From a bacterium (lineage in GTDB: Bacteria > Oederibacteriota > Muellerivitia > Muellerivitales > Muellerivitaceae), in NCBI GenBank assembly GCA_035549195.1, contig DASZRK010000080.1, positions 36,376 through 100,375 on the forward strand: a stretch of DNA of 64,000 bases, in the 5' to 3' direction. The notes beneath the pieces were generated by a model. It made no database searches, was not told the origin of the DNA, and worked only from the letters and a program-made list of their open reading frames with translations. Shown piece by piece: positions 1 to 64,000 of this stretch (positions are counted from its first letter, which is position 1; every line of letters begins with the position of its first letter). The translations under genes were made by a program, and so were the position numbers.

Positions 1-293
1 AGATCGATACGGTCGCCCGTTACGGCGGCGAAGAATTCGCCATCATCCTGCCGGAATGTGACGGGAACGCCGGGAGGGAATGGGCGGATCGTATCCGAAA
101 GAATGTGGAAGGCCATCTTTTCGAAAATAACGGTAAACCGCTTTACCGGGTGACAGTATCCTTGGGAGTATCCACCTTCCCGTTCGATTCCCGGGAGCAA
201 AAAGAGTTGATCCAACTTGCGGATAAAGGTCTCTATACGGCAAAAAAAAATGGACGGAACCGTGTCGAACTTTACCGGCCTGGCCAAGATTGA
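1..293 (+). CDS. GGDEF-domain diguanylate cyclase, C-terminal fragment (5' end outside window)
   Basis: In-frame translation from nt 3 reads IDTVARYGGEEFAIILPE...GLYTAKKNGRNRVE, the conserved GG(D/E)EF catalytic region plus C-terminal RNR motif. Stop at 291-293. Confidence 0.8.
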   Translation, partial: IDTVARYGGEEFAIILPECDGNAGREWADRIRKNVEGHLFENNGKPLYRVTVSLGVSTFPFDSREQKELIQLADKGLYTAKKNGRNRVELYRPGQD

Positions 294-465
294 TCTTGTC
301 CGAAAATCGCTGGTTGGGTGCTATATGTTGTATGGTTTAAAGTAAACCTACTAAAAAAAGGGTTCCGGAACAAAAAAGTCACCTATTGGGGGCCGAAAAC
401 GCCCTTTATCTTTCCTTCTTTTTCCCTCCCTTTACAATGCGGTTGTCACTTGGCTCCAAAGAGCG

Positions 466-753
466 TTGTCAACCCCCTGCCATGAGGGCGGAATGATCCT
501 GACTATCAAAGAAATCGCCTCAAAGCTTGGCGTTCACGAGCAAACACTGCGCAATTGGGAACGTTCCGGGCTTCTGAAGATCTCTCGTTTTGGACGGAAT
601 CGGACCCGGATATACAATGAAAAGGACCTCCTCTTATGTCGGAAGATCATCGGCCTCTCGGATCAAGGCATCAATTTGCGTGGCATAAAAGAACTATTGG
701 CACGTGAAAAGAACGGAAGGGTCAAGGGGGTGGTGGTCGGCCACCGCCACTAA
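466..753 (+). CDS. MerR-family HTH transcriptional regulator (true start possibly Met at 493, MILTIKEIA...)
   Basis: LTIKEIASKLGVHEQTLRNWERSGLL is a classic MerR N-terminal HTH signature. Small (~86-95 aa) protein. Confidence 0.7.
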   Translation: MSTPCHEGGMILTIKEIASKLGVHEQTLRNWERSGLLKISRFGRNRTRIYNEKDLLLCRKIIGLSDQGINLRGIKELLAREKNGRVKGVVVGHRH

Positions 754-834
754 TGTGGGATCCGGAGTCAAGAGCTTTTGGGGAACGTGACTTCGGAAAG
801 GCTTGAAAACAAAGGCGTTTTGGGAGCTTATTTC

Positions 835-862
835 TTGACAGTGACGATGGAATTGCCATAAT
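835..862 (+). promoter_or_regulatory. sigma70-like promoter candidate upstream of flgB operon (TTGACA-N16-CATAAT)
   Basis: TTGACA at 835-840, 16-nt spacer, CATAAT at 857-862, ~125 nt upstream of flgB start. Sequence match only. Confidence 0.3.
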
Positions 863-986
863 GACGGTAATTTTTCGCCCTGTCGAAAATTTGGTCCTTA
901 GTTCTTCAAGCCGAAATCAGTCTCATTTTTGTAAAATACGTCGCTTTCGCCCCAAGTTGGATTGGACTTTGTCCTGAGGAGCCAGC

Positions 987-1409
987 GTGGTTAATCCTGT
1001 CGTCCCTATCGATCCCTTGATGGTGCTCCAGAAGAGCCTGGATTCGCTTGCGATCCAGCATGAAGCCATCGCCAACAACCTGGCCAACATCGATACGCCG
1101 CAATTCAAGCGGACGGTCGTTTCATTCCAAGACAAGCTCAAGAATGCATTGGAGGTCAACCCGCCCTCGGACCTTTGGCGGACCAACCCCATGCATTTTC
1201 CAATGGCCAAGCCGATCTCCCTGGACCATTTTCAACCCGATTCCAGGACCATTACCGAGACCATCGGACGCAATGACGGTAACAACGTCGATTTGGAAAT
1301 GGAATCCGGTGTTTTGGCCGAGAACAACCTTCTTTACAACAGTCTCGTGGATGTGACAAGCCGCTATATGGCGAATTTGCGGCACTCCATCACGGAAGGG
1401 AAACAGTAA
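987..1409 (+). CDS. flgB: flagellar basal-body rod protein FlgB
   Basis: N-terminal rod motif (LANNLANIDTPQFKR) and C-terminal rod heptads. First gene of flgBC-fliE order. GTG start. Confidence 0.9.
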   Translation: MVNPVVPIDPLMVLQKSLDSLAIQHEAIANNLANIDTPQFKRTVVSFQDKLKNALEVNPPSDLWRTNPMHFPMAKPISLDHFQPDSRTITETIGRNDGNNVDLEMESGVLAENNLLYNSLVDVTSRYMANLRHSITEGKQ

Positions 1410-1412
1410 TCG

Positions 1413-1868
1413 ATGGGCGCTCTTTCCGGTGTTTTTGCTCCGTTCGCCATCTCCGCATCGGCCTTGACGGCTGAACGCTTGAGAATGGATGTGATCTCCA
1501 ACAATATCGCCAATGCCAATACGACAAGGACCGTCGAAGGCGGCCCCTATGTCCGGCAAAGGGTGGTTTTCGCTCCCCGCTTTGATGCGACCCCGGCTTT
1601 CGCCCCGCTTTTGCCAACGATGACCCCGGATGGGCAGCCGGTCGGTGTCCGTGTAACGGCGATCGAAAGGGATCCGGCGACTCCCAAAATGGTCTACGAC
1701 CCAGGCCACCCGGACGCTAACGCGGAGGGCTATGTGGCGTATCCCAATGTCAATGTGGTCAATGAAATGGTCGATATGATCTCGGCGACACGGGCTTACG
1801 AGGCGAACATTACGGCTTTCAACGCCACGAAGTCCATGGCATTGCAGGCGCTTTCGCTGGGGAAGTAA
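1413..1868 (+). CDS. flgC: flagellar basal-body rod protein FlgC
   Basis: SASALTAERLRMDVISNNIANANTTRT and C-terminal VNVVNEMVDMISATRAYEANITAF are FlgC hallmarks. Confidence 0.92.
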   Translation: MGALSGVFAPFAISASALTAERLRMDVISNNIANANTTRTVEGGPYVRQRVVFAPRFDATPAFAPLLPTMTPDGQPVGVRVTAIERDPATPKMVYDPGHPDANAEGYVAYPNVNVVNEMVDMISATRAYEANITAFNATKSMALQALSLGK

Positions 1869-1894
1869 GTTTTTAAAGTTGGCGCAAAAAACGA

Positions 1895-2233
1895 TTGAAG
1901 GATGATATGCAGATCCAACCGATCCAAATGCCCATCTCAATGACGCAAGGAATGATCCAGCCTATCCAACCTTTGGAGGCTCAATCTATCGCCAATTCCA
2001 CCGAAGTTTCGGCGGCCAACTTCAAGGATCTTTTGAAGAATGCTTTGACGGACCTGAATGCCAGCCAGGTGGGCGCTAATGAATCGATCAAGAACCTCGC
2101 CACCGGCGGGGAAGAGAACCTTCATGATGTGATGATCTCGATGGAGAAGGCCAGTTTGACCCTGCAGTACGCGATCCAGATCCGTAATAAGGTCCTGGAG
2201 TCCTACCAGTCGGTCATTCAAATGCAGATCTAG
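1895..2233 (+). CDS. fliE: flagellar hook-basal body complex protein FliE
   Basis: ~100 aa with FKDLLKNAL...VMISMEKASLTLQYAIQIRNKVLESYQSVIQMQI (FliE C-terminal helix). Follows flgC. Confidence 0.85.
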   Translation: MKDDMQIQPIQMPISMTQGMIQPIQPLEAQSIANSTEVSAANFKDLLKNALTDLNASQVGANESIKNLATGGEENLHDVMISMEKASLTLQYAIQIRNKVLESYQSVIQMQI

Positions 2234-2285
2234 AAGTTTTGTTTTTGGTTGAGGTCGTCCTAATTCCGGGCTTGGTGAGGAAAGA

Positions 2286-3935
2286 TTGAACAACTTTTTT
2301 CAACAAATGATCCAGCAATTCAAAGAGGTTTGGGGCCGCTTTAACCGGACCCAGAAGACCTTGATCATCGCCATTCCATCCGTACTTTTGATCGGATTGC
2401 TGGTGTTCATCCTGGTCTCGTCCCAGTCCCGCTATGAGGTCCTTTATTCCCATTTGGAGGAGAAAGACGCCTCCGAAGTGACGGCGGAGCTTAAAAAAGA
2501 GAATATTCCTTATAAGTTGGCCACAAAGGACAATTATGTGGTGGTCCTCGTTCCTTCCGAGAAGGTCTATGACACTCGCCTGAATCTGGCGGGCCAGGGA
2601 CTTCCCAAAGGCAGCGGGGTCGGTTATGAGATCTTCGACCAGCCCAAATGGGGGTCCACCGACTTTACCCAGAAGGTCAATTATAAACGCGCCCTCGAGA
2701 CCGAAATGGCGCGGACCATCAGCAGCCTCCAGCAGATCCAAACCGCTCGAGTGAGCATCGTGATGCCGGAACCCGAGCTTTTTACCGAGAAGGAGAAGCC
2801 GACCACGGCTTCCGTGGTCCTTGAGTTGAAACCTGACAATCCGCTCCGCAAAGAACAGGTGCGGGGTATCGTGCACTTGGTCTCGGCCAGTGTGGAGGGT
2901 TTGAAACCCGAGAATGTCAGCGTGATCGACAGCAAAGGGAACATTCTCTCCGCCTTCATTCAAGAGGAGCAGGAAGAGAACAATCCGGATAATCCTGAAG
3001 GGACCGCCTTGACCCAACAGGCGAAGCTGACCCTTCACCAGATGGAGGTCCAGCAAAGCTTTGAAAGGAACCTGGAAGGCAAGATCAATTCCATGCTGGC
3101 CAAGGTCCTCGAAGGGAACGGGCATTTTTCGGTGAAAGTTACCGCCGAGCTTAATTTTGACAAGACTGAAAGCGATTCGGAAATATTCGAACCCGTCGTG
3201 GATGGGCAAGGGATCGCCCGTTCCAGCCAGACGAAAAAAGAGCAATATGTAGGGGACGGTGGCTTCCCGGCCAGTATTGTTGGGGGGGTTCCTGGGACCG
3301 ATTCCAATATTCCCGGGTACCAAGCTGTGGCGGGCACGAATTCCCAATATTCGAAGGAAGAGAATACGACCAATTATGAGATCAACCGGACGGTCAAGCA
3401 CAATGTGATCGCCCCAGGGGCACCGAAGCGGATCTCGGTCGCTGTGTTCGTTGATAATCTTCAGCCCCAGCAGAAGGAAGCCATCCAGTCGGCGGTCGTC
3501 GCCGCTGCCGGACTGGACCTCAACCGGGGCGATCAAGTGGCCGTGGAGAACATGCCCTTCATCAATACGGATGCTTTGGCTGCCCAGAAGGAGAAGCAAA
3601 TGGAAGAACACCAGAATTTCATCCTGACCGTCGGAAAGATCGGCCTTTTGGTTCTGATGGCCTTGGGGATGCTCCTGTTCTTGAGGTCCTTGCTGAAGCC
3701 GAAACGGGAGAAGCAATACATCGAGACCTTGGATGATCTGCCTGAAGAACCCGTGATGATGCCCCAGGTCGAGGACATCATCACGACGGATGTGACGGCG
3801 GAGGACTTGGCTAGGGCCGAGGCGGCCCGCGATGCCAAGAAGAGGGAGGCGGTCCGGAAAGAAGTCTTCGATATGGCGAATCGTAATCCCGAGAATGTCG
3901 CTCAGATCATCAAGAAATGGCTCTCTGAGGAGTAG
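2286..3935 (+). CDS. fliF: flagellar MS-ring protein FliF
   Basis: ~550 aa, N-terminal TM after RFNRTQK, conserved RYEVLYSHLEEKDASEVTAELKKENIPYKL, second TM near C-terminus (ILTVGKIGLLVLMALGMLLF). TTG start; alternative Met at 2307. Confidence 0.9.
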   Translation: MNNFFQQMIQQFKEVWGRFNRTQKTLIIAIPSVLLIGLLVFILVSSQSRYEVLYSHLEEKDASEVTAELKKENIPYKLATKDNYVVVLVPSEKVYDTRLNLAGQGLPKGSGVGYEIFDQPKWGSTDFTQKVNYKRALETEMARTISSLQQIQTARVSIVMPEPELFTEKEKPTTASVVLELKPDNPLRKEQVRGIVHLVSASVEGLKPENVSVIDSKGNILSAFIQEEQEENNPDNPEGTALTQQAKLTLHQMEVQQSFERNLEGKINSMLAKVLEGNGHFSVKVTAELNFDKTESDSEIFEPVVDGQGIARSSQTKKEQYVGDGGFPASIVGGVPGTDSNIPGYQAVAGTNSQYSKEENTTNYEINRTVKHNVIAPGAPKRISVAVFVDNLQPQQKEAIQSAVVAAAGLDLNRGDQVAVENMPFINTDALAAQKEKQMEEHQNFILTVGKIGLLVLMALGMLLFLRSLLKPKREKQYIETLDDLPEEPVMMPQVEDIITTDVTAEDLARAEAARDAKKREAVRKEVFDMANRNPENVAQIIKKWLSEE

Positions 3936-3940
3936 CTTTC

Positions 3941-4960
3941 ATGGCTGAAACGAAAAAGAAAACCGCCTTGACCGGTGAGCAAAAAGCCGCCGCCCTTCTG
4001 ATCTCTTTGGGGCCGGAGCTCGCCGCCAAGATCTATCAGCACCTGAAGGAAGAGACCGTCGAACAGGTCACCCTTCAGATCGCCAACCTGCGCAAGATCA
4101 CTCCGGAAGAAAAAGATTCGGTGATGCAGGAGGTGCTGAATATCGCTGCGGCCCAGGAATACATCTCTCAGGGCGGGGTCGAATATGCCCACGAGATCCT
4201 AGAAAAGGCTTTGGGCGCCAATAAGGCGATGGAGATCATCAACCGCCTGCAGGGCTCCCTGCAGATGACGCCTTTCGACTACATCAAGCGGACCGATCCA
4301 CAACAGTTGCTCAATTTCATCCAATCCGAGCATCCACAGACCATTGCTTTGATCCTGGCCCATCTGACGGCGGATCATGCGGCAACGATCCTAGGGGCCT
4401 TGCCTACCGACATCCAAGTTGATGTAGCGACCCGTATCGCGATCTTGGATCGGGCCGCGCCTGACGTAGTCATGGAAATCGAGCGGGTGTTAGAGCGCCG
4501 GATTTCGTCCGTCTTCACCCAGGAATTCACGGCCGCAGGTGGGGTCCGTGCATTGGCCGAGGTCCTTAATCGAGCCGATCGCTCCACGGAAAAGGCCATC
4601 ATGGAGAAACTGGACGAGGTCAATCCGGAACTGGCCGAGGAGGTCAAACGCCTCATGTTCGTCTTCGACGATCTGGTGGCGTTGGACAATCGTACGATCC
4701 AGCAGATATTGAGGGAAGTGGACGCCAAGGATTTGGCCTTGGCCCTCAAGGGCGCCAAGGAAGAGGTGAAGGAACATCTTTTGAAGAACATGTCCAGCCG
4801 CGCCAAGGCCATGATCATCGAAGACATGGAAGTAATGGGTCCGGTGCGCTTGAAGCATGCCGAGGAAGCCCAACAGAAGATCATCAACGTGGTCAGGCAG
4901 TTGGAGGAAATGGGTGAGATCGTCGTTTCACGTGGTGGCGAAGAAGAGGCCATGATCTAA
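3941..4960 (+). CDS. fliG: flagellar motor switch protein FliG
   Basis: 339 aa. LTGEQKAAALLISLGPELAAKIYQHL and C-terminal torque helix region (MFVFDDLVALDNRTIQQILREVD) are typical FliG. Confidence 0.93.
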   Translation: MAETKKKTALTGEQKAAALLISLGPELAAKIYQHLKEETVEQVTLQIANLRKITPEEKDSVMQEVLNIAAAQEYISQGGVEYAHEILEKALGANKAMEIINRLQGSLQMTPFDYIKRTDPQQLLNFIQSEHPQTIALILAHLTADHAATILGALPTDIQVDVATRIAILDRAAPDVVMEIERVLERRISSVFTQEFTAAGGVRALAEVLNRADRSTEKAIMEKLDEVNPELAEEVKRLMFVFDDLVALDNRTIQQILREVDAKDLALALKGAKEEVKEHLLKNMSSRAKAMIIEDMEVMGPVRLKHAEEAQQKIINVVRQLEEMGEIVVSRGGEEEAMI

Positions 4961-4966
4961 CCCCGG

Positions 4967-4984
4967 CCCCGGAGATCTCCGGGG
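4967..4984. repeat. perfect 18-nt palindrome CCCCGGAGATCTCCGGGG in fliG-fliH intergenic region
   Basis: Read directly from the sequence. Not followed by a T-run, so not a canonical intrinsic terminator. Confidence 0.5.
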
Positions 4985-5016
4985 AGTGGTCGATAAGAAA
5001 GGCGGGCCCTAGGTAC

Positions 5017-5928
5017 ATGAGCCGCAGTTTGTTGCCGGACCAGAACTATGCGTATGCCGAACAGGGCTACCTGGTCGACAATATGCCATGGCAGGATGAG
5101 ATCCGTAAGCGGTTGGAGGCGGAACGGGCTCCGAAACTGTTGGACCCGATGCCGACCTTGAACCCGGCTGAATTCGAACCTCTGATGCTTCCGGAAAATC
5201 CTGAAGCATCGGAGGTGCAGGCGGCCCTCGAACCATCCGCTGAGGAAGTTGCGGAGAAACTAAAGCTGGAGGCCGAGGAGAAGGCGAAGAGTATCGAACA
5301 AACGGCTCGAAAGAGCGCCTATGACCTAGTGGAGCAGGCCCGTTGGGAAGCCCAGGACCTGATCCAAAAAGCCAAGGAAGAGGCGGAGAAAGAAGTTCAG
5401 GCTTTGAAGGACCATGCGGCGATCGAAGGCCGTCATGAGGGAATGGAGGCAGGCAAGTTGGAAGGCATTGAGATGGGCCGTCAAGAAGGCCAAAAGGCCT
5501 ATTTTGAAGCCATTCAAAAATGGTCCGGGATGATGGAAGCGACTTTAGAACAGAGGCATCAGTTACTGGGGGAGATGCAGCCGCTTTTAGTGGACTTGGT
5601 TGGACAGGCCCTTTACCAATGTCTGAAGCGAAAGGCGGAAGGCGACAACCAGATGATCGTCGAGATGGTCGGGGAGGCCCTTCGTAAGGCACAGGATCGG
5701 GTTCATTTGAAACTGCATCTGAACCCTGCCGACGTGGAAGAGGTGAAGAGCCAAAGTGAAAGGCTGAGCCTTTCGGTGGGTGCGGGACACCTTGAATTGG
5801 TCCCGGATGCGCGCATCGAGCGCGGCGGGTGTGTCTTGGAAACCGAGGCTGGATCGGTCGATGCGCGACTGGCCACGATGGTTTCCCAGGCCAAGGACGC
5901 CTTGACGCAGGGAATGCCGGCCCGTTGA
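5017..5928 (+). CDS. fliH: flagellar assembly protein FliH (FliI regulator)
   Basis: Position between fliG and fliI. E/K/A-rich coiled-coil N-half ([44 protein letters not shown]) and C-terminal FliH-like domain. Confidence 0.75.
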
Positions 5929-5947
5929 GGCTGGGGAAGGTGGATGC

Positions 5948-7288
5948 TTGAACCCTGTTTTGAACGAGATTCTTCCGCCCCTCGAGGGGTTGAAGAAGAA
6001 CCTGGAAAGCATGGAAGTCGTCCGGGTGAATGGGCGCGTGGAGCAGGTCGTTGGGTTGGTGATCGAATCGACGGGCCCCGCCGCTTCGGTGGGAGAGGCT
6101 TGTTGGATCACTCCGGCGGATGGCAAGGGCGAGATGGTCCTAGCTGAGGTCGTTGGATTCCGCCAGCACCGTGTTCTATTGATGCCCCTGGGGGAGATGA
6201 GGGGCCTCGGGCCGGGAAGTGAGGTGGTCCCGACCGGACAGGCCTTCCGGATCCCGGTGGGCGAATGCTTGCTGGGGCGTGTTATCGATGCCATGGGAAA
6301 GCCCATGGATGGAAAGGGCTCTTTGGGGCCTGAACCGGCGAGTTACCCGATCCACCGGGAACCGCCTTCGCCTATGGAACGCAGGAGGATCACTCGGCCA
6401 ATGCCGACAGGGGTGAGGGCGATTGATGCCTTGTTGACCCTGGGAGAGGGTCAGCGGCTCGGGATATTCTCGGGGTCCGGTGTCGGGAAGAGCACTTTGT
6501 TGGGGATGATCGCTCGTAATACCGAGGCGGATGTCAATGTGATCGCCTTGGTGGGCGAACGTGGAAGGGAAGTGAAGGATTTTCTGGAGAGGGACCTGGG
6601 GACCGAAGGGCTTAAACGTAGTGTGGTTGTGGTCGCTACCTCGGACCAGCCTTCCCTGATCCGTATCCAGGCAGCGCTGGTGGCGACGGCGGTCGCGGAG
6701 TATTTCCGGGACCAGGGCAAGAGGGTCATGCTAATGATGGATTCGGTGACCCGCTTTGCCATGGCCCAGCGGGAGGTGGGGTTGGCTATCGGAGAACCCC
6801 CGGCGACCAAAGGGTATACTCCTTCGGTCTTTGCGTTGTTGCCTAAACTGATGGAGCGGGCTGGGACCACGGCCCATCAAGGGAGCATTACGGCCCTTTA
6901 TACCATCTTGGTGGAAGCCGATGACATGAACGAGCCGGTGGCGGACACTTGCCGGTCGATTTTGGACGGACATGTGGTGCTTTCAAGGGACCTGGCAGCG
7001 CAGAATCACTATCCGGCCATCGATGTGCTGAATAGTGTGTCCCGCGTCATGCGGGATATTGTGACGAAGGAGCAGAGTGACGCGGCGGGGAAGATGAGGT
7101 CCATCCTGGCCACCTATAAAGGGGCCGAGGATCTCATCTCCATCGGCGCTTATGTGAAGGGTAGCAATCCAAAAGTGGACGAAGCCCTTCAAAAGCTTGA
7201 TGCGGTGCAAGGGTTCTTGAGGCAATCACGAGAAGATCGGGCGCCCTGGGCGGAGATGACCCAGAAGCTCCTTGGCTTCTTGAACTGA
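5948..7288 (+). CDS. fliI: flagellum-specific ATP synthase FliI
   Basis: Walker [16 protein letters not shown], Walker [18 protein letters not shown]3SS ATPase family, 446 aa. Confidence 0.95.
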
Positions 7289-7295
7289 GGGTCCG

Positions 7296-7793
7296 ATGCC
7301 GACCCGTTTTCGGTTCCGGTTGGAACAGGTACTGAATCTCCGTAAGCAGCTGGAGGAGCAAAAGGTGCGGGAATTGGCCCAAGCTCAAGGGCGTCTTCTG
7401 GAGATAGAAGAGGAGCTCCGGGGGCATGAGCAAGAGGAGGGCGCCTTTCTGGGGTCTTACGGTCGTTTTGAGGAGGCCGGGACGTTCAGTAGTGACCAAG
7501 TGATGGCTTTTTCCGAATATCGGGATTGGTTGTCGCGCCGTAAAAAAGAGATGGAACGTCGGGAAAGGGAATGGGCACAGGAAGTTGAGCGGCGGCGCCA
7601 AACGGCCATGCGGGCGTCCCGTGGAAGACGATTGTTGGAGAATTTGAAGGAAAAGCGAGCTAAACAGCATGCCCAAGAAGTCCTGGGCGAAGAACAGCGT
7701 TTTTTGGATGAGATCGCTTCGATCGCTTTTGTAAGGCGGGACCGGGTCCAAAGGACCATCGGGGCCGCTACGACCGAAAACTTAGGGAGGTGA
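7296..7793 (+). CDS. fliJ: flagellar export chaperone-escort protein FliJ
   Basis: 165 aa coiled-coil protein. FRLEQVLNLRKQLEEQKVRELAQAQ resembles FliJ N-terminus. Immediately after fliI. Confidence 0.7.
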   Translation: MPTRFRFRLEQVLNLRKQLEEQKVRELAQAQGRLLEIEEELRGHEQEEGAFLGSYGRFEEAGTFSSDQVMAFSEYRDWLSRRKKEMERREREWAQEVERRRQTAMRASRGRRLLENLKEKRAKQHAQEVLGEEQRFLDEIASIAFVRRDRVQRTIGAATTENLGR

Positions 7794-7797
7794 TATT

Positions 7798-8610
7798 GTG
7801 GATATCGCAACGGTTCTAGGATTGTTTTTAGGGCTCATCGGTGTCGTCGGGGGGTCCCTCCTCGATGGAACACCCTTGACCGCGTTGTTGCAGTTCGCGG
7901 CCTTCGTCATCATTTTTGTGGGAACCTCAGGCGCGACCATGATGAGCTTTCCCATCGATACGGTGAGGGAATTTTGGCCGGTCCTTAAAAAGGCCTTCAA
8001 AAAACAGGAACTGGATCCTGCGGCGATCGTCACTCAATTGGTGGGTTTTGCGACCAAGGCTCGTCGCGAAGGTCTGCTGGGCCTTGAAGAGGAAGCGGAA
8101 GCGATCCAGGATCCTTTCCTGAAGAAGGGCCTTCAATTGGTCGTTGACGGTACCGACATCGAAATGATCCGCAATATCATGGAGACGGACATAGCGTTCC
8201 TGGAGGCTCGTCACAAGATCGGTGAAAGTATTTTCGGGACGCTGGGTGGTTTTGCCCCTACCCTGGGTATCATCGGGACCGTCGTCGGTCTCGTGCACGC
8301 CTTGTCGGCCTTCGGTAGCGGGGAGGCGGATGCGGCGGCCCTGGTCGCGGCTATCGCAACAGCCTTCATTGCGACTTTCTATGGGATCTCCTTTGCGAAC
8401 CTGGTCTTCCTTCCCATTTCCTTCAAATTGAAACAGAACAGCCAAGCGGAGGTGCTCCTTCGCGAGGTCATGCTGGAAGGTATCTTGGCCATTTCAGCTG
8501 GGGATAACCCGCGTATCGTTGAGGAGAAGTTAAAGGCCTTCCTTCCGCCGCGTATGAAACTGGACATGGAGGCGGCGGCAAAACAGGGCGAAGGCAAGGA
8601 AGAGGAATAA
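7798..8610 (+). CDS. motA: flagellar stator protein MotA (proton/ion channel)
   Basis: 270 aa with 4 TM helices and cytoplasmic loop. C-terminal TM3/4 region TLGGFAPTLGIIGTVVGLVHAL...ATFYGISFANLVFLPI matches the MotA/PomA/TolQ/ExbB fold. Followed by motB. Confidence 0.85.
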   Translation: MDIATVLGLFLGLIGVVGGSLLDGTPLTALLQFAAFVIIFVGTSGATMMSFPIDTVREFWPVLKKAFKKQELDPAAIVTQLVGFATKARREGLLGLEEEAEAIQDPFLKKGLQLVVDGTDIEMIRNIMETDIAFLEARHKIGESIFGTLGGFAPTLGIIGTVVGLVHALSAFGSGEADAAALVAAIATAFIATFYGISFANLVFLPISFKLKQNSQAEVLLREVMLEGILAISAGDNPRIVEEKLKAFLPPRMKLDMEAAAKQGEGKEEE

Positions 8611-8645
8611 TCCTCCCCGAATCGGGGGTGTCATGGAGTTTTTGA

Positions 8646-9419
8646 ATGCCTAAACGTAAAAAAGGTGGCCACGACGGTGGCATGGAGATGGAATCCGGCG
8701 GCATGATGCGCTGGCTCCTGACCTATGCTGACTTGATCACCCTTTTGTTAGCTACCTTTATCATCCTTTTTGCGACTGCGAGCCAGAGCAAACAGGTCAT
8801 CGAGGAGATCAAGGCACAGATCCGGGCGGTTTTCGGCCCTATCCCCGGGAATACAGCTGTCCTTCCCTCCCAAAGCGCGAATGCGGGTGAACATTATAAG
8901 ATCATTCCTGGAGAGCCGCGGGAAGGGGGGCCGGTGGGCGGACCCGCTCCGCCGAACAAGATCACTACAATGGGAGAACTGAAGAGTGGTCATCCGGGTA
9001 TTCGCCAGCAGTTGGGTGCCAATAAGGTCTATATCCGTCGCGAAGCTCGGGGGCTGGTTATTAGTCTCCTAACGGACAAGGTGCTTTTTGACCTCGGCGA
9101 GACAAAGATTAGGCCGGAAATGTACGAGACATTGAACGATATCGCAGATATTCTCAGGAAGAATCCGGATAAAAAGGTCGAAGTGGAGGGCCATACCGAC
9201 GATTTGGCCATCCAAACCCGCAAGATCCCAAGCAACTGGGAACTATCTGCCCTCAGGGCGACGGCAGTCGTAAAGTATTTAGTGGGTGAAAAGGGGTTGG
9301 ATCCGGCCCGATTTTCCGCAGCTGGTTATGCGGAATACCAGCCGTTGGTCCCGAACATCAGTGAAGCGAACCGCCGGATCAATCGGCGGGTCGACATTGT
9401 TATCATGAATTTGAATTAA
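8646..9419 (+). CDS. motB: flagellar stator protein MotB (OmpA-like peptidoglycan-binding)
   Basis: N-terminal single TM with plug region (WLLTYADLITLLLATFIILF) and C-terminal OmpA-like domain (EVEGHTDD...SNWELSALRATAVVKYL...NRRVDIV). Confidence 0.85.
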   Translation: MPKRKKGGHDGGMEMESGGMMRWLLTYADLITLLLATFIILFATASQSKQVIEEIKAQIRAVFGPIPGNTAVLPSQSANAGEHYKIIPGEPREGGPVGGPAPPNKITTMGELKSGHPGIRQQLGANKVYIRREARGLVISLLTDKVLFDLGETKIRPEMYETLNDIADILRKNPDKKVEVEGHTDDLAIQTRKIPSNWELSALRATAVVKYLVGEKGLDPARFSAAGYAEYQPLVPNISEANRRINRRVDIVIMNLN

Positions 9420-9430
9420 TTAAAGGAGGG

Positions 9431-9913
9431 GTGAACATGGCAGATCAAGGAGAAAAGGGCTTGCGGGGTTTGGTGATGATCTCGCTTTTACTCAGCGCCC
9501 TCACTTTGGTGGGGATGGCGGTCTTGGGTGTTCTGGCCCTCACGAAATTGGGAGGTGTTTCTGAATCGAAAAAGGAGGTCAAGGTCATCGAACAGAAACC
9601 GGAACCCGGGAAGAATTATGACCTGGGCACTTTCACGGTGAATCTTGCCGATGAAGAGGCCTCCCGTTATGTCCGCGCCCATGTGGTCATGGAATATAGT
9701 TCCCTGAACCCCGAGCTGGACAAGGAAATCAAGTTGCGTGAGGCTCAGTTCAAGGATCTGGTGAACACCCTCCTGAACGATCGAAAGGCCGTGGAATTAT
9801 CGACCGCCGAAGGGAAGGAACAATTCCGCCGCGAGTTCCAACTGAAGGTCAACGAAACCCTGAAATACGGCGCTATTACAAATGTTTTCTTGACGGAGTT
9901 TGCGATCCAATAA
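9431..9913 (+). CDS. fliL: flagellar basal-body-associated protein FliL
   Basis: 160 aa with single N-terminal TM and FliL-like periplasmic domain (YDLGTFTVNLADEEASRYVRAHVVMEYSS). Sits after motB and before fliM as in Firmicutes. Confidence 0.75.
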   Translation: MNMADQGEKGLRGLVMISLLLSALTLVGMAVLGVLALTKLGGVSESKKEVKVIEQKPEPGKNYDLGTFTVNLADEEASRYVRAHVVMEYSSLNPELDKEIKLREAQFKDLVNTLLNDRKAVELSTAEGKEQFRREFQLKVNETLKYGAITNVFLTEFAIQ

Positions 9914-9948
9914 GTTGTTGGTGGAAGCTGCCATAGGGGAGAAGAGAA

Positions 9949-10986
9949 ATGGACGATCTGCTATCTGATGGTGAGGTAAGCGCGTTACTTTCCGAATTGG
10001 ATGTCGGGATGACGGGGGGGGAATCCCCTTCGGTCGACACACCGGGTAGTAGCTCGACGGCACCTGAGGCGGGAATCACGGTCGATGAGCAGGGCCGTAA
10101 GATCAAGACCTATGATTTCAACCGACCCAACCGTTTTTCCAAGGATCACATGCGGACCTTGGAAATGCTCCATGAGATCTTTTCTCGGGGCTTCACGGCT
10201 TCGGTGGCGGCTTATCTTCGTACGGTTGCGGATATCAAGGTGGTCTCGGTCAGCCAGTTGCCGTTCCGGGAATACACCATGTCCCTTCCCCGTCCCGATT
10301 GCATTTTTGTGCTTAAAATGGAGCCGCTGGATGGTTCTTTCCTTTTGGAGATCGGCCCCGAGTTGGTCCTCACCCTGATCGACCGTATCTTGGGAGGTCC
10401 CGGAAAGGCCCCGATGGCGCCACGGGAACTCACCTTGATCGAACAATCGGTCATTGAGAAGATCATCAATCGCGGTATGGAAGCGCTCCAGGAAGCCTGG
10501 CTCAAGGTTGGTCACTTCCAGCCCAAGCTGACCGGGTATGAAACGACCGCCCAATTCGTTCAGATCGTGGCTCCTTCCGAGATCACTGCGGTCATCGAGT
10601 TCGAGATCAAGATCAATGATGTGACAGGCAAGATGTCGATGTGCATCCCTTATGTGGTTTTAGAGCCCATCATCGGGGATTTGTCGGCCCAAAAATGGTT
10701 CACGGTCGGGAAGAAAGAGTCCACGGCGGAGACCGTCGAGAATCTCACCAAGGTGATGAAGGAAACGACCATCCCTATTGTTGTTCGGGTGGGCGCGGCC
10801 GGAATCACCGTGCGCGAAATGCTGGGCTTGAAGTCAGGAGATGTCGTCCGGTTGGATACCAGCCCCCACCAAGAGATCTCTGTCCTGATCGAGAATTTGA
10901 TCAAGTTGAAGGGACGCCCTGGCATCTCCTCGAAAAAGAAGGCGTTGCAAGTCACGAAAGTGATGTCGCCGGATGAAAAGTCCTAG
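9949..10986 (+). CDS. fliM: flagellar motor switch protein FliM
   Basis: N-terminal CheY-P-binding motif LSDGEVSALL, plus KIKTYDFNRPNRFSKDHMRTLEMLHEIFSRGF...QLPFREY. Confidence 0.9.
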   Translation: MDDLLSDGEVSALLSELDVGMTGGESPSVDTPGSSSTAPEAGITVDEQGRKIKTYDFNRPNRFSKDHMRTLEMLHEIFSRGFTASVAAYLRTVADIKVVSVSQLPFREYTMSLPRPDCIFVLKMEPLDGSFLLEIGPELVLTLIDRILGGPGKAPMAPRELTLIEQSVIEKIINRGMEALQEAWLKVGHFQPKLTGYETTAQFVQIVAPSEITAVIEFEIKINDVTGKMSMCIPYVVLEPIIGDLSAQKWFTVGKKESTAETVENLTKVMKETTIPIVVRVGAAGITVREMLGLKSGDVVRLDTSPHQEISVLIENLIKLKGRPGISSKKKALQVTKVMSPDEKS

Positions 10987-10995
10987 GTAGGGGCC

Positions 10996-11949
10996 ATGTC
11001 TGATCTGGAAAAGTTGAATGCGGCGGCGGGGTCCATGGCAGCCGAGATGGGCCAAACCCTGACCGGATTGCTGGGAAGGGAAAGCTCCGTTTCGTTCGTT
11101 CAGTTGATGGAAACGGACCCCGGTTCCATGAGCGGTGTGTTGGACGGTCCTTTTCTCTTCTCCTTCCTGCAAGGGAGCGGAGGGCTGGATGGTCAGGCTC
11201 TTTTGGTGATCCGTGAAAAGGACGCTTCCGTCATCGCCGATCTCTTGATCGGGCAGGAGGGGACGAATGCACCGGAGCGTGTGACCGAACTCCATCTATC
11301 GGCGTTTGGAGAGGTCGTCCAACAGTTAGCGGGGGTCCTGACTAGTGGGCTCAAGCCCTTGGCCGGGCCTCAAGCCCATTTTGAAGTGCAGGAAACGGTA
11401 TCCCAGGAGGGTGACGGGGCCCAGAACGCCCTTTCTCAATTGGGAAGTTCCTTGGCTGTGCTTACCTATGGTTTGAATGTGGAGGGACTAGTTTCAGGCG
11501 ACCTGATGGTTTGCTTTCCCGGTGCGGTCGCGACCCGACTTTCAACGGGTTCAGGGAGGAAGGCGGGCCCCTCGCCCGCGCAAGTTGTTAAACCCGGTGC
11601 TTCTGTTAGAAGTGCCCAATCGATGCCAGGAGGTAAGGCTGTGGAACCTTTAGAGAACGAGTTCGCGGGATCCTCCCGCCCAGCGGGTGGCAATATCGCC
11701 CTGCTGATGGATGTTCCGCTCAAGTTGACGGTGGAACTTGGCCGTACGACCAAACTGGTCAAAGAGATCCTAGCCCTTGCGCCGGGTTCGGTCGTTGAAT
11801 TGGACAAGCTGGCCGGGGAAGCGGTTGATATCTTGGTCAACGAAAAATTGATCGCCAAGGGCGAAGTTGTGGTGATCGATGAGAACTTCGGCGTGCGTAT
11901 CACCGAGATCATCAATCCGGAAGAACGACTGACCGCAGTCCAGGGTTGA
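10996..11949 (+). CDS. fliY: flagellar motor switch protein FliY (CheC-like phosphatase domain fused to FliN/SpoA domain)
   Basis: 317 aa. LLVIREKDASVIADLLIGQEGTNAPERVTELHLSAFGEVVQQ aligns with the Bacillus FliY CheC-like region. C-terminus IALLMDVPLKLTVELGRTTKLVKEILALAPGSVVELDKLAGEAVDILVNEKLIAKGEVVVIDENFGVRITEI is a canonical FliN domain. Confidence 0.85.
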   Translation: MSDLEKLNAAAGSMAAEMGQTLTGLLGRESSVSFVQLMETDPGSMSGVLDGPFLFSFLQGSGGLDGQALLVIREKDASVIADLLIGQEGTNAPERVTELHLSAFGEVVQQLAGVLTSGLKPLAGPQAHFEVQETVSQEGDGAQNALSQLGSSLAVLTYGLNVEGLVSGDLMVCFPGAVATRLSTGSGRKAGPSPAQVVKPGASVRSAQSMPGGKAVEPLENEFAGSSRPAGGNIALLMDVPLKLTVELGRTTKLVKEILALAPGSVVELDKLAGEAVDILVNEKLIAKGEVVVIDENFGVRITEIINPEERLTAVQG

Positions 11950-11974
11950 GAAAGTCCGTTGTCCTGGACGTGAC

Positions 11975-12667
11975 ATGTCTTTGATCGCCTCATCCTACAA
12001 GAACCCCGCGAGATTCTCCCGGCTATGGGGAGGGTTCGTTGGGGTTTGTCTTTTGTTGTGTTCTTTTTCCGCGGCCCACGGGTTGGACGATCATAGTGGT
12101 TTGTTCCAGAGTCAAACAGGAACGATTTCCACGCCTGGTGCGTCCGTTACGGCTCCCATGGCACTACCTGAGGAAACCCCGAGCCCATCTCCCGGCTTAT
12201 TTTCGACCTTTATCCGGCTGATCTTGGCGCTGGGGATAACCCTTGGCCTGGTCGTGATCACCATTTGGGGACTGAAATGGGTGTGGGAAAGCAAAGGCTT
12301 GTCCCAGGTTGGCGAAGAGGGAAAACCAATCCGTGTGTTCCATACCACGTATTTGGGCCCCCGATTGTCCATTCAATTGGTGGAGATCGGTTCAAAAGTG
12401 CTTGTCCTGGGTGTGGGGCCCACGGAGATACGTTGTTTGGACGTGATCATGGATCCACGTGAGGTTGCGACACTTAAGGAAAGTCTTCCTGCCGGGTTTC
12501 CACAGGCTCTTCAAAAGATACTGAAGTCCAAAGAGGCAGAAGATAGAGGTGAGCGTGCCCAAGCGATGATCCGTGAAAGCAACCAGGCAGTTGGGGAATA
12601 CGTTCAAAAACTGAAGAATCTTAAGAAGAAAAAAATCCTGAACACTCCACCGAACAAGGATACTTAA
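11975..12667 (+). CDS. fliO: flagellar biosynthesis protein FliO (FliZ of Bacillus)
   Basis: Small membrane protein immediately upstream of fliP. Has TM helix LILALGITLGLVVITIWGL followed by FliO-like KPIRVFHTTYLGPRLSIQLVEIGSKVLVLGV. Length 230 aa is on the long side. Confidence 0.6.
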   Translation: MSLIASSYKNPARFSRLWGGFVGVCLLLCSFSAAHGLDDHSGLFQSQTGTISTPGASVTAPMALPEETPSPSPGLFSTFIRLILALGITLGLVVITIWGLKWVWESKGLSQVGEEGKPIRVFHTTYLGPRLSIQLVEIGSKVLVLGVGPTEIRCLDVIMDPREVATLKESLPAGFPQALQKILKSKEAEDRGERAQAMIRESNQAVGEYVQKLKNLKKKKILNTPPNKDT

Positions 12668-13413
12668 TGCGGTTACGTTCCTCGCCATTTTTGTTGTTAG
12701 GCTTGGTCCTTTTCACGATCCCGGTCCATGCTGCGGATATTCCTTTGCCCGCCATCCGGATCGGGGTCGACCAGGCCAAGAGCCCCCAGGAAGTGGCGAT
12801 GAGCCTTCAGATACTTCTGGTTTTGACGGTACTTTCCCTTGCTCCTGCCATCTTGATCCTGACAACTTCTTTTACTCGGATCGTTATCGTCTTGGCTTTT
12901 TTGCGTCAGGGGCTGGGAACCCAACAAGTACCTCCGAATCAAGTCTTGATCGGACTGGCACTTTTCTTGACCTTCTTCACCATGCAGCCCACGTTCCAAA
13001 AGATCGACAAGGACGCTTTGACCCCCTATCTGAACGGGAAATTGGGAACCGCTGAAGCCTTTAAAAAAGCCGAGGATCCCATGCGACAATTCATGTTCAA
13101 ACAGGTCCGCGAGAAGGACCTGGCCCTTTTTGTCGCACTTTCCAAGTCCAGCCGTCCTAGGACGCCGGCGGATATTTCCACTTGGGTTCTGATCCCGGCT
13201 TTTGTGATCGGTGAATTGAAAAAGGCGTTCGAAATGGGATTTATCATCTTTATCCCGTTCCTTATCATCGATATGGTGGTGGCTTCGGTCCTCATGTCGA
13301 TGGGTATGTTGATGCTCCCGCCTGTTCTGATCTCCCTTCCTTTCAAGATCCTTCTTTTCATTATGGTCGATGGATGGAACCTGATCGTCCGATCCATCGC
13401 CTTGAGCTTTTAG
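12667..13413 (+). CDS. fliP: flagellar type III export apparatus protein FliP
   Basis: Signal peptide then LQILLVLTVLSLAPAILILTTSFTRIVIVLAFLRQGLGTQQVPPNQVLIGLALFLTFFTMQP. Highly conserved FliP core. Confidence 0.93.
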   Translation: MRLRSSPFLLLGLVLFTIPVHAADIPLPAIRIGVDQAKSPQEVAMSLQILLVLTVLSLAPAILILTTSFTRIVIVLAFLRQGLGTQQVPPNQVLIGLALFLTFFTMQPTFQKIDKDALTPYLNGKLGTAEAFKKAEDPMRQFMFKQVREKDLALFVALSKSSRPRTPADISTWVLIPAFVIGELKKAFEMGFIIFIPFLIIDMVVASVLMSMGMLMLPPVLISLPFKILLFIMVDGWNLIVRSIALSF

Positions 13414-13422
13414 GAGCCATCC

Positions 13423-13692
13423 GTGACCGTTGAATTCATCGCTGATCTTGCCAGTCGGGCTCTTTGGGTGACCCTTCTGGTATCCGCTCCCATCCTGGGC
13501 TTGGGCTTGGTGGTCGGTGTAGCTGTTTCCATTTTTCAAGCCGTGACCCAGATACAAGAAATGACCCTCACCTTCATCCCGAAAATTATCGCGATTTTCA
13601 TCGCGATCCTGGTCTTTGGGAAGTGGATGATGATCGTTCTTTTGAACTTCACATCCAACCTTTGGGTGAATTTACCCCAATATGTGAAGTGA
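13423..13692 (+). CDS. fliQ: flagellar export apparatus protein FliQ
   Basis: 89 aa, two TM helices. LWVTLLVSAPILGLGLVVGVAVSIFQAVTQIQEMTLTFIPKI matches FliQ. Confidence 0.9.
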   Translation: MTVEFIADLASRALWVTLLVSAPILGLGLVVGVAVSIFQAVTQIQEMTLTFIPKIIAIFIAILVFGKWMMIVLLNFTSNLWVNLPQYVK

Positions 13693-13699
13693 GGACCCC

Positions 13700-14485
13700 A
13701 TGCCTGAGAATCCATTCCATTTCAGTCCTGGGGAAGTGGTGGGTTTCGTCCTAGTCCTGATGCGAGTGGCAGGGATTTTCCTGACAGCGCCGGTCTTTTC
13801 CAGCCGTCAGATCCCCGTTCTTTTGAAGGCTTCTTGGGTTCTTTTGACGGCTTTTCTCATTTTCCCCATTGTCCCGCTTCCAACGGGGGACTTGCCTGCT
13901 CCCGGCCTGGCCTTCGGACTGGCAGTGGTCCGCGAACTTCTACTTGGTTTTTCCATTGGTCTGGCCGCCACCCTGGTCTTCACGGGCATCCAATTGGCTG
14001 GCCAGATCATCGATATCCAAATGGGACTAGGAATGGCGAACATCATCGATCCCGTCACCGCGACCCAAATATCGGTCATGGGACAGTTTTATTTCATGGT
14101 GGCGACCTTGGTCTACTTGTCCGCGGATGGACACCACCTTTTGCTACGGGGGATCATGGATAGTTTCGGGGTCGTTCCTTTGGGAGGAGCCCATTTCACT
14201 CCTGCTTTGGGATCCAAAATGATGGAGATATTCACCCAGGTTTTCTTCATCGCTTTTCGCGTTGGAGCCCCGGTTATCGGAGCCCTTTTCATAACGAACA
14301 TGACGCTAGGCATCATCGCGAGGACCGTTCCGCAAATGAATGTTTTTATCGTTGGTATGCCACTGGGGATGGCGGTCGGTCTCATCATCACGGCCTTTTC
14401 GATGGGATTCTTCTCTTTCATGCTTCAAGGTCTTTTTAAAGGGATGCACAGGGATTTCGCCATCCTTTTAAGGGCCCTTCACTAA
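13700..14485 (+). CDS. fliR: flagellar export apparatus protein FliR
   Basis: 261 aa polytopic membrane protein in the fliPQR-flhB position. FliR-like motifs FTGIQLAGQIIDIQMG and GMPLGMAVGLI. Confidence 0.85.
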   Translation: MPENPFHFSPGEVVGFVLVLMRVAGIFLTAPVFSSRQIPVLLKASWVLLTAFLIFPIVPLPTGDLPAPGLAFGLAVVRELLLGFSIGLAATLVFTGIQLAGQIIDIQMGLGMANIIDPVTATQISVMGQFYFMVATLVYLSADGHHLLLRGIMDSFGVVPLGGAHFTPALGSKMMEIFTQVFFIAFRVGAPVIGALFITNMTLGIIARTVPQMNVFIVGMPLGMAVGLIITAFSMGFFSFMLQGLFKGMHRDFAILLRALH

Positions 14486-14503
14486 CGCGGCGAGGTTCCT
14501 CGC

Positions 14504-15577
14504 ATGGCAGATCCATCCAAAACCGAAAAAGCGACCCCGCGGCGGCTCCAGGAAGCGAGGGAAAAGGGACAGGTCGCCAGGTCCGTTGAGGTCAATTCGG
14601 CCTTAGTTCTCTTGGGAGCCTTGTTTGCTTTTCGGTTCGCGGGACCTTATATGATCGAATCCATGGGCAGGTTATCGTCTTTTTGCTATCGCAATTTGGA
14701 CGTGTCTTTTGACATGGAAAATGTTTACGCCATGGTTCTCTTTTATATGACGGAGGTTTTTAAGATCATCGCCCCTGTCCTGGGTGTCGTCCTAGTGGTA
14801 GGTCTGCTTTCCAATTACCTTCAAGTTGGGGTCCTTTTTACAATGAAACCCCTGGTCCCCAAGTTCACCAATATCAATCCAGTGACCGGGTTCCAAAAGC
14901 TTTTTTCTCGGCGTTCCCTGGTGGAGTTCATTAAGTCGCTGATGAAGCTTTTTTTGGTCGGGATCATCGCTTTTTTTGGAATGAAAGAAGCCCTTGCCCA
15001 ATTGGTACCGACCATGGATATGCAGGGGAGCGAGTCGCTAAAATTCGTCGGAAAGTTGACCTTGGGGATCCTGGACTGGATCATTTTCGCTTTCGTGATC
15101 CTGGCCCTGATGGATTATTTTTATCAACGATGGGAATACCAGGACGGCCTCAAGATGACAAAACAAGAGATCAAGGACGAGTTCAAACAATCTGAGGGCG
15201 ATCCTATGATCAAAGCCCGAATCCGACAGATCCAGAGGGAAATGGCCCGGCGCAGGATGTTCGAATCCATTCCAAAAGCGGATGTGGTCATTACAAATCC
15301 GACCCACGTGGCGGTGGCGCTCCAGTACAAGGATGGAATGCAGGCCCCGATGGTTCTCGCGAAAGGAGAAAGGGTGATCGCGGAGCGGATCAAGGAAATG
15401 GCCCGGAAGCATGGTGTTCCCATCGTGGAAAATCCTCCCTTGGCCCGGGCGATCCTGAAGCAATGTCCTGTTGGAGCCCCGATCTCTTCGGACCTTTTTG
15501 GGGCCGTCGCCGAAGTGTTGGCTTTCGTTTACCGTTTGAACCAGAAAAGACGGGAGGGTATGCCCGCCCCAGGTTAA
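14504..15577 (+). CDS. flhB: flagellar export apparatus switch protein FlhB
   Basis: 357 aa. N-terminal MADPSKTEKATPRRLQEAREKGQVARS, 4 TM helices, autocleavage site VVITNPTHVAVALQY. Confidence 0.93.
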   Translation: MADPSKTEKATPRRLQEAREKGQVARSVEVNSALVLLGALFAFRFAGPYMIESMGRLSSFCYRNLDVSFDMENVYAMVLFYMTEVFKIIAPVLGVVLVVGLLSNYLQVGVLFTMKPLVPKFTNINPVTGFQKLFSRRSLVEFIKSLMKLFLVGIIAFFGMKEALAQLVPTMDMQGSESLKFVGKLTLGILDWIIFAFVILALMDYFYQRWEYQDGLKMTKQEIKDEFKQSEGDPMIKARIRQIQREMARRRMFESIPKADVVITNPTHVAVALQYKDGMQAPMVLAKGERVIAERIKEMARKHGVPIVENPPLARAILKQCPVGAPISSDLFGAVAEVLAFVYRLNQKRREGMPAPG

Positions 15578-15659
15578 AAGAAAGGGCGGGTCCCCCAAAA
15601 GGAAGCATGAAGAATAGAGGGAATCCGGTTACAATACGAATTCGCTTTTTTGGCCACCC

Positions 15660-17768
15660 TTGAACATGGACGGTCGTATGCCTGAAGTTAGTAGCGTCAA
15701 TCCCACTCAAAACAATAACCAAGATCTTTTTGTGGCGCTGGGCGTCATCTTGGTCGTTTTGATGTTGATCATTCCACTTCCCTCGATCTTTTTGGACATC
15801 CTGATCTCATTCAATATCACCATGGCTCTCGTGGTGGCTTTGATCACGATGTATACCTTGGAGCCCCTCCACTTTTCTATTTTTCCCACCCTTTTGCTCA
15901 TTACGACCATCTTCCGTGTGGCCCTTAATATTTCGGCTACTCGATTGATCCTTTTACATGGGCAGGATGGCGCGGATGCGGCCGGACGTGTGATCGAATC
16001 CGTCGGTAAATTCGTGGTGGGGGGGGATTACTGGGTCGGGTTCGTCGTCTTCTTGATCCTCATCATCGTCCAGTTCGTTGTCATCACGAGTGGCGCTCAA
16101 CGGGTCGCCGAAGTGGCCGCCCGGTTCACCTTGGATGCGATGCCGGGAAAGCAAATGGCGATCGATGCGGACTTAAATTCGGGCCTGATCACGGACGATC
16201 AGGCCCGTAAACGCCGCAAAGAGGTCGAGCGGGAAGCGGACTTCTACGGGGCTATGGATGGTGCCAGTAAATTCGTCCGAGGGGACGCTATTGCCGCCAT
16301 TGTGATCGTGATCGTCAACATTTTGGGCGGATTTGCCGTTGGATTCTTTAAATACGGCATGCCAATGGGGGCGGTCCTTCAACGCTACACGCTCCTGACC
16401 ATCGGTGATGGTTTGGCCACCCAGATTCCGGCCCTTCTGCTTTCTTTCGCGACCGGTGTGGTGGTCACACGTGCGGCTTCGGAAAGCAATCTCGGCACGG
16501 ATCTCATCAAACAGATCATTTCCGTTCCGAGGGCGCTTTGGTTGACGGCGGCGGTCATGTTCATTGCGGGTCTCGTCCCTGGATTGCCAAACTTCGCATT
16601 TTTGTTCATTTCGATCGTTACGGCGACATTGGCTTATTTTGTCGAGAGATCCCTGCGCTTGGAAGCGGAAGAGGTCGCTGAGAGTGAAAAGGCTCAGGTG
16701 GGACCGGAAAAGCGGAAAGAACCCGAGAATGTAACGAGTCTCCTTCAAGTGGACCATCTAGAGGTGGAGATAGGTTATAGCCTGATCCCGTTGGTGGATG
16801 AAGCTCAAGGCGGGGATCTACTGGAGAGGATCACGGGGATCAGGCGTCAAATGGCGACCGATCTTGGACTTGTGGTGCCTCCGATCCGAATCCGGGACAA
16901 CATGCAATTACAACCCGCCGAATATGTCATCAAGATCAAGGGTGTCGAAGTTTCGCGTTGGAAGATCATGCCCGGGCATTTATTGGCCATGTCCACCAAT
17001 CCCAACATGCCGAAGATCGAAGGGATCGAGACGAGGGAGCCGACATTCAATTTGGTCTCCTATTGGATCACGGATGAGGAGAAGGGAACGGCCGAACAGG
17101 CCGGATATTCGGTGGTGGATGCTTCGACGGTCGTGGCGACCCACTTGACCGAAATCATCCGCAATCATGCCCATGAGTTCCTGACCCGACAGGCCGTTGC
17201 GAAACTCGTGGATACGGTCAAGAAGGATTCGCCGACGGTCGTCGATGAGTTGGTGCCGGCCCAGTTCAGCGTAGGTGATCTTCAAAAAGTCCTTCAAAAT
17301 CTGTTGCGGGAACATATTCCGATCCGGGATATGGAAACGATCTTGGAATCATTGGCAGATCATGTTCGTGAAACGAAGGACGTCCAGATCCTGACCGAAT
17401 ATGCCCGAAAAGGATTGGCCCGTTCTATCACGAAACTTTACCAATCTACCGATGGGAAGGTTTATGGGCTAACGGTGGATCCCCGGTTGGAAAAAAAGAT
17501 CATGGATTCGGTCCAATCCGCAGAAACCGGGAATCTTTCGGCCTTAGACCCGAAGATACTTCAAAATTTATTCCGTAGCCTTTCCCAAGGTATTGAGAAA
17601 ATGGCTGGAGCTGGGCGTCAACCCATTGTCCTTTGCTCGCCGGCGGTACGGCCCTACTTCAAAAAAATAATCGAACGTTTTATACCGCATCTGACCGTGA
17701 TTTCTTTCAGCGAATTACTTCCCCGGACCGAAATTCAATCCTTGGGGTCCATCGAGGCCCCTGAATGA
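15660..17768 (+). CDS. flhA: flagellar export gate protein FlhA
   Basis: ~700 aa. FHC motif region (FPTLLLITTIFRVALNISATRLIL), 8 TM helices, large cytoplasmic C-domain. TTG at 15660; alternative ATG 15666/15678. Confidence 0.95.
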   Translation: MNMDGRMPEVSSVNPTQNNNQDLFVALGVILVVLMLIIPLPSIFLDILISFNITMALVVALITMYTLEPLHFSIFPTLLLITTIFRVALNISATRLILLHGQDGADAAGRVIESVGKFVVGGDYWVGFVVFLILIIVQFVVITSGAQRVAEVAARFTLDAMPGKQMAIDADLNSGLITDDQARKRRKEVEREADFYGAMDGASKFVRGDAIAAIVIVIVNILGGFAVGFFKYGMPMGAVLQRYTLLTIGDGLATQIPALLLSFATGVVVTRAASESNLGTDLIKQIISVPRALWLTAAVMFIAGLVPGLPNFAFLFISIVTATLAYFVERSLRLEAEEVAESEKAQVGPEKRKEPENVTSLLQVDHLEVEIGYSLIPLVDEAQGGDLLERITGIRRQMATDLGLVVPPIRIRDNMQLQPAEYVIKIKGVEVSRWKIMPGHLLAMSTNPNMPKIEGIETREPTFNLVSYWITDEEKGTAEQAGYSVVDASTVVATHLTEIIRNHAHEFLTRQAVAKLVDTVKKDSPTVVDELVPAQFSVGDLQKVLQNLLREHIPIRDMETILESLADHVRETKDVQILTEYARKGLARSITKLYQSTDGKVYGLTVDPRLEKKIMDSVQSAETGNLSALDPKILQNLFRSLSQGIEKMAGAGRQPIVLCSPAVRPYFKKIIERFIPHLTVISFSELLPRTEIQSLGSIEAPE

Positions 17769-18964
17769 GAATCCGTCGATATGAGGCGCCGACGATCCAA
17801 GAGGCCTTGATGAAGGTAAAGAAAGATTTGGGGCCTGAAGCGGTCATTCTTTACACCAAGACCTTCCGGAAGGGAGGGGTCATGGGACTGTTTGGCCGGC
17901 CCATGGCGGAGATCACCGCAGGGGTCGATCTGAATCTTCTGGATGATGTGGCTAAAAGAAAGGCGTCCTTATCCCCGGTGGTGGCTGAAAGGGCCGAAGC
18001 GTCCATCCCCAAAGCCATGGTCAAATCACCTGCGATCCCACAGAGCGCTCCGACGGGGACATTGGACCCGAACCGGATCAAGGTCAAGGCGCTCCAACGT
18101 GAATTGAATGAAATGAAAACATCGAGTGTGGCATCGGCCCTCCGCGATATGAACCAACTGGATCCGTCCGCTCTTTTATCCCCGGGGTTCGCCCGTTTGA
18201 GGAAAAAATTGAGCAAACAAGAGGTGGAGGAGTTCTTAATTCAAAAAATGATCAAAGGTATGATGACCGAGAACGTGGATCCGGACCGCTCGGACGAGGT
18301 CTATCGATGGATTCATCAATTCGTGGGCAATGCCCTGAAGATCGCCGGTCCTGGGCCCGCGTCCCAGTACCAAAAGGTTTTGGCTTTTGTTGGCCCGACG
18401 GGTGTCGGTAAGACGACGACTTTGGCTAAATTGGCCGCCCGTTTTAACCTGATGGAACGTAAAAAGGTGGCGATGATCACGGCGGACACTTACCGAATTG
18501 CCGCCACCGAGCAATTGAAGACCTACGGACGAATCATGGGTATACCCGTGGAAGTCGCCGAGTCGGCCGAGGATGTTCCAACGATACTTGCCAAGTACCG
18601 TTCGATGGACCTGGTCCTTATCGATACGGCCGGTCGGAGTCCATCGAGCGATGATCAATTGGAAGAATTGAAGTATTTCATCTCCAAAAGCCAAGCGGAC
18701 GAGATCCATTTGGTCCTTTCCGCCACCACGAAATACCTCGATATGATCCGGATCATTGAGCGGTTCGGGTCCGCTGTTCCATTGAATCGGATGATCTTCA
18801 CAAAACTGGACGAGACCCGTTTTTACGGAGCTTTTTTGAATTTAATGAATAATTTCCAGATACCGCTTTCGTTTTATTCCACGGGTCAGAACGTACCGGA
18901 CGACCTGGAAGTGCCTGAGGTCCACTCCTTGGCGGAGAGAATCTCGAAGATGCTCTTAAGCTAG
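17765..18964 (+). CDS. flhF: flagellar biosynthesis SRP-type GTPase FlhF
   Basis: G-motifs VGPTGVGKTTTLAKLA, DTAGRS, TKLDE. Overlaps flhA stop by 4 nt. Confidence 0.85.
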   Translation: MRIRRYEAPTIQEALMKVKKDLGPEAVILYTKTFRKGGVMGLFGRPMAEITAGVDLNLLDDVAKRKASLSPVVAERAEASIPKAMVKSPAIPQSAPTGTLDPNRIKVKALQRELNEMKTSSVASALRDMNQLDPSALLSPGFARLRKKLSKQEVEEFLIQKMIKGMMTENVDPDRSDEVYRWIHQFVGNALKIAGPGPASQYQKVLAFVGPTGVGKTTTLAKLAARFNLMERKKVAMITADTYRIAATEQLKTYGRIMGIPVEVAESAEDVPTILAKYRSMDLVLIDTAGRSPSSDDQLEELKYFISKSQADEIHLVLSATTKYLDMIRIIERFGSAVPLNRMIFTKLDETRFYGAFLNLMNNFQIPLSFYSTGQNVPDDLEVPEVHSLAERISKMLLS

Positions 18965-18972
18965 GGGGAGTC

Positions 18973-19872
18973 GTGCAAGATCAGGCTGAACGCCTTCGAC
19001 AAATGATGGAGAAGGCTGATAATAATGCCCCGAAAGAGGTCCAACTTACGCCTGGCCGCTCGAAGATCATCGCGGTCACGAGCGGAAAGGGCGGGGTTGG
19101 AAAAACGAATGTTTCTGTGAATTTAGCCTTGGCTATGGGGGCCAAAGGGCAAAGAGTCCTGCTTTTTGACGCGGATATGGGACTTGCGAATGTTGACGTG
19201 ATGCTGGGGTTGATGCCGACTTACAATCTTTTGCATGTTCTGAACGGACAAAAGGAACTGCACGAGATCCTGACCGACGGTCCGGAAGGCATCAAGATCA
19301 TAGCGGCCGGTTCCGGAGGAGTCCAGGAATTGGCCGACCTTTCCGAAACCCAGCGCGCCAGGTTCCTGGATGCCCTGGTCCGGATGCGCAACGACGTCGA
19401 TGTCATCCTGATCGACACGGGAGCTGGCCTTCAAAGAAATGTCCTGGCTTTCGCGTTATCGGCGGATGAGGTGGTTGTTGTGACCACGCCGGAACCGACG
19501 GCTTTGATGGACGCCTATGGCATGATCAAGATACTGAACCGCGAAAGAAAAAACCCTTTAGTGAGGGTCGTGGTCAACATGGCCGGTTCCCAAAATGAAG
19601 CGGATGAAGCGGGAAAAAAACTGGTGGTCCTTTCGAAACGATTCCTCAATTTGGACGTTGATTACCGGGGTTTTATACCCCGGGACATGGGTATGGTCCG
19701 AGCGGTCAAAGAACAAAGGCCTATTCTTTTGTCGTCTCCGATGAACCCGGCTGCATTACAATTATCGCGACTGGCCGATGGTCTTTTGACGAGTGGCCCT
19801 GTGGAAGGGGATGGATCACTCCTGAATTTTTTTAAAAAGGTCACCCGGATCTTCGGGGCAAAAGAGGCGTGA
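18973..19872 (+). CDS. flhG: flagellar number/placement regulator FlhG (MinD/ParA-type ATPase; FleN/YlxH)
   Basis: Deviant Walker A IAVTSGKGGVGKTNVSVNLA, MinD-like fold. Follows flhF. Confidence 0.85.
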   Translation: MQDQAERLRQMMEKADNNAPKEVQLTPGRSKIIAVTSGKGGVGKTNVSVNLALAMGAKGQRVLLFDADMGLANVDVMLGLMPTYNLLHVLNGQKELHEILTDGPEGIKIIAAGSGGVQELADLSETQRARFLDALVRMRNDVDVILIDTGAGLQRNVLAFALSADEVVVVTTPEPTALMDAYGMIKILNRERKNPLVRVVVNMAGSQNEADEAGKKLVVLSKRFLNLDVDYRGFIPRDMGMVRAVKEQRPILLSSPMNPAALQLSRLADGLLTSGPVEGDGSLLNFFKKVTRIFGAKEA

Positions 19873-19948
19873 GCTGAGCATTAAAGGTGCTTAGGTTAAC
19901 TGGAACCAATTTCAAACTCGTGTGATGTGACGGATTTCGGGAGGAATT

Positions 19949-20362
19949 ATGGCGCGACAAGAAAAAGATCGGATCTATTACGAGATCACAAGGGAAAAAC
20001 CATTCGGCCAATTCCAGATGTTGTTGGTGGGTGGATCCGCCGGTTCCGTCACGGGTTTTTTGATCGCTTCACTGATTGGTGCTTATGAAGGGATCGAGAT
20101 GGATTCGTTGGTGCTCGCTTTTTTAGTGGCCTCTCTTCTGGGTTTCTTTTTCGGGGCGGGCTTGGTGTGGCTTTTCCTTCATTACTTCAGCTCATTCGTT
20201 AATGAACTCTCCGCATCCTCGGTGGAACCGGTCGGGCAGGAAATGACCGAAGAAACTGCGACCGAGGAACCTCTGGCGGAGGGTCCTGTGGTGGCGACCG
20301 AAGATGAAAAAGGTCAATCGGTCGATTTTACTTTCCCCGAATTCACACCCGACAAACAGTAG
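19949..20362 (+). CDS. hypothetical small membrane protein (2 predicted TM helices, acidic C-terminal tail) between flhG and fliA
   Basis: 137 aa ORF with hydrophobic segments LLVGGSAGSVTGFLIASLIGAY and LVLAFLVASLLGFFFGAGLVWLFL. C-terminal half E/T/A-rich. No family recognised. Confidence 0.5.
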   Translation: MARQEKDRIYYEITREKPFGQFQMLLVGGSAGSVTGFLIASLIGAYEGIEMDSLVLAFLVASLLGFFFGAGLVWLFLHYFSSFVNELSASSVEPVGQEMTEETATEEPLAEGPVVATEDEKGQSVDFTFPEFTPDKQ

Positions 20363-20371
20363 CAGGAGTCC

Positions 20372-21199
20372 ATGCCCGCGGATCGTTCGGCGTCCCTCTG
20401 GTCAAGGTTCCTCAAAAATAAAGCCGATCTCAAGGTGCGGGACGAGCTCGCGAAGAGTTATTTTTTTCTCGTGGAATCAGAGACCCGGAGAATGTTGGCG
20501 CGGTTACCAGCAAGGGCTTACTGGGAGAAAAAGGACGATCTTGGGTCCGCGGGCGTCATTGGGCTCCTTCAAGCCTTGGATCATTTTCAACCCCCAAAAG
20601 AGAAGCGGAGCGATCCGGGAAGGGCATTCGAGGCCTATGCCCGCTTCAGGATCCGTGGACAAATGTTCGATGAGTTGCGGACCCTTGATTTTGCCAAAAG
20701 GAACCTCCGAAAGCAGGCCAGGACCATCCAGGAGGCCGAACGGAAATTAGAGGCCAAACTGGGCCGGTCTCCGCGGGAAGAAGAAACGGCCAAAGCCATC
20801 GGTATTCCGTTGGATGAGTTGTATGAATGGATAGCTGAAATCAATATGTTGAACCTTCTTTCCTTGGATGCCCAAAGGGTCGAGGGGGGGGAAGGGAAGA
20901 CCTGGGCAGAAATACTGCCTGACACGCGTGCCGAAAATCCCCTTGATAAAGTTGAGAAACAAGAGAAAATTGAACTTGTTTCCCTTGCCTTGGGTCGGTT
21001 GGGCGAACCAGAACAGAAAGTCCTCCACCTCTATTATGTGGAATTACTCACTTTCAAGGAGATCGGTAAGGTCCTCCGGGTGAGCGAGTCCAGGGTTTGC
21101 CAGATTCATCACATGGCCGTTTATCGTTTGCAGGAACTCGTGGACGAAAGGGGGCTGCATGCCAACAGCCAAGGACGCCAACGGCTATCTGACCATTAA
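20372..21199 (+). CDS. fliA: flagellar sigma factor FliA (sigma-28 / SigD / WhiG)
   Basis: Region 2 (LVESETRRMLARL...IGLLQALDHFQP), region 3, and region 4 HTH (LTFKEIGKVLRVSESRVCQIHHMAVYRLQ). Sits after flhG as in Bacillus. Confidence 0.88.
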   Translation: MPADRSASLWSRFLKNKADLKVRDELAKSYFFLVESETRRMLARLPARAYWEKKDDLGSAGVIGLLQALDHFQPPKEKRSDPGRAFEAYARFRIRGQMFDELRTLDFAKRNLRKQARTIQEAERKLEAKLGRSPREEETAKAIGIPLDELYEWIAEINMLNLLSLDAQRVEGGEGKTWAEILPDTRAENPLDKVEKQEKIELVSLALGRLGEPEQKVLHLYYVELLTFKEIGKVLRVSESRVCQIHHMAVYRLQELVDERGLHANSQGRQRLSDH

Positions 21200-22841
21200 G
21201 ACCCAATCCGATGGTATTTTTTTGACCGTTTTTCCCCCTGTTGGAAAAGGGGTCAAGGCAACTTTGGACGACCTGAAAAGGGAGATCCAAAAGGTGAACG
21301 TGACCCCGGACAATCCGGCCACACTCTCGGCGATCCTCCAACAAGCTTCAGGAAAACCCCAAAAGATCGCGGAGATCAAGAAGGTACCAGGTCAGGAGAA
21401 TGTCTTCGTTGAGATCAGCGACGATGAAATGCAAGCCAAACTTACGGTTGTCCCGCCCCAGAGCGAAAAGGATCATTTCACCAACATCGATGACGTCCGA
21501 GGCGCACTCCAGCGTAGGGGGGTGGTCTATGGGCTTGACGAGAACAAAATGGCCGAGCTGTCCGCCAAGTTAAGCCAGTTCGAGGGCGCCAAGAATATCA
21601 ATGAGCCGATCGAGATGGATATCGCGCTTGGCACCCCTGTTACCAATGGGGAGGACGCCCGGCTCGAGATACTTTATTCGCAGACGCCCCAGGAGGCGAC
21701 GCCCGCCGCACCCGAAGAGACGGAAGACGGGCGGGTCGATTATCGTGCCGCCCACAAGATCGACAATACCGCCAAAGGAACCTTGCTCGCCCGCAAAATC
21801 CCACCGACCAAAGGGCTGACGGGCATGACGGTCACTGGCAAGACCCTTCCGGCCATCGATGGCAAGGATGTGGATGTGACCATGGGAAAAGGGGTGGTGG
21901 TCAATCCCGAGAACAAGGATGAATGGATCGCTGATAATGATGGACAGGTCATCATCAAGGACAACAAGATCTCGGTCCTGGCCATTTATGAAGTTCCGGG
22001 CGATGTCAACCTTTCGACCGGGAACATCGACTTTGTGGGGACGGTGACCGTTCGGGGCGATGTGAAGGACGGGTTCAAGGTCTTTGCAGGCGAAGATCTG
22101 ATCGTCAATGGCGTGGTTGAGGGAGCGGAATTGAAATGCAATGGGAAATTATCGATCGCCGGAGGGGTCAGCGGCAACGATAAGGCCAAAATCGTTTGCG
22201 GTGGCGACGCTAATATTAAATACATCCGTAATGCCATCGTGGAGGTGGCTGGAAGTTTGACATCGAGCCAAGCGATCATGCACAGCAAGGTAACGGTGGG
22301 TAAGAAGGTCAATGTATCCGGCCAAAAGGGCGTTATTGTGGGCGGCCAGGTCATCGCAGGTGAACATGTCCATGCCGCCTCGATAGGCTCGAATTTTGCA
22401 ACACCCACGGAGATCGTCGTGGGCGAGGCGGTGGGACTTCGGGACGAGCTTCAAAAAATGGACATCGAATTGAAGGCGTCGCTGGAAAACCTGGACAAAA
22501 CAAAGAAGGGAATCCAATTCCTTAAGGATCTTCAGACCAAAATGGGGGGGAACCTTCCTCCTGAAAAAAAGGAACTACTGACAAAATTGACGCGGGCTCA
22601 ATTCAAGTTGATGGCGGACAGCAAGAGTATGGCCGAGAAGAAGCAGGAATTGGAGCGGAAGGACCAGGAAGGCGCCGAAGATAGGAGGCGCCATGCGAAG
22701 GTCACTTGCATGGGTGTCATCCACACGGGCGTCAAGATCACCGTCAACAAAGCCAGCCGCCAGATCTCGGAAGAATTGAAATATTGCACATTGACCGAGT
22801 CCGGTGGTGAGGTCAAGGTCGGTCCATTCAAAGGGAATTGA
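21159..22841 (+). CDS. FapA-like (DUF342) flagellar-assembly-associated protein with beta-helix repeats
   Basis: N-terminal GYLTIKTQSDGIFLTVFPP (FapA N-domain pattern). Central repeats GNIDFVGTVTVRGDVKDGFKVFAGEDLIVNGVVEGAELKCNGKLSIAGGV are typical DUF342 beta-helix. C-terminal coiled coil. Start overlaps fliA by 41 nt. Confidence 0.7.
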   Translation: MPTAKDANGYLTIKTQSDGIFLTVFPPVGKGVKATLDDLKREIQKVNVTPDNPATLSAILQQASGKPQKIAEIKKVPGQENVFVEISDDEMQAKLTVVPPQSEKDHFTNIDDVRGALQRRGVVYGLDENKMAELSAKLSQFEGAKNINEPIEMDIALGTPVTNGEDARLEILYSQTPQEATPAAPEETEDGRVDYRAAHKIDNTAKGTLLARKIPPTKGLTGMTVTGKTLPAIDGKDVDVTMGKGVVVNPENKDEWIADNDGQVIIKDNKISVLAIYEVPGDVNLSTGNIDFVGTVTVRGDVKDGFKVFAGEDLIVNGVVEGAELKCNGKLSIAGGVSGNDKAKIVCGGDANIKYIRNAIVEVAGSLTSSQAIMHSKVTVGKKVNVSGQKGVIVGGQVIAGEHVHAASIGSNFATPTEIVVGEAVGLRDELQKMDIELKASLENLDKTKKGIQFLKDLQTKMGGNLPPEKKELLTKLTRAQFKLMADSKSMAEKKQELERKDQEGAEDRRRHAKVTCMGVIHTGVKITVNKASRQISEELKYCTLTESGGEVKVGPFKGN

Positions 22842-22848
22842 GGCGAGA

Positions 22849-23496
22849 ATGGAAATCTTTTCCGTCCTTCAAATCGTGTTCGATGCAGTCCTCCTCTTTG
22901 GACTTCTTTTTGTCTTCCATTATTCGGTCAATCAATCCCAAAAGAAAGGCGAGGAGGCCCAGATCGTCAAAGACCTTCAGGTGGATGAGATCCGTGGGAA
23001 TCTTCAGGAACTCTTAATGACCCTCAAACAACTTGGGAAAGAGGTCTCGGAGAATCTCCAGGAGCAGGTTCGGGATGCCGAAGCGAAAACCGAAAAGCTT
23101 AAAAAAATGGTCACAAAATTGGATAAGGACCTCGAGAAAGTCCTGCGGTTGTCCGAGGCGGTCGACCAGGAACGTGACCACTTACAAGAAAAAGAAGCTC
23201 TTCTCAAGGCTTCGAAGAAAAGCAAAGGTTCCCCTCGAACCACACGAGAGGTAGAGGACCTTGCTGTCCGTTCTTTGCCGAATCCTCGCAATCAAACGGT
23301 CGATGCTTCGGAAACGGTCTTGGACGGCTTTTCAGTGGGGGGCGGTTCTTTTTCCCCTAAAGTTCTTAAAGAAGTTTATCGGTTGGCGGACACGAAGAGC
23401 GACCTTTCGGATATTGCTCATAAGACGAAACTGAGCCGGGCCGAAGTCCAATTGATCTTGAATTTGAGGGGGAACCGCTTTTCGACGCCGAATTAG
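22849..23496 (+). CDS. hypothetical membrane-anchored coiled-coil protein with C-terminal HTH-like segment
   Basis: N-terminal TM (IFSVLQIVFDAVLLFGLLFVFHY), long K/E/L-rich coiled coil, C-terminus SDLSDIAHKTKLSRAEVQLILNLR. No confident family. Track ORF starts at 22804; Met at 22849 avoids overlap with the upstream gene. Confidence 0.5.
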   Translation: MEIFSVLQIVFDAVLLFGLLFVFHYSVNQSQKKGEEAQIVKDLQVDEIRGNLQELLMTLKQLGKEVSENLQEQVRDAEAKTEKLKKMVTKLDKDLEKVLRLSEAVDQERDHLQEKEALLKASKKSKGSPRTTREVEDLAVRSLPNPRNQTVDASETVLDGFSVGGGSFSPKVLKEVYRLADTKSDLSDIAHKTKLSRAEVQLILNLRGNRFSTPN

Positions 23497-23519
23497 GTCG
23501 AGAACCATGCGGTAACTAG

Positions 23520-24131
23520 ATGGATCAAGGGGAATCTTTCGCAAGGATTGTGAAGCTTTCGGGACCCCTTCCGACAAGTCGGGGTCTGGAGCCGGTGGTC
23601 CAATGGGGGAGGGTCCTTGCGGTGGTTGGGCCGGGACGTTATTTGATATCCGGGGCTTCGGGAGTTAGGGTGAGTGCGGTTGGGGAGACGGGTTTGAAGG
23701 TGGGTGATCCTGTCAGGGTCTTGCCGTCCCCTTCAGCGACTCAAGCTGTGGACCCGTTATCGGAACCTGGACAACCCTGGACCGCATTCATCCCGCTTGG
23801 CTTTGGAGGGGCAAAGGCTGCCGCGAGATTGAAAGTTTATGTTGAGAAACAACGATTGTCGGTGAAGTCTGGGTCGGCGGTTTACCTGGTGCTGGAGTGC
23901 GAAACGGAACTCCAAAGGATGACGCAGTGGAGCCTTTATTTGAGGGGCCGATCGGTGGCTATCCAGGTCTTTCCCGGCGAAGGGGTGGAACCGAGCGATT
24001 CGCTCCTTGGATCGATCTCTGAAGTGGAGGAGAACCTGAAAAAAAAGGGCTTTTTCTTGACCAGTCCAACGGTGATCTTGAAAAGGAAGTTCTCTGTTCC
24101 GCGTGGGTTTCATTTGAACGTCAGGGGATAA
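23520..24131 (+). CDS. hypothetical protein (203 aa) immediately upstream of orphan FlhB-C gene
   Basis: Continuous ORF, GTG/ATG start region, no recognisable motif. Gene position resembles the FliK-like partner gene found upstream of orphan FlhB-C homologs in Firmicutes (recalled, not verified). Confidence 0.45.
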   Translation: MDQGESFARIVKLSGPLPTSRGLEPVVQWGRVLAVVGPGRYLISGASGVRVSAVGETGLKVGDPVRVLPSPSATQAVDPLSEPGQPWTAFIPLGFGGAKAAARLKVYVEKQRLSVKSGSAVYLVLECETELQRMTQWSLYLRGRSVAIQVFPGEGVEPSDSLLGSISEVEENLKKKGFFLTSPTVILKRKFSVPRGFHLNVRG

Positions 24132-24134
24132 AGA

Positions 24135-24434
24135 ATGAGCCCGGAGGCGCGTCCAAGACGCAAGCCGGCTCGAAAGACGGCGGTCGCACTTCAATATGAT
24201 AGGGCCAAGGGTGGCGCGCCGAAGGTGGTGGCCAAGGGTAGCGGGTTGATCGCCGAACGGTTGATCCAAATGGCAAAGGATCATCGGATCCCGATCCGGG
24301 AAGACAAATTGCTTGTGGAGGCGCTGGAACAATTGAACGTGAACCAAGAAATTCCTCCCGAACTTTATCAGGTGGTGGCGGAGATCCTGGTTTCGGTCTA
24401 TCGGGCCGAAAATAATTTGAAGCAGTCAAAATAA
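24135..24434 (+). CDS. orphan FlhB C-terminal-domain homolog (EscU/YscU/HrcU-family switch-domain protein, YlqH-like), lacking the NPTH autocleavage motif
   Basis: TAVALQYDRAKGGAPKVVAKGSGLIAERLIQMAKDHRIPIREDKLLVEAL parallels the in-window FlhB VAVALQYKDGMQAPMVLAKGERVIAERIKEMARKHGVPIVENPPLARAIL. 99 aa. Confidence 0.8.
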   Translation: MSPEARPRRKPARKTAVALQYDRAKGGAPKVVAKGSGLIAERLIQMAKDHRIPIREDKLLVEALEQLNVNQEIPPELYQVVAEILVSVYRAENNLKQSK

Positions 24435-24466
24435 ACGCGCCAATCGGCGGAAAGGGTAGTTCCAAG

Positions 24467-26557
24467 GTGCCAAAAATTACCAAGGGAAGCAAAGGTCTTG
24501 GGGCGGTTTTAGGGGTTTTGGCCTTATGGTTCATCGCCTTGCCTTCGAATGGCTGGTCCCAAAACACGGAGCTGATCTTCGGCCAGAAAAATTCCTTCGG
24601 GATCGGTCCGCGAGCGATCGGCATGGGTGGTGCTTTCGTTGCGGTGGCTGATGATTCATCGGCCGCCTATTGGAACGTGGCCGGATTGGCTCAGTTGAGC
24701 TCTTACGAGATAACCCTATCGAGCGCTCCGGTCTACTTCACGGACCAAGTGAATGGAAAGCAGGCTTTTGGATTCCCTTGGTACGCTTCGATGCAGTTGA
24801 TGATCCCGGTGGCCAAGGAAAACACCCTTGGCATCTCCCTTTTTCGCCCGTTCCATCCCCAATACGACTTTTACTCAGGAAATGCGACCCTATCCACGAG
24901 CCAAAGGTCTGAGGGGAGTTATCTTCTCAACCCAACCTTCCAAGAAAGCGACATTGTTCTTTCTTATGCGGCACGCTTTTCGGCGGTACGTAATTTCTCG
25001 GTCGGTGTGAACATCAAACGATTGACCAATGACCCCTATTATATCCGCTACTTTGGTTCGGATTCCCAGACGGTCACCGTCCTTTCCGATCCCGTTCGCG
25101 TCATCGGTTTCGGTGTGGATATAGGGCTGCTCTATCGGATACCGATCACGAAATATTCCGAGGAATTTCGGATCGGGTTGGCTTTGAACGATCTTGTCAG
25201 CCGTGCTCAATTTTCAAATGGATTGGTCATCAATCATCCGCCGGTGAGCTTCAATGTTGGGCCTGGTTTTGAAACACAGATCCCACCGGTGATCGCTTTG
25301 GGGATAGCCTACAAGAACAATTTCATATTCAAGATCAGGAACATAACGGCTTTTGATTTTGATCAGATCTCAGATCCCCGATTCGATGACGCACACAATA
25401 AATACATCCATTTCGGTACGGAATTTTGGTTCTTCAAGGATGTTTTGGGGGTACGGGCGGGGTACTCATCCCCCTTGAGCCGTCCTGGGGATATCAGTTT
25501 GGGTGGAAGTATCAGGGCCTTGAATGGAGATTTCCAATTGGATGCCGCGTATCTTCAGCCTGTGGGCCCGACGTTCGACATCAATGGCGGCCTGACCCAG
25601 AGCAATGCATCCGGGATCAACTATGAGCCTTTTTATATTGGCGCTACCTACCGCTTTGGCGGTGGGGAAGAGATCCCGCCTCCGAAGGTAAAGGCTTTTG
25701 TCCGCCCGGCCACATTCACTCCTTCGCAAGGTGAAAAGGCGACTTTCTACCTTGATACGACGGAAGATGTCACTGTCAATCGCTGGAGTGTCCTGATCTA
25801 TGATTCGAACAACCACTTGGTCCGAGGTTTGAGAGGGAGCGGTTCTCCGCCCACCCAACTGATCTGGGGTGGCGAGAACGATCATTACGAACCTTTATCT
25901 CCCGGGGTCTATACGTGGTCGTTCCAAGTGGAGGATCAGTTGGAGCATATCGGATCGACCCCGGTGCAAACGGTGGAGATCCTGGGCCCCTCCGAGGCCG
26001 GACCGGCCAGGGATCCCACGAAGCTTTATCAAATCCGTCAACAGCAGGCGGCTCTTTTGGCACAAGAAAGACAGCAACTGACCGACCTTGCCACTAGAAG
26101 CCTGCGGGATCTTCTGGGGCTTGTAGAAGCTACTCCGACAACGGCTAATGCCCAAGCAACCCAAGCATCGACCCCATTGGCGGGGAGCTATCCCGCTATG
26201 GGTTTGGAAGGTGTCAAGGCCTTGACACCCGGGGAGGGGCTCAATAGCCACCGTGAAATAGATCCGAATGGAAATAGCGTTCTAGTGGTTAGCTATAAAT
26301 CCAAGCTAAATGACGCCAACTACGTCATGCAGGAAGCGGCGGATGTCATGAAAAATGATGTGAAAACCACCGGAACTAAGGATTTTAAAACGATGTTAGT
26401 TAATGTATATTATGGGGCCCAGGGAAATGTCCTAAGCATGAAGGCCAATACAGAGGCGATCGCCAATTTTGAAGGTGGTCGGATTGATTTAGCGCGGTTG
26501 AAACAGCTGTCCGATATTTCGATCAATGGGATAAAGGTGGGACCGAATGGCCAATAG
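24467..26557 (+). CDS. outer-membrane beta-barrel protein of FadL/PorV-like superfamily fused to FlgD-Ig-like beta-sandwich and unknown C-terminal domain (paralog 1 of 4)
   Basis: Signal peptide. N-terminal hatch motif GPRAIGMGGAFVAVADDSSAAYWNVAGLA (compare FadL [26 protein letters not shown]). Alternating amphipathic strands to ...FYIGATYRF. Then KATFYLDTTEDVTVNRWSVLIYDSNNHLVRGL...GVYTWSFQVED resembles the FlgD Ig-like domain. ~200 aa extra C-terminus. Confidence 0.6.
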   Translation: MPKITKGSKGLGAVLGVLALWFIALPSNGWSQNTELIFGQKNSFGIGPRAIGMGGAFVAVADDSSAAYWNVAGLAQLSSYEITLSSAPVYFTDQVNGKQAFGFPWYASMQLMIPVAKENTLGISLFRPFHPQYDFYSGNATLSTSQRSEGSYLLNPTFQESDIVLSYAARFSAVRNFSVGVNIKRLTNDPYYIRYFGSDSQTVTVLSDPVRVIGFGVDIGLLYRIPITKYSEEFRIGLALNDLVSRAQFSNGLVINHPPVSFNVGPGFETQIPPVIALGIAYKNNFIFKIRNITAFDFDQISDPRFDDAHNKYIHFGTEFWFFKDVLGVRAGYSSPLSRPGDISLGGSIRALNGDFQLDAAYLQPVGPTFDINGGLTQSNASGINYEPFYIGATYRFGGGEEIPPPKVKAFVRPATFTPSQGEKATFYLDTTEDVTVNRWSVLIYDSNNHLVRGLRGSGSPPTQLIWGGENDHYEPLSPGVYTWSFQVEDQLEHIGSTPVQTVEILGPSEAGPARDPTKLYQIRQQQAALLAQERQQLTDLATRSLRDLLGLVEATPTTANAQATQASTPLAGSYPAMGLEGVKALTPGEGLNSHREIDPNGNSVLVVSYKSKLNDANYVMQEAADVMKNDVKTTGTKDFKTMLVNVYYGAQGNVLSMKANTEAIANFEGGRIDLARLKQLSDISINGIKVGPNGQ

Positions 26558-28100
26558 GCTTTTAACCCTTTACTTTTTGGTCGTTTTTGCCGTTTATTTG
26601 CCTGTTTTTGCGGCCTTTGACAAGGGTGGAGTTTCAGGGATCGGCGCCCGCCCGTTGGGTATGGGCGGGGCGTTTAGTACGATCGCCGATTCAGGCGACG
26701 CTGTTTTTTACAATCCGGCGGGGTTGGTCCAGGTCCTGAGGCCGGAAATCTCCGGTATGGGATCGGTCCTTTTGAACGGTAAAGAGGACCTTTTTGAATT
26801 GGCCTATGTCCAGCCATTCGGGGACCAGATGGCGTGGGCCCTTTCTACGCAACAGTTGTTCTTTACGGACGGCTCGGAGAACGAGCGTTTATACATCGGG
26901 ACTTTTGCGGCCCCCTTGGCAGTGGATAAGTCGATCTCCTTTGGCATCAATATCAAACTGTATGGTGTGGATTCCGCTACCCAGCCTGGTCAACAAGCCA
27001 GCGGGTTGGGGTTGGATATGGGGTTTTTATACCACTTGCCGATATTGGACCCCCGTTATGGCAAGCAGTTCAATATCGGTCTTTCGGCGGAGGATCTGGA
27101 CACCAAGATCCGCTATCAAGCCGGAAATGAGGACCCCATTCCTTTGCGGGTGAGGGGCGGGATCAGTTACGAATTTACCGATGACCTAGTCTGTGCTTTT
27201 GAATTCTCCGATTTTAACGACCCGAACCTTGCCAATCACAACACGCTTCTTCTTGCTGGGATCGAAGGGTGGTTCTTCGAGGATCAATTGGGCTTGAGAA
27301 CGGGTTACACCGGTTTTCAAACGCTTGATGGGCAATTTACCGCAGGAATCAGTTATCGATCCAAGACCTGGGGCATCGATTACGCCTATATTGGTCATGC
27401 GCAGTTTTTGGGTTCCTCCCACCGTATTTCAGCCAAGTGGATGTTCGGCGATTCCTTCCTGGGCAAGGTGAAAAGCTTTATTCCGGAAGGCGTCAATGCC
27501 GTAGTGGAAGGGGACATCATTTCCTTGCGTTGGACGAATTCACCATCCCTTTCTTTGGCCGGATACAATGTTTATTTCAGCAAAACATCGGGTGGCGGAT
27601 ACATCAAGATCAACCAGAAGCCGATAAAAGGTAATTACTATTCCTTGCATGGACTGGAAAAGAACACTAATTATTATTTCGTCGTGACTTCTGTCACCAA
27701 TACGGTGCCCCCTACGGAAAGCCAATATTCCATGGAAGTGGTGGCTGGAACGACTTCTGCCCCTGTGGCGCCGGCAGTGGTCCAAAGTGAGGTGCAGAAC
27801 GAAGGAGTCATCGATATCGCCAAGCAAGAGGGTATGTCGGGATGGGGTGATCCAGGTAAGAGTGGTCTCAAAGGCTACAATGTCTACATTTCCGAGGTTT
27901 CGGGAGGTCGCTTTGACAAGGTCAATGCGCAGCCTTTGGGCAATGTCCCGACCTACTTGGTCCGAAAGTTGAAAGTCGGACAACGTTACTACTTTACGTT
28001 CACGTCCGTTTCTGCGGATGGTGTTGAGAGCGCGCATTCGAAAGAGGTTTCAGCGGTTGCTTTACCCTATAACACGGTCGTTCAACCGGCCGGTAAATAA
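26547..28100 (+). CDS. outer-membrane beta-barrel protein of FadL/PorV-like superfamily fused to two fibronectin-III-like domains (paralog 2 of 4)
   Basis: Signal peptide. Hatch motif GARPLGMGGAFSTIADSGDAVFYNPAGL. Barrel ends ...SSHRISAKWMF. Then two ~90-aa repeats each with GYNVY(F/I)S..SGG...Y(Y)F(V/T)(V/F)TSV (FN3-like). Start overlaps paralog 1 by 11 nt. Confidence 0.6.
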   Translation: MANRLLTLYFLVVFAVYLPVFAAFDKGGVSGIGARPLGMGGAFSTIADSGDAVFYNPAGLVQVLRPEISGMGSVLLNGKEDLFELAYVQPFGDQMAWALSTQQLFFTDGSENERLYIGTFAAPLAVDKSISFGINIKLYGVDSATQPGQQASGLGLDMGFLYHLPILDPRYGKQFNIGLSAEDLDTKIRYQAGNEDPIPLRVRGGISYEFTDDLVCAFEFSDFNDPNLANHNTLLLAGIEGWFFEDQLGLRTGYTGFQTLDGQFTAGISYRSKTWGIDYAYIGHAQFLGSSHRISAKWMFGDSFLGKVKSFIPEGVNAVVEGDIISLRWTNSPSLSLAGYNVYFSKTSGGGYIKINQKPIKGNYYSLHGLEKNTNYYFVVTSVTNTVPPTESQYSMEVVAGTTSAPVAPAVVQSEVQNEGVIDIAKQEGMSGWGDPGKSGLKGYNVYISEVSGGRFDKVNAQPLGNVPTYLVRKLKVGQRYYFTFTSVSADGVESAHSKEVSAVALPYNTVVQPAGK

Positions 28101-28109
28101 GGAGTCGCG

Positions 28110-28895
28110 ATGCCCAGTGGTCTTTATATCGCAGCGTCGGGGATGGACTCGACCTTGCTTCGCCAAAATGTGATCGCGAACAATTTGGCGAATGTCGATA
28201 CGGTCGGGTTTAAACAAGATCGGACCGCCGACCTCGCCTTCCCGACCTACTTGATCGCCAGGATCCATGATCAAAAAATGTCGGTCCTGGATGGGACCGC
28301 CGAGGTTCGCCCTGCCCTGGGATTTGCTGGGGGAGGCGTGGTACCTCAAGAAGTGGCGATCGATCATTCCCAAGGTGCTCATTTAGAAACAAAAGCTCCC
28401 TTGGATTTTGCTTTGAATGGACAAGGATTTTTTTCGGTTCTCGATCCTTCCGGGAAAACCCTTCTGACAAGGGATGGGAGTTTTAACCTGGATGGGAATC
28501 AAAGACTGGTCACCAAAGATGGGTTGCCCGTGCTGGGACACAATGGGGAAATATACATCGATGGGAACCAAGTAACGGTCGATGAAGAGGGGAACATTAG
28601 CGTTGACGGAAAAGGATTGGATCAGCTCTTGGTGGTCAAGGTCCAGGACCCGGGAGGTCTTAAGAAGATAGGCCATTCGCTTTTTGAGGTCCGGCCGGGG
28701 AATAAAATTGATATGGCCCCGGACAACATCCAGGTCCAGCAAGGTTTTTTGGAACAATCCAACGTCAATGCGATAAGCGAAATGGTCAATATGATCGACA
28801 CTTATCGATCTTACGAACTTAATTCGAAGATCATTTCTACCTACGATCATTTGATGAATCAAGCCGCGACGCAGATAGGAAGTTTGAGGGTCTGA
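28110..28895 (+). CDS. flgF: flagellar proximal rod protein FlgF
   Basis: LYIAASGMDSTLLRQNVIANNLANVDTVGFKQDR and C-terminal SNVNAISEMVNMIDTYRSYELNSKIIST. Precedes flgG. Confidence 0.85.
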   Translation: MPSGLYIAASGMDSTLLRQNVIANNLANVDTVGFKQDRTADLAFPTYLIARIHDQKMSVLDGTAEVRPALGFAGGGVVPQEVAIDHSQGAHLETKAPLDFALNGQGFFSVLDPSGKTLLTRDGSFNLDGNQRLVTKDGLPVLGHNGEIYIDGNQVTVDEEGNISVDGKGLDQLLVVKVQDPGGLKKIGHSLFEVRPGNKIDMAPDNIQVQQGFLEQSNVNAISEMVNMIDTYRSYELNSKIISTYDHLMNQAATQIGSLRV

Positions 28896-29007
28896 AGATA
28901 GTTAGTTGTTAAACGGCCGGACTGCATTGCAGGGGCCGTTCTATCGCCGAACGATCGAGGCGATGGAAAGGGCGGGTCTTTTGTCCCGCCGACTCTAAGG
29001 AGGCTTT

Positions 29008-29802
29008 ATGCAGTCACTTTACACGGCGGCCACCGGTATGGCCGCCCAGCAGCTGAACATTGATACGATTTCCAATAATCTGGCCAATGTCAGCACCAGC
29101 GGATTCAAAAAGCAGCGGGTCGAGTTCCAAGACCTGCTTTACCTGAACCTAAAACCTTCAGGGGCCCCGACTTCCCCCGAAACGAACACTCCCGTAGGAC
29201 TTCAAGTGGGCGAGGGCGTAAAACCTGTGGCGACCCAGAGGATCTTCACCGAGGGAGCCATTCAAAATACCAACAACCCATTGGACATCCTGATCGAAGG
29301 CGATGACAGTTTCTTCCAAGTGACATTGCCGAACGGTGAAACGGCCTATACTCGCGATGGGTCCTTCAAGCGTGATGGGAATGGAAACGTGGTCACGTCC
29401 GATGGTTACTATCTGGATCCATCGATCCAGATCCCTGCGGACGCTTCCCAAGTTCAGATAACTCCGACCGGACAGATCCTCGTCCAAATAGCCGGTTCAT
29501 CCCAACAAACCCAAATCGGACAATTGGAATTGACAAGATTCGTGAATCCGGCTGGATTGGAAGCCAAGGGACATAATCTTTTCATGGCGACGGCCGCCTC
29601 CGGGGATCCGATCCAAGGTACGCCTGGGTCGGTCAGTTTCCCCACGGTCCAACAGGGATCTCTGGAATCGTCGAATGTGGATGTGGTCACGGAAATGGTG
29701 AACCTTATTGTGGCCCAACGCGCCTATGAAATGAACTCAAAGGCGGTTTCCACCTCGGACGACATGATGATGATCCTGGCGAACATGAAGCAATTTCCTT
29801 GA
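29008..29802 (+). CDS. flgG: flagellar distal rod protein FlgG
   Basis: MQSLYTAATGMAAQQLNIDTISNNLANVSTSGFKKQRVEFQDL and SNVDVVTEMVNLIVAQRAYEMNSKAVSTSDDMM are canonical FlgG. Confidence 0.93.
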   Translation: MQSLYTAATGMAAQQLNIDTISNNLANVSTSGFKKQRVEFQDLLYLNLKPSGAPTSPETNTPVGLQVGEGVKPVATQRIFTEGAIQNTNNPLDILIEGDDSFFQVTLPNGETAYTRDGSFKRDGNGNVVTSDGYYLDPSIQIPADASQVQITPTGQILVQIAGSSQQTQIGQLELTRFVNPAGLEAKGHNLFMATAASGDPIQGTPGSVSFPTVQQGSLESSNVDVVTEMVNLIVAQRAYEMNSKAVSTSDDMMMILANMKQFP

Positions 29803-29815
29803 TAACGCTTGAGCC

Positions 29816-30778
29816 ATGAAGGTCTTTGGGATTTGGACCATGATCGGGGTGAGTTGCCTGGCCTCTCTGGGGCATGCCGAAGTGATCCTGCGATTGTTGG
29901 ATAGAGCGACGGTTGTGGGGCCTCGGATAAGGCTTGGGGACATCGCCGAGGTTACGAGCGCCAAGGGAAAGCCAAACGCAGTTTTATCCAACTTGGATGT
30001 GGGAAGGGCGGCTCCGCCCGGGAAAACGGCAGTGTTCACCCGGTCGGGGCTAATCCTTTCCCTCCGGCGGGAAGATCTTTTTCAACCGGGAATGAAGTTC
30101 GGGGGGGCAGATAGGTGTTTGGTCCTGACCCAGAGCCAAAAACTCGAACCCGAAGGTCTTTTGCCAGACATACAAAACTTCGTCCAAAAACAGACCGGGG
30201 AGGACCCTGGGTTTTTGGCGGTGGGGTTCGAAGGGTCCCCTAAATCATTGGTTCTGCCGGCCGGAGATGTCACCGTTAGATTGAAACCGAACGTGTCCGG
30301 CCGCTATGAAGGGATAATGACCCTTCAAGCGGATTTGAGTGTTGATGGACGCTTTATCCGCACAACAACGTTCCGTATCCGTGTGGATCGGTTTCGGCCG
30401 GTGGTAAAGACGACACGGGCGGTTGAAAAGGGAGAAAAGTTCACATCGAAAAACGTCGCTTTGGCGCGGTTCCCGGGCAATTTCAGTTTGAAAGGCGGGT
30501 TTACCGACCTAAAACAAGTGTTGGGGCGGTTTTCGTCCTCGGCCTTGGCACCTGAAACAATGCTGCGGGTAACCGATCTCTATGATCCGCCGGTCATCGT
30601 TCATGGACGGGTGGTGGAGGCCGTGGTCCGGAAGGGAAATGTCGAGATCTCCGTTCAGGTAAGGGCCATCGAGGATGGGAAGATGGGGGATGTGATCCGA
30701 GTTGAGAATACTGATTCCCATAAAATACTGAAGGGTAAGGTGTTGGACGAGAAGAAAGTGTTAGTAGAGGGGTCTTGA
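29816..30778 (+). CDS. flgA: flagellar P-ring assembly chaperone FlgA (long form, 320 aa)
   Basis: Signal peptide. SAF/FlgA-like C-terminal domain (VVIVHGRVVEAVVRKGNVEISVQVRAIEDGKMGDVIRVENTDSHKILKGKVLDEKKV). Located directly upstream of flgH/flgI. Confidence 0.7.
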   Translation: MKVFGIWTMIGVSCLASLGHAEVILRLLDRATVVGPRIRLGDIAEVTSAKGKPNAVLSNLDVGRAAPPGKTAVFTRSGLILSLRREDLFQPGMKFGGADRCLVLTQSQKLEPEGLLPDIQNFVQKQTGEDPGFLAVGFEGSPKSLVLPAGDVTVRLKPNVSGRYEGIMTLQADLSVDGRFIRTTTFRIRVDRFRPVVKTTRAVEKGEKFTSKNVALARFPGNFSLKGGFTDLKQVLGRFSSSALAPETMLRVTDLYDPPVIVHGRVVEAVVRKGNVEISVQVRAIEDGKMGDVIRVENTDSHKILKGKVLDEKKVLVEGS

Positions 30779-30790
30779 CCCCGGGAGGTT

Positions 30791-31414
30791 TTGGAGATGA
30801 TGCGTTTTTTAAGATTTTTGACGTTGTTTCTTCTTTTTTTATCCGTGATTTCTAGGTCTTTGGCCGACTCCCTTTATCCGGCCGAGGGAACTAATTCCAT
30901 TTACAATGAAAAACGTGCTAGACGGGTGGGGGATGTCATTACGGTGCTTATCAATGAGAGCACAAATGCCACTCAGGCGGCTAGCAGCCAGAATCAAAAA
31001 GCTTCAAGCTTGGCGTTGGGAGCGGGATCCGGTTTCCTTGGCGCGGGGGTTTACGGGACCAACATTTTGAACACCAATAGCCAGGTGGGTGTGGGAGCAA
31101 GCGCGGCCCATCAGGGGCAAGGAACTTCCAGCCGAAGCACTACGGTGACCGGACAAATGACCGCTAAGATCATTTCGGTCCTCCCGAGCGGTAATTATCA
31201 GATCGAAGGAAGCCGTTATGTGGAAGTCAACGAGGAAAAACAAACCGTTGAAGTGACCGGGGAAATCCGTCCGGACGATATCTCTAGTGATAACACGGTC
31301 TCTTCGTTGCGGATCGCCAATGCCAAGATCAAGTTAACGGGAACCGGGCCGGCGTCAGAAACGGCCAAGCCAGGACTTTTGACAAGGGTCCTGGGTTGGC
31401 TGGGCCTTTTCTAG
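30791..31414 (+). CDS. flgH: flagellar L-ring lipoprotein FlgH
   Basis: Lipoprotein-like signal, SLYPAEGTNSIYNEKRARRVGDVITVLINESTNATQAASS and LTVTGQMTAKIISVLPSGNYQIEGSRYVEVNEEKQTVEVTGEIRPDDIS match the FlgH family. Confidence 0.88.
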   Translation: MEMMRFLRFLTLFLLFLSVISRSLADSLYPAEGTNSIYNEKRARRVGDVITVLINESTNATQAASSQNQKASSLALGAGSGFLGAGVYGTNILNTNSQVGVGASAAHQGQGTSSRSTTVTGQMTAKIISVLPSGNYQIEGSRYVEVNEEKQTVEVTGEIRPDDISSDNTVSSLRIANAKIKLTGTGPASETAKPGLLTRVLGWLGLF

Positions 31415-31437
31415 CCACTTTCAAAGTAGGAGTGACC

Positions 31438-32541
31438 ATGCTTGGGAGAATCGTTTGTTCGCTGGTGATCCTAATGACCTTCAACCCGCTTTGGGCGGCT
31501 CAGGTCCGGTTGAAGACCATTGCGCAGGTCAAAGGTGTCCGTGAGAACCAATTGATCGGTTATGGATTGGTCGTTGGTTTGCAACGGACCGGTGACACGC
31601 AAAGGGTCAAGTCGACGCTACAAAGCATAACCAATATGCTTTCTCAATTCGGGATCGTGATCAAACCGGCCGATATCCGGACACAGAATGTTGCGGCGGT
31701 CATGGTCACGGCCCAATTACCACCCTTGTTGAAATCGGGTGATAAGATCGATGTGACCGTTTCCTCTGTCGGGGATGCCCGTAGTCTGCAAGGCGGGACT
31801 CTTTTGATGACGCCATTACAGGGTCCGGACGGGCAAGTCTATGCCGTGGCCCAAGGTCCGTTGGCGGTCGGTGGTTTTTCCGATAATACGGGTGAATTTC
31901 CGTTGGTGCAGGTCAACCACACGACAGCTGGAAGGGTGCCGAATGGTGCCTTGGTCGAGCGTGAAGTGCCTTCCACCTTTGTGGATAACGATACGGTCAC
32001 CATTTTGCTGGACCATCCGGATTTTGGACAAGCTTCTTTGGTGACCCAGGCCATCAACCAGCAGTTCGGTGAGCCGGTCGCGAAAGCGGTCGATGGAGGC
32101 CAGGTGGATGTGAAGATCCCTTATAACTACCGAGACGATGTCGTGGCTTTTTTGGCCGCGGTCCAGGATGTCTCGGTGGCGACGGATTCACCCGCCAATC
32201 GCGTGGTCGTGAATGAAAAAACTGGGACCGTAGTCCTTGGGCAGGACGTTCGCATCGATGCGGTCGCTATCGCCCATGGAAATCTTCGCTTGGTGATCAA
32301 AAAGACAACCCAAATCACTCACGATGCCGTTTTTGGACACGATGAACTGACCCACACCACGACGGTTTCCTCCGATGACCTTGGGAAGAAAGGGAACTTG
32401 GTGGTCCTGCCGGAAGGCGCCACTTTGATGGATGTCGTCGAAGCGGTCAACGCAGTCGGCGCCACACCACGAGACCTTATTTCGATCCTTCAGGCTGTCA
32501 AGGCGGAAGGCGCCCTGCACGCCGAGTTGGAGATACTTTAG
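31438..32541 (+). CDS. flgI: flagellar P-ring protein FlgI
   Basis: Signal peptide MLGRIVCSLVILMTFNPLWAA, then RLKTIAQVKGVRENQLIGYGLVVGLQRTGD (FlgI N-terminal signature). AGGAG RBS 6 nt upstream of ATG 31438. Track ORF begins at 31396 overlapping flgH. Confidence 0.9.
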   Translation: MLGRIVCSLVILMTFNPLWAAQVRLKTIAQVKGVRENQLIGYGLVVGLQRTGDTQRVKSTLQSITNMLSQFGIVIKPADIRTQNVAAVMVTAQLPPLLKSGDKIDVTVSSVGDARSLQGGTLLMTPLQGPDGQVYAVAQGPLAVGGFSDNTGEFPLVQVNHTTAGRVPNGALVEREVPSTFVDNDTVTILLDHPDFGQASLVTQAINQQFGEPVAKAVDGGQVDVKIPYNYRDDVVAFLAAVQDVSVATDSPANRVVVNEKTGTVVLGQDVRIDAVAIAHGNLRLVIKKTTQITHDAVFGHDELTHTTTVSSDDLGKKGNLVVLPEGATLMDVVEAVNAVGATPRDLISILQAVKAEGALHAELEIL

Positions 32542-32549
32542 GAGTCGTT

Positions 32550-33023
32550 TTGCCACCGATCCCAGCTTCCATTATGCCTGTGTTTCCTTCGGGGACCTTT
32601 CAGGTTTCCGACTTGGCTTCCTTTGGGAAATTTGGGAAGGCCTTTGCCCTCAACCCCGGAATGGCCTCCAACGCGGTCAATCAGGTCATGATGGGACAGT
32701 CGGGACTGAATTACCTGACCTTGGCGCAAGGTCCACAGGGTCTGAATCCCCTGAAGGGGCCGGTATCCCACTCAGATGCCGAGATCAAGCAGGTCGCCAA
32801 GAACTTCGAATCCATATTTCTTGAGATGATGATGAAAGAAATGCGTAATTCGGTCCAGAAATCGGGGCTCATGGGAAATTCCAGGGGCATGGAGTTTTTT
32901 GAAGGTATGTACGACGAACAGTTAAGCCGCCAATTGTCCGCCGGTGGGGGTATTGGCTTGGGCCAAATGGTCTATGAAAAATTGAAAATGGCGACCGTTC
33001 CTCATCAAAAAATCTTTTCATGA
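32550..33023 (+). CDS. flgJ: FlgJ-like rod-binding protein (rod-binding domain only, no muramidase domain)
   Basis: AKNFESIFLEMMMKEMRNSVQ...FEGMYDEQLSRQLSAGGGIGLGQMVYEKL matches the FlgJ N-terminal rod-binding domain. 157 aa with no glucosaminidase/peptidase part. Confidence 0.7.
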   Translation: MPPIPASIMPVFPSGTFQVSDLASFGKFGKAFALNPGMASNAVNQVMMGQSGLNYLTLAQGPQGLNPLKGPVSHSDAEIKQVAKNFESIFLEMMMKEMRNSVQKSGLMGNSRGMEFFEGMYDEQLSRQLSAGGGIGLGQMVYEKLKMATVPHQKIFS

Positions 33024-33439
33024 AACTGGCCAATTGTTCCCGTTGTGGGCTGGTCTTTGCCTTCGTTCCGGGAACACGTGATATTTGTCCCACCTGTATT
33101 CGTCGGGAAGATGAGGATTATCTGAAAATTTTCCATTATTTAACGGAGCGGCCAAGTGCCTCTGCACCTGAGATCGCCGACGCCACCGGTGTGGATATAA
33201 AGGAAATACTCCGCTTTGTTAGGGAAAATCGTCTTCGATTGGTCAAAACTGGCGTTGATCTCCAATGTGAAAGTTGCGGGGCATCAGTTACCCAAGGAAA
33301 ACTATGTGATTCTTGCGTAAGAAAGTTGACAACTGAAATGAAGGATGAAGTTGGAAAAAGCCCTAAAATGACCCCAAAAGACCCGCCAAAAGACCTCACC
33401 CGCGATCCTAAATACCTGAAGGACCGTAGGGGCCGTTAA
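33020..33439 (+). CDS. YvyF-like flagellar-operon zinc-ribbon protein (TIGR03826-like family, as in Bacillus yvyF-flgM operon)
   Basis: MKLANCSRCGLVFAFVPGTRDICPTCIRREDEDYLKIFHYL...CESCG...CDSC. Four CxxC pairs and an N-terminus very similar to recalled Bacillus YvyF. Located directly upstream of flgM. Confidence 0.65.
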   Translation: MKLANCSRCGLVFAFVPGTRDICPTCIRREDEDYLKIFHYLTERPSASAPEIADATGVDIKEILRFVRENRLRLVKTGVDLQCESCGASVTQGKLCDSCVRKLTTEMKDEVGKSPKMTPKDPPKDLTRDPKYLKDRRGR

Positions 33440-33454
33440 TTTAGCCTTTTAAAC

Positions 33455-33481
33455 TCAAGTTTTTACCCAAAACTCCGTTAG
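33455..33481 (+). promoter_or_regulatory. weak sigma-28-like promoter candidate upstream of flgM (TCAAGTTT-N11-TCCGTTAG)
   Basis: 7/8 match to TAAAGTTT at -35, 11-nt spacer, CCGTTA core shared with the stronger site at 39670. ~29 nt upstream of flgM ATG. Confidence 0.3.
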
Positions 33482-33509
33482 GTAAGCCAGCAAACCTAAG
33501 GAGATTCCC

Positions 33510-33797
33510 ATGCGGATCGATTCGTTCCAAAACATCCCTGCCGTTCTTCAGTCCTTGAACGCTCAAAAGGCCATCAAATCAACCAGGGAGATCGAAGAGA
33601 GGCCTTCTTCGGTGACGTTAAGTTCCTTTGCCGAAACTCTTCAGGCCTTGCAAAGAGAGGCGGGGAAATCCACCGCTGCCAGGGCCGATCGCGTCGATCA
33701 TTTGTCCCAACAAGAACAGTCCGGTCGATTGAATATCCAGACGGAAAAATTGGCGGAGAATTTGGTGGACGGCCGGATCATCAATTTTAAAGGTTGA
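33510..33797 (+). CDS. flgM: anti-sigma-28 factor FlgM
   Basis: 95 aa. C-terminal sigma-28-binding region with ...RADRVDHLSQQEQSGRLNIQTEKLAENLVDGRII is FlgM-like. In yvyF-flgM-flgN-flgK order. Confidence 0.75.
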   Translation: MRIDSFQNIPAVLQSLNAQKAIKSTREIEERPSSVTLSSFAETLQALQREAGKSTAARADRVDHLSQQEQSGRLNIQTEKLAENLVDGRIINFKG

Positions 33798-33800
33798 AAA

Positions 33801-34286
33801 ATGACGGAAACGACCCTGTCCTTGATCGAAGCGATCGAGAAGGAAACGGTACACTACAGACGGTTGACCGAATTGGGTGAAGCCCAAAGGGGGATATTGG
33901 TGTCCGGAAAGATGGAGCCATTGAATGAAAATATTCGGCTCCAAGAAAAAGAAGTCTTTGCCTTGGGTCCCTTGGTTTCGGCCAGGGTCGAACTGTTGGA
34001 AAAAATGGGCCGCCAAACGGGGCAGACAAAGTTGGATCTTAAGGAGGCCCTCCGGTTGGCCCCTGCTGGATTATCAGGGCGCATGCGAGAGGTGGTCGGC
34101 CGATTGCTGGATGCGGTAAAAAAATTAGACGAAACAAATAGGGTGAATGGCAAGCTTTTGGGCAATGCTGCTTCGTTCGCCTCTTTTACCCTGGAGGCGA
34201 TCCGGGGCACGAGGAAAAAATCAACTTTTTCCCCTATGGCGAAAACCGAAAGCGAAAAGCCGTCTTTTGTGAATCGAGTGGTTTGA
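33801..34286 (+). CDS. flgN: flagellar export chaperone FlgN (for FlgK/FlgL)
   Basis: 161 aa helical protein between flgM and flgK. LIEAIEKETVHYRRLTELGEAQRGILVSGKMEPL resembles the FlgN N-terminus. Confidence 0.65.
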   Translation: MTETTLSLIEAIEKETVHYRRLTELGEAQRGILVSGKMEPLNENIRLQEKEVFALGPLVSARVELLEKMGRQTGQTKLDLKEALRLAPAGLSGRMREVVGRLLDAVKKLDETNRVNGKLLGNAASFASFTLEAIRGTRKKSTFSPMAKTESEKPSFVNRVV

Positions 34287-34296
34287 GGGAGCTGAA

Positions 34297-36582
34297 ATGA
34301 TAAACAGTTACCAGAGCCTTTATACCATCACCAATGGTTTGATCTTGCAGCAGCTTCAGCAAGAGATAAATGCTTCAAATATCTCCAATCCATCCCAGGA
34401 TGCGAATGGATATTTGATCAATAGTCTTCAAAGAGTGAACCCGGGCCAGGGGGCCCCTCTCATCTTCGGGGGAGCCAATGGCAATTTGGCCGTTGGAACC
34501 GGCCCTACCCTGCAGTCGATCACCCGATTACGCGATTCGTTTCTGGATGCCCAGATCCAGAACGAGAGTTCGGTCCTCGGGTTTGCGGAGGTCCTGGCCA
34601 ATACCTCGGCTTCTGGAATACTCGATCGGATCAATGCCATCGTGAATGGAACGAGCACACTTGATGGTTCATTGAGTTCATTTGCGGCCGCCTGGGGTAA
34701 CCTCGCCGCTGATCCACTCAATGCGGCCCTGCAAAATTCAGTGGTTCAAGCAGGGAAAAATTTCGCCCAAACCGCCAATTCGGAGTACGCCCAACTCCAA
34801 GACCTTTTGAATTCCAATGGTGCGCAGATCCAATCGACCGTCGCCAAAATCAATGGGATCCTTGGACAATTGAATTCCATTAATAAACAGCTACTAAATT
34901 CCCAGGGCGCCAATGTGAATGGTCTTTTGGATGTCAGGGATTATGCCCTGGATCTTTTGTCCCGTCTTATAAATATCCAGGTTAATTTTGGGACGGCGGG
35001 AACAGTTGATGTTTTTCTCGCGAATAGCTCGCTTACGTTACTTGATAATTCTGGGAGAGCACTTTTTCAAACAAATGTTTCCAATCAGAATTATCCGGGA
35101 ATGGTTGGTGTGACGATTCAATCGCCACAAGGGGGCTTTTATGGTGGGTCCAATTCTTCGGGGGGGCCTGTCCCGAACGACCTTTCCCGATTGATAACCG
35201 GAGGGAATTTGGGCGGGGAACTTCAGGCCCAAATGATCATTCATGATTATCAAAGCAAGGTCGATCAAATCGCTTTTTCGACCTTATCCGTTACTAATAG
35301 CATCCATGAGGCGGGTTATGCCGGAGATGGAGTGACGACCGGGACGGCCTTTTTTTCCGGTTTGAGCGCACAAGACATTGCACTTAATCCAGCCTTGTTG
35401 GCTAACGGCAATCTGGTTGCCGCATCTCTTTTCCCTAACTTTGACCCAAATTATGCTGCGGCCAATCCCGCCACTCCCGGGATCACCTATCAAGGGACCA
35501 TAGCTGAATACCTTTCAAACCTCCCGAATTTATTGTCGAACAATTTCATGGAAAGCAATTCGCCGGTTGCTTTGGCCTATTTTGATCCGACTGTCACTCT
35601 CAATACGCCGGGTCTTCAAAAAACACCAACGAGCGGTAATTTTTCGGTCAATGGAGTGTCGGTCACCTACAATGCGGCAACCGATACGATCGATACGATC
35701 CTGGCGAAAATCACTCAAGCCGATCCGAGTGTTTATGCCGTTTATAATGCACAAACGTCTCAGTTCTTCCTTTATTCCCAAAAACCGATAACCGTCAGTC
35801 CTGGGACGAGCAATTTCGTTTCCGGGATAAATAATTGGAGTTTTTTAGCCAATTATTTGACGAGCTCGATCCGTATGAATAGTTCCTTGAACCCGCTATT
35901 TTCTCAGATCGATTATTATGAGTTCACTTTGCCTGTTCCCGATCCGTCGAGCCTGAATTCGACATTGCCGAGCACAACGCAGTTCAATACGGGCCCCAAC
36001 TCCATTTCCTTTAAGATCGTTCCAAGCGCAAATGGGACCTTCTCTTTATATCCGCCGTTGCCTACAGGGAACCAATTCAATTGGGATAACACGATGTCGC
36101 TTGGGGCTATTGGCAACATGATAAGTGCCTTTTATGGGGCTGCTAATGTGACCTTTAGTTGGGATTCCAACACGCAAACCCTTTCTTTGATCAATTACTT
36201 GCCCAATCCCATGAATATTGTTGATGTGACCGGAAATTTTACCCAGTTCACTGGACTTAATTCGAGCCAGCCGCTTGGGAGCCTTTCTTCCGGTCTTTTA
36301 GGGCGGGTTGATTCGGATCTTTTGACGGCGAAAGCGACGGAAAGCCAAGCCGCGAATTCTTTACAGCAATTGAACACCGCCCAGGCGAACATCGCTGGGG
36401 TATCGACTTCCGGAAGCACTCCCGGAGTTCCCATTGCCAATATCCAACAGCAAGCCATGCAGGACCTCATCACCTATAACGCCATGCTTCAGGTCCTGCA
36501 GGTGATCGACCAGATGTACGCGGACCTAGTCACCATGACGGGGAGCAATAACACGGGTAATTTTTTCCAGAATAGGGCTTAA
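34297..36582 (+). CDS. flgK: flagellar hook-associated protein 1 FlgK (long, 761 aa)
   Basis: N-terminal rod/hook heptad region with NISNPSQDANGY (compare NIAN.NT.GY.RQ). C-terminal conserved helix QQQAMQDLITYNAMLQVLQVIDQMYADLV. Position after flgN. Confidence 0.7.
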   Translation: MINSYQSLYTITNGLILQQLQQEINASNISNPSQDANGYLINSLQRVNPGQGAPLIFGGANGNLAVGTGPTLQSITRLRDSFLDAQIQNESSVLGFAEVLANTSASGILDRINAIVNGTSTLDGSLSSFAAAWGNLAADPLNAALQNSVVQAGKNFAQTANSEYAQLQDLLNSNGAQIQSTVAKINGILGQLNSINKQLLNSQGANVNGLLDVRDYALDLLSRLINIQVNFGTAGTVDVFLANSSLTLLDNSGRALFQTNVSNQNYPGMVGVTIQSPQGGFYGGSNSSGGPVPNDLSRLITGGNLGGELQAQMIIHDYQSKVDQIAFSTLSVTNSIHEAGYAGDGVTTGTAFFSGLSAQDIALNPALLANGNLVAASLFPNFDPNYAAANPATPGITYQGTIAEYLSNLPNLLSNNFMESNSPVALAYFDPTVTLNTPGLQKTPTSGNFSVNGVSVTYNAATDTIDTILAKITQADPSVYAVYNAQTSQFFLYSQKPITVSPGTSNFVSGINNWSFLANYLTSSIRMNSSLNPLFSQIDYYEFTLPVPDPSSLNSTLPSTTQFNTGPNSISFKIVPSANGTFSLYPPLPTGNQFNWDNTMSLGAIGNMISAFYGAANVTFSWDSNTQTLSLINYLPNPMNIVDVTGNFTQFTGLNSSQPLGSLSSGLLGRVDSDLLTAKATESQAANSLQQLNTAQANIAGVSTSGSTPGVPIANIQQQAMQDLITYNAMLQVLQVIDQMYADLVTMTGSNNTGNFFQNRA

Positions 36583-36593
36583 GGGAAACGAAC

Positions 36594-39500
36594 TTGAAGC
36601 GGATCGAAGACCTTCTCAATTCATTGCTGACCAAGCCCCAAGACAAGACCGGGATTTCTACGGGCTCGCCCGCGAAAGGGGCCGGGGAACAGAGCGCCAC
36701 CTTCGGTCAGGTCCTTGCCCAGATCACCCAAGGTCAGAATGCCGTCGGGAACCAGGGGTTGAACGCCCCTACGGGATCCTCCCAGAACTCCCCGGCGGCT
36801 CTTAGCGGCCCACACACGAATTTGGTCCCCGGGGTCGTTGCCGATTCGTTCCAAGGATCGGTCTCCCAGGTCTCGATAACGGTCACCGAGACCCTTCGGA
36901 ACGCCACCCGGGATCAGGTTCGACAAGCTGAGCAAACCCTTCAGAACCTCATGACGGGTCTTTTGACCCTTCTGCAAGGGCTTTCCGCCTCTGGGGCCTC
37001 GAAAGGGATCAGCCAAGAGCAGGCCCAAGCCCTAAACGCGAGCTTGGAGTTGACCCCTGCGGACCTTCAATCGATCTCGAACCTTCTACAACCTTTCACT
37101 CAAAAGCTTCCGGAAGATCAAAATCCGTTTTCATTGGATAGGGACCAACAGGCAAGGCTCCTAGCCCAAATGGTCCAACAAATGCTGAGTGCCCAACAGG
37201 TTCTTTTTGGGACGCCGGGGCGGGGGAATGGTGATCAGGCACAGTTTTCTTCCATACAGGGCATTGGTCAAACGGCAAGGGTCACTGGATCTACCACTAT
37301 CCTTCGATTGAGCTTTTCCGATCTCCAAGTGAACGCGTTCCAAAACCAAGAGGGCCAATCGAGCCGGATCTCCATCGATATGGAAAGCTTCAAAATGTCC
37401 GCGACCTTCATCCAGGCCGAGTCGAAGGGCCGACCGCTGGTTTTGCCCCAAGGCATGACCGCCTTGAACGACTCGAACATTTCGGAGGATCTGACCCAAA
37501 AACTCCAGCAAGCTCTTGCCGCCGTCCAAGATCAGCAGGGTCCAATGCCTTCGAATCAGTCGAATTCTTTCAACCAGGTTCTGAAGCCCGAAACATTGGC
37601 CAATTTCAAAGAATTGGTCCAATTGCTCATGCAATCCGGGGTGACCCGGGCCGCTCTGACCTCCTTCATGAACCGGAATCAGGAAAACGCGAACCAGAAC
37701 CCGAATAATCCCTCGGCGCCCTTGGGCGAAAGGGGCCAGGTCTTGGCCCCGAAAACGCCCAGCGAAATTCTTTTGTTGCCGGTTGAAGGGGCTCCGAATG
37801 TTTCCTCCACGCCTACTTTCGAGGTCTCGCGGAATTTGGCTTCCCAATTGAATCAAATTTCGTCCCAGCTGACGGAAGGGAACGTGGCTGTCGTTCCGGC
37901 CTCGAACGGAGACCTGAGCCCGCAGACTTCGTTGCGGTCGGAAACGACCGTTCAAAGTTCCTCGGCTTCTCAAGGGGAAGTTCCCCCGACAACCGCGTTT
38001 GGCCCCGTAGGCGTTCTTTCGTCTGCCCTCGAACCGAACCCTGAAATGGTGGGCCCGATTCATCCTTCGGCCCAAAGCGTGGGGAACGCGCCATTCATGA
38101 GACCGGCGGGGAACGTTCAAACCCACCAAGAGATCCAAGACAAGGTCATCCAAAACGATAATGTTTCTAAACTGAACACGGCTTCACTCCACGCAACGCA
38201 AGGGAGTTTGACCTTTGGGGACCTTCATCCTTTTTCCAGCCAGGTCTATACTCTGAACCAAGTGACAGGATCACAAGCTGCGACACAATTGAACAGCCCG
38301 ATCCCGGCCGTTTTGAGTGGGAGTCCCTCGGTGCCCCAAAACACTCCTGAGGTTCCTCCGGTCGAGGTGGCCTTGAGAACGCAGACCATCAAAGCTGAAG
38401 TTACGGCTGCTTTGGATCTAGGACGATCGACGTCCCGGAGTGCGAATGGGAATACCCCAGCACTCCAGGTTGGAGGAGAGATTTCTCGATCTTCGACCCA
38501 ATCGGTCTTGCCGATCGAGGTTCTTAACAATCCTACTCTGCCCGAGCCAACAGCTACCAATACTGGGCTGAATGAGACAAAAATTCCTGCGGTTGCGGCA
38601 TCCGATTTGTCGCCCAATTCGATAAGTATTCCCACGAGCGCATCCCAGGCGGATCTGTTTAAGGGGAACCTCCAGACCACCGTTCCGAACGACCATGGAG
38701 TCACCGATACTTCCCGTCCGGGGACATTGCCCCATACAGTGCCGGCCCCAGCCTTGATCCCAGCTCCGGGACCTGCGTACCAGGGCCAAGTGGCGCAATC
38801 CCAAGGGATGATACCTCCAGTGCCGACCTCCACCACGCCCCTGGTCCCGTTCACGGCCACAGCTGGCGAGGGCCTAAAGGCGGAACTACAACCGCAGATG
38901 TTGCAAGGAACCTTGAACGCGGGACGAACGGTCCCGGTGGGGTCCTTCCAACCTGATCAAACCATCAAAGTTCAAGCCCCGGAAGGCGTGACACCGATCG
39001 TTTCTGTTACAGGAACCGACTCCTCTAATCAGGTTTTGTCGGCAACCGATAAGAGTGATCCAAAAGATACAACTTCTTTGGATATCGCCACCCTTCTTGC
39101 CTCGACCGGATCAGGGGTCTCCCGACCTGAAGATTCTTTGAAATTCGCCCAAAATATGAATAATTTGTCCAATAACCCAAGGTTTTCCATGGACCAGAAC
39201 CAGATCTATGACTTGGTTTCGGCCCAATTGACCACCCAACTAGTTCAGGCACGGAATGTCTCCCGCCTTAACTTTCAGCTTGTCCCAGAATCCCTAGGCA
39301 AGGTGACCGTCCAAATAGCGCTGGTGGATCAGTCCCTTTCGGCGAGGATCTTTGTTTCCAACCCCGAGGTCCGGGAAGCCGTCCAGAACCATTTGGTCGA
39401 TCTCCGGGCCAGCCTCAGCCAAGCGGGCCTCCAGATCGATCAACTGCAAGTCCAAGTCCAGGGGGGCGGGGCCAATCTTTTGGGCCAGTATTACCAATAT

Positions 39501-39635
39501 CAGCAGGAAGGATCGTCCTATCGAAGCCCCATTTATGAGGCCGCGGTGGGGCAGGGGGGGCCTGAAAACCTTGAAAATACAGGGGTTTTGGCTTCTTCGG
39601 GCCGTTCCTTAACCCTGGTCGATCTTTTGGCTTAA
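36594..39635 (+). CDS. fliK: flagellar hook-length control protein FliK, giant form (1013 aa)
   Basis: C-terminal Flg_hook domain LNFQLVPESLGKVTVQIALVDQSLSARIFVSNPEVREAVQNHLVDLRASLSQAGLQIDQLQVQVQGG. Rest is Q/S/T/P-rich low-complexity ruler sequence. TTG start. Confidence 0.75.
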   Translation: MKRIEDLLNSLLTKPQDKTGISTGSPAKGAGEQSATFGQVLAQITQGQNAVGNQGLNAPTGSSQNSPAALSGPHTNLVPGVVADSFQGSVSQVSITVTETLRNATRDQVRQAEQTLQNLMTGLLTLLQGLSASGASKGISQEQAQALNASLELTPADLQSISNLLQPFTQKLPEDQNPFSLDRDQQARLLAQMVQQMLSAQQVLFGTPGRGNGDQAQFSSIQGIGQTARVTGSTTILRLSFSDLQVNAFQNQEGQSSRISIDMESFKMSATFIQAESKGRPLVLPQGMTALNDSNISEDLTQKLQQALAAVQDQQGPMPSNQSNSFNQVLKPETLANFKELVQLLMQSGVTRAALTSFMNRNQENANQNPNNPSAPLGERGQVLAPKTPSEILLLPVEGAPNVSSTPTFEVSRNLASQLNQISSQLTEGNVAVVPASNGDLSPQTSLRSETTVQSSSASQGEVPPTTAFGPVGVLSSALEPNPEMVGPIHPSAQSVGNAPFMRPAGNVQTHQEIQDKVIQNDNVSKLNTASLHATQGSLTFGDLHPFSSQVYTLNQVTGSQAATQLNSPIPAVLSGSPSVPQNTPEVPPVEVALRTQTIKAEVTAALDLGRSTSRSANGNTPALQVGGEISRSSTQSVLPIEVLNNPTLPEPTATNTGLNETKIPAVAASDLSPNSISIPTSASQADLFKGNLQTTVPNDHGVTDTSRPGTLPHTVPAPALIPAPGPAYQGQVAQSQGMIPPVPTSTTPLVPFTATAGEGLKAELQPQMLQGTLNAGRTVPVGSFQPDQTIKVQAPEGVTPIVSVTGTDSSNQVLSATDKSDPKDTTSLDIATLLASTGSGVSRPEDSLKFAQNMNNLSNNPRFSMDQNQIYDLVSAQLTTQLVQARNVSRLNFQLVPESLGKVTVQIALVDQSLSARIFVSNPEVREAVQNHLVDLRASLSQAGLQIDQLQVQVQGGGANLLGQYYQYQQEGSSYRSPIYEAAVGQGGPENLENTGVLASSGRSLTLVDLLA

Positions 39636-39650
39636 AGGCCAAAAAAGGGT

Positions 39651-39677
39651 TAAAGTTTTATCGTTTTTAGCCGTTAA
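39651..39677 (+). promoter_or_regulatory. sigma-28 (FliA) promoter TAAAGTTT-N11-GCCGTTAA upstream of flgD-flgE
   Basis: -35 TAAAGTTT (39651-39658) is an exact match to the enteric sigma-28 consensus. 11-nt spacer. -10 GCCGTTAA (39670-39677) is 7/8 to GCCGATAA. 16 nt downstream of fliK stop, 19 nt upstream of flgD ATG. Confidence 0.55.
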
Positions 39678-39695
39678 GGAAGCATAGAAAGCGGG

Positions 39696-40109
39696 GTGAT
39701 TTTCATGGTTTCTGGTGTTAGTGGTTCTAGCAATAACGCTGCTTCGAGTGCTTTATCGACGGCAGTTAGCAATCAGTTCGTGTCACAGAATACGTTCTTG
39801 ACCCTTCTGTTGACCCAGCTGAAGAACCAGGATCCGCTGAATCCGCAAGATAGTAGCCAATTCGTTTCCCAATTGGCCCAATTCTCATCTTTGGAGCAGA
39901 TGACGGAAGTCAGCAAGAAGATGGAGTCGGTCCTCGAGAACTCCGTGGTTGGGATGATTGGTCGCACGGTCACGGTGGCGGATTCGACGACGCAAAGCGG
40001 CTTCACTCAAGGGCAGGTCACCGGCATCGTTTATTACGCCGATGGTCCGGCTGTGGTGGTGGATGGCAAGAATTACCCCTTGTCCGCTGTGCAGAGCGTC
40101 TCGCAGTAA
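39696..40109 (+). CDS. flgD: flagellar hook capping/scaffold protein FlgD (short form)
   Basis: FLTLLLTQLKNQDPLNPQDSSQFVSQLAQFSSLEQMTEVSKKME is the canonical FlgD N-domain. Confidence 0.85.
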   Translation: MIFMVSGVSGSSNNAASSALSTAVSNQFVSQNTFLTLLLTQLKNQDPLNPQDSSQFVSQLAQFSSLEQMTEVSKKMESVLENSVVGMIGRTVTVADSTTQSGFTQGQVTGIVYYADGPAVVVDGKNYPLSAVQSVSQ

Positions 40110-40158
40110 GTCGTAAAATCCCGGGAAGCCGGGTCTTTGAAAGGCAGGTGAAGACGAA

Positions 40159-40569
40159 GTGGTCCAGCAGATCAACTTTAATGATCCCCACGTGAACGCG
40201 GTCGATACCGTCCAGAACCAGGCGCAACTCCAGATGATCAAGGAGCAAGCCAGCCGGGCGGCCGAAGCGGTCCAGCCTTTTCAGGCGGTCCTTCAATCGA
40301 CGGTCGAAACGGGGGCGGGGTTAAAGTTCTCGGCCCACGCGAAAGAAAGATTGGCTTTGCGCAACATCAATCTTTCCGCGGGTGATTTGGCTCGATTGAA
40401 CGAGGCGGTCAGCAAGGCGGCCTCGAAGGGGGCCCGGCAGTCCTTGTTGGTGATGGATAGCCAGGCTTTCATCGTCAGCGTTCCGAACCGGACCGTCATT
40501 ACCGCCCTGGATGGGGGCAGTATGAAAGAGAATGTCTTCACGAACATCGATAGTGCGGTGATCGTTTAA
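40159..40569 (+). CDS. small conserved flagellar-operon protein found between flgD and flgE in Firmicutes-type loci (recalled TIGR02530-like family)
   Basis: LKFSAHAKERLALRNINLSAGDLARLNEAVSKAASKGARQSLLVMDSQAFIVSVPNRTVITAL matches my recollection of that family's F(S)KHA..RL..R.I.L...L..A..KG....L....AFIVS..N.TVIT core. Family assignment from memory only. Confidence 0.55.
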   Translation: MVQQINFNDPHVNAVDTVQNQAQLQMIKEQASRAAEAVQPFQAVLQSTVETGAGLKFSAHAKERLALRNINLSAGDLARLNEAVSKAASKGARQSLLVMDSQAFIVSVPNRTVITALDGGSMKENVFTNIDSAVIV

Positions 40570-40664
40570 GCAGTAAGTTGTGCAGTGGAAAAACGGGCTG
40601 GTCCTCTTAGAGGGAGCCCGAAACAGGCGGGCCGATCGCCCGACCTACTCTAAGGAGGCGTAAG

Positions 40665-42671
40665 ATGGGTCTTCGCGACATGTTCAGTGCGATTTCCGGG
40701 TTGCAAGCCAACAGCACTTGGTTGGATGTGATCGGGAACAATATTTCCAATTCCAACACGGTGGCTTACAAAGCTAGCCGCGTGGAGTTCGCCGATCAGT
40801 TCAGCCAGACGCTTTATGGCGGAACGGGAGGCAACCAATCCTCCGGTTTGGGCGGGGTCAATCCCGAGCAGATCGGGTTGGGTACCCGGGTGGCTTCTAT
40901 TACCACCCTCTTCACTGAAGGTGCCCTGCAGAACACCGGACGTTCCACCGACATCGCCATCGTGGGCAACGGGTTCCTAGTCTCCAAGAGCGGAACTGCG
41001 ACCTACCTGACCCGCGCTGGCAATTTGGGATTCGACAGCAACGGTAATTTGGTGGATCAAAACGGTGGGTTAATCCAAGGGTTGTCGGCTACCGTTCAAT
41101 ATACAACTAAGACCATTCTGACCGCAGGCGCGTCGGGTAACGCCAACGCTTTGTTGATCACCTCAGCGAAGCTCGGGTTCACCACAACCAGCGCTGCTGC
41201 GGCCACGAATATTCAGATCCCTCGCGACATGACCATGCCGCCCAATGCGACCACGGTCATTAATTTCGCCGGCAACCTGGATTCATTCCTCCAAGCCACT
41301 GATTCGGCCCACGGCGGCATCCTAGATATCGGCGGGAACGCAGTTCCGGCTGGCGCGGGCGCCCCTCCTGAGGCTTTGCCTCTAGCCGATGCCACGGTGG
41401 TCCTGAACAACACGGTGTTCAATAAGATTGCCGATCCGAACAACGCCCTGGGCCAGGTCATCCAACAGGTGGCCGATGCCAATGTGAACGGTGTTGTCGG
41501 TAATGCGGACATTGCTGCTAAAGGAAATGTCGCGACGGCCAATCCCAACGTTTGGGGCGCCGCCATGATCGCCAACACTCCGGCCCAGACCGCCCTGACC
41601 ATTCGGGTGGATGCCTTTAATGGAAATGCCAATTTCGCATGGGACCAACAGCCTCCCGTGAATCCGGCACACCAGATTGTGGAACAGGTCTTCGATTCCG
41701 AGGGTAATCCCCGACAAGTGACCATCAACATGTACCAGGTGAACGATCTGGGCAATGGTGGGGTCAACAACGCCGCTGGTCCGAACCAGGTGGCCTATGC
41801 CTGGTACGCTTTTGATACGACGGGTGGGGCCCAGCCCAGCTCGACCAATATCGTGGGCGGTACAGGCCTGCAGGAAGGCGATGTGAACGGGGTTCCTTAC
41901 GATCGTGGGGTCGCAGGGGATGAGTTTTACGGCGATCTCCTCGTGTTCAATACCGATGGTTCTTTGCTTTCGACCGGAGGCGCGGAGAACGTCACGGTGA
42001 ACGGCCAACCGGTTCAAGCGATTCCGAACATCTACCTGCCTCCGATGAACAACCCTGGAGCTCCGGCGGTTCCGGGCAATCCTCCCGATCCGGCCAATGG
42101 GATGGGCGGGCCGGCTTCTCCGATCCCGACCCAAGGGGCCGAAATCACCCAGATCAGCTTGGACTTCGGCACCGCCGGGGTTCTGGGCCAAGGGAAGAGG
42201 GATGGAGTCTACAGCGACGCGGAAGGGTCCTATCAAATCGTCAATGGCGTCAACACCTATATCCCGAAGTCGACCGCCTATGGCAAAAGCCAGGATGGTT
42301 TTGCTTCGGGGATCCTCTCGAGCCTGAATTTTGACGCGACCGGATACATCAATGGTACCTTCAGCAATGGTCAAACCACGGCCATCGGCCGGGTTATCCT
42401 GGCCATGCCGAACAACCAGGAAGGGTTGAGCAAGGTGGGTAGCAACTACTACCAGACCTCGTCCAACACGGGGGCTCTGTTCGTCGGGTTCGCAGACCAG
42501 GACGGCGTGGGGACGATCCAAGGGGGAACCTTGGAACTCTCCAACGTGGACCTCACGGTGGAATTGACCAACATGATCATCGCTCAACGTGGGTTCGATG
42601 TGAACTCGCGGGTGATCTCGGTCGAGAATTCCAACCTGCAGATCCTGAGCCAGTTGGGTCAAGGTGGCTGA
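40665..42671 (+). CDS. flgE: flagellar hook protein FlgE (long, 668 aa)
   Basis: N-terminal MGLRDMFSAISGLQANSTWLDVIGNNISNSNTVAYK. C-terminal LELSNVDLTVELTNMIIAQRGFDVNSRVISVENSNLQIL. Large variable insert domains. Confidence 0.92.
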   Translation: MGLRDMFSAISGLQANSTWLDVIGNNISNSNTVAYKASRVEFADQFSQTLYGGTGGNQSSGLGGVNPEQIGLGTRVASITTLFTEGALQNTGRSTDIAIVGNGFLVSKSGTATYLTRAGNLGFDSNGNLVDQNGGLIQGLSATVQYTTKTILTAGASGNANALLITSAKLGFTTTSAAAATNIQIPRDMTMPPNATTVINFAGNLDSFLQATDSAHGGILDIGGNAVPAGAGAPPEALPLADATVVLNNTVFNKIADPNNALGQVIQQVADANVNGVVGNADIAAKGNVATANPNVWGAAMIANTPAQTALTIRVDAFNGNANFAWDQQPPVNPAHQIVEQVFDSEGNPRQVTINMYQVNDLGNGGVNNAAGPNQVAYAWYAFDTTGGAQPSSTNIVGGTGLQEGDVNGVPYDRGVAGDEFYGDLLVFNTDGSLLSTGGAENVTVNGQPVQAIPNIYLPPMNNPGAPAVPGNPPDPANGMGGPASPIPTQGAEITQISLDFGTAGVLGQGKRDGVYSDAEGSYQIVNGVNTYIPKSTAYGKSQDGFASGILSSLNFDATGYINGTFSNGQTTAIGRVILAMPNNQEGLSKVGSNYYQTSSNTGALFVGFADQDGVGTIQGGTLELSNVDLTVELTNMIIAQRGFDVNSRVISVENSNLQILSQLGQGG

Positions 42672-42715
42672 GGTTAAGTGAGGAAAAAGGTCCGTAAATG
42701 GGCCGGTCGAATGAA

Positions 42716-42746
42716 CGGCGCCCGATAAGGGCGCCGTTTTTATTTT
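42716..42746 (+). terminator. Rho-independent terminator after flgE
   Basis: 8-bp GC stem CGGCGCCC/GGGCGCCG with 5-nt loop GATAA, followed by TTTTTATTTT. Confidence 0.7.
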
Positions 42747-42784
42747 GGGAACGGATTGAATGTGAGATAAGCTTTAATAGAACC

Positions 42785-43831
42785 ATGGAACACGAGAGAA
42801 GAACTTTGTCCCGATCATTTGGATTTTTACTAGTTTTCCTTTCATGTCTCTTTGGGGGATGTACAAAGAACGCGACTTCCCCGAACGGCTCTGCTTGGAC
42901 TGAAGCCACGGCCCATGCGCCTTTCGCGCCTCGGTATGGGCTTTCGGGAACTGTTTTTAATAATTCCATGTGGGTCTTGGGAGGTGCCAGCGGGCCAGTG
43001 ACCACCTATTATGCGGACGTTTGGAAGTCCTCCAATGGAGCTTCTTGGACGCAAACTGCGGCCTCTGCTCCTTTCGGGGGCCGATATGGTGCCCAACTCC
43101 TTTCCTATAACGGAACCTTATATTTGCTGGGCGGGAATAATTCAGGCACTATGAAAAACGATGTTTGGTCATCCTTGGACGGAACTAATTGGACCAAAAT
43201 TCTCGGAAGCACAACGACTGGATCCGCGACCCAATTCCCTCCTCGCGAGGATTTCACGGCATTGGTCTACAACAACTTAATGTGGGTTATCGGGGGGTTC
43301 GATGTCGGTCAAAGTTATAACGATGTTTGGAATTCAGCTGATGGGATTACCTGGAACTTGGTCTTGGCGAATGGAACGGCCGGGGCCAACCATTTTTCAA
43401 AACGTTGGGGGATGTCTTCCGCAGTCTACAACAACCAGATGTGGTTGATGACCGGCGCTTATTCAACGATTGCCAACTCCAATCCAACGACCGTTTATAG
43501 CGATGTTTGGAATTCGAGCACGGGAGCAAGTTGGACCCGCATCTCGCTATCGAATATCTTTTATTCGATGTACTACGGACAAGGGGTTGTTTTCAACAAT
43601 CAGATCTGGTTGACAGGAGGGTATCTGGCGGGGTGGGGAGCACGTAGCATCACGGATTCAACGACGGATGGCATCAACTGGACCCCCAGTTCAGGGCCCT
43701 TTGATTACCGCTTCTATCACCTAGGGCTAAGTTACAATAACAAACTTTGGATCATTGCCGGTTGTAATAATGTCTGCCAGTCCGCGAGTTGTGCGATTAC
43801 CTATTTGAATGATGTTTGGTATACCCAATGA
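42785..43831 (+). CDS. Kelch-type beta-propeller lipoprotein (about 7 repeats of ~48 aa)
   Basis: Lipobox LSCLFGGC. Repeated DVW(K/S/N)S.DG..WT...A...F..R.G motif (e.g. ADVWKSSNGASWTQ, NDVWSSLDGTNWTK, NDVWNSADGITWNL, SDVWNSSTGASWTR), as in Kelch/galactose-oxidase-like blades. Confidence 0.65.
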   Translation: MEHERRTLSRSFGFLLVFLSCLFGGCTKNATSPNGSAWTEATAHAPFAPRYGLSGTVFNNSMWVLGGASGPVTTYYADVWKSSNGASWTQTAASAPFGGRYGAQLLSYNGTLYLLGGNNSGTMKNDVWSSLDGTNWTKILGSTTTGSATQFPPREDFTALVYNNLMWVIGGFDVGQSYNDVWNSADGITWNLVLANGTAGANHFSKRWGMSSAVYNNQMWLMTGAYSTIANSNPTTVYSDVWNSSTGASWTRISLSNIFYSMYYGQGVVFNNQIWLTGGYLAGWGARSITDSTTDGINWTPSSGPFDYRFYHLGLSYNNKLWIIAGCNNVCQSASCAITYLNDVWYTQ

Positions 43832-43847
43832 GAATTGAGGGGGAAGA

Positions 43848-44048
43848 TTGATCCAGGTCACCCGTTTGAACGGCCAAGAGGTCTATATCAATGCCGATCT
43901 GATCCTTTTCTTGGAAAGCACCCCGGAGACCATCCTGACCCTGGAAAACGGCAAGAAGGTGACGGTCAAGGAAACGATTTCCCAGGTGGTTGACAGGGTC
44001 GTCGAGTTCAAATCCCGGTGTTATCCAAAGTTCGAGAAGACCCCCTAA
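43848..44048 (+). CDS. flbD: flagellar protein FlbD (SwrD/YlzI family)
   Basis: LIQVTRLNGQEVYINADLILFLESTPETILTLENGKKVTVKETISQVVDRVVEFKS is highly similar to the FlbD consensus. TTG start. Confidence 0.8.
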   Translation: MIQVTRLNGQEVYINADLILFLESTPETILTLENGKKVTVKETISQVVDRVVEFKSRCYPKFEKTP

Positions 44049-44164
44049 TCCCCTCGCTTTTGCCCTAAACGGTTGCGTGGTCTGGGCTGGCCGAAGATAA
44101 TGTTGTGGATTGGTTTGTGAGAGATTCGGGGTAAACTTCACTTAAAACGGTATCTGGAGTTGGG

Positions 44165-45691
44165 ATGGCATTCATAGAAAAGTTTTTCCATCGAATCTTG
44201 ACCCTTTTTTTTGTTTTTGTTTCAGTCTTTTTGGTCTTTGGGACTGGTTTTTGCGCACTTTCAAATGATCCAAACCAGCATTTTGACCCTACTCCGACGA
44301 CGGGTGGGAATGCGAAGATAAACTGGGCAATTACCCATAGCGGTGCGACCGCTTATACATTAACGGCATTAACGACCAATTCGGGTGGAACTGCAGACCC
44401 ATCCGATGCTACGACCGCTACCACAGGATTGATCACCTCATCCGGAAGTTGTCCTTCTTGTAATGTTACCCTGACCTATACCGATCCAAATACCGGGAGC
44501 GCTTCATCTCAGCTTTATGTTCTGGTGGATGTCTACTCGGCGAACACAGGGAGAAGTTTCCAGATCATAGCGACCGATGTTTCTAATAACTCCGTGACGG
44601 CAACGACTAACGACCTTCTTTATAATTGTTCCTCGGGTGGCGTCCTTGGTGGATCGACTCTCGCTAATACGTGGTCGACACTCTTTGTAGATACTTCGGG
44701 GTTGGGCGTCATTCAAACCGTCACCATCATCATTCCGTCCGCGGGGACGATGAACACGAATCCGGTCTACGTCGATAATTTGTATGGGTCAGGAGTCCTT
44801 CCTTGTTTGGTCCCCCCCACACCCACTAATACGCCGACTTCTTCTCCGACCGCGACTCCGACCGTGACGTCGACTTTTACACCTACGAATAGTCCGTCGG
44901 CGACGCCGACCGATACCGGCACTCCGACGCCGACCGGGACCCCTTCAGCTACACCAACCAAAACGTCGACGGCCACCCAAACCTCCACCCCTACATTCAC
45001 TGGAACCCATACCGCAACATCCACCCCGTCAGCTACTCCCACGGACACACCTCCGTTTACGGCAACCTTGACGCCCTCGGCCACGACAACAGGTACGCCA
45101 ACCAATACAGGTGTTGCAACATCGACCAATACAACGACTTCGACCCCGACCGCTTCCTTTACTTCGACCCCCTCATTTACATTTACCTCCACCCCTACGC
45201 AGACCTTCACATTTACCCCCACCTTATCTCCAACCTTCACCTTTACGCCGACCACTTCCTTTACTTTCACGCCGTCCGCTACCTTTACGAGGACCTTTAC
45301 GCCCACGATCACCAATACCCCTGGTCCCACGGCGACCTTTACCAATACGCCTTGTCCGATCACCGTCTATCCACAGCCCATGGATTTCCAACACAATCCG
45401 GCCTATACCAACCAATGTCCGGGTGGAACAGCCTGCATCAAGATCGGTTGTGTGCCCATTGGCTCGACCTTGAAGATCTACACGGTGGACCTTTCCCTGG
45501 TCCGCTCCTATGCGGCGAACGACCCCAATTTCACTCCGGTCCCTAGCTTGGGAGTTGGGACATTCACTTGGGATGGCAAGAACGGCGACGGGAACCCGGT
45601 TTCTTCAGGCTTTTATTATTTCGTGACCGAAGGTCCGGCGGGTAGGTCTTTCGGCAAACTGGCCATTTCCCGTTCTTGGACGGGCCCTTGA
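44165..45691 (+). CDS. secreted Thr/Pro-rich repeat surface protein with C-terminal FlgD-Ig-like / T9SS-CTD-like beta-sandwich domain
   Basis: N-terminal signal/TM. ~190 aa of TPT/TFT degenerate repeats ([23 protein letters not shown]...[24 protein letters not shown]). C-terminus [17 protein letters not shown]...[40 protein letters not shown] resembles both the FlgD Ig-like domain and type IX sorting CTDs. Confidence 0.6.
44815..45340 (+). repeat. degenerate codon-level tandem repeat (ACx-CCx / ACx-TTx units) encoding the Thr/Pro/Phe-rich low-complexity region
   Basis: Visible as recurring acgccgac/accccgac/tttacgccc units. Also produces the G/V-rich antisense shadow ORF 44767-45363. Confidence 0.6.
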
Positions 45692-46662
45692 AACTTTCAT
45701 CCACCTGCAAGATATGTGTTGCTTTCGTTTTCTTGTCTTTCTCCTTCCGGCCTTTGGTGCTCCATGCCGAAACGAGCAACGGCGGACGTGCGGCTTTTGA
45801 AATATTGAAGATCTCGCCCGTGACGAGGGCCATGGCACTAGGAGGTGCCTATACGGCCATTGGAGATGATATCGGCTCCATTTATTACAACCCCGCGGGG
45901 CTTGCCAGCGTCCTGAGCAATGAATTCAATGTGACCTATTTGTCCCTCTATCAGGGGTTGAATTACGAGTTCCTGGCCTACGCCTATCCGGTCGCCTTGG
46001 GAATGCCGGATTTAGGTGGAACGATCGCCTTGGGAGCGGGGATGCTCCAACCGGGCTCCATGCAACGCACGGACGATTTTGGTGTTACCACAGGGACCTT
46101 TACGAGCGGCGACCAGGTTTTCAGCCTGGCCTATGCCAAAAATTTCGGGGATACGGTCCATGCCGGCGTGGCCGTCAACCTCATCCAGCAGCAGATCGAC
46201 ACGGTTTCCAGCTCGCTTTTCGATGTTACAGCCGGCATCGTGGTGGTGCCCTCGTTCAGTGGGATGAGGATCGGCCTTTCCTTGAAAAATTTAGGGGCCC
46301 AATCCGCGGGTTTTGACCTGCCCTTCACGATGAATGCGGGGATCTCTTACCGGCGTTATGAACTCTTCAGTGAACAGGACGATGGCGCCTTGACCGCCGA
46401 AGTCTCGATGCCATTGCAACCCATTGAGGACCCGGCCGGGGTCAAAGTCGGCGCGGAATATAATTTCAAATGGGTCGGGAGCCGTGCGACCCTAAGAGCA
46501 GGTTATGAATTCCTCGATACTTCCTTGAACGGGGTCGGCTTGGGTGTGGGAGCGGGTTACGGATTGGATCTCGGGGGCGCGGTCCTGTTCCTGGATTATG
46601 CCTTCGCTCCGGCGGATATCTTTGGAAGCTCCCACCGGATATCCCTCACAACGAAATTTTAA
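45676..46662 (+). CDS. outer-membrane beta-barrel protein, FadL/PorV-like superfamily (paralog 3 of 4)
   Basis: Signal peptide. Hatch motif [28 protein letters not shown]. ~300 aa of alternating strands. C-terminal [12 protein letters not shown] (terminal Phe), very similar to paralog 2 barrel end SSHRISAKWMF. Start overlaps upstream gene by 16 nt. Confidence 0.6.
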
Positions 46663-46673
46663 AGGCCATCTTC

Positions 46674-47705
46674 ATGCATCGATTGTTCTTCCGGTCTTCC
46701 TTTCTTCTTGGGGTCGTCTTGCTGATGGCCGGGTCGGCCTGCGCCCAGACGGTGGGAACCACTACGGCAGACATCTTGAAAATCAATCAAGGGACCCGGC
46801 CTTCGGCCATGGGCGGGGTTTTTACGGCCATGGGGGATGATGTTTACTCCATGAGTTATAACCCAGCGGGATTGAGCTATATCAAGGCCACCCAGGTAGT
46901 CTTGCTTCATCTGGATAGTCTTGCCGATATCCAATATGAATACCTGGCCCTTGGGACCGCTTTTGGCTCGGGGGATGTACTGGGTCTGAACCTCACCTAT
47001 CGCCATTCGCCCACGATCGACAATAACAACGGCAACCCTCCCGTCAATACGGATGACCTTTTGGGTGGCTTGTCCTGTGCGCTTAAACTTATGCCGGACC
47101 TCCGGGCCGGACTTTCAATAAAGTATTTGAAGAGCACCTTGGCCAATTATTCGGGAACTGCGATCGCATTCGATCTGGGAGCGGTCCTCGACCATCTTCC
47201 TTACGGATGTAAAGTGGGAGCCGCCGTCCAGAACCTCGGTACTGGTATGACCTTCACGCCGGGTGGGACCGGTGCGGGTTCGGGTTACCCCTCCGAGAAC
47301 CTTCCCATGTTCCTCCGGCTCGGGATCGGGACCCACCAGGTCTTCGACGGCAACAAGGATTTCAACGCCGCGGTCGAGGTCTTCAAACCGGCCGACCAGG
47401 ACATCAAATTGGGTGTCGGAGCGGAGTTCTGGCTTTTCCCGCAACTTTTTGCGGTCCGCGGTGGATATAAATTCGAGAACTTGGGGAACCTTTTTGGAGG
47501 AACGGACCCGAATACCGGGAATGCCTTTCCGGGGGTCCCGAACACATTTGACAATTACAGCCTTGGCTGCACCTTGACCCGCCGGATCGATGGCGATGAT
47601 TTTTCGGTCGACATCGCCTACAACCCCGCGAACTTCACCTCGACGACCTCGGACACCTTCTTTTTCGCCTTGAACCTGAAGTTCAACCAATTCCGCATTT
47701 TCTAA
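46674..47705 (+). CDS. outer-membrane beta-barrel protein, FadL/PorV-like superfamily (paralog 4 of 4)
   Basis: Signal peptide ending ...SACAQ. Hatch motif TRPSAMGGVFTAMGDDVYSMSYNPAGLS. C-terminal ...LNLKFNQFRIF. Confidence 0.6.
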   Translation: MHRLFFRSSFLLGVVLLMAGSACAQTVGTTTADILKINQGTRPSAMGGVFTAMGDDVYSMSYNPAGLSYIKATQVVLLHLDSLADIQYEYLALGTAFGSGDVLGLNLTYRHSPTIDNNNGNPPVNTDDLLGGLSCALKLMPDLRAGLSIKYLKSTLANYSGTAIAFDLGAVLDHLPYGCKVGAAVQNLGTGMTFTPGGTGAGSGYPSENLPMFLRLGIGTHQVFDGNKDFNAAVEVFKPADQDIKLGVGAEFWLFPQLFAVRGGYKFENLGNLFGGTDPNTGNAFPGVPNTFDNYSLGCTLTRRIDGDDFSVDIAYNPANFTSTTSDTFFFALNLKFNQFRIF

Positions 47706-47801
47706 AGACCAAGCCGGGTCAGGGGTCTCGATTGACAAGCCCCAGGCTCCTTGTTAATCTTCCTCCCCTGCGCGGAAGCTCTTTTCGTATTCCTTCCCTG
47801 T

Positions 47802-47877
<76 letters not shown>

Positions 47878-47924
47878 TTTTTCATTCCTTGTGTTCCGGC
47901 CTCGTTTTTTCCTTAAAATGAACC

Positions 47925-48344
47925 ATGATCCATTGTTGCTTTGTGGGGCCCATCAAAGATGTCCGGCTCAAGGACCTGGTCTTTGATTTCCATCGCAGGT
48001 CCCAAAAGCTTTGGCCTTTCACGATCCTGGAAGTGCCGGAAGACCCCAAGGATTTAAGGGCCTGGATCACGGCCAAGAGCGGGAAAGGGGACTGGATATC
48101 CCTGGATGCCCACGGAAAGTCCATGGACTCAACGGCTTTTTGCGGATGGGTCACCGCCCACTCCCGGGACCTTTATTTCATGGCCTGGGGAGCGGACGGC
48201 CCCCCCAAGGGCCTGGAGCTTCCGGCGGCCCAAAGCATCAGCTTGTCGACACTGACCTTCAATCATGAAGTCGCTCGTTTCATCCTTGTAGAACAACTCT
48301 ATCGGGCGGGCGCCCTCTTAAGGGGGCATCCTTATCCGAGGTAA
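47925..48344 (+). CDS. rlmH: 23S rRNA (pseudouridine1915-N3)-methyltransferase RlmH (SPOUT, YbeA)
   Basis: C-terminal ISLSTLTFNHEVARFILVEQLYRAGALLRGHPYPR matches the RlmH signature (LS.LT.PH...R..L.EQLYRA..I..GHPYHR). Confidence 0.8.
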   Translation: MIHCCFVGPIKDVRLKDLVFDFHRRSQKLWPFTILEVPEDPKDLRAWITAKSGKGDWISLDAHGKSMDSTAFCGWVTAHSRDLYFMAWGADGPPKGLELPAAQSISLSTLTFNHEVARFILVEQLYRAGALLRGHPYPR

Positions 48345-48568
48345 AGAGGAAAGTAGGCGGACGATGCTTTCTCTTGGATGGACCCGCGCTACCGGGAAAT
48401 TCATTTGTTCCGGGTCAGGGTTGTACCCAGGGTCTTGAGCGGGCAAGAAGAACCGTCTTTCGAACCCAACAATCCATCGTCGGGGACGGTTCCGATCCAC
48501 CCTGATATAATCCCGCTGAAAGGCCCTGCGACTTTTCGTGGGGCCTTTCTTTTATCCTCTCTTCATAG

Positions 48569-50620
48569 GTGACCATGAACATCGCCGAAAGGCTTTCCCG
48601 GGCCGTTCCAGACAGCTATTTGGAGCCCCGGCCCCAACAGAACGAGATGGCCCAGGAGGTCGCCGCGACCCTCGACCAGGGTGGGTTCCTGATGGCCGAG
48701 GCCGGCACAGGCGTGGGGAAGAGCTTTGCCTATCTCTTGCCCGCTTTCGACCATGTCCTGAAAAAAGGCGAACCCGTGGTCATATCGACCCACACCCTGA
48801 CACTTCAAGACCAGCTGTTCCAAAAAGACGTCCCCTTTGTCCAGATGGCACTGGAAAAAGAGGGGGCGGGCCATCCTTCGGCCATTCTCCTCAAAGGCCG
48901 GGGGAATTACCTTTCCCGCAGGCGCCTGAGCATGGCCCTGGGGGAAGGAGGGCAAATGGCATTGGATGGTTCCCAAGAAACGCTCAATCGGCTCAGGGAT
49001 TGGTCCGAGCGAACATTCGAAGGGACCTGGGCGACGGTGGATTTCCCCATTCCGCAGGATATCTGGAATGAAGTGAAAAGCGATCCTTACCATTGCATGG
49101 GCGCCCAATGCCCGACCTTCGAGACTTGTTTTTACCATTCGACCCGGAAAAAGGCCTATGGAGCCAAGGTGATCTTGGTCAATCACGCCCTTCTTTTGGC
49201 CGACCTCGCCTTGAAAATGGAGGAGGATCAAGGGGTCCTGCCGCCTTATGGTGCCTTGATCGTGGATGAGGCGCACCACTTGCCCGCCTTGGCTTCGGAA
49301 CACCTGGCGACATCCTTCACGCTTTCGGAGTGCCATGGCCTGGTCCGGAGGCTCCTTTTCACGGATGCCCGGTCCGAAAAAGCCCTCAAAGGGATATTCA
49401 CCTTGATGCCGATCACAGGAGCGGGGGAAGCGGTCATGGAATTCAAGGCGGTGGCGGACTCCTTCTTTTCCCAGGTGGCCCTGGCAACGTTCCCACCAAG
49501 GTCTTTGAACCGCGCTTATCCAATGCCGAACAATATGCCGGGTATCGAGACACTTGCCGTTCCCTTACGCAAGGTGACAGCGTTATTGGAAACCATTGAA
49601 AAAACCGCTCCCTCCGAGGAATGGGCTTTGGAGGCCCGTGGGACAAGGGAAGAGTGCCGGGCCTTGTTGAAACGGCTCTCGCTCATCCTGGAGAGGGGGT
49701 GGGGAGATGATTCCTGCTATGTGGTCGAGCCCGATAGCGCGGCCCTGCGACGGGGAGAGATCAAGGCGGCCGCCTTGAAAGCCATCCCTTTGGACGCTTC
49801 CAGCCTGTTGCGGGAGCATCTCTTATCCTCGGTCCCATCGGTGGTTTTCACCAGCGCGACCCTCTCCGTGGGGAACGATTTTTCCTATTTCAAGCATGCC
49901 CTGGGCTTGGAGGAAATGGGCGACCGGGTCAAAACCCTTTTGGTCGGTTCGCCGTTCGATTTCAAGAAACAAGTGACCTTGTTCTTGCCCCGAAAAATGC
50001 CCCATCCCCGCCGGGAAGAGGAACGCTATATCGAGGCCGTGGTCGAATATGTCCGGGCCTCCTTGCGGATCTCCCATGGAAAAGCCTTCGTTCTTTTCAC
50101 CAGCTTCAAGATGCTTCGGCGCGTGGCCGAGGCTGTCGCCCCTGACCTGGAAGAATTGGGGATCCAACTTTTGGTCCAAGGCGAGGAAGGGTGGGACCGG
50201 AATCGTTTGTTGAAAACCTTCCGGGAGGACGTCGATTCGGTCCTCTTCGGGGTCAATAGTTTCTGGGAAGGGGTCGATGTCCCGGGTGAAGCCCTTTCCA
50301 ACCTCATCATCACGAAATTGCCTTTCCAAGTGCCGGAAGGACCACTGGTCGAGGCGAGGCATGCCCGCATGAAGGAAATGGGACTGGAGCCTTTCCGGGT
50401 GGAAAGCCTGCCGGAGGCCGTCCTTCGGTTGAAACAAGGGTTCGGAAGGCTGATCCGTTCCTCCAAGGATGTGGGAACGGTCACCCTCTTGGACCCACGC
50501 TTGACGACCGAAAGATGGGGAAGCATTTTCCTCAAGGCCCTTCCGGAATGCGAGACGGTCTTTTTGTCCGGGCCTGGAACTCCCGAACGATCCGCCAAAA
50601 CAAGGGGACGACGGGGTTAA
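48569..50620 (+). CDS. ATP-dependent DNA helicase, DinG/XPD (Rad3-like) family
   Basis: Walker A AEAGTGVGKSFAYLLPA, DEAH box LIVDEAHHL, C-terminal helicase motifs (FTSATL, LFGVNSFWEGVDVPG, QGFGRLIRS). Confidence 0.75.
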   Translation: MTMNIAERLSRAVPDSYLEPRPQQNEMAQEVAATLDQGGFLMAEAGTGVGKSFAYLLPAFDHVLKKGEPVVISTHTLTLQDQLFQKDVPFVQMALEKEGAGHPSAILLKGRGNYLSRRRLSMALGEGGQMALDGSQETLNRLRDWSERTFEGTWATVDFPIPQDIWNEVKSDPYHCMGAQCPTFETCFYHSTRKKAYGAKVILVNHALLLADLALKMEEDQGVLPPYGALIVDEAHHLPALASEHLATSFTLSECHGLVRRLLFTDARSEKALKGIFTLMPITGAGEAVMEFKAVADSFFSQVALATFPPRSLNRAYPMPNNMPGIETLAVPLRKVTALLETIEKTAPSEEWALEARGTREECRALLKRLSLILERGWGDDSCYVVEPDSAALRRGEIKAAALKAIPLDASSLLREHLLSSVPSVVFTSATLSVGNDFSYFKHALGLEEMGDRVKTLLVGSPFDFKKQVTLFLPRKMPHPRREEERYIEAVVEYVRASLRISHGKAFVLFTSFKMLRRVAEAVAPDLEELGIQLLVQGEEGWDRNRLLKTFREDVDSVLFGVNSFWEGVDVPGEALSNLIITKLPFQVPEGPLVEARHARMKEMGLEPFRVESLPEAVLRLKQGFGRLIRSSKDVGTVTLLDPRLTTERWGSIFLKALPECETVFLSGPGTPERSAKTRGRRG

Positions 50621-50667
50621 CGCCAAAAAGCCCGTTGAAAGGCCTTTGGATGGGGCTAAAATGAGCC

Positions 50668-51732
50668 ATGCCTCGCCCCAAACCAGCCGCTCCGGCAGCC
50701 TCTTCCGAAACCCTTCCTTCGGAACCCCGGGTTTTGGATCCGGAAAAGACCACAGAAGACGAGGAATCAAGCCTTCGTCCCCGCTATCTGAAGGATTACA
50801 CGGGCCAATCCGCCCTGAAATCGTCCCTCTCCATTGCCCTGACCGCCGCCCAGAAACGCAAAGAGGCCCTGGAACATGTGCTTCTTTCCGGCCCGCCGGG
50901 CCTGGGAAAGACCACCCTGGCCTCCATCATCGCCCAAGAAATGGGCGTTCATTTCAAGGCCACCTCCGGGCCTGTCATCGAAAGGGCAGGTGATCTTGCG
51001 GCCCTTTTGACCAATCTTCAGCCCCATGACCTCCTTTTTATCGATGAGATCCACCGTCTCCCGCGGGCCGTGGAGGAAGTCCTTTATCCGGCGATGGAGG
51101 ATTTCGAGTTGGATATCATGATCGGAAAAGGACCCACGGCCAGAGCCGTCCGGCTGAACCTACCGCCTTTCACCTTGGTCGGTGCGACCACCCGGGCTGG
51201 AAAGGTGAGCGCGCCGCTTCGCGACCGCTTTGGCCTGGCCTATCGGCTGGAATTCTATGAGCCTGGGGAATTGACCGAGATCCTGGTGCGGTCGGCCCAG
51301 GTGCTCCACATCCGGATCGATGCGGGCGGAGCCGCCGAGATCGCGCGGCGGTCCCGGGGGACACCCAGGCTGGCCAACCGGCTTTTGAAACGGGTCAGGG
51401 ACTATGCCCAAGTGAAAGGGAAGGGGATCATCGACCAAGGCGCCGCCGATGCCGCCTTGAAACTCCTGGACGTGGACGGTCTGGGCTTGGACCTCATGGA
51501 CCGACGTATATTGGATTGTATCGTCTCGAAATTCTCAGGGGGACCTGTGGGATTGGAGACCCTGGCCATGGCGGTGGGCGAGGAGGCGGAGACCGTCGAG
51601 GATGTCTATGAACCGTTCTTGGTCCAACTAGGGTTCCTCCAGCGCACGCCGGCTGGTCGTAAAGCGACCCTTGCCGCCTGTCACCATTTGGGGGTCCAAC
51701 CGCCCGCCTCCGCCCAAGGATCCCTCCTATGA
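50668..51732 (+). CDS. ruvB: Holliday junction branch migration helicase RuvB
   Basis: [43 protein letters not shown], winged-helix C-terminal domain. Very high conservation. Confidence 0.92.
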
Positions 51733-52997
51733 GCACCAGCCGTCCGGGCCTCAAGAAGGCCGAGATCGTCCTTTATTCGGCCATCACCCTCCTGGGGGTG
51801 GTCTTGGGACTTACGTTCCCCCTACTGGCCAACTTGAAGCAGGACGGACGCTTCTGGTATTACCTGATCTGCGTCCTTTCGGGTGTCTTCGCCGCCGGCC
51901 TGATCCTTTGGGTGGTCCAAAAGATCGTCCTGGCGCCCTTGGAGGAATTCCTGGACGCCATGGAAAGGGCTTCCCAGGGGGACCTGAACGTTTCCATCGA
52001 AGGGAAATATATCGGTGATTTCCAGACCTTGGCCCAACATTTCAACACCATGCTCCGCTCCATCCGCGGCTCGGTGGAGCAGCTCAAGAAAAGTTCGGAA
52101 GAGACCCTTTACCTGGCCGAACAGTTGACCCAGACCATCCAACAGATGCACGGAGCCACGGAGGAGGTCTCTTCCACCATCCAGAACATCTCCAAGGGGG
52201 CGGAGGAACAGGCGGTCAAGGTCCAGGAGGCCTTCAATATCATCGACAAGATGGCCGGGAACATCCAAAGTTCCGCGGAGCTCCTGAGCACCTCCGAGAG
52301 GGTCGTGGCCCGGGCCAAGGAGACCTCGGCTGCGGGGAGCCGGGCGGTCCAACGGACGACGGTGCAAATGAACGCCATCCATGAGGTGGTCCAGAACTCG
52401 GCGCGGGAGGTGACCGAACTGGGCTTCCGCTCGAAGGCCATCGGCAAGGTCGTGGAGGTCATCACCCACATTTCGGACCAAACTAACCTTCTGGCCTTGA
52501 ACGCCGCCATCGAAGCGGCCCGGGCCGGTGAGTATGGGCGCGGTTTCGCGGTGGTCGCCGAGGAGGTCAAAAAGCTCGCGGAGGGGAGCGCCGAAGCCGC
52601 CAACCAGATCGGTGTGATGATCCGCGAGATCCAAAAGGAGATATCGGTCGTGGTCAGTTCCATGGCTTCGGGCGCGGAAAAGGTCACCCAAGGTCTGGCC
52701 GTGGTATCGGAAGGTGGCGACGCCTTGAAGGAGATCCAAGCCGCATCCGACGAGGTGGCGGTCCAGGTCCAGGAAATATCCAAATCGTTCGAAAACCAGG
52801 CGGACCAGGCGGGAAAGGTGGTGGAGGCCATCACCAATATCGTGGCGGTTTCCGAGGAAAATGCCTCGGCCACCGAGGAGATATCCGCTTCGACCGAGGA
52901 ATTGACGGCATCGATGGAATCCATGGTCGCCGCCGCGCGCCAGTTGGAAGGGGTGGCCCAACGGCTCCGGGAGGCTGCCGCGAACTTCAAGGAATGA
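51729..52997 (+). CDS. methyl-accepting chemotaxis protein (short periplasmic loop, HAMP, MCP signalling domain)
   Basis: Two N-terminal TM helices, HAMP, then highly conserved tip [34 protein letters not shown]. Confidence 0.85.
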
Positions 52998-53156
52998 TGG
53001 CCTGTAATCTGGTTGGACGTCCGATCGTCATTTTTGTTCCGTGGAAAATCGGAATTAATTCGTGCCCAAACGGTTAAAGAAGTTGAAAAATCCTTAGCGT
53101 GGTTTATATTTTTACCCCGTCGTCCCTCAATTCCCGTTTCGTAAAGGCATTGGCTC

Positions 53157-54098
53157 TTGATCGAAGTCAAAGAGTTGGTCAAAACCTATGGGGCTCTCGC
53201 GGCGGTCGACCGAGTGACCTTTTCGGTTCCCAAAGGTTCCATCCTGGGCCTTTTGGGGCCCAATGGGGCCGGCAAGACAACGACCATGCGGATCCTGACC
53301 ACCTCCCTGGCCCTCAGCTCGGGTAAGGCGACGGTCGCCGGGTTCGACGTGGTGGAACAACCCCAGGAAGTCCGCAAGAGGATCGGTTACCTCCCCGAGA
53401 TCCCGCCCATCTATCAGGACATGTCGGTGGTCAACTACCTTCGCTTCGTGGCGGACATCAAGGAAGTGCCTTCGGACCAAAAGGCGAACCGGGTGGGGGA
53501 GGTCCTGGAACTGCTTTCGCTCGAGGACATGGGCAAACGGATGATCGGGCATCTTTCCTTGGGTTACCGCCAAAGGGTGGGGTTGGCCCAGGCCCTGATC
53601 CACGACCCCGAGGTCTTGATCCTCGATGAGCCGACCCGGGGCCTGGACCCGAAACAGATCCAAGAGATCCGCAAATTGATCAAATCCTTAAGCGGGAAAA
53701 AGACCATCATTCTTTCCACCCATATCCTGCCCGAGGTTTCCTCGACCTGTGACGATGTGGTCATCATCGACCGGGGTCGGGTGGTGGCGGCGGATACGGT
53801 CGAGAACCTTTCCCAGCGGGTCTCCGGCGGAAAGACCCTGGAGATCGAAGTGAAGGGGCCCCAGGTGGAAGTGGCCAAGGCCCTGGAAAAGACGGAGGGC
53901 GTCTCAACGGTCAAGACCGCCGATAAGGAAGTGCGTGGACTTTGCCGTTTCGAGGTCACCACCGACGGGTCCAACGAGGCCCGGGAAGCGCTCTTCCAGA
54001 CCGTCGTGAAGAACAAATGGGTCCTCTACCAGTTGACCCCGCTGGGCATGAGCTTGGAGGATGTTTTCTTGAAGCTGACCACCAAGGAGGGCGCCTAG
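53157..54098 (+). CDS. ABC transporter ATP-binding protein (GldA/ABC-2 type)
   Basis: Walker A LGPNGAGKTTTMRIL, signature LSLGYRQRVGLAQAL, Walker B LILDEPTRGLD. Confidence 0.85.
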   Translation: MIEVKELVKTYGALAAVDRVTFSVPKGSILGLLGPNGAGKTTTMRILTTSLALSSGKATVAGFDVVEQPQEVRKRIGYLPEIPPIYQDMSVVNYLRFVADIKEVPSDQKANRVGEVLELLSLEDMGKRMIGHLSLGYRQRVGLAQALIHDPEVLILDEPTRGLDPKQIQEIRKLIKSLSGKKTIILSTHILPEVSSTCDDVVIIDRGRVVAADTVENLSQRVSGGKTLEIEVKGPQVEVAKALEKTEGVSTVKTADKEVRGLCRFEVTTDGSNEAREALFQTVVKNKWVLYQLTPLGMSLEDVFLKLTTKEGA

Positions 54099-54811
54099 TG
54101 AACGCCCGCAAACTTTCAGCCCTGGTCCGCAAGGAATTGACCCACTATTTCTCCTCTTTTATGGGGTATGTGGTCCTCTTCGCCTTTTTCCTCATCAGCG
54201 GCTTCTTTTACTTCCTGATCGTGACCCAAGGGCGGCAGGCGAGCATGCAGCCTGTCTTCCAGAACTTGCTGGTCATCCTTCTTTTCGTGACCCCGGCCAT
54301 CACCATGCGGCTTTGGAGCGAAGAGGAAAAATCAGGGACCGCTGAATTGTTGAAAACTTCGCCGCTGACGGTCTGGGAGATCGTGATCGGGAAATTCCTG
54401 GGTGTCACCTGCTTTTTCCTGGTGACCCTGGTCCCGACCTTCATTTACCTGGCCTTTCTCGTTGTCCTGGGGAATCCGGACATCCCCCCGGTCTTCGCCA
54501 ATTACCTGGGGTATGTACTCGCGGCCATGGGATTCTTCGCCGTAGGTCTTTTGGCCTCGACGTTCACCGAGAACCAGATCATTTCGGCCATCATCGCCTT
54601 TGGAATGCTGCTTCTCCTTTGGGTGGTAGGGGCGGCCGGTTCGGGGGCCCAAGGTTCCCTTGGGGATTTCCTGAAGTACCTCTCCATCTTTGAACATACC
54701 AACGACTTTTTCTCCGGGATCATCGACCTGGGGCATATCGTCTACTTCCTGAGCCTCATTTTCCTGGGACTTTTCTTTTCAGTGAAAGTCTTGGAAGGCA
54801 AGAGGAACTGA
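54098..54811 (+). CDS. ABC-2 family transporter permease (GldF-like)
   Basis: GTG at 54098 overlapping the ATPase stop (TAGTG). ~237 aa with 6 predicted TM helices. Track ORF 53942-54811 is in the same frame. Confidence 0.65.
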   Translation: MNARKLSALVRKELTHYFSSFMGYVVLFAFFLISGFFYFLIVTQGRQASMQPVFQNLLVILLFVTPAITMRLWSEEEKSGTAELLKTSPLTVWEIVIGKFLGVTCFFLVTLVPTFIYLAFLVVLGNPDIPPVFANYLGYVLAAMGFFAVGLLASTFTENQIISAIIAFGMLLLLWVVGAAGSGAQGSLGDFLKYLSIFEHTNDFFSGIIDLGHIVYFLSLIFLGLFFSVKVLEGKRN

Positions 54812-54812
54812 C

Positions 54813-56417
54813 ATGAACTTGAACCAAACCTTCATCCGTATCCGTTCCCTGAACGTGGTCTTCCTCTCCGTGGGCATGGCTTTGCTGCTGGGGGGGATCC
54901 TGGCCGTCCTGGTGCTGGACACCACCAGTTGGTGGAACATCACCCTCATGGCACTGGGGTTGGTCCTCTTGATCCTATTCCTGTCGGCCAATCTGGCCGA
55001 TGTGAAGGCGGTGGGTAAGAGACGCGGAACGGTCGTGAGGGCCAACCTGACCCTCGTTTCCGTCGCAATGGCCGGGATCATCATCGGCTTGAACTACATC
55101 GTTTCCCGCCATCCGTTTCGGTATGACATGACTTCGAACAAGATCTACACCCTCTCGGACCAGACGCTCGAGATCCTCGGCAAGCTCAAGCAGGAGGTCG
55201 ATGTGACCATGATCACCTCGGCCAAGCGCTCTTCCGCCGAGATCCAAAAAGCCCAACAACTGCTCGAAGAATACGGGAAGCACTCGACCAAGTTCAGGTT
55301 GAAGGTGGTCGACGGGGACCGGAACCCCGCTGAGGTCCAAAAACTGAGGGTGACGGAGGCCAATACGGTCGTTTTCGAATCCGGGGCGAACCGCAAGGAT
55401 GTGCTCCAGAGGGATTACATCACCTATTCCATGATGGGCCGTCAGCCGGTGCCGAAATTCCAAGGGGAAGCCGCTTTCACCTCGGCCCTCCTGAAGATGG
55501 TGGATGACTCTCACAAGACCTTCTATTTGACGGAAGGCCATGGGGAACGGGACCTGAACAGCCCCCAAGGGGACGGTTTGAACGGGATCAAGGAGCTTCT
55601 TGAGAAGGAAAACTACACGGTCAAAAGCTTGAACCTGCTGACCTCGGGGAAGATCCCCGAAGACGCCACTTTGATCGGCATCATTGGACCGGAAAAACCA
55701 TTCCAAAATTCCGAGGAGGTGTTCCTGCGGGATTACCTTAAGAAAGGCGGGAAGATGGTCCTTTGTGTCGATCCCATGGTCCATTCGGGACTCGATGCCC
55801 TTCTCAAGGATTTTGGCCTGTCCCTGGACAACGATTATTTGGTCGATATGACCATGAGCATACCGCCCGACCCGCGCAACATCGTCCCCCAATACATGGG
55901 CCATTCCATCGTCCAAAAGCTGGCGGACAGTCGGGTCCTGACCATCATGCCGTTCATGCGGAGCATCCATAAGGGGACCGCGGCCCTCGAAGGTGTGGTC
56001 CAGGGGCTCCTGATGCAAACGACGTCCAACGGATATGGCGGGAAGGACTTCAAGGCCCGGACGCTCAAGCGGGAGCCCGGGGACTTGAGCGGCCCCCTCG
56101 ACATGGGCTACGCCTGTGAATATCCCGTGCCGGGCTCGAGCGACAAGAAGGCCCGGTTGGTCGTGATCGGCGGCTCCAATTTCATGACCAACAATTTCCT
56201 CCAAGCTCCCGGGAACGGCGACTTGGCCATCAATTGCTTCAGCTGGGCGGCGGAGGATGAGAACAAGATCTCCATCCATCCGAAGACGGAGGAGAACCGG
56301 ACCGTCAACCTGACCACCGTCAGTGCGAACCTGATCAAGTACGTCGCGGTAGGCCTTATTCCTTTCGGGACCCTCCTGCTCGGCGGGGTGGTCTGGTACC
56401 GCCGCCGTTCCCTCTGA
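54813..56417 (+). CDS. GldG-like ABC-transporter auxiliary component (ABC-type uncharacterized transport system family)
   Basis: N-terminal TM pair, large periplasmic domain, C-terminal TM (YVAVGLIPFGTLLLGGVVWY). Architecture and position after an ABC-2 permease are typical of GldG. Confidence 0.7.
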   Translation: MNLNQTFIRIRSLNVVFLSVGMALLLGGILAVLVLDTTSWWNITLMALGLVLLILFLSANLADVKAVGKRRGTVVRANLTLVSVAMAGIIIGLNYIVSRHPFRYDMTSNKIYTLSDQTLEILGKLKQEVDVTMITSAKRSSAEIQKAQQLLEEYGKHSTKFRLKVVDGDRNPAEVQKLRVTEANTVVFESGANRKDVLQRDYITYSMMGRQPVPKFQGEAAFTSALLKMVDDSHKTFYLTEGHGERDLNSPQGDGLNGIKELLEKENYTVKSLNLLTSGKIPEDATLIGIIGPEKPFQNSEEVFLRDYLKKGGKMVLCVDPMVHSGLDALLKDFGLSLDNDYLVDMTMSIPPDPRNIVPQYMGHSIVQKLADSRVLTIMPFMRSIHKGTAALEGVVQGLLMQTTSNGYGGKDFKARTLKREPGDLSGPLDMGYACEYPVPGSSDKKARLVVIGGSNFMTNNFLQAPGNGDLAINCFSWAAEDENKISIHPKTEENRTVNLTTVSANLIKYVAVGLIPFGTLLLGGVVWYRRRSL

Positions 56418-56435
56418 TCCTTCGGAGTCGACCTT

Positions 56436-57818
56436 TTGAAGAACTTCAAGACCACCTATTTTTATCTCCTGGTCGTAGTCCTCGTCGGCGGCTACATCTA
56501 TTTCTTCGAGAGGGGACCGGCCAAGAAACCCGAGGATGATAAAAAGGTCGCGGTGCTCGACCGTTTCGTGGCCGATGAGATCCAGAGCATCCAGGTGGAG
56601 GACTTTTCGAACAGCGCCAATGTCAAGATGGGGCCCATCCTCATGACGAAGGGCGACAAGGACGTTTGGACGATCGATTCCCCTAAACACTACAAGGCGG
56701 ATGAGGCCACGATCCGCTCTCTCCTGACGGGGATCGGGGACATGAACCCGGAAACGACCATTGAGGCACCCTCCGACCTGAAGCAATTCGGTTTGGACCC
56801 GCCCCAGGGGAAATGCACCCTCAAGTCCAAAAGCGGGCAGACCTTCGTCCTATTGGTCGGTAATAAAGCCATCGGCGGCTCGACGGTCTATGTGAGACCG
56901 GGAGACAAGAACAAGGTCTACTTGGTCGGCTCCTACGCGGCGGACAACCTGCATAAGGGTCTTGACTCCTACCGGGACCGCTTCTTTTTCAAGACCGATT
57001 CCGTCTTGGCCCGGAAGGTTCGTGTCGTCCGGGACGGGAAAACCGCCTCTTTCGAACGGGACAAGGGGGGGCAGTGGAACATCGTGGCCCCGATCCAGTC
57101 CAAGGCCGACACGAACAAGGTCCGGGACCTACTGAACACCATCAGTTCGCTCCGGATCGAGGAATTCGTCACGGACCATCCGACGGACCTCAAGATCTAC
57201 GGACTTTCTTCCCCCCATATCCGCATTGAGGTGCAGAACAGCGACTCGTCCGGCACCCATTCCATCCTGATCGGGCGTAAAAAACTCAAGACGACCAATC
57301 TCTATGCCAAATCAGGCGAGGAGCCCTATGTGGGTTTGGTGGGGGAATATATCGACAAGTCCCTGGACCTCAAGATCGACGATTATCGGGATAAAACGGC
57401 CCTTCAATTCGATGGCGGAGCGGTCAAGAATTTGGTGGTCCGCCGGGGGAGCGCCTCCTATGCCTATCAAAAGGACGTGAAGGGAGCATGGACCTGTCCC
57501 GGACGGCCGAACGCCGATAACGAGGCCAAGAACTTGATCGACCAATTGGCGTCGGAGACCGTCCTCGAATTCCCGCCCTCCGATGAGGCTACGGGGCTGA
57601 AAGAACCCGTTTTCCAGGTGGAGGTGACCCTGGCGGATGGGAGCACGGCCAACTATCGTTTTGGGCGGCGGGAGCAAGGGAAGGTCTTCGTCAGTTCCAG
57701 CCGGTCCAAGGACGTCTATAAGATCGCGGATGCCGTCGTTTCCACGATGGAAGGCTACTACAATTCGATCCTGACGCCGGTGGCGGCCCCGGCGAAGTCC
57801 GCTCAGCCCTCCAAGTAA
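56436..57818 (+). CDS. DUF4340-like periplasmic protein (commonly downstream of gldG homologs)
   Basis: N-terminal TM, then repeated beta-rich modules. Genomic context after gldG-like gene. Domain assignment from memory of typical pairing. Confidence 0.55.
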   Translation: MKNFKTTYFYLLVVVLVGGYIYFFERGPAKKPEDDKKVAVLDRFVADEIQSIQVEDFSNSANVKMGPILMTKGDKDVWTIDSPKHYKADEATIRSLLTGIGDMNPETTIEAPSDLKQFGLDPPQGKCTLKSKSGQTFVLLVGNKAIGGSTVYVRPGDKNKVYLVGSYAADNLHKGLDSYRDRFFFKTDSVLARKVRVVRDGKTASFERDKGGQWNIVAPIQSKADTNKVRDLLNTISSLRIEEFVTDHPTDLKIYGLSSPHIRIEVQNSDSSGTHSILIGRKKLKTTNLYAKSGEEPYVGLVGEYIDKSLDLKIDDYRDKTALQFDGGAVKNLVVRRGSASYAYQKDVKGAWTCPGRPNADNEAKNLIDQLASETVLEFPPSDEATGLKEPVFQVEVTLADGSTANYRFGRREQGKVFVSSSRSKDVYKIADAVVSTMEGYYNSILTPVAAPAKSAQPSK

Positions 57819-57840
57819 GGACCTCCCGTGGTCCGGCCTA

Positions 57841-58653
57841 GTGTATAGTGCCCCCATGTCCGAGCCCGTCCAAGACCGGCCCAAATATCTGACCGAACAC
57901 CTGAGCGAACTTCGGAGAGCCCTGATCCGCAGCGGGTTCTTCGCCCTCGCCGGGATGGCGCTGGCCTTTTGGCGTTCGGACCTTCTTTTCGCCTGGCTCT
58001 TGAGGCCTTTTCTTCAAGTTTTGTCCAAACCCTCGGCGGCCGTCGCCCACGTGCATGAGCTCCAGACCCTGAACCCGACCGAAGCCTTCATGGTGGATAT
58101 GAAGCTGGCGGCCATCGCCGGGATCCTCTTGGCTTCCCCGTTCCTCTTGGTCCAGATCTGGTCCTTCGTTTCCCCCGCATTGAAAGCCCATGAGCGGGGG
58201 GCCATGTTGACCGTCTTCATCCTTTTCTTGGCGTTCTTTTTCGGGGGCCTGGCCTTTGGCTATTACCTGATCGTGCCGATGGCCTTGGATTTCCTGATCC
58301 GATACAACCTGGATTTCCATTTCATCCCTCAATGGACCCTCCAGGGCTATTTCGCCTTCGTCGTCAATTTCCTGTTGATCTTCGGGTTCCTGTTCGAACT
58401 TCCACTGGTGCTGGCCGCCCTGGTCTCCATCGGGATCGCCACACCCGCCTTCCTCAGCCAGAAGCGCAAGCATGCCGTCGTCGGTTCCTTCATCCTGGCG
58501 CTTTTTGTCGCGCCCAGCGCCGATCCGGTGACCCAGACCATCGTGGCGGTCCCATTGATCCTGCTCTACGAGATCGGGATCCTCCTGTCGAAAGTCGCCT
58601 TCTACCGCCGCAACCGCCATGATCCGCCGCAGGCTGGCTCGATTGACATTTAA
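57841..58653 (+). CDS. tatC: twin-arginine translocase subunit TatC
   Basis: LTEHLSELRRALIRS..., 6 TM helices, conserved FLLIFGFLFELPLV. Alternative Met at 57856. Confidence 0.85.
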   Translation: MYSAPMSEPVQDRPKYLTEHLSELRRALIRSGFFALAGMALAFWRSDLLFAWLLRPFLQVLSKPSAAVAHVHELQTLNPTEAFMVDMKLAAIAGILLASPFLLVQIWSFVSPALKAHERGAMLTVFILFLAFFFGGLAFGYYLIVPMALDFLIRYNLDFHFIPQWTLQGYFAFVVNFLLIFGFLFELPLVLAALVSIGIATPAFLSQKRKHAVVGSFILALFVAPSADPVTQTIVAVPLILLYEIGILLSKVAFYRRNRHDPPQAGSIDI

Positions 58654-58695
58654 AATAGGGGGGTCGATAATCCCCAAAATGATCGGGAGGACGAC

Positions 58696-59355
58696 ATGAA
58701 ATTCTTCTTGGATACCGCGAACTTGGAGGAGATCAAACAAGGGGTGGCCTGGGGCCTGGTGGACGGCGTGACCACGAATCCGTCCCTGGTCGCCAAGGAG
58801 GGAGTGGATTTTCATGGCCGTATCCAGGAGATCTGTTCCCTGGTGAACGGCTCGGTCTCGGCGGAGGTCACGGCGACGGACTTTGACGGGATGATGAAAG
58901 AGGGTCACACCCTGGCCAAGCTCCACCCCAACGTCACGGTCAAGGTGCCCCTTATCCCGGAAGGCATCAAGGCCTGCCGGGCCCTTTCCCAGGAAGGCAT
59001 CAAGGTCAATGTGACCCTTTGTTTTTCCCCCTCCCAGGCCCTCTTGGCCGCGAAATCCGGGGCTACTTTCATCAGTCCCTTCGTGGGCCGGCTGGACGAC
59101 GTCTCGAACAATGGCATGCAGCTCATCCGTGATATCATCCTGATCTACAAGAACTACGGCTTCAAGACCCAGGTCCTGGCCGCTTCCTTGCGGCATCCCC
59201 AGCATATCGTCGAGTCCGCCATGGCGGGCGCCGATGTGGGGACCATGCCCTTCAGCGTTTTGAAGACCCTTTTCAACCACCCCTTGACCGATATCGGGCT
59301 CAAGCGCTTCCTGGCGGACTGGGAAAAGGTCAAGGACAAGGTCATGAAGTCCTGA
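58696..59355 (+). CDS. tal: transaldolase / fructose-6-phosphate aldolase (short Tal/Fsa type)
   Basis: [36 protein letters not shown], active-site ...[11 protein letters not shown]..., [11 protein letters not shown]. ~219 aa. Confidence 0.88.
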
Positions 59356-59381
59356 TCCCGATCCCATCCGAAGAACCCCAA

Positions 59382-59404
59382 GGGCGGCCCCGCCGCCCTT
59401 TTTC
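59382..59404 (+). terminator. Rho-independent terminator after tal
   Basis: GGGCGGC-ccc-GCCGCCC hairpin followed by TTTTTCATT. Confidence 0.65.
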
Positions 59405-59407
59405 ATT

Positions 59408-59647
59408 GTGAGGTGTGGAACCTTGGAACTACCCCAAGTCGGCAAGTTGCTCATGGGCATTGGGTGCGGGTTGGTCCTTTTCGGATTTTTCCTTTGGGTG
59501 GGCGGCAAGTCGTCCTTATGGGGTGACCTCCCGGGGGATATCCGGGTCGAAAAGGGAAGTCTCACCTTCTATTTCCCGATCGTGACCTGTCTTTTGTTGT
59601 CCTTCCTTGTTTCTTTCATCCTGTGGGTGTTGTCGAAGTTCGAATGA
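59408..59647 (+). CDS. small membrane protein (DUF2905-like, two TM helices)
   Basis: 79 aa: LVLFGFFLWVGGKSSLWGDLPGDIRVEKGSLTFYFPIVTCLLLSFLVSFILWVL. Family call from memory, low confidence. Confidence 0.45.
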   Translation: MRCGTLELPQVGKLLMGIGCGLVLFGFFLWVGGKSSLWGDLPGDIRVEKGSLTFYFPIVTCLLLSFLVSFILWVLSKFE

Positions 59648-60843
59648 GACCCCTCTTTTTTCTTTTCGCCGCATTTTGGGCCATCGCCGGATGCGAGACC
59701 ATCGGCCATCAGGCGAATCCCTGGGAAGCCCCGGCGGAGGTCGTTCGATCGGCGCCGGAGGTCGCTCCCGGACCGGACGTTCCACCGCTCACCATCCGGG
59801 TGGCCATTGTGGTCAAACATAGCTCCGTCAAACTCCAGGCTCCTGAGGAATTCCAGCTTTCGGGTTTTCCTTGGAGCACACCCACCTTTCGGTCGGGAGG
59901 GAAAAGCTATCGGGAGATTGTCCTGACCTCCGACCGTCTCTACTCCGGAAGGGCCTTTATCCGGCCCTCGGGCGAAGGGATGATCCGGGTGGACGGGAAG
60001 AATTTCAATGGTTCCATCGAGGTGGTCGAAGCCGGGAAGGGCCTTTTGACCGTCATCAATGAGCTGCCTTTCGAGGATTATGTGATGGGGGTCCTGGCCG
60101 GTGAAGTCCCGGGGAACGGGCCGGCCGAAGCCCTCAAGGCCCAGGCCATCGCGGCCCGCACTTTCGCCTTCTTGAACCGCCTTCAAGCCCGGGAAAAGGG
60201 ACAGCCCTACGACCTGGAGAACACGGCCCTTTTTCAAATGTACCAAGGGTCCGACCGGGTCACCGAACCTATCCGCCGAGCGGTCCTATCGAGCCGGGGC
60301 GAGATCCTGACCTATCGAAACAAACCCATCGAGGCCTTTTTTCATTCCAATTGCGGAGGGAGAACGGCCGATGCCTCCACCGTCTGGTTCCAGGACCGAC
60401 CTTATCTTCGCTCGGTCCCCTGTTCCTTCGGGGACCATGGGGTCCATTTCCATTGGTCGGCCGAAGTCCCGATGGATGACCTGGTCCAAAAGCTCCGGGG
60501 GGCGGGGGTGGAACTGTCCGACATCGCGGGTCTGACGGTCCTTTCGCGCGATGAAGGGAACCGGATCCTCAAGTTGGCGATCCGGGACGGGGACGGAACG
60601 GTCAAGGAGATGAAAGGATCGACCTTCCGCATGGCCATAGGTCCCGATGTCATCCGGAGTACACGCTTCGAGGTCCGGATCGGCGACTCCATGGTCCGCT
60701 TCACGGGGAAGGGCTGGGGCCATGGAGTGGGTCTTTGCCAGGAGGGGGCCTTTGGGATGGCCCAAAAGGGCTATTCAGCCTTTGATATCCTTCGTTATTA
60801 CTATCGTGGGGTCATGGTGGAGAGAATGGAAAGTTACCCATGA
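59644..60843 (+). CDS. SpoIID/LytB-domain protein (peptidoglycan lytic transglycosylase / amidase enhancer family)
   Basis: Lipoprotein-like N-terminus FAAFWAIAGC. Conserved FHSNCGGRTADASTVW and GKGWGHGVGLCQEGAFGMAQKGYS. Confidence 0.8.
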   Translation: MRPLFFLFAAFWAIAGCETIGHQANPWEAPAEVVRSAPEVAPGPDVPPLTIRVAIVVKHSSVKLQAPEEFQLSGFPWSTPTFRSGGKSYREIVLTSDRLYSGRAFIRPSGEGMIRVDGKNFNGSIEVVEAGKGLLTVINELPFEDYVMGVLAGEVPGNGPAEALKAQAIAARTFAFLNRLQAREKGQPYDLENTALFQMYQGSDRVTEPIRRAVLSSRGEILTYRNKPIEAFFHSNCGGRTADASTVWFQDRPYLRSVPCSFGDHGVHFHWSAEVPMDDLVQKLRGAGVELSDIAGLTVLSRDEGNRILKLAIRDGDGTVKEMKGSTFRMAIGPDVIRSTRFEVRIGDSMVRFTGKGWGHGVGLCQEGAFGMAQKGYSAFDILRYYYRGVMVERMESYP

Positions 60844-60868
60844 TCCTTTCGGGCCCGGGAAACCGCCT

Positions 60869-61924
60869 ATGAAAACCGAACTTTTCGATTATTTGCTGCC
60901 GTTTGAAAGGATCGCCCAGTATCCCCTGCAGAAGAGGGATGCCTCCCGGATGCTGGTCCTGGACCGCAAGACGGGACGGGTGGAGCACAGCCATGTCCGG
61001 GACCTGCCCCAATGGCTCCTGCCGGGGGACCTGATGATCGTCAACCGGACCAAGGTCATTCCGGCCCGCTTGCATGCCCTGAAGCCCGAAACCGGGGCGA
61101 AGATCGAGATATTCCTGCTGCGGCCGGCCTTGGGGGCAGGCCAGGCTTCCACCGAGCTTCCTCATGAGTGGGAGGCACTGGTCTCCCCGGCCAAGCGCAT
61201 CAAGACGCCTTGTGTCCTGCGATTGGAAGGCAAGGGGGAAGCGGCGGTGCTGGAGTCGATCGGGGAAGGCCACTTCATCGTCCGGCTCAATCACGTGGGA
61301 AACCTGCGTCGATTCCTTGCCGCTCATGGTCATGTCCCCTTGCCGCCCTACATCAAACGGGCGGACGAAACGGGCGACCGGAGCCGGTATCAGACCGTCT
61401 TCGCCCGTGAGGAAGGATCGGTAGCCGCCCCGACGGCCGGACTCCATTTCACGCAGGCTCTTCTAAGGTCCCTTGCGGATCGGGGAGTGCGAAAAAGTCC
61501 CGTGACCCTCCATGTGGGCCTGGGGACCTTTCTGGGGATCACGGCCGATGAGGTGGAGGACCATGTGATGCATCCCGAATGGTTCGAGGTTCCGGCCGCC
61601 ACCGTCCGGGAGATCCAAAGGGCCAAGGCCCGCCCGGGACGGGTCGTGGCCGTCGGGACGACCTCGGTCCGGGCCTTGGAATCCGCGGCCCAGGCCGATG
61701 GGTCCTTCCGGACGGAGCCCGATGAGACCCGTCTTTTCATCACCCCGGGCTATCGTTTCCGGACGGTGGACGTCCTTTTCACGAATTTCCATCAGCCCAA
61801 GTCCACCCTTCTGATGCTGGTGAGCGCCTTTGCCGGCCGGGAAAGGGTCTTGGCGGCCTATCAGGAGGCGATCCGGGAAGGTTACCGGTTCCTGTCCTAT
61901 GGGGACGCCATGCTGATCCTATAG
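60869..61924 (+). CDS. queA: S-adenosylmethionine:tRNA ribosyltransferase-isomerase QueA
   Basis: MKTELFDYLLPFERIAQYPLQKRDASRMLVL, VAAPTAGLHFT, HVGLGTF, VVAVGTTSVRALES. Track ORF 60647 begins further upstream; Met at 60869 matches the QueA N-terminus. Confidence 0.9.
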   Translation: MKTELFDYLLPFERIAQYPLQKRDASRMLVLDRKTGRVEHSHVRDLPQWLLPGDLMIVNRTKVIPARLHALKPETGAKIEIFLLRPALGAGQASTELPHEWEALVSPAKRIKTPCVLRLEGKGEAAVLESIGEGHFIVRLNHVGNLRRFLAAHGHVPLPPYIKRADETGDRSRYQTVFAREEGSVAAPTAGLHFTQALLRSLADRGVRKSPVTLHVGLGTFLGITADEVEDHVMHPEWFEVPAATVREIQRAKARPGRVVAVGTTSVRALESAAQADGSFRTEPDETRLFITPGYRFRTVDVLFTNFHQPKSTLLMLVSAFAGRERVLAAYQEAIREGYRFLSYGDAMLIL

Positions 61925-61993
61925 GTTTACGAAAAAGGCGGCCATCCTTAACGGCATGTTTGGGTAAAATGGGGCCATGCCAGGGGAGGGTCC

Positions 61994-62524
61994 ATGGGCC
62001 TCATTGAACGCGAATTCATATTGAAGGTCGTTCCAGCCAAGTTCCATCACCGTAACGCCATGGTGGAGATCAACAAGGCCGCGGCCCCCAAGTGGCACCA
62101 ACTCCGCCACCTCAACGCCGCCCTCAAGGAAAAGCGGGCCTTCATCGCTTTCGTAGGTCGCATCCCGGCGGGATTCCTCATTTGGACCAAGGATTTCTAC
62201 AGCCATTATTTCATCGACCTAGTGGTGGTCCATCCGAAGATGAGGCGCTATGGGGTGGCCTCGGCCATGATCCGGGCGATGGAAGCCTTCAGCGCAGGGA
62301 ACAAGCTCTTTTCCTCGACCAACAAATCCAATGTGGCCATGCAGTCGGTCTTCGAGAGGAACGGGTTCGTCAAGTCCGGCTTCATCTCCCATTTGGACCG
62401 GAACAACCCCGAACTGATCTACTACAAGATGTCCCCGGCACGGCCGGGAAACGGGTCGGCATCGAAAAGAAAGCCCCGCAAAAGGGTCGGGAAATCCGGA
62501 AAACGAAAACGCGCCCGCCGCTGA
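61994..62524 (+). CDS. GNAT-family N-acetyltransferase with basic C-terminal tail
   Basis: Motif A-like LVVVHPKMRRYGVASAMIRAME, then NGF. C-terminal K/R-rich tail. Confidence 0.65.
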   Translation: MGLIEREFILKVVPAKFHHRNAMVEINKAAAPKWHQLRHLNAALKEKRAFIAFVGRIPAGFLIWTKDFYSHYFIDLVVVHPKMRRYGVASAMIRAMEAFSAGNKLFSSTNKSNVAMQSVFERNGFVKSGFISHLDRNNPELIYYKMSPARPGNGSASKRKPRKRVGKSGKRKRARR

Positions 62525-62526
62525 GC

Positions 62527-62955
62527 CTATCCGGCCTTATTGACCATCCAAGCTGAAAAATCCCTCAAGAATTCACGGAAGGCATCCAGGTGTTCGGGCG
62601 GGAAGGCATATTTCGCCCCACCGTCCCCGAGGATGCGCTCGAAGCATCCCAGCCATACCTGGCGCGCTTTGTCATCGATGGGGAAAGGAATGTGCCGGGC
62701 CCGCATCCGGGGCGGTCCGTGGTCGATGGCGTAAAGGGGTGGTCCTCCCAGCAATTGGACGAAGAACTTGGCCGATTTTTTCGACGCCTCCCGCATATCC
62801 GCTGGGAACATGGAGCGGATGGGCGACTTCTCCAATTCTTCGTAAAAGTCCGAAAGCATCCGGAAGATGTTCTCTTCTCCCATCCTGGCGTAGATGTCCC
62901 GGGGAAGGCCCTTTTGGGGCGGGCCCTGGGGTGGAACATAGATATCGCGGTCCAT
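62527..62955 (-). CDS. group 2 truncated hemoglobin (trHbO / YjbI-like)
   Basis: FVQLLGGPPLYAIDHGPPRMRARHIPFPIDDKARQVWLGCFERIL matches trHbO (Q.LGGPPLY...HG.P.LRARH.PF.I). Start assigned to Met at 62955; alternatives 62883 or track start 63084. Confidence 0.7.
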   Translation of the reverse strand: MDRDIYVPPQGPPQKGLPRDIYARMGEENIFRMLSDFYEELEKSPIRSMFPADMREASKKSAKFFVQLLGGPPLYAIDHGPPRMRARHIPFPIDDKARQVWLGCFERILGDGGAKYAFPPEHLDAFREFLRDFSAWMVNKAG

Positions 62956-63047
62956 GGCGGCATTGTAGGGAAAGGAGCGCGAGAAAACAGCATTCCCGGA
63001 GTGGAAGGTCCCTTTGTGTCCGTGGACCGGACGGTTAAAATCATCCG

Positions 63048-64000
63048 GTGCCAAGACCATCCTCCGGGAAAACCTCCCAACCACACCTTCGATCCTTTCC
63101 TGACCTCATCCCTTTGCTGTGGCTCGTCCTTCTTTGGGCTTATTTCCATCATCGCGTCCTCTTGGGCGGTGAAACCTTCGTTTGGATGGACAGCTCGGGT
63201 TTTTTCCAGCCGCTTTGGAAATGGGGGGGGCATTGGTTCGCCCAAGGGATCCTGCCTTTATGGAACCCGGATGTGGCGTTCGGGCGGCCCTATTGGGCCG
63301 ATCCCCAGATGGGAGCCTGGTATCCGCCTTTGAGGTTGTTCTACGAATGGATGTCTCCCGAGGACGCTTTCCGGTTCCTGGTCGTGGGACACCAACTCTG
63401 GGGGGCCTTGGGTTTCTATCTTTTTGTCCGGGACCGCGGGATCCCGCCCTGGACGGCCCTCGCGGGTTCCCTGGCCTTCGGTTTTTCCTTCAACTCATTG
63501 AGCGTGATGCAGATCCCGGCCATGTTGTTCGCTTTCTCCTGGATCCCATGGGTCTTCCGGACGGCCTGGTGGGTCTGGGAAAGACCCTCTTCCGGGACCG
63601 GTCTGGCTTTTTCCCTGGCCCTTGGGCTCCAAGGTGCTTCGGGTTATCCCCTTTATGGTTATCTGACGGCCTTTTTCCTCGGCCTTGACCTGAGCATCCG
63701 AAGCGCCTTCCTGCTGCGGAACGTTCCGGATCAATGGGGGAGGGTCCGGGGTTGGGCGGGCTGGACCCTTCTTGGCGCGGGGGCCGCGGTATTTTTCAAC
63801 CTGGCTTGGCTCCTTCCTTTCTCCGAGTTCCTGAAATTCAGCAATGTGGATCAACGCTTGGCCATGTCCCAAGGGATCGAATGGAAACACCTTGCCAGTT
63901 GGTTGAACCCTTTTTTCAACGGCCATCCGCTCCATTCCTTCACCGGTATCGACGCGTCGGTCTCCGTTTATTTCGCCGGGCTTCCCATCGTGGTCCTGCT
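63048..64000 (+). CDS. YfhO-like polytopic membrane protein (putative membrane glycosyltransferase), 3' end beyond window
   Basis: Open frame from stop at 63036-63038 to window end, not in ORF track because no stop. Hydrophobic N-terminus LILLLWLVLLWAYF, then ...FRFLVVGHQLWGALGFYLFVRDRGIPPWTALAGSLAFGFSFNSLSVMQIPAMLFAFSWIPW typical of the YfhO family. Start uncertain (GTG 63048 or ATG 63186). Confidence 0.55.
   Translation, partial: MPRPSSGKTSQPHLRSFPDLIPLLWLVLLWAYFHHRVLLGGETFVWMDSSGFFQPLWKWGGHWFAQGILPLWNPDVAFGRPYWADPQMGAWYPPLRLFYEWMSPEDAFRFLVVGHQLWGALGFYLFVRDRGIPPWTALAGSLAFGFSFNSLSVMQIPAMLFAFSWIPWVFRTAWWVWERPSSGTGLAFSLALGLQGASGYPLYGYLTAFFLGLDLSIRSAFLLRNVPDQWGRVRGWAGWTLLGAGAAVFFNLAWLLPFSEFLKFSNVDQRLAMSQGIEWKHLASWLNPFFNGHPLHSFTGIDASVSVYFAGLPIVVL

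Follow-up and report, generated by a model that had tools for sequence, protein, structure and literature searches.

The pairing of a C-terminal domain (CTD) with an outer-membrane barrel of the PorV/PorQ type has so far been treated as part of the T9SS (type IX secretion system) of Bacteroidota/FCB phyla, to which this system is regarded as restricted. PorV and PorQ themselves form part of the FadL-like barrel superfamily. In the closest described systems, PorZ-PorQ and PorU-PorV of Porphyromonas gingivalis, a Sec-exported protein with an uncleaved, seven-stranded Ig-like CTD goes together with a PorV/PorQ-family barrel, and the same elements recur in the locus described here. The host phylum FCPU426, uncultured and flagellated, is placed near Elusimicrobia and Firestonebacteria, outside FCB.

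Within the window (the entire 64-kb stretch of DNA that was analysed), three genes on the forward strand show the layout of an operon: a gene that we refer to as X, followed by two barrel genes and, 96 nt further on, by tRNA-Phe. The features are, in order:

44067..44101, + strand: promoter-like element, GAAACnGTTGC-N19-GATAAT, 64 nt upstream of the start codon of X
44165-45691, + strand: gene X, 508 aa, from the list of open reading frames
44165..44257, + strand: X residues 1-31, predicted Sec-type signal peptide (hydrophobic N-terminus; AF2 helix at residues 2-25)
44258..44803, + strand: X residues 32-213, predicted N-terminal beta-sandwich (jelly-roll) head with a CBM-like fold (AF2, Foldseek)
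44804..45379, + strand: X residues 214-405, Thr/Pro/Ser-rich linker, predicted to be a disordered stalk (composition; AF2 pLDDT <50)
45380..45688, + strand: X residues 406-508, predicted seven-strand Ig-like CTD with motifs VYPxPMDFQ ... KIYT ... WDGxNGDGNPV.SGFY ... FGKFAISRS
45688..46662, + strand: barrel 1, placed in the PorV/PorQ family by sequence models and PorQ-like within it (start TTG 45688, alternative TTG 45676)
46674..47705, + strand: barrel 2, second PorV/PorQ-family member (NF033709, 133 bits)
47802-47877, + strand: tRNA-Phe(GAA), found by ARAGORN and Rfam

Is X a genuine gene? Signal peptide, N-domain, linker and CTD share a single frame in ~20 species, and X is a real single gene. 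Public gene calls break it into a 103-aa fragment and a spurious antisense ORF of 198 aa; the latter (44767-45363) is an artefact of the Thr/Pro/Ser linker region. This splitting explains why only five fragments of 103-119 aa came back when homologues were searched by word index with nothing but the CTD as query; full-length X orthologues were obtained with a query combining head and CTD. X is systematically mis-annotated in public MAGs in this manner, split and with a false antisense ORF, which renders the protein family invisible in databases. The 328-aa ORF of barrel 1 found no exact match on public look-up because public calls begin at TTG 45688. The start codon also decides how far X and barrel 1 overlap: the 16 nt given in the preliminary description apply to the longest ORF (TTG 45676), whereas the public call leaves a 4-nt TTGA overlap. 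In the three relatives whose gene calls were inspected, the X stop either adjoins the barrel 1 start or runs 1 nt into it. Whichever TTG is used, X and barrel 1 are translationally coupled. The distance to tRNA-Phe, previously put at ~100 nt, agrees with the 96 nt measured, and an Rfam scan returned the tRNA only.

The predicted cleavage region of X stands before a conserved LSNDPNQHF, and an A-x-A/LSxDxxQxF motif is kept in orthologues. The head that follows is modelled with pLDDT ~80 across most of residues 50-210, is 29-56% identical among orthologues, and has no Pfam family match (residues 32-213). Foldseek placed it against CBM11 (1v0a, E=1e-6), CBM4 (~1e-4) and spirochaete FlaA1 (9cyn, ~6e-5) in the PDB. 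For the CBM families this is fold likeness only (TM ~0.5, ~10-13% identity), with no CBM family model matched, and we would thus call the predicted head CBM-like by fold alone. In the reading favoured below, it would probably serve as a glycan-binding adhesin or sensor. CBM11 modules are reported as abundant in the related Goldbacteria/FCPU426 16S cluster (PMC7031533). The linker comprises 192 aa (41% Thr, 18% Pro, 10% Ser; 69% for the three together) and differs in length among orthologues. Size and composition thereby match the ~190 aa of TPT/TFT repeats described earlier for a secreted protein of 508 aa, but the region is one of low complexity and holds no exact tandem DNA repeats, TRF finding short weak arrays only.

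A type A CTD is characterised as a compact 3+4 Ig-like beta-sandwich of seven strands at the extreme C-terminus (PMC11285876), and this is the predicted architecture of the X CTD. In structure comparisons it comes closest to the T9SS CTDs of PorZ and PorU, which are uncleaved, and FlgD ranks a little lower. Against the FlgD_ig model (PF13860; gathering score 27), full-length X scores 26.7 bits and its CTD taken separately 28.4 bits, over model positions 46-72 only (27/79). X is without the FlgD N-terminal or Tudor domain, and a bona fide FlgD is encoded elsewhere in the window (39696-40109). The CTD of the window had no match to TIGR04183 (cut-off 23 bits) or PF18962 at E<=10; among 21 X orthologues, ten match TIGR04183 below threshold (best 5e-4) and two match PF18962. 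CHU_C matches were weak (best 0.005), and searching PDB sequences with a CTD profile gave matches at E>=0.1 only. Type A CTDs have a conserved Lys in their last strand (motif C-t.) and a Gly where beta4 begins (motif L-beta3-beta4); in X, Lys498 of FGK(F/L)AISR is invariant and is a candidate for the former. When used more widely, the CTD profile retrieved 568 representatives, many of them unrelated passengers with the match at their very C-terminal end, and 13 of the 25 scanned match TIGR04183 (T9SS type A) at E<=0.01. Profile and structure comparisons together bear out the suspected likeness to both FlgD_ig and T9SS sorting domains, while the profile check proposed for the CTD gave a divided answer, with FlgD_ig at its Pfam threshold and TIGR04183 unmatched by the domain of the window. 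As part of the reading favoured below, we propose that this is a T9SS-type CTD and not part of a FlgD.

Both barrels exceed the NCBIfam cut-off of the PorV/PorQ family model (NF033709, 90 bits), barrel 1 with 116 bits (coverage 2-326/326) and barrel 2 with 133 bits (1-326/326), in accordance with the earlier expectation of two PorV-like paralogues. All scanned orthologues (22 of barrel 1, 18 of barrel 2) match this model at E<=0.001. Neither barrel reaches the equivalog cut-off for PorQ (NF033711, 220 bits) or PorV (NF033710, 250 bits). Barrel 1 scores 110 bits as PorQ and 31 bits as PorV, and PorQ fits it far better than PorV (best 9e-34 vs 3e-14); for barrel 2 the values are 69 and 57 bits. 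Judged by these sequence models, the barrels are members of the PorV/PorQ family but not PorV/PorQ orthologues, and barrel 1 is PorQ-like. They are distant paralogues of one another (26% identity, E=4e-16) and carry predicted hallmarks of outer-membrane barrels, namely hydrophobic N-termini, as expected of signal peptides, and an aromatic residue (Phe) as the last one, in the ends LTTKF (barrel 1) and NQFRIF (barrel 2). A protein identical to barrel 2 bears the NCBI name 'PorV/PorQ family protein'. Against the PDB, the barrel 2 family profile aligned to PorV of F. johnsoniae (6h3i_F, E=1e-16); barrel 1 had no match as a single sequence and PorV at E=0.38 as a profile.

Several observations connect the CTD with barrel 1. 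Pairwise divergence of the CTD correlates with that of barrel 1 at r=0.86 and with that of barrel 2 at 0.57, in a mirror-tree comparison that shared phylogeny confounds. The gap between the two coefficients has a bootstrap 95% interval of 0.05-0.52, and FlgE, used as a control, gave noisy values. In other, unrelated lineages, a CTD protein directly 5' of a PorV-like barrel recurs, among them a canonical porU-porV pair; in one case, PorV comes after a PorU-like protein with C25-peptidase and FlgD_ig domains. The distant homologous pairs do not adjoin flagellar genes. The idea of a barrel joined to its CTD cargo, put forward in the preliminary description, is hence backed by coupling, by co-variation of CTD and barrel 1 and by recurrent pairing, while physical binding itself is something that we infer.

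The operon appears to have a start signal of its own. The promoter-like element emerged only via cross-species alignment, a generic promoter/terminator scan being at chance level, and 14 of its positions are invariant across eight aligned species. It can be read as a -35 (TTGCGT), a 17-nt spacer and a -10 (GATAAT). Loci with the element number 23, of which 20 are distinct, and it is invariant in 20+ species. In 19 of the 20 loci measured, exactly one perfect match is present; it is on the + strand and lies 64-228 nt upstream of X regardless of the preceding gene. In the exceptional locus (L019), the X gene looks disrupted. The 64-kb window holds no second perfect match, and so none before other flagellar genes. 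A sigma-70-like -35/-10 pair with 17-nt spacing fits the element, which may act as the trio's own promoter. Readings of it as a sigma-28, sigma-54 or ECF promoter were rejected by eye on spacing.

Of the 25 species-level FCPU426 genomes retrieved, nearly all show the order X-barrel 1-barrel 2-tRNA-Phe after flbD, at 35-75% protein identity. The trio is contiguous in every FCPU426 locus spanning the whole region, with variable flanks, and tRNA-Phe lies directly 3' of barrel 2 in 16 of 17 loci. Wherever a locus includes upstream sequence, the module is preceded by a same-strand flagellar supercluster of ~42 kb (fliF...flgE-flbD); this includes FlgH and FlgI, whose L and P rings indicate ordinary external flagella. 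The downstream rlmH and helicase genes, unrelated and of housekeeping type, are likewise syntenic in most loci. In about half of the genomes, an extra ORF of a fast-evolving family stands between flbD and X; missing from the window, it was rejected as a part of the module. We propose, again within the favoured reading, that FCPU426 inherited this self-contained operon vertically, as an ancestral trait of the phylum situated between flagellar supercluster and tRNA-Phe.

What might this operon do? By analogy, and with a probability that we put at about even, X is an outer-membrane-tethered surface protein whose CTD is held by barrel 1 as PorZ is by PorQ. X would be exported by Sec, its CTD would remain bound to the PorQ-like barrel 1, and the CBM-like jelly-roll head would project from the cell on the ~190-residue Thr/Pro stalk. 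A second partner would be barrel 2, with PorV and PorQ scores that are closer together; it may act as shuttle or co-anchor. That X is bound by a barrel through its CTD, is exposed at the surface, binds glycans and crosses the outer membrane by such a route is what we infer.

How X would reach the surface bears on two further readings. No T9SS core gene (SprA/Sov, PorK/L/M/N, PorU) is among the genes annotated in this analysis, which covered the 64-kb window and loci of up to 21 kb, and publications about FCPU426 or about T9SS in neighbouring phyla yielded nothing on secretion systems. X could be ordinary cargo of a full T9SS encoded elsewhere in the genome, with a cleavable CTD and with barrels serving as PorV-type shuttles that deliver X to a PorU sortase, which would release it or attach it covalently. 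Pointing in this direction, the CTD family sits on many passengers, about half of those scanned matching the type A model, the barrel 2 family profile aligns to PorV (E=1e-16), and the retrieved loci encode other FCPU426 proteins that have a weakly TIGR04183-like CTD at their end and no neighbouring barrel, implying a general CTD-dependent route. Yet the top CTD matches are of the uncleaved PorZ/PorU type, T9SS has been reported from FCB phyla only, and a dedicated, coupled and co-varying barrel 1 that is PorQ-like looks more like a stable anchor than like a transient shuttle; we regard the cargo reading as unlikely. A low probability is also what we assign to FCPU426 possessing either a stand-alone minimal attachment complex, made up of a glycan-binding CTD protein, PorQ-like and PorV-like barrel without SprA/PorKLMN and with barrels that export or anchor, or a lineage-specific flagellar outer-membrane accessory. 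If true, CTD/PorV-family anchoring would be separated from type IX secretion, and this would point to its evolutionary origin.

The remaining readings start from the neighbourhood or from the barrels. That the module directly follows the same-strand flagellar supercluster in every locus with upstream sequence, that the X head resembles the FlaA1 sheath protein 9cyn (E ~6e-5) and that the CTD matches FlgD_ig could mean that X coats or binds a (glycosylated) filament or hook like a FlaA sheath, or that the barrels ring the flagellar exit. We deem this distinctly unlikely: synteny alone is weak evidence for a flagellar role because the unrelated rlmH and helicase are syntenic too, the FlaA1 match (TM 0.41-0.43) is weaker than generic CBM matches and comes with no FlaA family match, the module's promoter-like element precedes none of the other flagellar genes of the window, distant CTD-barrel pairs lie away from flagellar genes, and FlgH and FlgI speak for ordinary external flagella. 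The barrels might instead take up hydrophobic compounds as FadL-like channels, have no functional tie to X and lie beside it by inherited order only. Their weak Pfam matches (Toluene_X/FadL and UPF0164) and the FadL-like superfamily membership of PorV/PorQ would agree with this, but FadL stays below threshold where the PorV/PorQ family is above, and start/stop coupling with X, co-variation of CTD and barrel 1 and recurrent pairing in other lineages make such channels very improbable. Finally, the locus had been described as an accessory module with tRNA-Phe as an island boundary. A nearby tRNA gene and the GC3 of the X head (0.48, below most neighbours) are what a horizontally acquired island integrated at tRNA-Phe could predict; this reading was rejected as hardly credible, given a phylum-wide conserved order that includes tRNA-Phe, and thus no patchy distribution, and given native composition. 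The proposed comparison of GC and codon usage found the module native rather than foreign, with barrel GC and GC3 equal to those of flanking genes; no integrase or repeats were seen among the module's neighbours, and variable gene content sits downstream of the tRNA.

Returning to X as a protein tethered by barrel 1, its wider meaning depends on the translocon. If FCPU426 is without one of T9SS type, the operon would represent a simpler, possibly ancestral way of anchoring surface proteins; if such a translocon is present, T9SS-like export extends more widely than is known.

Compared with described systems, X shares with FlaA1 (PDB 9cyn) that it is a Sec-exported jelly-roll protein encoded with flagellar genes, but FlaA has neither stalk nor CTD, the TM-score is 0.41-0.43 and no sequence-family match links the two. 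CBM11 and CBM4 have the beta-jelly-roll fold in common with the X head (Foldseek E 1e-6 to 1e-4), from which they differ at ~10-13% identity. Unlike the FlgD hook cap, X has a Sec signal peptide, and T9SS CTDs rank structurally above FlgD. SprB-SprF, a type B CTD with PorP/SprF-like barrels, shares the side-by-side arrangement of surface protein and dedicated carrier barrel (PMC12365241), yet its barrels are PorP/SprF rather than PorV/PorQ and its CTD is of the other type, the CHU_C match here being weak. Closest are PorZ-PorQ and PorU-PorV: porU and porV are adjacent in P. gingivalis, with the CTD gene directly upstream of the barrel gene as in the module, and the best score is that with PorQ for barrel 1 and that with the PorZ or PorU CTD for the X CTD. 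The passengers differ, PorZ carrying a double beta-propeller and PorU a C25 peptidase where X has a small CBM-like head on a long Thr/Pro stalk. Further differences are two barrels for one CTD protein, equivalog scores that are all below cut-off and a flagellated host outside FCB. Here the parts make up a compact, phylum-wide operon in a flagellated lineage outside FCB; it carries a strongly conserved, putative regulatory element, and its passenger, a predicted CBM-like head on a long stalk, is new.

What might a secreted protein with a C-terminal domain (CTD) and two adjacent barrels do downstream of a flagellar gene cluster? With about even confidence, we propose that the 508-aa protein (X) would sit on the cell surface, held there by its CTD, which the PorQ-like barrel 1 would anchor; barrel 2 would act as a second partner, and a long stalk would display a glycan-binding-like head.

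44067-44101: promoter-like motif GAAACnGTTGC-N19-GATAAT upstream of X, invariant at 14 positions
44165-45691, + strand: X, ORF of 508 aa
44767-45363, - strand: spurious antisense ORF, V/G-rich, over the Thr/Pro-rich middle of X; also in the gene calls of two homologous loci (L001/L003)
45676 or 45688 to 46662, + strand: barrel 1, ORF with two candidate TTG starts
46674-47705, + strand: barrel 2, ORF
47802-47877: tRNA-Phe(GAA), downstream of barrel 2

The three co-directional ORFs (+ strand) begin 116 nt after flbD, and the barrels share 26% identity (E=4e-16); the preliminary description of ORFs, linker and paralogous barrels was accurate in coordinates and composition. Its 16-nt overlap between X and barrel 1 holds for the longest barrel 1 ORF, but the public gene call starts at TTG 45688, giving a TTGA overlap with the X stop, and in three relatives with inspected gene calls the two genes overlap by 1 nt or abut. 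X opens with a hydrophobic signal peptide, followed by an N-terminal domain of 180 aa (the head), a 192-aa linker (the stalk) and a ~100-aa CTD. The linker (Thr 41%, Pro 18%, Ser 10%) is indeed Thr/Pro-rich, but the reported TPT/TFT repeats are compositional low complexity rather than exact tandem repeats. Public gene callers split X into a 103-aa FlgD_ig C-terminal fragment and the antisense ORF in GCA_964638935.1 (an NCBI MAG whose contig CAZXBC010000012.1 encodes an identical barrel 2) and close relatives, and the full-length family is therefore largely absent from protein databases. X is nevertheless a genuine single gene: in about 20 species all four parts, from the signal peptide to the CTD, share one frame, with orthologues of 375 to 635 aa ending in FGKFAISRSxNGP. 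The head matched no sequence family; its AF2 model is a confident beta-sandwich, for which Foldseek returned CBM11 (E=1e-6) and CBM4 and, more weakly, the spirochaete sheath protein FlaA1 (E about 6e-5, TM 0.41-0.43).

A barrel 2 profile search found 25 species-representative genomes, most of those with a taxon label being labelled candidate division FCPU426, a candidate phylum with almost no functional literature. By its 16S cluster it has been associated with the Goldbacteria, which are flagellated and cellulolytic, near Firestonebacteria and Elusimicrobia (PMC7031533). The tRNA-Phe behind barrel 2 had led to the proposal of an accessory island bounded by this tRNA. By tblastn, however, the order flgD, flgE, (Kelch), flbD, [0-1 variable ORF], X, barrel 1, barrel 2 is kept in every sufficiently long locus except one, at identities to the window of 52-75% (barrel 1), 35-72% (barrel 2), 36-72% (CTD) and 29-56% (head). 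tRNA-Phe follows barrel 2 in 16/17 loci, variable genes (pgm, fecR, pilZ, others) lie beyond it, and the barrels have the same GC (0.55) and GC3 (0.66-0.68) as neighbouring genes. Conserved order, tRNA position and native composition refute the island boundary, leaving a genomic island scarcely credible. In the exception (L025, a 2.9-kb contig, 1669-2864), barrel 2 directly follows flbD without X or barrel 1, an arrangement that could reflect either a natural deletion or an error of assembly. Roughly half of the FCPU426 genomes (L005 2266-5421, L006 3179-5788, L009, L011, L018, L027, L029, L031, L032) carry an extra ORF between flbD and the promoter motif that the window lacks; fast-evolving (216-1055 aa) and weakly alike between genomes, it had no Pfam match in the two cases checked.

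The module could also be a flagellum accessory, given its place behind a flagellar supercluster of about 42 kb, wholly on the + strand (fliF-G-H-I-J, motA-B, fliL-M-N-O-P-R, flhB-A-F-G, fliA, fapA, then flgF-G-A-H-I, flgN-K, fliK, flgD, flgE, Kelch protein, flbD). We consider this improbable. The promoter-like motif, readable as -35 TTGCGT, 17-nt spacer and -10 GATAAT, is unique in the 64-kb window. Each locus has a single copy; in 19/20 of the distinct loci measured it precedes X by 64-228 nt, even with another ORF between flbD and X, and the one departure is L019, where the X gene looks disrupted. From this conserved motif, the trio looks like a transcription unit of its own. Within the supercluster, two large proteins lie between fapA and flgF (24467-28100, +), one of 696 aa with no Pfam match and one of 517 aa with a single fn3 domain. 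The bona fide FlgD (39696-40109, +) is short (137 aa), with an N-terminal domain, a weak Tudor-like match and no Ig-like domain. A strong hairpin with T-run (42713-42739) lies just 3' of the flgE stop, within the nominal start of the Kelch beta-propeller ORF (42698-43831, +; lipobox-like LFGGC), a gene found between flgE and flbD in most FCPU426 loci and missing from some.

That the barrels are FadL-like channels unrelated to X is very unlikely. Of the original FadL/PorV likeness, the PorV side stands: against the NCBIfam PorV/PorQ family cut-off of 90, barrel 1 scores 116 and barrel 2 133 bits, with the model aligned over its entire length, and every orthologue scanned matches that model too, but FadL (Toluene_X) matches are sub-threshold. 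Judged by sequence models, barrel 1 is clearly PorQ-like (PorQ 110 versus PorV 31 bits; best orthologue E 9e-34 versus 3e-14). For barrel 2 the two models lie closer together (69 versus 57 bits; 4e-27 versus 3.5e-22), and F. johnsoniae PorV (6h3i_F) aligns with the barrel 2 profile at E=1e-16; neither barrel reaches equivalog level for PorQ or PorV.

The CTD had been likened to both FlgD_ig and type IX secretion system (T9SS) sorting domains. Pfam FlgD_ig scores near its GA of 27 (26.7 bits for whole X, 28.4 for the CTD alone), aligning only over model positions 46-72; T9SS models match orthologous CTDs sub-threshold (CTD part of PorZ 21/21, CHU_C 19/21, TIGR04183 10/21, PorU CTD 6/21). The AF2 model has seven strands (pLDDT 80-90); Foldseek ranked PorZ/PorU-type T9SS CTDs slightly above FlgD, with no match reaching E<=1e-3, and an invariant Lys in the last strand corresponds to T9SS motif C-t. 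(PMC11285876). Model matches, strands and Foldseek order place the CTD in the FlgD_ig/T9SS-CTD fold class. Exhaustive HMMER with the CTD profile returned 568 representatives (E<=1e-3), many of them proteins of 200-4200 aa matched once, at their very C-terminus, and others multi-repeat giants. Among 25 C-terminal carriers scanned, PorZ, PorU and TIGR04183 models matched 19, 14 and 13 (TIGR04183 best 1.5e-7), and passengers were diverse, including proteases, glycosidases and choice-of-anchor D domains. X as ordinary T9SS cargo with a shuttle is a less probable, though not negligible, alternative. Weak TIGR04183-like CTDs (15-19 bits) also end other FCPU426 proteins (L026 15538-19359, -, with no barrel homologue adjoining; L017 7931-8818; L014 16058-16870), a hint that this phylum may have a general route dependent on CTDs. 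An ABC transporter, an ABC_transp_aux (GldG-like) protein and a DUF4340 protein (53157-57818, +) resemble the gliding-associated GldA/F/G set; as such sets are widespread outside Bacteroidota, they are no evidence for a T9SS.

For the proposed tethering of X, its pairing with barrel 1 is suggested by start/stop coupling (window and three relatives), co-variation and recurring gene order. CTD divergence tracks that of barrel 1 (r=0.86, Mantel p=2e-4) more than barrel 2 (r=0.57; bootstrap 95% interval of the difference 0.05-0.52) or FlgE (r=0.14), though phylogeny confounds this correlation and leaves it no more than suggestive. In three loci of other lineages (L033, L035, L038), a distant PorV-like barrel lies directly downstream of a CTD-bearing protein, and another (L036) has the canonical arrangement of a PorU-like C25 peptidase, its CTD labelled FlgD_ig by Pfam, followed by PorV. 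Among known systems, uncleaved CTDs remain bound to PorQ and PorV (PMC12365241), and it is to these that the CTD of X is nearest.
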